Assembly: GCA_051382305.1 (NCBI GenBank)
Contig: JBBCAV010000286.1
Location: 1-26,190, forward strand
Direction of reading: 5' to 3'
Length of the DNA stretch: 26,190 bases
From: Bdellovibrionota bacterium FG-2
GTDB lineage: Bacteria > Bdellovibrionota > UBA1018
In this document: piece after piece, positions 1 through 26,190 of the stretch
How the letters are laid out: the number at the start of each line of letters is the position of its first letter
Position numbering within the stretch: the stretch's first letter is position 1
The notes under the pieces: generated by a model
Told to the model about the DNA's origin: nothing
Database searches by the model: none
The model's input: only the letters and a program-made list of their open reading frames with translations
Made by a program: the position numbers and the translations under genes

Positions 1-92
1 CTTCTGAACCGCAGTCCTCTTAAACTCATCTGAATACCTTTTCATTTGTTGCCATCCTATCGCCCCCAGTTCTTAACATTCTAGGTGCGACA
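1..92 (-). mobile_element. Left end of a probable IS3-family insertion sequence; transposase OrfA starts at 45 and runs off the window
   Basis: The reverse complement of 1-45 reads MKRYSDEFKRTAVQK, typical of the IS3 OrfA (HTH_Tnp_1) N-terminus. A 5'-TGTCGC start at 92 fits the TG terminus of an IS3 left inverted repeat. Only 15 codons are visible. Confidence 0.55.
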
Positions 93-226
93 TCTTCCCT
101 GCCATAAGGGGGATATTCTGACAGAGTGCGGGATAGTGACGCTACCAGGTAATTCAACCAAAACTGCGCACCGCATCTAAGTAACAGATATTTTGAGGCA
201 ATTCGGTGAGCTAAGTCATTGAATCT

Positions 227-249
227 ATGGCGGAGAGGGAGGGATTTGA
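227..249 (-). repeat. att site: 23-bp copy of the tRNA-Ser 3' end (distal boundary of island 1)
   Basis: ATGGCGGAGAGGGAGGGATTTGA is identical at 227-249 and 19074-19096 (part of the T loop through CCA). Confidence 0.93.
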
Positions 250-439
250 TTGGACCCTCTCTACGTCCGCTGAACTAAAGGCAAAATCCAATCATATCAA
301 AAACATGCTGGCGCTCGACTTCCACCGAGATCCACCGACTTCCATGGACATACACTGTCACTGGCTGCTGCAGCCAGTTTTTATGGGTGAGGAGAATAAG
401 AAGAATGATGCGGTTGAACGCTTTTTCCCTCGAGTTCTA

Positions 440-700
440 TTAGTTGGTCCTTTTTAAGAGTTTCAGGGGATCGTCTACTTCGAGGACCCGCGCGAGGGCG
501 GTCACGGTGCTTAATCTTACGTCCGGCGAACGTCCTTTTTCCAGTTCCCAGACGGTTGAAATGCTAAGTTTTGCCGCAGATGCGAGCGTCTGCTGGCTCA
601 TTTTTTTTCGTTCTCTGATTTTTTTAACGTTTGCTGCTAAACCCTTGAGTAGTTCCAAAAGAGCACGGTCGCGGTAGTTATCGTTTCTTTGTCTTCCCAT
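440..700 (-). CDS. XRE/Cro-family HTH transcriptional regulator (probable start ATG 700, 86 aa)
   Basis: NVKKIRERKKMSQQTLASAAKLSISTVWELEKGRSPDVRLSTVTALARVLEV is a complete HTH_3 pattern. The longer 793 start would overlap the operator-like palindromes. Confidence 0.85.
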   Translation of the reverse strand: MGRQRNDNYRDRALLELLKGLAANVKKIRERKKMSQQTLASAAKLSISTVWELEKGRSPDVRLSTVTALARVLEVDDPLKLLKRTN

Positions 701-745
701 AAATGATGCCTCCCTGCAGCTTAGTCGAGAAGTTGGCATCTCTAA

Positions 746-793
746 ATGTGGGAATTTACATGTGGAAATACCCACATGCGGTTTAAACCACAT
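746..793. promoter_or_regulatory. Tandem palindromic operators upstream of the XRE gene
   Basis: ATGTGG-N6-CCACAT (760-777), ATGCGG-N6-CCACAT (776-793) and a degenerate ATGTGG-N4-TTACAT (746-761). Confidence 0.55.
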
Positions 794-807
794 AGCAAGA
801 AAACATA

Positions 808-840
808 AAAGTTGACTAAAAAGATCAACTTTGTTAAGAT
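808..840 (+). promoter_or_regulatory. Sigma70-type promoter for the lipoprotein genes, overlapped by an inverted repeat
   Basis: TTGACT (812-817), 17-bp spacer, TAAGAT (835-840). AAAGTTGA-N9-TCAACTTT (808-832) covers the -35 box. Confidence 0.55.
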
Positions 841-861
841 TTCATCATAGAGGTACGTTTC

Positions 862-1149
862 ATGCGACTTTGTGTGCGATCGGCTCGAATCCTTGCTGTT
901 GGAGCGCGCTATTGTTGGTTCTGTTCTGGAGGGTTCAGGGCAAGCTTGGGCGTGCTATTGGTTCTTTTTATCGCAAGTGCGGCGGTCTCCATCCATGGAG
1001 TTCAGAATCTACTTGCAGGAAGTGCCACAAAGCTTGATCCGAGAAACATTGGGTTGAGTGAAATTTTCAATGAACAACATGAGCCAGCATTCTCTGGAAT
1101 TTTCAAAATCCAGGCAACCCGTCTGAATCGAAAAGATACTAAGGAGTGA
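862..1149 (+). CDS. Possible small membrane protein
   Basis: AGAGGT upstream of the ATG, one hydrophobic stretch (LGVLLVLFIASAAVSI), and it ends 7 bp before the next gene. No recognisable family. Confidence 0.35.
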   Translation: MRLCVRSARILAVGARYCWFCSGGFRASLGVLLVLFIASAAVSIHGVQNLLAGSATKLDPRNIGLSEIFNEQHEPAFSGIFKIQATRLNRKDTKE

Positions 1150-1156
1150 TGCCTTT

Positions 1157-4100
1157 ATGTTCAAGCACAATTTGCTTACAAGTGTCATCGTAGCTCCTGT
1201 GCTGCTGGTTTTGTCCGCATGTGAATCAACGGTGACGGTGAACGCCACAATCACTTCGCCCTCTAGCACCCCAGCATCAACGGAAGCCGCATCCGCTCCT
1301 TCTGAGCCAGTATCAACGCCAACACCAACCGATACCTCGGCTGCAACTCCCCCTGCAACAACTGATACTGCAATCACAACGCCTGTAGTAGCCGACCCGC
1401 CCGCAGCCCCGACAATAAGCTCGCCGACATTGAGCTATTCAACATCCACAGGAACGACGGGAACATTTGGTGTCGCCATGTCGGTCACGCCTTCGGCTCT
1501 TGATAATGGTGGGGCAGCGATTACAGCATGTGGAATTCAAAACGGGACGACAGCATTGCCGTCGTATTTAAGCGTCGATTCTTCAACCTGTGTGATCTCA
1601 GGAACGCCTACATCAGCATTAGCAGCAACCACCTATTCACTGGTGGCAACTAATTCCGCTGGGACTTCCGCTGCTGCAAGTGTGGCTCTGACCGTGAATG
1701 CTGCTGTTCCTAATCTCAGTTACGCTGCATCTACAGGACTCACAGGAGTAACAGGCAGTGCAATGACCATAACCCCTTCAACTCTCAATGCCAATGGAGC
1801 AGTAATTGCAGCATGTGGAATTAAGGATGGAACGACAGCTCTTCCTGGCTATTTGAGCCTTGCTCCCACGACGTGTGTGATTTCTGGAACTCCAACCAGT
1901 GCTTTGTCAGCTACTCAATACACCCTAGTTGCCACAAATTCAGTTGGAGCCTCATCCAATGCAACAGTTACACTTGCCGCAACGCTCAGCAGTTATTCGG
2001 TCTCGTCAGCAGGCACAAATGTGACGTTAAATCCAAATTCAAGTCAGACCGTAACTTATGGATCATCCCAAGCCATAGTGGTGACTCCCAGCAATGGTTA
2101 TACGACACTTTCATCGGTAGGTGGGACTTGTCCCGCTGGTAGTTGGAGCGGAACCACTTACACCACGGGTGCAGTGACCTCTTCTTGTACGACTTCATTT
2201 TCTGCGACACTCAATAGTTATTCTGTCACGCCATCGACGACGAATGTAACACTGAATCCAAGCGGAGTGCAGAGTGTAAATCACGGATCAACTCTAGCTT
2301 TTACCGTTTCTCCAAGTACTGGATACAATACTTCTTCGTCAGTAGGGGGCACTTGCCCTGCCGGTAGTTGGAATGGGGCCATTTATACAACTGCTGCGAT
2401 AACAAGTTCATGCACCGTTTCCTTTTCAGCAAACATTAATAGTTATTCCGTAACGCCGTCCACATCAAACGTAACATTAAGCCCGAGTGGAGTGCAGTCG
2501 GTCAACTATGGGTCAACCAAAGCTTTTACGGTTACGCCGACGACTGGCTACACAACATCCGCAAGCGTGGGGGGAACTTGTGCTGCCGGGAGTTGGAGCA
2601 GTACAACCTACACGACCGGGACTATTACTGGAGCTTGTAGCGTCTCTTTTTCTGCGAGCATCAATTCATATTCTGTCACGCCATCGACGACGAACGTAAC
2701 TTTGAGTCCGAGTGGTGTGCAGACTGTAAATTATGGCTCCACTAAGGCGTTCACGGTTACGCCGAGTGCGAATTACACGACCTCAAATACAGTGGGTGGC
2801 ACTTGTCCTGCGGGAAGCTGGAGCAGTACAACCTACACCACAGGAGCCATTACTGGAGCATGTACGGTGTCATTTTCAGCATCAATTAATACCTATGCGG
2901 TCACATCTTCGGGAACCAATGTGACTTTGAATCCAAGCACCGTGCAGACAGTGAATTATGGATCGACCCAAGCCTTTACTGTGACTCCGAGTTATGGCTA
3001 TGCAACCTCGCCCAGTGTGGCAGGCACTTGCCCCGCCGGGAGCTGGAGTGGTTTGACCTATACTACGGGAACCATTACAGGGGCGTGTAATATTTCATTC
3101 TCAGCTTCGAATACTACACTCGTGTCGGTTGGTAATAACTCCTGTGCGACAAACGTGAATACGGTTTACTGCTGGGGATATAACCCTGATGGTGAACTAG
3201 GTAATAACTCCACCTCTGATTCGCATACGCCTGTTGAGGTGGTGGGAGTTGGGAACGTTGGCTTCCTTGGGAGTATCATTAGTGTGGCTACCGGTTCCTC
3301 AACCACCTGTGCATTGACTTCCTCAGGAAATGTCTATTGCTGGGGTGACAATAATTCAGGTCAACTCGGAAATGGAAATAACACACTGGGTGGATCAAGC
3401 ACGCCCGTTGAAGTAGAGGGTGTGGGAGGCTCAGGTTACCTCTCAAATATCATCAACCTATCGAACGGAGGTGACACTGCCTGTGCGGTTTCTTCCGCAG
3501 GAAATGTCTATTGTTGGGGAGGTAACGGCTTCGGACAGCTTGGAAATAGTACGTCGTCAGACGGAAGCGTACCTCCAACGCCAACTGATGTATTAACACC
3601 GGTCGAAGTAAAAGGAGTGGGTGGCTCAGGAAATCTCTCAGGCATCGTCAGCGTATCAGCAGGCGGTAGTAGTTACGTCTGTGCTCTCTCTTCCACAGGA
3701 CATGTTTTTTGTTGGGGCGAAAGTGCTTTCGGACAGCTTGGAAATAACTCAACCGACCCACTTCGCATACTTACTCCCGTTGAAGTAGTTGGGGTGGGGG
3801 CTTCGGGTTACCTTTCAAACATCGTCAGCATAACAACTGGCTCCGCTCATACCTGTGCGTTGTCTTCCGCAGGGAATGTCTACTGTTGGGGTGATAATGG
3901 CTACGGTCAACTCGGCAATAACTCAACCGCTCAGGCAAACACCCCCGTCGAAGTGTTAGGTGTGGGCGGCTCTGGCTATCTCTCGGGCATCATAAGTGTG
4001 ACAGCTGGAGGTTCAAATACCTGTGCTCTCGCTTCTTCAGGAAATGTCTATTGCTGGGGTTACAATAACGTAGGACAATTAGGCAACAACACAACTACCG

Positions 4101-5011
4101 AATCACATACTCCTATTGAAGTAAAAGGAGTGGGGAATTCAGGATACCTATCAAGCATAGTTAGCGTGACGACTGGTGGTAGCGAAACTTGTGCAGCTTC
4201 TTCCACAGGAAACCTATATTGCTGGGGATACAATCACTATGGAGCACTCGGCAATAACTCTACAACTGACTCGCACACTCCGGTCGAAGTGGTTGGCGTT
4301 GGAGGTACAGGCTTCCTCTCTGGAATCCAAATAAGCCTTACAATCACAACTAATCTTCGCTTGTGGCTCAGGGCGGACGCCTTGACAAAGAATGATGGCG
4401 ATACAGTCACAACCTGGACAGATTTATCTTCAGCCGGAAATAATGCTACTGCTCCTTCGAGCTTTGAGCCGATCTACAAGACCTCCATAATCAATGGAAA
4501 ACCGATCCTTCGTTTTAATGGTTCAGCAAAAATGGCAACTGCAACTGGAGACGCCCTATCTGACTTCACTGTATTTATAGTTTTCAAAGATACAGGCACT
4601 GCCCCGGCCTACGAAAGACTGCTAGATAAAGACTATATTAATGGGTTTTGGGTCGGGCGAGCAAGTTCCACCGCCAACACATGGGTAGTGGGAGCAGAGA
4701 AGGCAATCTCACCTTGGTATGACGGGTCTGCCACTTTTACTGATGGAACACCTCAAATTCTTACTGCGGTGAGGGATCACACAGGAGTCTCAGGTCCTCT
4801 CATCGCAAATAAAACCACTAGCAATAGCATCAGCATGAGTTCAACGGTTACGAGTACCGCTGTTTATGGGATTGGTGCGTGTTACAACGATGGCGATCCA
4901 TCGCAAAGATTGACTGGTGACATCGCTGAAATTCTTGTGTATTCAGCCGCTCTCTCCGCCGCTGATCAAGCTACAGTGCAAAGCTATCTCATTAGCAAGT
5001 ACGGGCTGTAA
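1157..5011 (+). CDS. Large modular surface lipoprotein: Pro/Thr linker, 2 putative Ig-like repeats, 5 Cys-containing ~75-aa repeats, 7 RCC1 repeats, C-terminal LamG/ConA-like domain
   Basis: AAGGAG RBS and lipobox LSAC. Two LPxYLS...CVISGTPT repeats, five GTC(P/A)AGSW repeats at 225-bp period and seven CWG...G(Q/E/A)LG RCC1 blades. C-terminal LRLWLRAD...WTDLS...GDIAEILVYSAALS...YLISKYGL. Confidence 0.88.
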   Translation: MFKHNLLTSVIVAPVLLVLSACESTVTVNATITSPSSTPASTEAASAPSEPVSTPTPTDTSAATPPATTDTAITTPVVADPPAAPTISSPTLSYSTSTGTTGTFGVAMSVTPSALDNGGAAITACGIQNGTTALPSYLSVDSSTCVISGTPTSALAATTYSLVATNSAGTSAAASVALTVNAAVPNLSYAASTGLTGVTGSAMTITPSTLNANGAVIAACGIKDGTTALPGYLSLAPTTCVISGTPTSALSATQYTLVATNSVGASSNATVTLAATLSSYSVSSAGTNVTLNPNSSQTVTYGSSQAIVVTPSNGYTTLSSVGGTCPAGSWSGTTYTTGAVTSSCTTSFSATLNSYSVTPSTTNVTLNPSGVQSVNHGSTLAFTVSPSTGYNTSSSVGGTCPAGSWNGAIYTTAAITSSCTVSFSANINSYSVTPSTSNVTLSPSGVQSVNYGSTKAFTVTPTTGYTTSASVGGTCAAGSWSSTTYTTGTITGACSVSFSASINSYSVTPSTTNVTLSPSGVQTVNYGSTKAFTVTPSANYTTSNTVGGTCPAGSWSSTTYTTGAITGACTVSFSASINTYAVTSSGTNVTLNPSTVQTVNYGSTQAFTVTPSYGYATSPSVAGTCPAGSWSGLTYTTGTITGACNISFSASNTTLVSVGNNSCATNVNTVYCWGYNPDGELGNNSTSDSHTPVEVVGVGNVGFLGSIISVATGSSTTCALTSSGNVYCWGDNNSGQLGNGNNTLGGSSTPVEVEGVGGSGYLSNIINLSNGGDTACAVSSAGNVYCWGGNGFGQLGNSTSSDGSVPPTPTDVLTPVEVKGVGGSGNLSGIVSVSAGGSSYVCALSSTGHVFCWGESAFGQLGNNSTDPLRILTPVEVVGVGASGYLSNIVSITTGSAHTCALSSAGNVYCWGDNGYGQLGNNSTAQANTPVEVLGVGGSGYLSGIISVTAGGSNTCALASSGNVYCWGYNNVGQLGNNTTTESHTPIEVKGVGNSGYLSSIVSVTTGGSETCAASSTGNLYCWGYNHYGALGNNSTTDSHTPVEVVGVGGTGFLSGIQISLTITTNLRLWLRADALTKNDGDTVTTWTDLSSAGNNATAPSSFEPIYKTSIINGKPILRFNGSAKMATATGDALSDFTVFIVFKDTGTAPAYERLLDKDYINGFWVGRASSTANTWVVGAEKAISPWYDGSATFTDGTPQILTAVRDHTGVSGPLIANKTTSNSISMSSTVTSTAVYGIGACYNDGDPSQRLTGDIAEILVYSAALSAADQATVQSYLISKYGL

Positions 5012-5028
5012 GAAGCAGGGAGTTTTCT

Positions 5029-5928
5029 ATGAAAAAGGCCTTTGTAATCGAAACCTGTGGGATTTGCTGCTGTCTGCTTCTTGGTTCGTGTAATTTTCTG
5101 TCCAGAGGCGTCAGCACATCTACAATAACTAATTCGAGTCCAACCATTGAACCAAGTTCTAATCCTGAACCAGCCGTAAGTCCTGATCCTACTGCGACCC
5201 CCGACCCAAGCTCAAGCCCTGAGGCAACATCAGTAAATCCTGAAACAAGTTCCAGCCCGAGTCCTACTCCAAGCCCCAGCTCTTCTATATCACCAAGTCC
5301 ATCTCCAAGTCCTTCCGCAAGCCCAACACCTCTCACCCCGGACGACACGCTCACCAGTATTCCGCTGAACACAGACCGTTGGGTGCTATTCAATTCCTCA
5401 GACCTCCAAAGTGCGGCACTAGGTATGTCAGGGGGATTTCTTAGATTCTATGACAATACTTTTTCTAGTTGGGCGTGGTCATCCATAGAATCCAAGTTTA
5501 AAATCACTGACGCTGTATTTGCAGCTAATGTGGAAGCGCACATTGCAACACCTTCCAGTGGGGGTGGAATAAATTTTGGAGTCAATTTTGATGCGGATAA
5601 CGTTGCTCAGATTTTCCTTGGACAAAACGAGTTACGCTATGTCACCTGTGTCCCAGGACTTTGCACGAATGGAAGCTCCCACACCGGTCTAGGGGATACA
5701 ATGGCACTAAGGATCGAAAGGACAGCAACCCAAATTGTTTTCAAATATGACAACACAGGTGGGGGGTACGTTACTATCGGTGCAGTTAATCTCAACGCCC
5801 TGAACGCCACCTTTGCAAACGCCTCACCCACAGTGCTAATCTTCTTTGTCAAATCGCAGGGAGCAGGAACCATCGACATTGATGCCAGTCAATTCAGCGT
5901 GAATGGTGCAGGGTTTGTGTTTCCATGA
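5029..5928 (+). CDS. Secreted protein or lipoprotein with Pro/Ser linker and beta-rich C-terminal domain
   Basis: GGGAG RBS, lipobox-like LGSC, long SP/TP linker; 17 bp downstream of the previous gene. Confidence 0.75.
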   Translation: MKKAFVIETCGICCCLLLGSCNFLSRGVSTSTITNSSPTIEPSSNPEPAVSPDPTATPDPSSSPEATSVNPETSSSPSPTPSPSSSISPSPSPSPSASPTPLTPDDTLTSIPLNTDRWVLFNSSDLQSAALGMSGGFLRFYDNTFSSWAWSSIESKFKITDAVFAANVEAHIATPSSGGGINFGVNFDADNVAQIFLGQNELRYVTCVPGLCTNGSSHTGLGDTMALRIERTATQIVFKYDNTGGGYVTIGAVNLNALNATFANASPTVLIFFVKSQGAGTIDIDASQFSVNGAGFVFP

Positions 5929-5985
5929 TCGGTACTGCTGCCTTGCTTTAAATGATAGTGGACGCAAACCCCAAAGGAAGTTGAA

Positions 5986-6381
5986 ATGAAAAGTAATGGC
6001 GTCCGAGGAGCAAGTATGAGGTCAGCTATCCCGATTAAAGATCTTGAGCAAAAAAATGAAGTAGGATCATCGGTCCACAGATTTCTAATTGCGGTCCAAC
6101 AAACAGTTTATGAATTGATTCCACCTTTCGAAGGCGAGGATGGAGAGGCTCATGTGTATGTTGTTGTTTCTGCGGTAAAATTGAAAATGCGTGCTGGCGC
6201 GCAAGATTTCAGTCTTGAAACATATATTTTCCCCTCAAACAAATCGGGGGAGTTTACTTACTCGGAGCTACCCGGCTCTTCACGGGGAACTCTCAGTCAT
6301 CAGGACGTGTTGGCTTCCATTGGGTATGAAATTCATCAAAACTCAATCAAACTTATAAGAGATTTGCTCAAAGGGAATTAA
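5986..6381 (+). CDS. Hypothetical protein
   Basis: 131-aa ORF with RBS-like sequences before ATG 5986 and ATG 6016, and globular-looking composition. No family assigned. Confidence 0.6.
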   Translation: MKSNGVRGASMRSAIPIKDLEQKNEVGSSVHRFLIAVQQTVYELIPPFEGEDGEAHVYVVVSAVKLKMRAGAQDFSLETYIFPSNKSGEFTYSELPGSSRGTLSHQDVLASIGYEIHQNSIKLIRDLLKGN

Positions 6382-6443
6382 TGAATTGCGTTTTAATTGG
6401 CCGAGTTGTGGGTGCGCGTTTGCGAGCGTGAAGTGGTGGGTTT

Positions 6444-6677
6444 TTATTTTTTTGTGTCGAAAGCGTGTACTTGCTTATTTCTCAGCTGTGTAAGCCCCTG
6501 TTCGAGAGCTCTGGCGATAATGTCATTTTTTCGATAAAGATATTCACCGTCCTTTACTTGTTTATTGTAGAGTTCCGTGACCTCTGTAACAAGCAAGTTG
6601 AGTCGATCCTTCCGTTCCGCTGTGATACGAAACGAGAACTGTGGGTAATCGGACGGTTTTCTTCCATTTTTGCGCAT
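6444..6677 (-). CDS. Small DNA-binding protein, possibly ribbon-helix-helix/Arc-like (probable start ATG 6677)
   Basis: PQFSFRITAERKDRL (strand plus helix) and RKNDIIARALEQGL (second helix). Divergent from the nuclease operon. Confidence 0.55.
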   Translation of the reverse strand: MRKNGRKPSDYPQFSFRITAERKDRLNLLVTEVTELYNKQVKDGEYLYRKNDIIARALEQGLTQLRNKQVHAFDTKK

Positions 6678-6805
6678 CTCACTTCTCCCTAGCTTCTCAA
6701 GCAGTAGAAACCTGCACGTTTTTGAATCGTACCTCTGCAAGTAGTTGATTGCAAACAAATATTGAGTCGCAATAGATGACTTGCACTATTGTCATGCAAT
6801 TATGC

Positions 6806-6834
6806 TAGACAATGTCATTGCGGTGCGCTATGAT
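6806..6834 (+). promoter_or_regulatory. Sigma70-type promoter of the nuclease-helicase operon
   Basis: TAGACA (6806-6811), 17-bp spacer, TATGAT (6829-6834); predicted transcription start near 6840. Confidence 0.6.
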
Positions 6835-6838
6835 TGGT

Positions 6839-6896
6839 AAATAGAGTTGTCGTATTCTACGGCAAATAGAGTTGTCGTAGAATACGGCAAATAGAG
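6839..6896 (+). repeat. 2.3 copies of a 25-bp tandem repeat with internal palindrome
   Basis: AAATAGAGTTGTCGTATTCTACGGC (6839-6863), AAATAGAGTTGTCGTAGAATACGGC (6864-6888), AAATAGAG (6889-6896, running into the GAGGAG RBS). Confidence 0.9.
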
Positions 6897-6906
6897 GAGA
6901 TGCTAA

Positions 6907-8382
6907 TTGTCAAAGTTCATTACTAAAAGCCTACACAAGCTTTTTTGCCGCTGTCCAAGGCTGTTTGCGCTCACCCAAAAGCGCCCTGATCTTAAAACTC
7001 CAGGCGATGACACAATGGCCCGCTATTTGTCAAAGCAAGGAGATCGGGTGGCGCGAATTCTTCAGGATCAGCTCATTCGGGATGGGGCAATTGAAATCCC
7101 CCCATATCCTGCAAGACAGGCACTCAAGCTCACGCGCTCCGCCCTAGGTCGTGGCCTTGGGGTCGTCGAGGGCAGTTTTGCTGCGGAGGATGCCTTTGTT
7201 AGAGTAGATGGATATCTCACCGCCAACGGGGGCGAGTTGATTGAAATCAAATCTAGCACGAAGATAAAAGACGATCACGTTGACGACGTGGCCTTTCAGG
7301 TTGGCGTGCTCCGAAATAGCGGCATCGCCGTTGAGCGGGCAACATTGGCTCACATCAATCCAGGGTTTGTCCTAAAACCAGCGAAGAGCAATTTTAAGAA
7401 CTTTATCACCCGAATCGACATGACGGCACAAGCCGATACCCGGCTAGCGACTATTCCAAAGGATCTCGCCGATATCGCTAAGATCGCGGCTGCACGCGGA
7501 CTCCCTCGGCGCCACATTGGACCTCACTGTTACGCACCTTACCCTTGTCCATTTGCGGCGCAATGTCTGGGTGATACTGCGCGGGATTCAGTTTTGAACT
7601 TACGTCGAGCGGGTGAAATTAAGTACGAGCTTCATCAGCATGGTATCCGAAAGCTTTCTGAAATTCCCGCGCACATCAAGCTAACGCCTTTTCAGCAGAT
7701 CCAAGCCAAAGCCGAAGCGCAGGGGGCGCCCATCATCAATGAGGAAAAGCTCAGGGCGTTTCTTAAGACGGTGAAGTATCCATATTGGTTTTTGGATTTT
7801 GAAAGCTCTGTCGAAGCCATTCCCCGCCACGTTGGAACAAAGCCCTATTCGCAAGTCCCGTTTCAAGCGTCGATTCACTTACAGCGAAAAGCCGGTTCCA
7901 AACTTGAACACTTTGAGTTCCTGCACGATCAATCATCCGACCCTCGCCCGGCTCTGGCTTGCTTTCTAGCAAAGACCATTGGTAGCACCGGATCCATCAT
8001 TGCGTATCACGCAAGTTACGAACGCGGACGCATTCAAGAAATGATCGCGCTTGGTGGTAGGGCAACGTCAGCACTGGAATCCATCGCCAATCGCATAGTC
8101 GATCTCGAGGTTCCCTTTGATCGCGGTTGGTACGTCGATTCGGCATTCAAAGGAAGTACCAGCATCAAGAATATTCTCCCTCTGCTCGTGCCGGACCTAT
8201 CCTACGACAGCTTACCAATCCGAGATGGTGCCACAGCCTACCTGCAATATCTCGAAATGATTTCTGCAAAAACAAGTAAGCAGAAGAGAGCCGCGATTCG
8301 GAAGGCGCTGCTCAGCTATTGCGAACTCGACACGCTTGCGATGGTCAAGATCCTTTCGTTCTTAATGGAGGTAGTAATATGA
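6907..8382 (+). CDS. DUF2779-domain protein: Cas4-like PD-(D/E)XK nuclease fused to an RNase H-fold/DEDD-like domain
   Basis: N-terminal CPR plus the later cluster HCYAPYPCPFAAQC (Fe-S-like arrangement), and RVDG...LIEIKS. C-terminal LDFES...PYSQVPFQASIH, SIKNILP and YCELDTLAM. GAGGAG RBS before the TTG start. Confidence 0.85.
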   Translation: MSKFITKSLHKLFCRCPRLFALTQKRPDLKTPGDDTMARYLSKQGDRVARILQDQLIRDGAIEIPPYPARQALKLTRSALGRGLGVVEGSFAAEDAFVRVDGYLTANGGELIEIKSSTKIKDDHVDDVAFQVGVLRNSGIAVERATLAHINPGFVLKPAKSNFKNFITRIDMTAQADTRLATIPKDLADIAKIAAARGLPRRHIGPHCYAPYPCPFAAQCLGDTARDSVLNLRRAGEIKYELHQHGIRKLSEIPAHIKLTPFQQIQAKAEAQGAPIINEEKLRAFLKTVKYPYWFLDFESSVEAIPRHVGTKPYSQVPFQASIHLQRKAGSKLEHFEFLHDQSSDPRPALACFLAKTIGSTGSIIAYHASYERGRIQEMIALGGRATSALESIANRIVDLEVPFDRGWYVDSAFKGSTSIKNILPLLVPDLSYDSLPIRDGATAYLQYLEMISAKTSKQKRAAIRKALLSYCELDTLAMVKILSFLMEVVI

Positions 8383-8726
8383 GTCAATTTAAACAAGTTC
8401 ACAAAGTCCCGCAGAAGCCCGACCGGTTAATGGTGGTTTACAAAATCACTTTCCCCAATGGGAAAATATACGTAGGTCAGGATAGAATCAATACTTTGAC
8501 CTACTTTGGTAGCATGGACAGCGGTTTTGTAGAGCGAGACTTCTCGCGGGAACAACAGCACGATTTTTCGATAAGAAAAGCGGTTCTTTGGGAGTCTGAG
8601 ACCGCTTCTCATAAAGAATTAAATGAAAAGGAAATTGAGTTCATTTACGCCTACCGGTCGAACAATCCTGCAATTGGCTATAATCAGCGTCCAAAACTTT
8701 CGTTTTTAGAGGAGATTAGAAAGTGA
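8379..8726 (+). CDS. GIY-YIG nuclease family protein (probable start ATG 8379, 115 aa)
   Basis: VVYKITFPNGKIYVGQD, conserved E in LNEKEIEFI, and C-terminal GYN. ATGA overlap with the upstream stop and a GGAGG RBS. Confidence 0.85.
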   Translation: MSQFKQVHKVPQKPDRLMVVYKITFPNGKIYVGQDRINTLTYFGSMDSGFVERDFSREQQHDFSIRKAVLWESETASHKELNEKEIEFIYAYRSNNPAIGYNQRPKLSFLEEIRK

Positions 8727-10180
8727 ATTACCATAAACAAGTTATTAAAGCTGCACATGAGGTATTGAGTTTTGTCAAAGGTGGCTACAGTTTGATAGCC
8801 TGTCAAGCCTCTCCTCAAACGGGGAAGACTGAACTGATCGAATGCGCCTATGAGTTACTTCAACGTGAATTTCCCGACTCTCTCGGGCTCTATGTTTGCG
8901 CCCACAACCACCTCGATTTTGTTGATCAGAACTTTCCACGTCTCGAACACCTCGAATCGAAAGACTTGTATTGCCTCGGGCTTCGACAAAGGCGCCGCAG
9001 TTTAGTGGGAAAGAAACCGCTCAGTTCCTTTAAGAATACCCCTGTCGTTGTTTTTTTTGATGAAGATCACTTTGGCGACGGAAGCGAGCAAACGATTCAC
9101 TCTTGGCTAAGGACCAATAACCTCTGCCCCGGAAGAAAAATTTTCCTAATCGGAGTTTCAGCAACCGGCTTTACGATTATTAAGCGAGCTGGAAAAGCCG
9201 TAGTACGGATGCAATTGTCTGACATGCCGATCTACAAATCCATCACCTACATGTTTGAACACGGTCACATCAAGAACTCGACACCAATGCTCGTCGGCCA
9301 TGCAGAAGAGCGTCGTGTCGATCAATCAAACGAGGCGTTTCAACAACTGAACCACCTGATTAAAGGTGGTATCGGCGGGTATGCCATTATACGTGTTAAC
9401 GGCAAAGATGCGCCGATCCTTGACGCTAAACTCAAGCGACTACATCAAAATAGAGTACATGTCCGCCATTGGAATCAGGCTAATCAAATTTCGAATCCAG
9501 AAGCATATTTTTCACAAAAACGGGGCGTGTTTGTTGTTGTGATTGTGCAGCAAAAGGCGAGGATGGGGAATACCATCCCGACGCAGCATTTGAAGCTCGT
9601 CTACGAACATTCGCCTAAACCCACTGTTGCAACCGTAGCACAGGGACTGCTCGGCCGGTGCTGCGGACATGGAAAGCTCACCCATAAAGTCACGGTTTAC
9701 TCTCATCGAAACCACGCTGAAGCCTATATGTTGTTTGAAACTGGATATCTGGATGACTTCTTCACTTATTTAGAAGCTCACGGCCTAAGAGCTAGTCAAC
9801 GTGCAAAACTCGCTGCTACGGAGATGCAGTCGTACGAAGGAAAACTTCCAGGATACGCAGGGATTCAACGCTCAGAAATTGTCGAATCTGTTCTCAATGA
9901 CTTGAGAAAACGGCACGGATTGACGCCACCGGTAGTGTGCGCCGCCGTCAGGCGCTGGACCACCAATAAGAATAAGGAAGAGCGTCACCGCTACACACAG
10001 GCTATCGCCCTTGGGGACAACCCCACCTTGACTAAGCCCAATCGCGAGGCGGGCAGCTTGTCTATTTATTTGGATAACCGGAAGGATCGACACCACCTCT
10101 ACTACGCGTATCGGAGCAACAAGGTGCTTGTGAAGGCAGATTTGGTGGCGTCCGATGATTCTTTCTACTCGGAGATATAA
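8723..10180 (+). CDS. Divergent superfamily 2 helicase/ATPase (DExH-like)
   Basis: Walker A-like SPQTGKT, Walker B FFDEDH, motif III SAT, motif VI-like QGLLGRCCG. GTGA overlap with the upstream gene and an AGGAG RBS. Confidence 0.78.
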   Translation: MNYHKQVIKAAHEVLSFVKGGYSLIACQASPQTGKTELIECAYELLQREFPDSLGLYVCAHNHLDFVDQNFPRLEHLESKDLYCLGLRQRRRSLVGKKPLSSFKNTPVVVFFDEDHFGDGSEQTIHSWLRTNNLCPGRKIFLIGVSATGFTIIKRAGKAVVRMQLSDMPIYKSITYMFEHGHIKNSTPMLVGHAEERRVDQSNEAFQQLNHLIKGGIGGYAIIRVNGKDAPILDAKLKRLHQNRVHVRHWNQANQISNPEAYFSQKRGVFVVVIVQQKARMGNTIPTQHLKLVYEHSPKPTVATVAQGLLGRCCGHGKLTHKVTVYSHRNHAEAYMLFETGYLDDFFTYLEAHGLRASQRAKLAATEMQSYEGKLPGYAGIQRSEIVESVLNDLRKRHGLTPPVVCAAVRRWTTNKNKEERHRYTQAIALGDNPTLTKPNREAGSLSIYLDNRKDRHHLYYAYRSNKVLVKADLVASDDSFYSEI

Positions 10181-10729
10181 ATGAAAAATATTCCACAAGC
10201 CCATGATGCCATCAATTTCCAGAGAAGCCCAATCACCACTTCGATTAAGCTTGGAAATAGTCCGATTGACTTCGTCCACTGCACTGGCGACCACACCATC
10301 GCCGTGTCCGGGCAAATTACTTACATTCTGGGAGCCTTTTTCCCAGGGACACCGCGACCTATGGCTAAATCTAATTTGCTTAAGGCTCTTGAAAAATCGA
10401 GGCCGCGCACGTTCAACTCCATTTCTGAATTTGACTCCGCGATTGGAAAAATTAGGTTTTTCGCAATGAGAACCAATCAACAAAAGAAGATTAGCTTCAT
10501 TGAAATTGATGGAGTCTCTCACTCAGCGAGCGCTTACAGAAACGGGCTACTTGTAATTGGCACGAATGAAGGTGAATTGCGGTTTTTCAGTTTTTGGCCC
10601 AATTCGATTCATTTGATTTTATCGCTTGAGAATGAGGTACGACTTCTAGGTACAAAAAATGGCCTGAATGCTCGCAAAGTAACTCGAAATGTTACATCCA
10701 TAATAAGTGGTGGAAAGCCTAAAAGTTAA
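10181..10729 (+). CDS. Hypothetical protein, paralog of the next gene
   Basis: Starts directly after the helicase stop. Shares PITTS(I/V)K(L/I)GxSPID and YRNGLLVIGTxxGELRFxSFWPNxIHLILSLENE with 10731-11390. Confidence 0.8.
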   Translation: MKNIPQAHDAINFQRSPITTSIKLGNSPIDFVHCTGDHTIAVSGQITYILGAFFPGTPRPMAKSNLLKALEKSRPRTFNSISEFDSAIGKIRFFAMRTNQQKKISFIEIDGVSHSASAYRNGLLVIGTNEGELRFFSFWPNSIHLILSLENEVRLLGTKNGLNARKVTRNVTSIISGGKPKS

Positions 10730-10730
10730 T

Positions 10731-11390
10731 ATGCGTTTTAAAACACACGAAGCCATCAGCTTTAAAATAAATCCAATCACCACCTCTGTGAAGATTGGAA
10801 GTAGCCCGATTGACTACATCTACTGCACGAGTAATTTTACAATCGCGGTAGCGGGGCATAAATCGTTTCTGTTAGGAACCTATTGCCCAGGCAAGCCGAG
10901 ACGAGCGAAAAAAGATGAGGTCGATCTTGCTAAAAAGCAAAGGAGGCCCACATCATTCAGATGTACACCATCGCTGATTCCTTATGAGGGCAAGCCAACT
11001 TGCACCATGACGCTTCGGCGCAAAGGCGGGGCGCCATATAATCCCGCGTTGACTGGCTTTACGCCTAAGCAAGGTGACATATTTAAAACGCCCTTCTTTC
11101 TTGATGGCGATGATCATCTCTTTTGGGCTAGCCCGGATGAAGTCCGGGTTGTCCGAATTAATCCACAACGCAGCTACGGCGCGACCACTTTTTCGATTCC
11201 CGGATTGATGCCGTCGGCGCTTTCCTACAGAAATGGCCTTCTGGTTATCGGCACGATGGATGGCGAACTGCGGTTCATGAGTTTTTGGCCGAATGCGATT
11301 CATTTAATTTTATCTCTGGAGAATGAGCTTTATCGTCAACAAAAATGTGTGCAGCTAAAAAAGCAAAAATGGAGGACCTATGAAAAATGA
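10731..11390 (+). CDS. Hypothetical protein, paralog of the previous gene (probable start ATG 10731)
   Basis: Same two conserved blocks with a longer, unrelated middle. The ATG lies 1 bp after the upstream stop and aligns with the paralog's N-terminus. Confidence 0.8.
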   Translation: MRFKTHEAISFKINPITTSVKIGSSPIDYIYCTSNFTIAVAGHKSFLLGTYCPGKPRRAKKDEVDLAKKQRRPTSFRCTPSLIPYEGKPTCTMTLRRKGGAPYNPALTGFTPKQGDIFKTPFFLDGDDHLFWASPDEVRVVRINPQRSYGATTFSIPGLMPSALSYRNGLLVIGTMDGELRFMSFWPNAIHLILSLENELYRQQKCVQLKKQKWRTYEK

Positions 11391-11634
11391 AAGCAGTGGA
11401 GCCGACTCTGATGACTTGGCTCGCGTTATTGCACAAATGTTGGCGAATGCCGCGAAAGAAACGTTTTCTCTGAATGAGGCTGCGGAATATCTCAGGATCT
11501 CCCCAGACTCGGTTAAATACTACTGCAAGCGCCAGAGGGAACTATCACACGCGAACCTTGGAGGCGTGCTTGTATTTAGAAAACGTGATCTCGATGAATT
11601 TTTGGAGAAAAAATTGAAAAGGGGTTTTGTGTGA
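11380..11634 (+). CDS. Excisionase-like HTH DNA-binding protein (HTH_17)
   Basis: TFSLNEAAEYLRISPDSVKYY...LGGVLVFRKRDLDEFL; GGAGG RBS; upstream of a tyrosine recombinase. Confidence 0.85.
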   Translation: MKNESSGADSDDLARVIAQMLANAAKETFSLNEAAEYLRISPDSVKYYCKRQRELSHANLGGVLVFRKRDLDEFLEKKLKRGFV

Positions 11635-11790
11635 TGACTGGAAAAAGTTGCACTTTGCAGGCGGGCTGAAAGCCTGATGCTTTGATTTTGGGTAGTCTGA
11701 CCTAGTTCAAATGAACGATTTATATGGCGGCCATATAACTGACGAACATCAAGCCTCTTAATTAAAGGAGGCCTAAAAATAGGAGAATAT

Positions 11791-13245
11791 ATGAGAATCG
11801 TACATGTTGATAGGGCCGAGTTTCAGAATACTAGCGTTGTTTACAAGGATCCGGGTGTCATCGAGAAGAGCAAAATTCACGTTGGAAGAAAGAATCAGGT
11901 GCGCGTGTACTATGTTTTACCAAATGGGGTTCAAAATTATTTTTACAAAAGCGACGCTGCTCTTGCTGATAGTCCCAAGCTTCAAAAACAATATTTGGAC
12001 GAATTTAAGTGCCTACTCAGGAACGGTTGTTTTCCTAAAAATGCGATATCCAAAATGGCAGGCACTGCAAGGGATGTTTATGACTGGGAGTATATAAAGG
12101 AACTTTACTTCGGAGCGCTAAATCAAGGGAGAAGAAAGAAGGCAAAGAGTGTAATCGAAGCCCAAACCTCTTATTTTGTGCGCTTTTCGGATTACTTCAA
12201 ATCAAGAGGACGGGACCGGATTACAGAATTGACAGATGATGACCTAGACGCCTTCCAAAGGGACGCCGAGGACTTTAAGAATAGGTTTACGGGACATCCT
12301 CTCAGTGCCAATACCATTCACATGTTAAAAAATATTTTTAAGAGTGTCCTTCTTGCGGTCAAAGAGGCGCGGATTCCCCTCTTGTGCGATTCCGCTCGCA
12401 TCGATTTGAATGTGTACAAAAAGGGGGAGGTGGATCGATTTTTCAATGTGCGCGATGTCGTTATTCCTATGGACATTCTTGAAGCCATCGAGAATTTTTG
12501 TTTCAGTTCGGCCGAGACAGGACCCAACATTAAGGAGATTGTGGCTTTTGAAGCAAAGATGGGACTTCGCCCCGGAGAACTTTACCACCTAGGCGAAGAA
12601 AACCTCTTCTATATAAGTGAGGGGAGGCAGTTTCAGTCCAAAGTAGATTTCAATTGCATAAGGATTCGTGATTTGCCCAATTGTCCAACCAAGCACGGCA
12701 TGGGCTTTAAACCAAAGCGACAGAGCAGTTACAGGGACATTCCCTTGGACGACCGCGCCATAGCTTTCATCAAGACACAGTTAGCAAAACACAAAAATGA
12801 TATTATTTGCGGAAGGACAAGGCTCTCGAACGGCGAATTGAGCTATGTGGAATATCGTTTTTTATTCCCTTACTGGTCGAAGCATCGAAAGAGGTGGCTG
12901 CGGCCTGATGATGAAATGCCGAAAGCATTCACCAAAGCCTTGAATGCTGTGGCTGCGGCCGCCGGGATAGAGCTTGCGACAAAATACAAACTCTATGACT
13001 TTCGAAGAGTGGCTAATTTGTGGCTTCAGAATTTTCTAGGTATGAATTCAGGAGACGCCGCCTACTTTTTGGGCCATTCTGAGAAAATCAATAAGCACTC
13101 CTATATGAGTGTCACCAACAGGCAAGCTACTCAAGGAAAGTGGGCGCACAGGCGCCTAAAAGAGAAGATCCAATCTATCAAGGAATCAAGTGAGTATTCC
13201 ATTGCCCTATCGTCGGCCGAGAATCGGGAAATAGAAGCAGCATAA
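11791..13245 (+). CDS. Tyrosine recombinase/integrase (internal to island 1)
   Basis: GLRPGEL (catalytic R), LYDFRR (HxxR variant), LGHS and the downstream Y in KHSY; AGGAG RBS. Confidence 0.85.
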   Translation: MRIVHVDRAEFQNTSVVYKDPGVIEKSKIHVGRKNQVRVYYVLPNGVQNYFYKSDAALADSPKLQKQYLDEFKCLLRNGCFPKNAISKMAGTARDVYDWEYIKELYFGALNQGRRKKAKSVIEAQTSYFVRFSDYFKSRGRDRITELTDDDLDAFQRDAEDFKNRFTGHPLSANTIHMLKNIFKSVLLAVKEARIPLLCDSARIDLNVYKKGEVDRFFNVRDVVIPMDILEAIENFCFSSAETGPNIKEIVAFEAKMGLRPGELYHLGEENLFYISEGRQFQSKVDFNCIRIRDLPNCPTKHGMGFKPKRQSSYRDIPLDDRAIAFIKTQLAKHKNDIICGRTRLSNGELSYVEYRFLFPYWSKHRKRWLRPDDEMPKAFTKALNAVAAAAGIELATKYKLYDFRRVANLWLQNFLGMNSGDAAYFLGHSEKINKHSYMSVTNRQATQGKWAHRRLKEKIQSIKESSEYSIALSSAENREIEAA

Positions 13246-13266
13246 CGGGCCGAACTGCACTTTTTG

Positions 13267-13303
13267 AAAGGGGTCAGCAAAAAAATGCTGACCCCTTTTT
13301 TTT
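13267..13303 (+). terminator. Rho-independent terminator of the integrase gene
   Basis: Stem GGGGTCAGCA (13270-13279) / TGCTGACCCC (13286-13295), A6 loop, T8 tail. Confidence 0.9.
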
Positions 13304-13617
13304 GTGCGCCCAGCATGGGCGATGCGCTAAGGGGTGCTCCGTAAAAATGCGGATAGTCCCCTGCGGATCTCAATTCCGGGAACCGCTAGCCAAATCTCAA
13401 GGTGTCCATCGTGAGATGGAATCTGGAGGAAGGAAGACTGCATACCGGGAGCTGGTGGCTAGGGGACAGCAGCAATCGCCTTCCCAAATTCGTACTTTGA
13501 TGACCTGGGGCTCACTCGATTGGGATCTTAATTTTCGGAACCGCCGGATGCCGGTCGGCACGTCCGGTGGTGTGGGAGGACGGGGGAAGAATATATTTCT
13601 TCCCCCTCCTATCTAAT
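13304..13617 (+). mobile_element. Internally deleted (RT-less) group IIC intron, 314 nt
   Basis: 5' end GTGCGCCCAGCATGGGCG immediately follows a terminator. Domain V is AACCGCCGGATGCCGGTCGGCACGTCCGGTGGT (CGC triad). Domain VI is GGGAGG...CCTCCT with bulged A 13611 and an AT end. A residual IEP C-terminus AIAFPNSYFDDLGLTRLGS* precedes domain V. Confidence 0.88.
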
Positions 13618-13856
13618 TCGTGCAAGTTTTCGTGCAGATTAAATTTATACAGTAATATCGCTTTGTTACTGATACATCACTAATATAAGTTATATTAGTG
13701 GCCGTTATAGCGTAGTTTGTCTAACTTTGCGTAATAAAAGGTTAATTTCTGTTGTTTGAACTAAATGACCCACGCCGTACGGCAAAATCTCTACTCAATA
13801 AATACGCATACTTAACGTATTGCGCACGTCCTGTGTCGTGCGATTTCTCGTGCAGA
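13618..13856. repeat. attP-like region: two pairs of TCGTGC repeats flanking an AT-rich tract with a perfect palindrome
   Basis: TCGTGCAAGTTTTCGTGCAGA (13618-13638) vs TCGTGCGATTTCTCGTGCAGA (13836-13856), 18/21 identical. CACTAATATA-AGT-TATATTAGTG at 13678-13700. Confidence 0.5.
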
Positions 13857-13903
13857 CATTGGATAGAATGGTCTCCCACAAAATAGATCACCTGGGCAAA
13901 AAG

Positions 13904-14929
13904 CTAATTACCCTGCCACAGCCACCCTACTACTCGCGAATTCCAATCATCGGGGACAATGTTGAGATTATAAATGTCATCGTGACGAAGTGCCGGGCGA
14001 CACGGGAACGGTTTCTTGCCTTCTTCTGCGTCCAATAATTCACGAATACTTAGCAGGGTGTCAAAAAGTTGCTGCATGTTGGCATTCTTATCACTCGTAG
14101 TCGAAAGGAGTTTGCAAAGAACTTTGATTTCTTCAGAAAGAACCCAAAAGTAAAAGCCCCAGTCAGTGCGGCTTCGCATGCTCTCATTCAGAGACTTGCC
14201 TGGATGAATCGCATCGCCAACTCCCAGGAGTGTCCCTATGATTCCCCATCTCTGAAGATCGCTTAAGTGCTCCTGGGATCGCAAGATTATGAACGCAGTC
14301 ATCCTAAAAAACGTAACCCAGGGCTGCTCCTTGCCGACGCCCATAACATACATAACATCAAGGTGTGGTCGATTGTCTTCGGGTATTTTGAAGGGCCGTT
14401 GTAACTTGAAAATAATTCCTGGGGCTTGCATGCCCTGTGTGCGAAGATTGTTCGATGTCAGCTTTCTTATTTCACTTTTCTGACCGCAGGAGAGGTGAAC
14501 CAAGCTGTCGAGCCGACTAACCATTTCGTGTACATTAAAAACTCTTACGAGGTCACGCGTTTGTCTCTCGACCAAGGGGAGCAGGTTGCATCTACTTCCT
14601 TTTGTACGGCCAACAAGCTCATCAGCCATCACGTTGCGGGTAAATTCGAATGCAAGCCAATCAACTACAAAGGGCTCAATTTTAGAAATACGCATTGTCT
14701 TTTGTGCGCACTGGACTTTCTTTCTTGCGTCTGAAATATTGATCAAATTCAAGTCCAACTTCGTGGTGCAAGGATTCAGAGCTGGCTTCGAATTGTCCTG
14801 AAATAAGCTCGCGCTAACCGGAAAACTTGGTATTGATAGTCGATCCAAAACCCCGTGAATCCCAAGAAACTCAATAGAAGTCATAAAAACGCCACTTTTC
14901 CCAACGGGAGTATTTTCTCTGATTTGCAC
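13904..14929 (-). CDS. Hypothetical protein
   Basis: 341-aa ORF with GGAG upstream of a GTG start, 12 bp after the stop of the upstream gene. No family recognised. Confidence 0.65.
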   Translation of the reverse strand: MQIRENTPVGKSGVFMTSIEFLGIHGVLDRLSIPSFPVSASLFQDNSKPALNPCTTKLDLNLINISDARKKVQCAQKTMRISKIEPFVVDWLAFEFTRNVMADELVGRTKGSRCNLLPLVERQTRDLVRVFNVHEMVSRLDSLVHLSCGQKSEIRKLTSNNLRTQGMQAPGIIFKLQRPFKIPEDNRPHLDVMYVMGVGKEQPWVTFFRMTAFIILRSQEHLSDLQRWGIIGTLLGVGDAIHPGKSLNESMRSRTDWGFYFWVLSEEIKVLCKLLSTTSDKNANMQQLFDTLLSIRELLDAEEGKKPFPCRPALRHDDIYNLNIVPDDWNSRVVGWLWQGN

Positions 14930-14941
14930 CTTGTCGCTCCA

Positions 14942-15934
14942 TCAAAATTTTGCCTTCAAGATTGGAAGGCCCTCTTTCTGCTCCAGTAGAGGCTCTGGGA
15001 AATCCATGATTATCTTGAGAGAATTTTGGACCGTCGTCACTCGACTCTCCAAAATGGCGACAATGTAAACATCTTCGCTTTTCTTGAGGACTTCTAAAAA
15101 AATATCGGGAAAGCCCGGCGAAATAAATCGGGCGACTCTTTGACGGATACTCTCGGACGCGTGGTGTAGTGCCGTGTGAGCTAAAAATTGTTGCACCTTT
15201 CGACTATTAAGCTCGTCTCTATTCTGTTCCCAGTAATACAATAGTCGGCTAAACAACTCATTTGAAAGCGCAGCATCAACCTGTTTGACAGTTGCAATCA
15301 ACCCTTCAGCGTTTTTCAGCCTCTCAAACGCTCCAAATCTAATCCGTGGATTACCGTCAGTTGTTGCAACAATCCAGGCATCGCCTGGATTGTCACCCTC
15401 ATATTGCCGCAGCACGCTCAATTTCCGCTCGTCTGAATACCCTCTGGACGGGTCAAAAACTTGTTTTGGGTCATCGCCGTTCTTATCACTAAGATGTTGG
15501 GGGTTTCTTGGAAAGTAGGTTTCAAATAAATCCTTCAACTCAAACATGACAGAAACTAAGTCTAAGTCAGATATCCTGAAATATAAGTCATCATAGGTGG
15601 CGTCGGCAGGCATTTTCCATGCACTTTTTATCTTAGAGATATATTCCGCAAGTTTCTCCTCCGTGCTGCGGCATTCTGCAGTAAATTTATCTTTCGGTAC
15701 TTTGATCCAGCATGTAGAATCGAGATAAATTTCTTGAGCCATCCTCCAATCAGGCTGGAAGCTATTAGCGCGATCATGCCCAACAGCATTACGAATCATA
15801 GCGGCTTCGAACGACCAATCACCACCGCCAGTAGTTGTGGCAGTACCATCATACTCAAGAAACGCTTCATTCTTTTCTTCATCTTTACCCAGTTGCCACG
15901 CGTAGACCCAAAATGTTCCAGAATAAGTAATCAC
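14942..15934 (-). CDS. Hypothetical protein, possible HEAT-like helical repeats in the C-terminal half
   Basis: 330-aa ORF with a G-rich RBS. Segments DGNPRIRFGAFERL and HASESIRQRVARFI resemble HEAT-type repeats (weak). Confidence 0.7.
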   Translation of the reverse strand: MITYSGTFWVYAWQLGKDEEKNEAFLEYDGTATTTGGGDWSFEAAMIRNAVGHDRANSFQPDWRMAQEIYLDSTCWIKVPKDKFTAECRSTEEKLAEYISKIKSAWKMPADATYDDLYFRISDLDLVSVMFELKDLFETYFPRNPQHLSDKNGDDPKQVFDPSRGYSDERKLSVLRQYEGDNPGDAWIVATTDGNPRIRFGAFERLKNAEGLIATVKQVDAALSNELFSRLLYYWEQNRDELNSRKVQQFLAHTALHHASESIRQRVARFISPGFPDIFLEVLKKSEDVYIVAILESRVTTVQNSLKIIMDFPEPLLEQKEGLPILKAKF

Positions 15935-16160
15935 AACCCCCCCTATGAACTATGCCAAACCCTTTGCTGCCTGGACCATTTTTGGGCTCTGGCAAAGGGG
16001 GCATCATTGTTTGACTGCTCTCTTGAGATTTTCGATTTCTGATCGCCCAAGTTCCCTGCGGGAGATATACCAAAAAAGTAAAGGTTTGCAACAAAAGCGT
16101 TTGAATATATGCGCCACGCTGGATATACGTATTCAAAAAGAAGCAAGAAGGGCGCTAACC

Positions 16161-17075
16161 ATGATACCCCTGAGGGAATACCTAAAAATAAAGTGCGATG
16201 ATCGAGGGCTTACGTACAAGGAGCTGTCAGGGCTAATTGGAAAGAGCCCACAATTTTTCACCAATCTTTTGAACGGGCATTCGGTGCCCGATCCGCGAAA
16301 AGACCAGGTCTATATTGGAATAGCCAAGGGGCTGAGTATTCCGCTCATTGAGCTGATAGACTTAATTGAGCGCCACCGAAACTTGGTAAATAAGAGGTAT
16401 CAAGAGGTGGAGCTGCCTCCTTTCTTTCCTGAAGTACAGACTGCAGTAATAAGAAAACTTCGGGATGGAAAAAAGCTAGTTCACAGCATTAAAACAAATG
16501 GTTTTGCCTTCATTTTAGAAAGAATCATCATGCTTTCAATTTCTGTCCTGCTGAAGGAGGCAGACAAAAACTTTCGCTCGCTTCTCCGGGATTTGGAGCT
16601 GAACCCGGTCGCTCCTATATGTAAAGAGCAGGGCACCTCGACCATGCATCACGATACGACAGTGGTTCGAGCAATCTTTATGGCCATCATGGAGGACAAG
16701 GCCGCCCGCCGGGCTTTTTCAGACATCGTAGACGGTAAGGATTGGATTATTGGATCAGATTTACGATTAAAGGCAGGCAAACATTATCACATCGACGTCC
16801 AGAATTTGGTGTCGCAATTGCCTTACCCACTGATAAAGTCATCTGATATACGGCTAATAGTCGGTTTGGCGGACGAAGAAGAGGAACGAAAGCAGATCAT
16901 TAATGATGGTGTAGAGGCTCTCGAGAGGCTACCCGTAGATCAACTTCGGAAGATTGTTTTTATTATTCAACAGCTTAGAAGTAGTGCGGCCAAGACTCAG
17001 TTCGTTTCTTCCGAACTGGGGGTGCTCGATAATTTGTTCGTTGAAAAAACGAGCAATGAGTCGGGAAACATATGA
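16161..17075 (+). CDS. XRE-family HTH protein with long unknown C-terminal region (probable start ATG 16161)
   Basis: LREYLKIKCDDRGLTYKELSGLIGKSPQFFTNLLNGHSVP is an HTH_3 pattern directly after this ATG. Divergent from 13904-15934. Confidence 0.72.
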   Translation: MIPLREYLKIKCDDRGLTYKELSGLIGKSPQFFTNLLNGHSVPDPRKDQVYIGIAKGLSIPLIELIDLIERHRNLVNKRYQEVELPPFFPEVQTAVIRKLRDGKKLVHSIKTNGFAFILERIIMLSISVLLKEADKNFRSLLRDLELNPVAPICKEQGTSTMHHDTTVVRAIFMAIMEDKAARRAFSDIVDGKDWIIGSDLRLKAGKHYHIDVQNLVSQLPYPLIKSSDIRLIVGLADEEEERKQIINDGVEALERLPVDQLRKIVFIIQQLRSSAAKTQFVSSELGVLDNLFVEKTSNESGNI

Positions 17076-17126
17076 ATATTTTTAAACGCCGGTTTAGGTT
17101 CACTATCCGCGCCATTACTATCCTGG

Positions 17127-17330
17127 ATGGATAATCAGCAATTATGGGTCAATAAAAAGCAGTTGGCAATCTGCCTTGGCCTTTCCGTGGGCTATATCAA
17201 CAAAATGATGGAAGAAACCGACATCCCCTACCAGGTCTACGGCCGCGCTGAGGGGGAAAGGTACGGCGGCGTGATCAGATTTTACCTTCCTGAAGTTGAG
17301 CTTTGGCTTCAAACCCTCAAGGCCGCGTAA
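17127..17330 (+). CDS. Small excisionase/AlpA-like HTH protein
   Basis: WVNKKQLAICLGLSVGYINKMM...IRFYLPEVELWL. Confidence 0.75.
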   Translation: MDNQQLWVNKKQLAICLGLSVGYINKMMEETDIPYQVYGRAEGERYGGVIRFYLPEVELWLQTLKAA

Positions 17331-17383
17331 GAAATATTTTCAAAACGAGTTTAGTGGCGCCCCCATGATTTGTAGATTGATAG

Positions 17384-17719
17384 GTGAGACGAAGGCTTAC
17401 CTATTTACAAACTAAGTCAGCGCCAAAGGGGGCAATAACGCCCCTGCTCCCGTCCACTCCAGCCTTGCCATCTTGCAGCAAAACCAATATCGTGCCCGTT
17501 GCGTTCAGGGGGAAAACTTATACCGTTCCTCCTGATTGGATCTTTGAAAACCTGGTTGATAAGAAGCAACTGACAAGTGAACTAAGTATTTCTGCATCTT
17601 ACGTGGGCAAGCTCCTCACACAGGGGCTTCCTCATTATAAGATTGGAAGGTCGGTGAGATATCGGATTTCGGAAGTCGTGCGCTGGCTCCAAACAAAGGA
17701 GAAAGCACATGGCTACTAA
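17384..17719 (+). CDS. Excisionase-like HTH protein
   Basis: LVDKKQLTSELSISASYVGKLLTQGLPHYKIGRSVRYRISEVVRWL; overlaps the integrase start. Exact start uncertain. Confidence 0.8.
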   Translation: MRRRLTYLQTKSAPKGAITPLLPSTPALPSCSKTNIVPVAFRGKTYTVPPDWIFENLVDKKQLTSELSISASYVGKLLTQGLPHYKIGRSVRYRISEVVRWLQTKEKAHGY

Positions 17720-19040
17720 ATTCAATCCAAAGACCTATCAAGATAAGGGTCGCATCTTCAACGCGATTCCTTCAGCTCCAAGAATCAGTCGGCTCTGGAA
17801 ATGGAATCCAGAGAAGGCTGTCTACGAAGCTGTTAGCGATGGCAAACCCTTTATGTCGCGTCGAGGGAAAGGCAAGAGTCGGGAGACCGGCTACTTCGAA
17901 ACCATTGACGGGGCGAAGGCTTGGCGGGATGGTATCGATATCGGCGTGAATCCGCTAAGTGTCGAACGCAAGACCAACTCCACTAAGAAGTTCTCAGATA
18001 TTATTGAGGACTGGAAGCGGCGTTCGTTTTCGAAACTCGCTCCTGGTACCGTCCGGCAGTACGAAAAATTGCTTAAGCATCATTTCGGAAGTTTGCTGAT
18101 GTGTCACATGGATGAACTCGACGAAGTGGTCATCGATAAGTGGATCGATGAACTGACGAATCCTGTGGGTTGGCGGATGCAAATCAAAAACCGCCAATCA
18201 TTCACGCACGAGATGACTCTGGTGAAGACCATCCTGAGCTACTATGAAGATCGCACCTTGGAGTATCGGCATTCTGGTTTTGCGATGCCGGTAAAAAGGC
18301 GTCACTTCGAAGCTGTCGCATGCGTTCGGAACGTGAAGCGTGCCCCGAAGCCTAAGAACTTAAAGGAGGCCGAGTTTAGGCTCTTTCAAGAAAATCTTGG
18401 AGTGGGCAAGTATGCAGCGATTATGCCCTTACTTGCGACGCTCCAGTATTTCGAAGCACTGCGAATTTCTGAAGCTGCCGCCCTACATTGGGAGGATATT
18501 GAATTTGATTTTGAGAATCCTCGTGGTTCCAAAATCACGGTTCAACGTTCATTCGACTGGCCAAGGGCGGCGGGTTACGAAACACAGCTGCAGTGGGGAT
18601 TCAAAAACTCGAAACACCTTGAGGGTGGAGTAAAGGTTTTGAGGCTGTTTCCCGAGGCTTTTGAAGCCCTAATGAAACTGTACTCACCTGGTAAGAAGGG
18701 TTTGGTCTTTTCATTTGAGGGCAGGCCTCTTGAATACCGACACATTGAGCACGCCTACAACATGAGCTTTGAGAGAGCGGCTCTGCCGTTTCGCGGAACT
18801 CATATCATGAGACATGGGGGCGTGACTTATGTGTGGAAACAAAGTGGAGGTAATGCTCTTGCGGCAAAAAGACATGCGGGTCTCAAGGACAATAAAACTT
18901 TGGCGACCTACGCGCATGATGACGACGAAGCGATTGAAAACTTGAACAACAGTGAGTGGGCAAGTTGGGAAAAGAAGATCTCTTGCGATGGAATTTCAAA
19001 ATCACTGGCTGCTAGTGGCTGCAGGGGTGATGCCGATTAA
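17709..19040 (+). CDS. int: Tyrosine integrase of island 1
   Basis: ALRISEAAALHWEDI, HIMRH and TLATY motifs, with an N-terminal SAM-like region (LAPGTVRQYEKLLKHH). Adjacent to the tRNA 3' att site. Confidence 0.9.
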   Translation: MATKFNPKTYQDKGRIFNAIPSAPRISRLWKWNPEKAVYEAVSDGKPFMSRRGKGKSRETGYFETIDGAKAWRDGIDIGVNPLSVERKTNSTKKFSDIIEDWKRRSFSKLAPGTVRQYEKLLKHHFGSLLMCHMDELDEVVIDKWIDELTNPVGWRMQIKNRQSFTHEMTLVKTILSYYEDRTLEYRHSGFAMPVKRRHFEAVACVRNVKRAPKPKNLKEAEFRLFQENLGVGKYAAIMPLLATLQYFEALRISEAAALHWEDIEFDFENPRGSKITVQRSFDWPRAAGYETQLQWGFKNSKHLEGGVKVLRLFPEAFEALMKLYSPGKKGLVFSFEGRPLEYRHIEHAYNMSFERAALPFRGTHIMRHGGVTYVWKQSGGNALAAKRHAGLKDNKTLATYAHDDDEAIENLNNSEWASWEKKISCDGISKSLAASGCRGDAD

Positions 19041-19072
19041 AATTCTGTTGTTAATTCAAAGAGATAACGCAT

Positions 19073-19164
<92 letters not shown>

Positions 19165-19195
19165 GTACTACAAAATCAGTTGCGAAGTCATGTGC

Positions 19196-20347
19196 TTAAC
19201 ATGCCTCTTTAACTGCGTCCACTTCTTCCAAACTAGATTTGGGAAGAATTTGGTCAGAACCATTCTTGTCAACAATTTCCTGCTTTGGAAATAACTGAAT
19301 TCCGTTTGCGATCTTGCCCAAATGTTTCGCTGTTTGGAAGTGAATATATCGCTCTGTGACCTTTTGGCTAGAGTGGGCGAAGAGCATCCCTATATCTGAT
19401 TTGCTTGCCCCAAATGCCATCCAAAGCCCCGCCGTGGAATGACGAAGATTATGAGTTCCTAAATCCTTCAAGCCCAACTCGTTGCAATAGCGCTTCAGAA
19501 TTCGCAAGTAGCTCTCGTACGAAACTTGTGGAGCATCTGGACCTGTTGCAACATATTCGCTTTTTGCCTTGGCTTTTTCACGGTTCAGTATTGCTAGAAG
19601 TTCCAAAGGGATCGCAATATCGTGCCAACGCTTACCCTTCGGATATTCTTTGAAGCATTGCTCTCTTCTGACATAGGTTCTACGAACATGAAGGATTCCG
19701 TTCGTAAAATCTATATTATCCCAAATCAATGCTTGGACTTCTCCCACGCGAAGGCCAACATACACGCCTAACCAAATCGCAACTTCGTAAGGTTTGCCTT
19801 CAACATGGGCAAGGAGTCTTTTGATGTCCGCGAGTTCAAGGAAATCGGCTTCTTTTTCCTCAATGTTGGGTTTGTCGTTTCGTCTTACTGGGCTGCGCTC
19901 TAGGAATTGGTGAGTTTCAACCGCGTCACGAAAAACCTTATGCAGAAGGTTGTAAACATGACGAACTGATTGACTCGCCAAGCCTGCCAGTTTTGCACCT
20001 TGAAGCACCTGTAAAACAAAAGCAGGAGTTATCACGTGAAGACGTACGTTTCCAATAATGGGCTGAACATAATCCTGATACATTTGGATTTGTGACTCTC
20101 TCCAGGCTGGTGCGGATTTGGTCCCCTTGGTATCGCGGTCCCAAATTGCAAAGTACTCGTCTAAGGTGAGTTGTCGTATAACGTTGGAAACAAAACTGCC
20201 TCCATATTTTTGGCGTTTTAACTCCTCATTCCTACGTTCTGCTTCTCGTTTAGTATTGAACGTTTCAGAAATACACTTGCCATCTGAGCCTTCGACCTTC
20301 ACCTGATAGCTCCAGCCATGCTTTGTTCGTCGTTTTATAATTGCCAT
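19196..20347 (-). CDS. int: Tyrosine integrase of island 2
   Basis: N-terminal arm-binding-like FNTKREAER, GLRVGEVQALIWDNIDF, PK, HNLRH and AHSS...TERY: a full catalytic set. Confidence 0.93.
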   Translation of the reverse strand: MAIIKRRTKHGWSYQVKVEGSDGKCISETFNTKREAERRNEELKRQKYGGSFVSNVIRQLTLDEYFAIWDRDTKGTKSAPAWRESQIQMYQDYVQPIIGNVRLHVITPAFVLQVLQGAKLAGLASQSVRHVYNLLHKVFRDAVETHQFLERSPVRRNDKPNIEEKEADFLELADIKRLLAHVEGKPYEVAIWLGVYVGLRVGEVQALIWDNIDFTNGILHVRRTYVRREQCFKEYPKGKRWHDIAIPLELLAILNREKAKAKSEYVATGPDAPQVSYESYLRILKRYCNELGLKDLGTHNLRHSTAGLWMAFGASKSDIGMLFAHSSQKVTERYIHFQTAKHLGKIANGIQLFPKQEIVDKNGSDQILPKSSLEEVDAVKEAC

Positions 20348-20349
20348 GT

Positions 20350-20757
20350 CTATTCCCTTCCTTTTGGAGAATCGACACGACTCGCATTCACACTGGTTTT
20401 CAAAGAGCGCTTACTACGCTTGGGTGTTATAGCGAATGCGGGAAATTGGCAAGCCCCTCGATTATTTAGTTCAGTTTGCTCGGCAAAGTAATCTTGAACT
20501 TTGGCTAGGTCAAAACGAAGTGCCTTACCTACTTTGATTCTGGGAAAGTTAGGGTTGGATACCCAATAGTAAACAGTATTGACACTCTTAGTGTAGAATT
20601 CTGCTAGTTCAGTTGGGGTAAGAGGTTTGTCACCGAAAGCAAATTTTGCCTCTTGGTTGGTTTCATTAGGATTGACCGGTCCCATTGCCTGGGTTGCCAG
20701 TGCGCCATTTTCAATGTCTAACAGTAAATCGGTTTCTAAATATATTTTACTACTCAA
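20350..20757 (-). CDS. Excisionase-like HTH protein
   Basis: LTPTELAEFYTKSVNTVYYWV...FPRIKVGKALRFDLAKVQDYF; ends 2 bp before the integrase start. Start codon uncertain. Confidence 0.8.
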   Translation of the reverse strand: MSSKIYLETDLLLDIENGALATQAMGPVNPNETNQEAKFAFGDKPLTPTELAEFYTKSVNTVYYWVSNPNFPRIKVGKALRFDLAKVQDYFAEQTELNNRGACQFPAFAITPKRSKRSLKTSVNASRVDSPKGRE

Positions 20758-21147
20758 GCTTAAGTCCTTTACAAGTTTTCGATCAAGCGATGCCTACCTC
20801 TAATGCGCTGAAAATCAGTATGAGAGTAATAGAGCTAGACACTGCTATGTTAATTTAAAGATGTTCAGCATCTTCATTGAGTGAAAGCGTAAAAATCAGG
20901 CACACACCCTTAAAGAAGAATTGCTGATCTGAAATAAACAATCTTTATGTATTGATTCGATCTTGTAGAAGTGGTATAAAGAAGAGGTCGAGTCGTTCTC
21001 TATATTGCATCTACAGTCGAATCCTGCTTTTAAATCTCACCTCCATTTCAATTTGTTTTAGATTTATTGATCTACCTAATATTTTATCATGCTCCGTCGG
21101 GATGCGCGACGTTAAAATTATAAAATATCTAATCCGTATTTAATAAA

Positions 21148-21954
21148 TCAGGCTGAGGGGATGCTTTTCTTTGTGGATGCAATTCCGCGAAATGAGTGCC
21201 TCGATCCATTATATTGGATCGGCGCTACTTTATGACCTGGGCTTGGAGAGGATACTGACTTCTTGTTCTTTTTATCAAAATGCCCAATATTTAGGCTGGG
21301 GTGAGCTTTTTTAATGGCCTTTCTTGCTCTTGAGAGGACTTTTCTGCGTAACTGATATTCTTTGTTAAAGTTGGTGTCAGCGACGACACTTTCAAGGTAG
21401 GTAATGATCTCACTGACGATGCGATGAAAAGCTTGAGTATTTCCCCTTTTGCAGTCATCAATAGTTGAATTTTCAATCCTAAAGCATTTCAATCCCAAGG
21501 CAAGATATTCAGCGTCTCGCGTGTTATCGCGTTTTACTCTTATGTCGCAGTTGTCATGCGAGCTGCCATCTAGCTCTATAACGACTCCGAACTTTTCGAG
21601 AAAGAAATCAGGGACTCTTAAAGAGTATTTGATGCTGGGGTGAGCCTCGTAAAGCGGTACGAGCTGTTTCAAAATGACTGGATCGCCCTTAGCTCTGCTT
21701 AATGGGATTACAAGGATCTCTTGGTGTGAGACCGAGCCAAATAGCTCTGTTTGTCCTAGTCTCGAAAGTAATGCAGCAAGGAAGTTATATTCTTGGGGAG
21801 TCGGATGCCCCTTGTGATGGATAAGAGCGCGTGAGTTCAGGTCGAAGTTTGGCTTGTCGCTCAATGCCTTGGGCTTACTCGGAGTGAGGCTTGATGATTT
21901 GCTGTCCTGAAATTCAGCCTTAACTTCGGCTTTGAGAATTGTAATGGGGTTCAT
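21148..21954 (-). CDS. DUF559/Vsr-like endonuclease domain protein
   Basis: PTPQE...VPDFF...VVIELDGSSH...RDNTRDAEYLALGLKCFRIEN; AAGGA RBS. Confidence 0.82.
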   Translation of the reverse strand: MNPITILKAEVKAEFQDSKSSSLTPSKPKALSDKPNFDLNSRALIHHKGHPTPQEYNFLAALLSRLGQTELFGSVSHQEILVIPLSRAKGDPVILKQLVPLYEAHPSIKYSLRVPDFFLEKFGVVIELDGSSHDNCDIRVKRDNTRDAEYLALGLKCFRIENSTIDDCKRGNTQAFHRIVSEIITYLESVVADTNFNKEYQLRRKVLSRARKAIKKAHPSLNIGHFDKKNKKSVSSPSPGHKVAPIQYNGSRHSFRGIASTKKSIPSA

Positions 21955-22290
21955 CGGTTTTCCTTTCGATCAATATCATCCCTAAGAAGGCAGTGTTCCT
22001 GCTATCTTAAAAGTTGATTGGTTTTAATGGGTTGGATCGTTCTCTTCTTTGATTAAGTGTCACACCTATAGGCAGTTCACTCAAACGACTCAGTAGAGGT
22101 ATCGTGTGACGATCTTTCCTTATATTGACTTGTTAATGCTGATGTGACGTTTTGCTTAATTTTTAAAAGGAGATGGGGGTGTTACGGACTGCCAAATTTG
22201 GTACTCAGCCGATTGGAGGCAAAAGCGAACGCTCCCCTTGGATTGGATTTGAAATGCTCAATGGGTGAAGTTCTGAAGGGAATCCTAGAC

Positions 22291-22467
22291 TCACGATAGC
22301 TTTTTGATTTCAAGGTCGAGCCTAGCCCAACGGAGAAGGGCCTTAAGCTCTTTCTTGCTTAACTCAATATGTGCGGCGGTGCCTTTTTTAAGTTCCCATG
22401 TCTTTCTGACTATAGTCTCCCAAGCGTGCTGTGAGGCCCTTACTTGGGCCTTGGTGATTCTTTTCAT
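22291..22467 (-). CDS. Small basic hypothetical protein (probable start ATG 22467, 58 aa)
   Basis: GGAGGA RBS directly upstream; follows the lipoprotein gene on the same strand. Confidence 0.55.
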   Translation of the reverse strand: MKRITKAQVRASQHAWETIVRKTWELKKGTAAHIELSKKELKALLRWARLDLEIKKLS

Positions 22468-22481
22468 GATTCCTCCAGCAG

Positions 22482-23042
22482 TTATTGCTTCGAGTAAACT
22501 CCCCTTAAGACTCCGGCGGTGCAATTGGCGTCGTGGGGGAAGTCCAGTAGAAGAGTGGTCCCACTGAGTAGATAGGTAACGTCCGTTGTTGAGCTGGTAT
22601 TAGCAGAAAAAGAGGTACAGTTTCCATTGGCCCCCATTCCATATTGAATGAGTGTCCCTGGAGTAGAAACAATTGTTACGACGCTTCCGCTATAGGTATA
22701 GGTCGCCGGTAAAGTGATCCGGCAGTAATCGGAGGCGGTTGCACCGACGAATGTAACGATAATGCTGCCGGTGGTATTGCTAAAGACTCGGGTTATTGTG
22801 GCAGCTCCCGTTGCATAGAGGTTGTACAGTGTAGTTCCATCCGTAGTAAGGGTTCCAGTTGGACAGGATACCAAGCTAACAGTAAATCGTCCATCTATCG
22901 GTCCTGGGGTTGGTGTGGGTGAAGGGGTAGCCTCTGTTGTCGGCGTTGGGCTTGGCGTGGGGCTAGCTGCCGGAGCGGGGTCAGTGGCGGAGCCACAGGA
23001 AATTTGGAAAAGAATCGCACAGAGGATTGCAAGTAATCGCAT
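22482..23042 (-). CDS. Lipoprotein with Pro/Thr linker (probable start ATG 23042)
   Basis: AAGGAG RBS, signal peptide MRLLAILCAILFQISC, PTPSPTP linker and a Thr-rich beta domain. Confidence 0.75.
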   Translation of the reverse strand: MRLLAILCAILFQISCGSATDPAPAASPTPSPTPTTEATPSPTPTPGPIDGRFTVSLVSCPTGTLTTDGTTLYNLYATGAATITRVFSNTTGSIIVTFVGATASDYCRITLPATYTYSGSVVTIVSTPGTLIQYGMGANGNCTSFSANTSSTTDVTYLLSGTTLLLDFPHDANCTAGVLRGVYSKQ

Positions 23043-23052
23043 TTTGGACTCC

Positions 23053-23724
23053 TTAATTCGTTGTACAATCGCTTGAGGCAAAGGTGACAGTTGTTTGGTT
23101 AAGGCCATCCCCGGGGTCATTATAGACGGCTTTTCTGGTCCCTCCCGTGTTTGTGAAAACCCAAAAGCCTGATGTCGCAGCACCGCTTATGTCGAAAACA
23201 AGGGTGCAGCCAAAGCTTGATGCTCCGGCCTGAGATGCCGTATAAATCTGCGTGCCGGTTGTTTGGTATGCTGTAGTACTAATGTCGCATTCGACCCACA
23301 CATCTCCAGTTGAATAGGTGACGCCTTGATAGTAATAATAGAGTCCTCCGCCGCCATTTCTACTGCATGAAAAATGGCTCGCAATCGTCATTCCATCCGA
23401 ACCATTGGTCCCATTCGAACCGTTGGTTCCATTTGAACCGTTGGTTCCATTTGAACCGTTTGAGCCATTGCTCCCACTTGCTCCGTCTTTTCCCTTAATT
23501 GAAAGCCAGCCAGTAGATGAACAAACTTGAACGTCACTACTATCTTTGATGAAGTAGATGGCACCTAAAATTGAACTGTCGCAAGTTGGTAGGCTGGCTA
23601 ATGTGCTTACCGTGTTGTTTGACGTTGTTGTTATCGCGCTGACCGTGGGAGTTTCTGCGCCACCGCAACCTGAAAGAGCTATTGTACCAAGCACCAAGAG
23701 CCATGAAGGTTTTGTAAGCGTCAT
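23053..23724 (-). CDS. Lipoprotein with short collagen-like Gly-X-Y repeat
   Basis: Lipobox LSGC and GKDGASGSNGSNGSNGTNGSNGTNGSNGTNGSDG (9/18-bp tandem DNA repeat at ~23395-23480). ATGA overlap with the upstream XRE gene. Confidence 0.8.
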   Translation of the reverse strand: MTLTKPSWLLVLGTIALSGCGGAETPTVSAITTTSNNTVSTLASLPTCDSSILGAIYFIKDSSDVQVCSSTGWLSIKGKDGASGSNGSNGSNGTNGSNGTNGSNGTNGSDGMTIASHFSCSRNGGGGLYYYYQGVTYSTGDVWVECDISTTAYQTTGTQIYTASQAGASSFGCTLVFDISGAATSGFWVFTNTGGTRKAVYNDPGDGLNQTTVTFASSDCTTN

Positions 23725-24044
23725 TTTTCATTTTCTCCATTTCCCAGTTTTCTTATCCTGCGTAGCCGCACTTCAAAGACGCCGGAAATCCAGCTATCTC
23801 CAAGTAGCGCATCCAAATCAGTAACTTTGCGTTCATTGTTTCGCTGTTCGTTGCCAAACATGAGGTTGTCGATTGTCGTGCCCAAAGCGTCAGCGACTTT
23901 TTTTAGATGCCCGATGTTTTTGGGAACAACCCCAGTAAGCCAGAGGGAGATAACTTGTCTCGATACACCTGACTTACGAGCGAGTTCGGCGGCAGACATT
24001 CCACGATGCTCTAGGTGTTGCTTGAGTTGCGCTTTGAGATTCAT
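23721..24044 (-). CDS. XRE-family HTH regulator (probable start ATG 24044)
   Basis: MNLKAQLKQHLEHRGMSAAELARKSGVSRQVISLWLTG...LKKVADALGTTIDNL. Confidence 0.87.
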   Translation of the reverse strand: MNLKAQLKQHLEHRGMSAAELARKSGVSRQVISLWLTGVVPKNIGHLKKVADALGTTIDNLMFGNEQRNNERKVTDLDALLGDSWISGVFEVRLRRIRKLGNGENEK

Positions 24045-24182
24045 CACCAAGCGGGTCGGCAATGTGTTGAGTTTCTTTGATGATTTGTCAATTTCAGGTC
24101 TCATAAATCAACTCCAATTGACGAAGTGCTTGGTGTAATTGACAATCGGGGCCTATACTGACTCCCGCTGTCGTCCTATAAA

Positions 24183-24824
24183 TTACAGATTAGTAGACGC
24201 TTTTACGTTCTCATTGGTTTCAGGCTTTGTGGATGCATTTGAGGACGATATTTGAGTGAGGGATTTATGGACGCATGATTTACTGATGCCCATTTGCTTC
24301 GCAATCTTTCCTAACGATAGGCCTTGCGCTCTCAACTCTAAGGCCTTGGTTAAGTTGATTTGAGTGGGCCTACCCAACTTTGTTCCTTTGGCTTTCGCAT
24401 TTTGAATCCCTGCCCGAACGCGCTCTTTTATGAGGCTTGCCTCGAACTCAGCAAAGGCACCTATTAGATGCAGCATTAGCCGCCCTGCTGAAGTTGTGAG
24501 GTCCATTTGGTCTTTGAGGCTAACGAATGCAACGCCAAGCTCCGTGAGTTCCTGAAGCATTGTGATGAGGTCTTTTAGGCTGCGAGCAAATCTATCGAGC
24601 TTCCACACTACGATAATATCAACCTTGCGCTGGCGAGCGTCCTGAAGCAGAGCTTTGAGTTGTGGGCGATTGTTATTCGTGCCCGTGGCCTTGTCCTCAT
24701 AAAGCTTAAAATCAGCCCATCCCCTTGATTTCAAATAGGCTTTAATTTCGGACTCTTGCAATTCCGTGGATTGCTCTGCTGTCGAAACGCGCAAATAGAT
24801 TCCAATCTTCTTTAGTTCGTTCAT
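24183..24824 (-). CDS. Small serine recombinase (resolvase/invertase)
   Basis: YLRVST (catalytic Ser), RPQL, KLDRFARS, ERVRAG, GRP and a C-terminal HTH. Confidence 0.93.
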   Translation of the reverse strand: MNELKKIGIYLRVSTAEQSTELQESEIKAYLKSRGWADFKLYEDKATGTNNNRPQLKALLQDARQRKVDIIVVWKLDRFARSLKDLITMLQELTELGVAFVSLKDQMDLTTSAGRLMLHLIGAFAEFEASLIKERVRAGIQNAKAKGTKLGRPTQINLTKALELRAQGLSLGKIAKQMGISKSCVHKSLTQISSSNASTKPETNENVKASTNL

Positions 24825-24923
24825 GCATTACATTGTACTGCGCTTTACATGGTAATGCAACATGTATTGTAAGTTGCTTGTATCCTTGAGTTATTGTAAG
24901 CTTTGCGTATGGTGCTTCCAAGT

Positions 24924-25094
24924 ATGCCTGAAAAGAGTAAGCGAGACGTCCCTGTAAGCTTCCGACTGCCGAAAGAAAGCGTTAAGAGGCTGAAGGAATT
25001 GGCCGAAAGCCATAACATTAGCCGTGCCGACATTATTGTGCATCTTATCAACGAAGCCTTTGAAGGTTACGAGAAATCAAAGAAGAAGAAGTAG
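24924..25094 (+). CDS. Ribbon-helix-helix (CopG-like) protein
   Basis: VSFRLPKESVKRLKELAESHNISRADIIVHLINE; divergent from the resolvase. Start could lie slightly upstream. Confidence 0.78.
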   Translation: MPEKSKRDVPVSFRLPKESVKRLKELAESHNISRADIIVHLINEAFEGYEKSKKKK

Positions 25095-25654
25095 CTTCGG
25101 TTTCACGAGGTTTTCAAAGAGGGATTGGTTTAGGCTTTATGGCTTCATAATGTGAGCGGAAGTAAAGGTGGGGGCTACCCTCTATGGGAGCGCTATCTTA
25201 GCCTTAACGACCAGTGGGGTGGGGGTATAGCTTCCTTTGTTCGAGGGTTATCAGGCTATAGCTGTCAGCAGAAATTTGGGGGTTTATAGATTAGGGGCTA
25301 AAGCGAATAATCAATCGCCAATAGGCGTCCTAAAGTGCCTCAGGATCGACTAACACAAGGCGTTACAGAGTCCGGCATGTTCACTTCAGGACTAATTCAA
25401 CCACGGGCATCCTAGAGCGTTACAGAGGGTTTTATGGCTCTGTGTGTTAATGTGGATTTAGTGGTGTTTTTCGTGCTTTTCTTGGAGACCAATTAAAGCG
25501 GAACTGTTCAAAGCATGGGAAGTTTTAGGGAAGCTACCAACTCAAAACAACTCTAAATCACCATGAACAACCAAGGGTGCGAGTCGTGCCGATCTATTTG
25601 TTATTGTTTGATTTTACACTACTATTTCGCAGCTATTGAAACTGCAAATTATGA

Positions 25655-25696
25655 TTTCGAGGCGTGCGGATTCAACCGCTCTCCCACCTCTCCGTA
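25655..25696 (-). repeat. att site: displaced 5' half of tRNA-Ser (3 leader nt through the anticodon loop)
   Basis: TTTCGAGGCGTGCGGATTCAACCGCTCTCCCACCTCTCCGTA is identical to 19126-19167. Confidence 0.95.
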
Positions 25697-26024
25697 GAAT
25701 GAAATGAGTTGAATAACCAAGGCTTAGCATAAGCCTTTTGCCCCGTCCACAGGCGGCTGAGGTCAATTTGAGAGAAAAGTGTCCCAAAAGTGTCCTTGCC
25801 ACAATCAACCTGCACTTTCGGGGGCTCTGGCTCCGCGCCCGCTGTCCTACATGTTCTGTAGGGCAGTCCCTACTTGGGTTTCCCAGCTGCATAGCAGCGT
25901 AATTTAGAAAATTCACAATAACTATTGAATGGCTTTGGGTTTTTCGGAAAGTTCATTTTTTTGTGTTTTTAGAAGACGGCCTAACTTCCGCAATAAGTGT
26001 GCTATTTGTATCTTATTTTTTGGC

Positions 26025-26190
26025 TTGTTTTTTAAAACAAATGTTTTATCTTACGGCCTAATAAAAGACTGCGAACGAAAAATACACCTCAAAGACTGCT
26101 CCGTCACAAAGAACGGCGTGCGGCACCGTTACTTCTCCCTGGCGGAGTCTCGCAAAGTCGACGGCAAAAACCAAAAGACGACCATCAGGT
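26025..26190 (+). CDS. Partial ORF resembling the N-terminus of an IS1634-family transposase (runs off the window)
   Basis: The frame from 26082 reads IHLKDCSVTKNGVRHRYFSLAESRKVDGKNQKTTIR. The nearest candidate in-frame start is TTG at 26025, so the start is uncertain or degenerate. Confidence 0.5.
   Translation, partial: MFFKTNVLSYGLIKDCERKIHLKDCSVTKNGVRHRYFSLAESRKVDGKNQKTTIR

Follow-up and report, generated by a model that had tools for sequence, protein, structure and literature searches.

Among the described systems closest to the locus analyzed here, Hachiman is a two-gene cassette of a nuclease (HamA) and an SF2 helicase (HamB) found in defense islands. The helicase MrfA and the exonuclease MrfB are likewise encoded together, according to the accessible part of their description (PMC11194089). 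A further point of reference is the DUF2779 family, which the accessible part of PMC13621843 treats as uncharacterized and as a likely double nuclease with immunity connections. The same part reports that DUF2779 is quasi-essential in the minimal Mycoplasma cell, that MrfB is the structure most similar to the C-terminal half of the Mycoplasma protein, and that Cas4-type nucleases are DNA-end processors in spacer integration (PMC13621843).

Here, we analyzed a 26,190-nt stretch of DNA from Bdellovibrionota bacterium FG-2 (the window), in which a DUF2779 protein (G1) and a divergent SF2-type ATPase (G3) form the conserved part of a six-gene cluster. Like Hachiman, this pair joins a nuclease to an SF2 motor. 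However, at E <= 0.1 the window proteins matched neither the HamA and HamB models of PADLOC nor the Pfam DUF1837 model, the nuclease belonging to DUF2779 (Cas4-like plus DEDD-like, as predicted) and not to DUF1837; none of 12 ATPase-homologous ORFs matched HamB at 1e-5, and the motor has 485 aa. The Hachiman PADLOC models did match an ordinary DEAD helicase, SngC of the related locus L001, at 4e-17. By these comparisons, the pair appears not to be a member of Hachiman. MrfAB resembles it in that the genes of a helicase and a DEDDh exonuclease go together (PMC11194089, accessible part), but serves chromosomal repair instead of being island cargo, has no sequence match to it, and lacks the predicted Cas4-like domain of the nuclease. 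Unpaired DUF2779 proteins (PF11074), including Mycoplasma MMSYN1_0389, belong to the same family as G1 and share its conserved residues, those of the nuclease as well as the cysteines, whereas they are common, had no helicase neighbor in the 20 cases examined and fall on a separate split of the tree. FANCM, Ino80, RadD, Mfd, RecG and the type ISP enzyme LlaBIII resemble G3 in their two RecA-like domains (Z 15.6 to 17.8), but only at 10 to 14% identity and with the C-terminal 130 aa of G3 unmatched; the top matches differ by no more than about 2 Z units, so that none of the SF2 families can be singled out. A literature search that covered titles and abstract openings found no paper naming a DUF2779-ATPase pair.

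Cluster layout and the two core genes

The six genes, G1 to G6, are co-directional on the + strand (Table 1). Read directly, their junctions are a 4-nt overlap (ATGA) between G1 and G2 if the latter starts at 8379, or a 47-nt gap if it starts at 8430 as in its homologs; a 4-nt overlap (GTGA) between G2 and G3; 0 nt between G3 and G4; 1 nt between G4 and G5; and an 11-nt overlap between G5 and G6. The preliminary description of this DNA had reported such a tight arrangement behind a promoter, and both features were borne out by the ORFs and by a promoter-like site upstream, the sole one on the + strand within 6300-13500 (promoter-like sites number 6 in total, no excess over the mean of 8.4 after shuffling). 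By eye, L002 and L004 have similar hexamers, with an upstream TTGCA...TGCAA palindrome, ahead of their DUF2779 genes. The tandem repeat contains a 19-bp palindrome or hairpin (6847-6890), placed after the -10 hexamer and before the ribosome-binding site, with a predicted RNA fold of -29.1 kcal/mol (z -7.4; 0 of 200 shuffles equally stable), and may serve as an operator or as a stem in the 5' leader; this repeat was not seen in L002, L004 or L006. Since the sole strong terminator sits after an integrase gene, the transcription unit probably extends past 11634, where the cluster had been taken to end, and the cassette is probably co-transcribed with the xis-like and integrase genes of the island. 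The divergent gene on the opposite strand has homologs with 65% identity in L002 and 32% in L004, which span aa 26-93, so that its likely start is 6677. Its product, which looks by eye like a ribbon-helix-helix protein, had no match in Pfam, PADLOC, NCBIfam or PDB sequences.

Table 1. Coordinates of the main features of the window
Feature	Position	Strand	Length (aa)	Basis
Left direct repeat of the tRNA-Ser island	227-249	.		Exact copy of 19074-19096; blastn-short 23/23, E 3.8e-8
Small divergent regulator-like gene	6444-6758	-		tblastn homologs, same divergent position in L002, L004
Promoter-like site TAGACA-17-TATGAT	6806-6834	+		10/12 matches
25-nt tandem repeat, ~2.5 copies	6836-6899	+		Repeat family D5
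G1, DUF2779 protein, core gene	6907-8382	+	491	PF11074, PADLOC Cas4, conserved residues, linkage to ATPase
G2, stand-alone mini GIY-YIG nuclease	8379-8726 (8319 also in ORF list; start 8430 suggested by homologs)	+		Homologs, invariant residues
G3, divergent SF2 DExH ATPase, core gene	8723-10180	+	485	Motifs in alignment, AF2 fold
G4, shortened G5 paralog, window-specific	10181-10729	+	182	38% identity to G5, E 2e-41
G5, partial beta-propeller, about four blades plus C-terminal helix	10731-11390 (10707 also in ORF list)	+		AF2 fold
G6, HTH_17 (AlpA/excisionase-type)	11380-11634	+	84	PF12728, 43.9 bits vs cut-off 27
G7, putative divergent tyrosine integrase	11791-13245	+		phrog_1 integrase, E 2.1e-14
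Intrinsic terminator-like hairpin, 14 pairs plus T run	13266-13299	+		First strong terminator after 6806

G1 matches PF11074 at aa 295-419 with 125 bits (gathering cut-off 23.3, E 2.7e-36), and its N-terminal half (aa 6-221) matches the Cas4 model of PADLOC (E 1.6e-6), in agreement with what had been read from the sequence earlier. Residues C16, D101, E113, K115, Q131, C208, C214 and C220 are conserved in 28 of 28 aligned DUF2779 proteins; with its D...ExK motif, this half is predicted to be a Cas4/RecB-like PD-(D/E)XK domain with four cysteines. The DEDD-like domain claimed for G1 gained support from the literature and from four acidic residues (D297, E299, E372 and D475), each kept in 20/20 unpaired and 7/8 paired proteins, but in Pfam the C-terminal half found only a weak RNase_H_2 match (0.043). 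We read it as a putative RNase H/DEDD-like domain, the residues being assigned from the literature and the alignment. These residues are lost in the L007 copy and partly lost in L009, so the C-terminal domain is not always needed. In the window's copies of G1 and G3, the alignments show all predicted catalytic residues intact. The DUF2779 profile had no match among PDB sequences.

G3 comprises two RecA-like domains (aa 1 to ~350) followed by a C-terminal domain of ~130 aa without a fold match. Invariant in 19 sequences are Q32, G34, K35, T36, D113, E114, H116, S146, A147, T148, Q307, G311 and R312, which we take to be helicase motifs I (GKT), II (DExH), III (SAT) and VI (QxxGR). The AF2 model (pLDDT 88, pTM 0.80) matched 197 chains at Z >= 8, led by FANCM (Z 17.8, 313 residues aligned, rmsd 4.2), Ino80 (17.6) and RadD (17.4), and RadD was also found by Foldseek (E 2.1e-7). 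The earlier reading of G3 as an SF2-like helicase thus stands on motifs and fold but not on Pfam: at 0.1, no Pfam, NCBIfam or PADLOC model matched, including DEAD, Helicase_C and ResIII, and the best E of the family profile against PDB sequences was 0.19, which is no match. The family counts 25 proteins among 5.8 billion; it was not found in 50,697 phage or 72,556 plasmid records, and 16 pattern matches in IMG/VR contigs yielded 0 confirmed members. Separately, four uncharacterized giant-virus proteins match G3 over its full length (E 2e-20 to 2e-15), the next viral helicase following at 4e-9.

Local additions and the integrase end of the island

Three of the remaining genes have no counterpart in any of 13 related loci. 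For G2, 1147 homologs were found (57 to 71% identity among the 120 listed), several of them named GIY-YIG nuclease family protein by NCBI. Its Y21, Y31, R66, E85 and N102 are invariant in 16 family sequences and presumably constitute the GIY-YIG catalytic motif. The GIY-YIG assignment made earlier is thereby upheld by homologs and residues but not by Pfam, whose GIY-YIG models did not match at 0.1; PDB sequences gave no match, and the PHROG matches were to homing endonucleases only (0.003 to 0.02). G2 is a window-specific, selfish-looking insertion between the core genes. The slot that it occupies is empty in L001, L006 and L007 and holds a 122-aa ORF in L008/L009. This ORF was considered as a GIY-YIG counterpart and ruled out, as it gave no alignment at E <= 100.

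G4 and G5, noted previously as two paralogous unknowns, are indeed related (Table 1), with ~50 residues missing from the middle of G4. The G5 model, built from 7 sequences and reaching a pLDDT of only 75, best matched the Cdc4 WD40 fold (Z 14.9, 165 residues aligned, rmsd 3.2), and all best 50 matches were beta-propellers; no Pfam propeller model scored above cut-off for either protein. The G5 family is an orphan with just 5 other representatives among 1.84 billion proteins. One G5-family homolog, G104/L028, comes from the same taxonomic family, and in the one neighborhood read the pair is absent.

As had been proposed, the cluster lies on a tRNA island: 23-nt direct repeats, the right one being the 3' end of tRNA-Ser (19075-19164, - strand), bound an 18.8-kb island that encloses it. 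The Xis-like HTH reported earlier corresponds to G6, which matches HTH_17 well above cut-off and the TIGR01764 excise model below it (20.9 bits vs 28.8). Its homologs in L001 and L002 are 53% identical, and in both loci the integrase gene is next. The preliminary description did not include the putative integrase G7, which has no Pfam match at 0.1 (Phage_integrase included) and whose homologs occupy the same position in L001 and L002. G6 belongs with G7 to the recombination module of the island. Around the inner block from the regulator gene to the integrase gene, no convincing attachment repeats were found, be it in the window, in L001 or in L002. The tRNA-Ser region of the sister genome has no protein in common with the window and so provides no empty-site comparison. 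No recognized defense system was found in the window's own island; the PADLOC scan returned weak Cas4 and mad1-type HTH matches only, consistent with the earlier failure to recognize a named system.

Linkage, distribution and neighborhood of the pair

In 9 of the 13 related loci, the gene immediately before the ATPase homolog encodes a DUF2779 homolog (L008 is too short to tell), with a 4-nt overlap between the two genes in L006 and L007. The distant ATPase homologs L003, L012 and L013 have no DUF2779 neighbor. Trees were built from 8 paired proteins (the partial L005 and L010 were omitted) and 20 unpaired ones. In the DUF2779 tree, the paired proteins form one split against the unpaired proteins of the phylum (UFBoot 100, SH-aLRT 99), and the DUF2779 and ATPase trees give the same three subgroups. 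Unpaired DUF2779 occurs in 117 of 401 phylum genomes; no helicase neighbor was found in any of the 20 examined, which were picked from those genomes for high score and long contigs. The pair itself is present in 2 of the 401 genomes and in 1 of 116 of the window's own order, and is absent from the sister genome G043. Such rarity and patchiness are as expected of accessory genes. The regulator-like gene accompanies the pair in some loci (L002, L004), and an integrase gene follows within ~4 kb in the window, L001, L002, L009 and L011.

Synteny across these loci separates the parts of the cluster. The preliminary description had made co-occurrence elsewhere decisive for its six-gene module. Nuclease and helicase homologs do co-occur, beside known defense systems, but the GIY-YIG gene and the two paralogs are each found with a helicase homolog in 0 of 13 loci, and HTH_17 only where an integrase follows (L001, L002). 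This leaves G1 and G3 as the conserved two-gene unit, and the other four are local additions or island housekeeping. For sequence scanning, this means that tight junctions were no marker of a conserved system here; no more than two of the six genes travel together.

Of 7 pair loci with flanks, 5 have known defense systems no more than 8 kb away (E <= 1e-5; scan of 110 of 120 selected ORFs, leaving out two each of L005 and L008 and six L010 duplicates of L004). L004 and L010, whose alignment figures are identical, were counted as one locus. The systems are Shango SngA/B/C and IetAS in L001, a type IIG R-M system in L002, AbiEi and also RES-Xre in L004, type I R-M and PDC-S14 in L006, and type I R-M and PrrC in L011; L007 and L009 showed no clear defense neighbor at the same distance and threshold. 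The distant ATPase-only locus L003 lies beside a Pycsar cyclase. As the neighboring systems share islands with the pair, this association may reflect general island cargo.

Readings of the pair

The pair is conserved and is carried on integrase-bearing islands beside known anti-phage systems, which makes it a credible defense candidate. By analogy, it would be an undescribed two-gene nuclease-motor defense module of Bdellovibrionota islands, Hachiman-like in its working, a reading to which we give about an even chance. The cassette, placed at the integrase end of integrative islands, would act on invading DNA. The SF2 DExH protein would be loaded onto DNA that is foreign or damaged, translocate along it and, as in HamAB, feed or license this DNA for the partner nuclease, putatively a dual nuclease of the DUF2779 family in which a Cas4/RecB-like Fe-S PD-(D/E)XK domain is fused to a DEDD-type 3'-5' exonuclease-like domain. 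A physical complex of the two proteins, a DNA substrate and an anti-phage effect would be expected of such a module. The cassette of the window has gained the mini GIY-YIG gene inside and the half-propeller paralogs behind. Counter to the defense reading, no strong terminator separates the pair from xis/int in the window, and the order ATPase-HTH_17-integrase (window, L001, L002) is equally compatible with a role in the life cycle of the island.

In that role, which we consider unlikely, nuclease and motor would be expressed with xis/int from a regulated promoter and serve not host defense but the processing of the DNA of the island itself (trimming of ends, replication start, or recombination once it has been excised) or an attack on competing elements at the same attachment site. 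The gene order favors it, no gene intervening between ATPase, HTH_17 and integrase in L001 and L002, as do the divergent regulator-like gene shared with L002, the one promoter-like site ahead of the cluster with one strong terminator behind the integrase, and the known DNA-end processing by Cas4-type nucleases in spacer integration (PMC13621843, accessible part). However, the pair occurs without an adjacent HTH_17-integrase pair in L006, L007 and L004/L010, the integrases of L001 and L002 are less conserved (28 to 29% identity) than the pair (36 to 41%), no attachment repeats were found around a small inner element in the window, L001 or L002, and profile searches found no replication initiator or primase.

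A horizontally carried DNA-repair pair, in which a helicase and a DEDDh-type exonuclease would remove particular lesions as an analog of B. subtilis MrfAB, seems to us improbable. The MrfB match of the Mycoplasma protein (PMC13621843) and the joint encoding of MrfA and MrfB (PMC11194089), each from the accessible part of its source, agree with it, and repair motors (RadD, FANCM, Mfd, RecG) are among the best fold matches of G3, but presence in so few phylum genomes on islands does not resemble a housekeeping repair pathway, L007 has lost the DEDD-like residues, and the ATPase has no Pfam match, not even to the models that an MrfA-type helicase should hit. An obligate multi-component system made up of all six genes, as first proposed from the tight or overlapping junctions and the single promoter-like site, is very improbable given the 0 of 13 loci with GIY-YIG or half-propeller genes, the unrelated or empty inter-core slot elsewhere, and the G5-family homolog that sits without the pair.

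Extending the preferred defense reading, it is possible, if tentative, that the pair represents a new two-component immune system in which an SF2 translocase drives a Cas4-like plus DEDD-like nuclease, enzyme types that otherwise trim CRISPR prespacers. Co-transcription with the excision genes would then let the same signal switch on defense and island escape, and the unpaired DUF2779 proteins would be stand-alone immune nucleases. DUF2779 is widespread yet without an assigned function, and a motor-locked lineage in defense islands offers a concrete, clonable handle on it. Should phages or plasmids prove to be restricted by the pair, it would be a nuclease-helicase system made from parts unrelated in sequence to known ones, and its source is predatory bacteria, whose immunity is little studied.

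Linkage of the nuclease and ATPase genes

The gene of the DUF2779 nuclease (G1) and that of the SF2-type ATPase (G3) are genetically locked together, rare, and mobile, and usually lie among defence systems. The G3 family comprised 25 members among 5.8 billion proteins and was present in 1 of the 116 genomes of the window's order and in 2 of the 401 genomes of the phylum sample; searches of viral contigs and of phage and plasmid records detected no member. Genome and metagenome contigs, when scanned, yielded 13 loci with G3 homologs (L001 to L013), of which the named ones are from Bacteriovoracaceae, Bacteriovorax, and Oligoflexus, i.e., Bdellovibrionota. Comparison of these loci by tblastn with 14 window proteins as queries placed a G1 homolog directly upstream of the G3 homolog in nine (L001, L002, L004, L005, L006, L007, L009, L010, and L011, with L004 and L010 apparently being the same sequence), while the sequence upstream in L008 was too short to judge. 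No G1 homolog was detected in this search at the three most distant G3 loci (L003, L012, and L013; 30 to 34% identity), and homologs of G2, G4, and G5 were detected at none of the 13, with which a profile search for G5 concurred. Synteny around the helicase homologs, which the preliminary description named as a check, was borne out for G1 but not for these three genes. The slot between G1 and G3 varies: the genes overlap in L006 and L007 and leave none, a short gap separates them in L002, L004, and L011, and an unrelated 122-aa ORF fills it in L008 and L009. In L001 and L002 the pair is followed by homologs of the xis-like gene G6 and the putative tyrosine integrase gene G7, and the small divergent gene of the window was found again in L002 and L004.

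In a maximum-likelihood tree, a single split (UFBoot 100, SH-aLRT 99) divides the eight linked DUF2779 proteins, encoded beside a G3 homolog, from the 20 that are unlinked. The DUF2779 and G3 trees recovered the same three subgroups (window and L006; L004 and L011; L001, L002, L007, and L009), which indicates that G1 and G3 have diversified together.

PADLOC models (E ≤ 1e-5) were run on 110 ORFs near the G3 loci. Shango (SngA, SngB, and SngC) lies directly upstream and IetA/IetS downstream of the pair in L001; the neighbours are a type IIG restriction-modification enzyme in L002, type I methylase and specificity subunits plus candidate PDC-S14 in L006, type I restriction and specificity proteins with PrrC in L011, and AbiEi together with RES-Xre (the latter by Pfam) in L004. 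Known defence systems thus occurred at five of the seven pair loci having flanking sequence. A Pycsar cyclase adjoins the distant G3 homolog in L003, no clear defence neighbours were identified by these models at L007, L009, L012, and L013, and no recognised defence system was found in the window. The window, L001, L002, L009, and L011 each have an integrase gene no more than ~4 kb downstream.

Features of the two proteins

G1 is a clear member of DUF2779 (Pfam PF11074, E 2.7e-36), and its N-terminal half matches the PADLOC Cas4 model (E 1.6e-6). PMC13621843 describes DUF2779 as an uncharacterised family in which a Cas4-like domain is joined to a DEDDh-like exonuclease domain, and PMC3985635 assigns it to the 3′-5′ exonuclease clade within the RNase H-like superfamily. 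In an alignment of the eight helicase-linked and 20 unlinked proteins, C16, D101, E113, K115, Q131, C208, C214, and C220 were present in all 28, and D297, E299, E372, and D475 were each present in all unlinked and in seven of the linked proteins; L007 has lost three of these acidic residues and L009 one. The active-site residues of the dual nuclease are intact in G1, as are the ATPase motifs in G3; D101, E113, and K115 are assigned to the Cas4-like site, D297 and E299 to the DEDD-like site, and K35 of G3 to Walker A.

G3 matched neither Pfam, PADLOC, and NCBIfam models nor PDB sequences. Its GKT, DExH, SAT, and QxxGR motifs are kept in an alignment of 19 sequences, and residues 1 to ~350 of its AlphaFold model (pLDDT 88, pTM 0.80) aligned with the SF2 motors FANCM (Z 17.8), Ino80 (17.6), and RadD (17.4), followed by DRH-1, Mfd, RecG, and the type ISP enzyme LlaBIII. 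RadD was also the best Foldseek match (2.1e-7). Structure comparison singled out no SF2 subfamily and gave no fold match for the last 130 residues. By motif and predicted fold, G3 is an SF2 protein outside every curated family. The whole model was also matched by four uncharacterised giant-virus proteins (E 2.2e-20 to 1.7e-15, TM up to 0.63), including those of Pyramimonas orientalis virus, a Marseillevirus, and a Hyperionvirus; the best other viral helicase scored 3.8e-9. In one subgroup (L004, L010, L011, and L005) the ATPase gene consists of two ORFs (~170 and ~340 aa) that overlap, with the break between the two RecA-like domains. Since the contigs come from different sources, a sequencing error is the less likely explanation and the gene split is probably real.

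Gene cluster and island in the window

The window is the whole contig (26,190 bases) of a metagenome-assembled genome with 85% completeness.

Features of the window and their positions
Feature	Position	Strand	Detail
Exact 23-nt direct repeat	227-249; 19074-19096		3′ end of tRNA-Ser
1284-aa protein	1157-5011		RCC1 repeats and Ig-like domains; within tRNA-Ser island
Small divergent gene	6444-6758	opposite to G1-G7	ORF position
Promoter-like site TAGACA-17-TATGAT	6806-6834	+	sole + strand site within 6300-13500
G1, DUF2779 nuclease	6907-8382	+	ORF listing, 491 aa
G2, mini GIY-YIG	8379-8726	+	ORF listing
G3, SF2-type ATPase	8723-10180	+	ORF listing, 485 aa
G4, half-propeller	10181-10729	+	ORF listing
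G5, half-propeller	10731-11390	+	ORF listing
G6, HTH_17 (xis-like)	11380-11634	+	ORF listing
G7, putative tyrosine integrase	11791-13245	+	ORF listing, 484 aa; 156-nt gap after G6
First strong terminator	13266-13299	+	3′ of G7
Segment copied in sister genome	13292-13437		95%-identical copy on another contig
Group II intron remnant	13304-13617		short, ORF-less; abuts T run of integrase terminator
Rfam group-II-D1D4-3	13405-13477		E 6e-4
Rfam Intron_gpII	13539-13617		37.9 bits (gathering 40), E 8.9e-6
Exact 42-nt direct repeat	19126-19167; 25655-25696		covers 5′ part of tRNA-Ser

The junctions from G1 to G6 read, in order, ATGA, GTGA, 0 nt, 1 nt, and an 11-nt overlap, in agreement with the tight spacing reported in the preliminary description; G2 may start later, at 8430, the position where its homologs start. 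That description also proposed one promoter: between 6300 and 13500 the plus strand does carry a single promoter-like site, but the total of six such sites does not exceed the shuffled mean of 8.4. By eye, the same hexamers, together with an upstream palindrome, recur ahead of the G1 homologs of L002 and L004. A 25-nt tandem repeat situated after the -10 hexamer and before the ribosome-binding site of G1 folds as a 19-bp hairpin (-29.1 kcal/mol, z -7.4). The six-gene extent originally assigned to the cluster omitted G7, the first strong terminator being found only after this gene. Class C introns typically insert after terminators.

As had been proposed, the cluster lies on a tRNA island, an 18.8-kb stretch bounded by the tRNA-Ser repeats, and a second integrase adjoins the tRNA-Ser. 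The cluster is absent from the sister genome, where other content is found at the tRNA-Ser. The 42-nt repeat bounds another element of ~6.5 kb that has an integrase of its own besides an HTH_17 gene and genes for a DUF559 protein, a collagen-repeat protein, and a resolvase; the tRNA-Ser therefore has islands on both sides.

G2 had no Pfam match, and its family of ~93-aa stand-alone proteins is very large (1147 matches among 1150 candidates; 57 to 71% identity among the 120 listed), several named GIY-YIG nuclease family protein by NCBI, with invariant Tyr, Tyr, Arg, Glu, and Asn. Its more than 1100 clusters have members in Chloroflexota, cyanobacteria, Bipolaricaulota, and a Methanolobus archaeon, and such strong conservation between bacteria and archaea is unusual. 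Precomputed Pfam annotation is absent from all 120 matches listed. The G2 gene resembles an insertion of a mini-nuclease gene that travels widely.

G4 is a paralog of G5 (38% identity, E 2e-41) that lacks ~50 residues of the middle part. The G5 model (pLDDT 75) is a partial beta-propeller whose best 50 structural matches are propellers throughout (top, Cdc4, Z 14.9), and we speculate that such a half-propeller might pair into a full ring. This orphan family has five other representatives among 1.84 billion proteins, one from a Bdellovibrionota genome; G5 matched in 2 of 401 phylum genomes. The one homolog found in a genome of the window's taxonomic family (locus L028) sits on a different mobile element with a serine integrase and a DnaB-like helicase, between a propeller-like protein and an RmuC-family nuclease. 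An HTH_3-motif protein of ~680 aa encoded after the RmuC gene (L028 5704-7755) is 32% identical (E 1e-117) to one following the pair in L009 (6294-8321), which suggests that these loci share an island backbone.

G6 is an HTH_17 protein (Pfam, 43.9 bits) and G7 matches PHROG integrase family 1 (2.1e-14). Designed 'Cake' beta-propellers of the PDB matched residues 9 to 64 at the N-terminus of G7 (E 7.8e-7); each stretch by itself fell short, and the match is probably a compositional or repeat artefact.

Possible roles of the pair

In design, the pair appears to resemble known nuclease-helicase defence cassettes such as Hachiman, but it fails the PADLOC sequence tests for membership in Hachiman and in every other system of that collection, in agreement with the expectation in the preliminary description that the cluster would give no full PADLOC match. 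The pair was not named in the titles and abstract openings of the literature covered. By analogy with the motor-to-nuclease DNA hand-over described for Hachiman HamAB (PMC12278908), G1 and G3 would form a predicted complex in which the G3 motor recognises foreign or damaged DNA, tracks along it, and hands it over to the G1 nuclease, a proposal that we regard as evenly balanced. The main rival, in which the pair acts for the island's own benefit, is consistent with the xis-like and integrase genes found directly after the pair in three loci and with the window having no strong terminator between them, and we consider it unlikely. A role in DNA repair, akin to that of MrfAB (PMC11194089), is more doubtful still. 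Least credible is that six genes make up one system, as the preliminary description had it, given the lack of G2, G4, and G5 at the related loci.

The DUF2779 domain itself occurs in 117 of the 401 phylum-sample genomes, and no helicase, whether G3-like or by Pfam, was encoded within two genes up- or downstream of any of the 20 unlinked genes examined. The neighbours of ~8 of these 20 include McrBC (L060 and L068), GmrSD (L069), toxin-antitoxin (L062, L064, and L077), or integrase (L072) genes, and some of the remainder lie in housekeeping surroundings. Such neighbourhoods hint that the DUF2779 family as a whole may be immunity-related.
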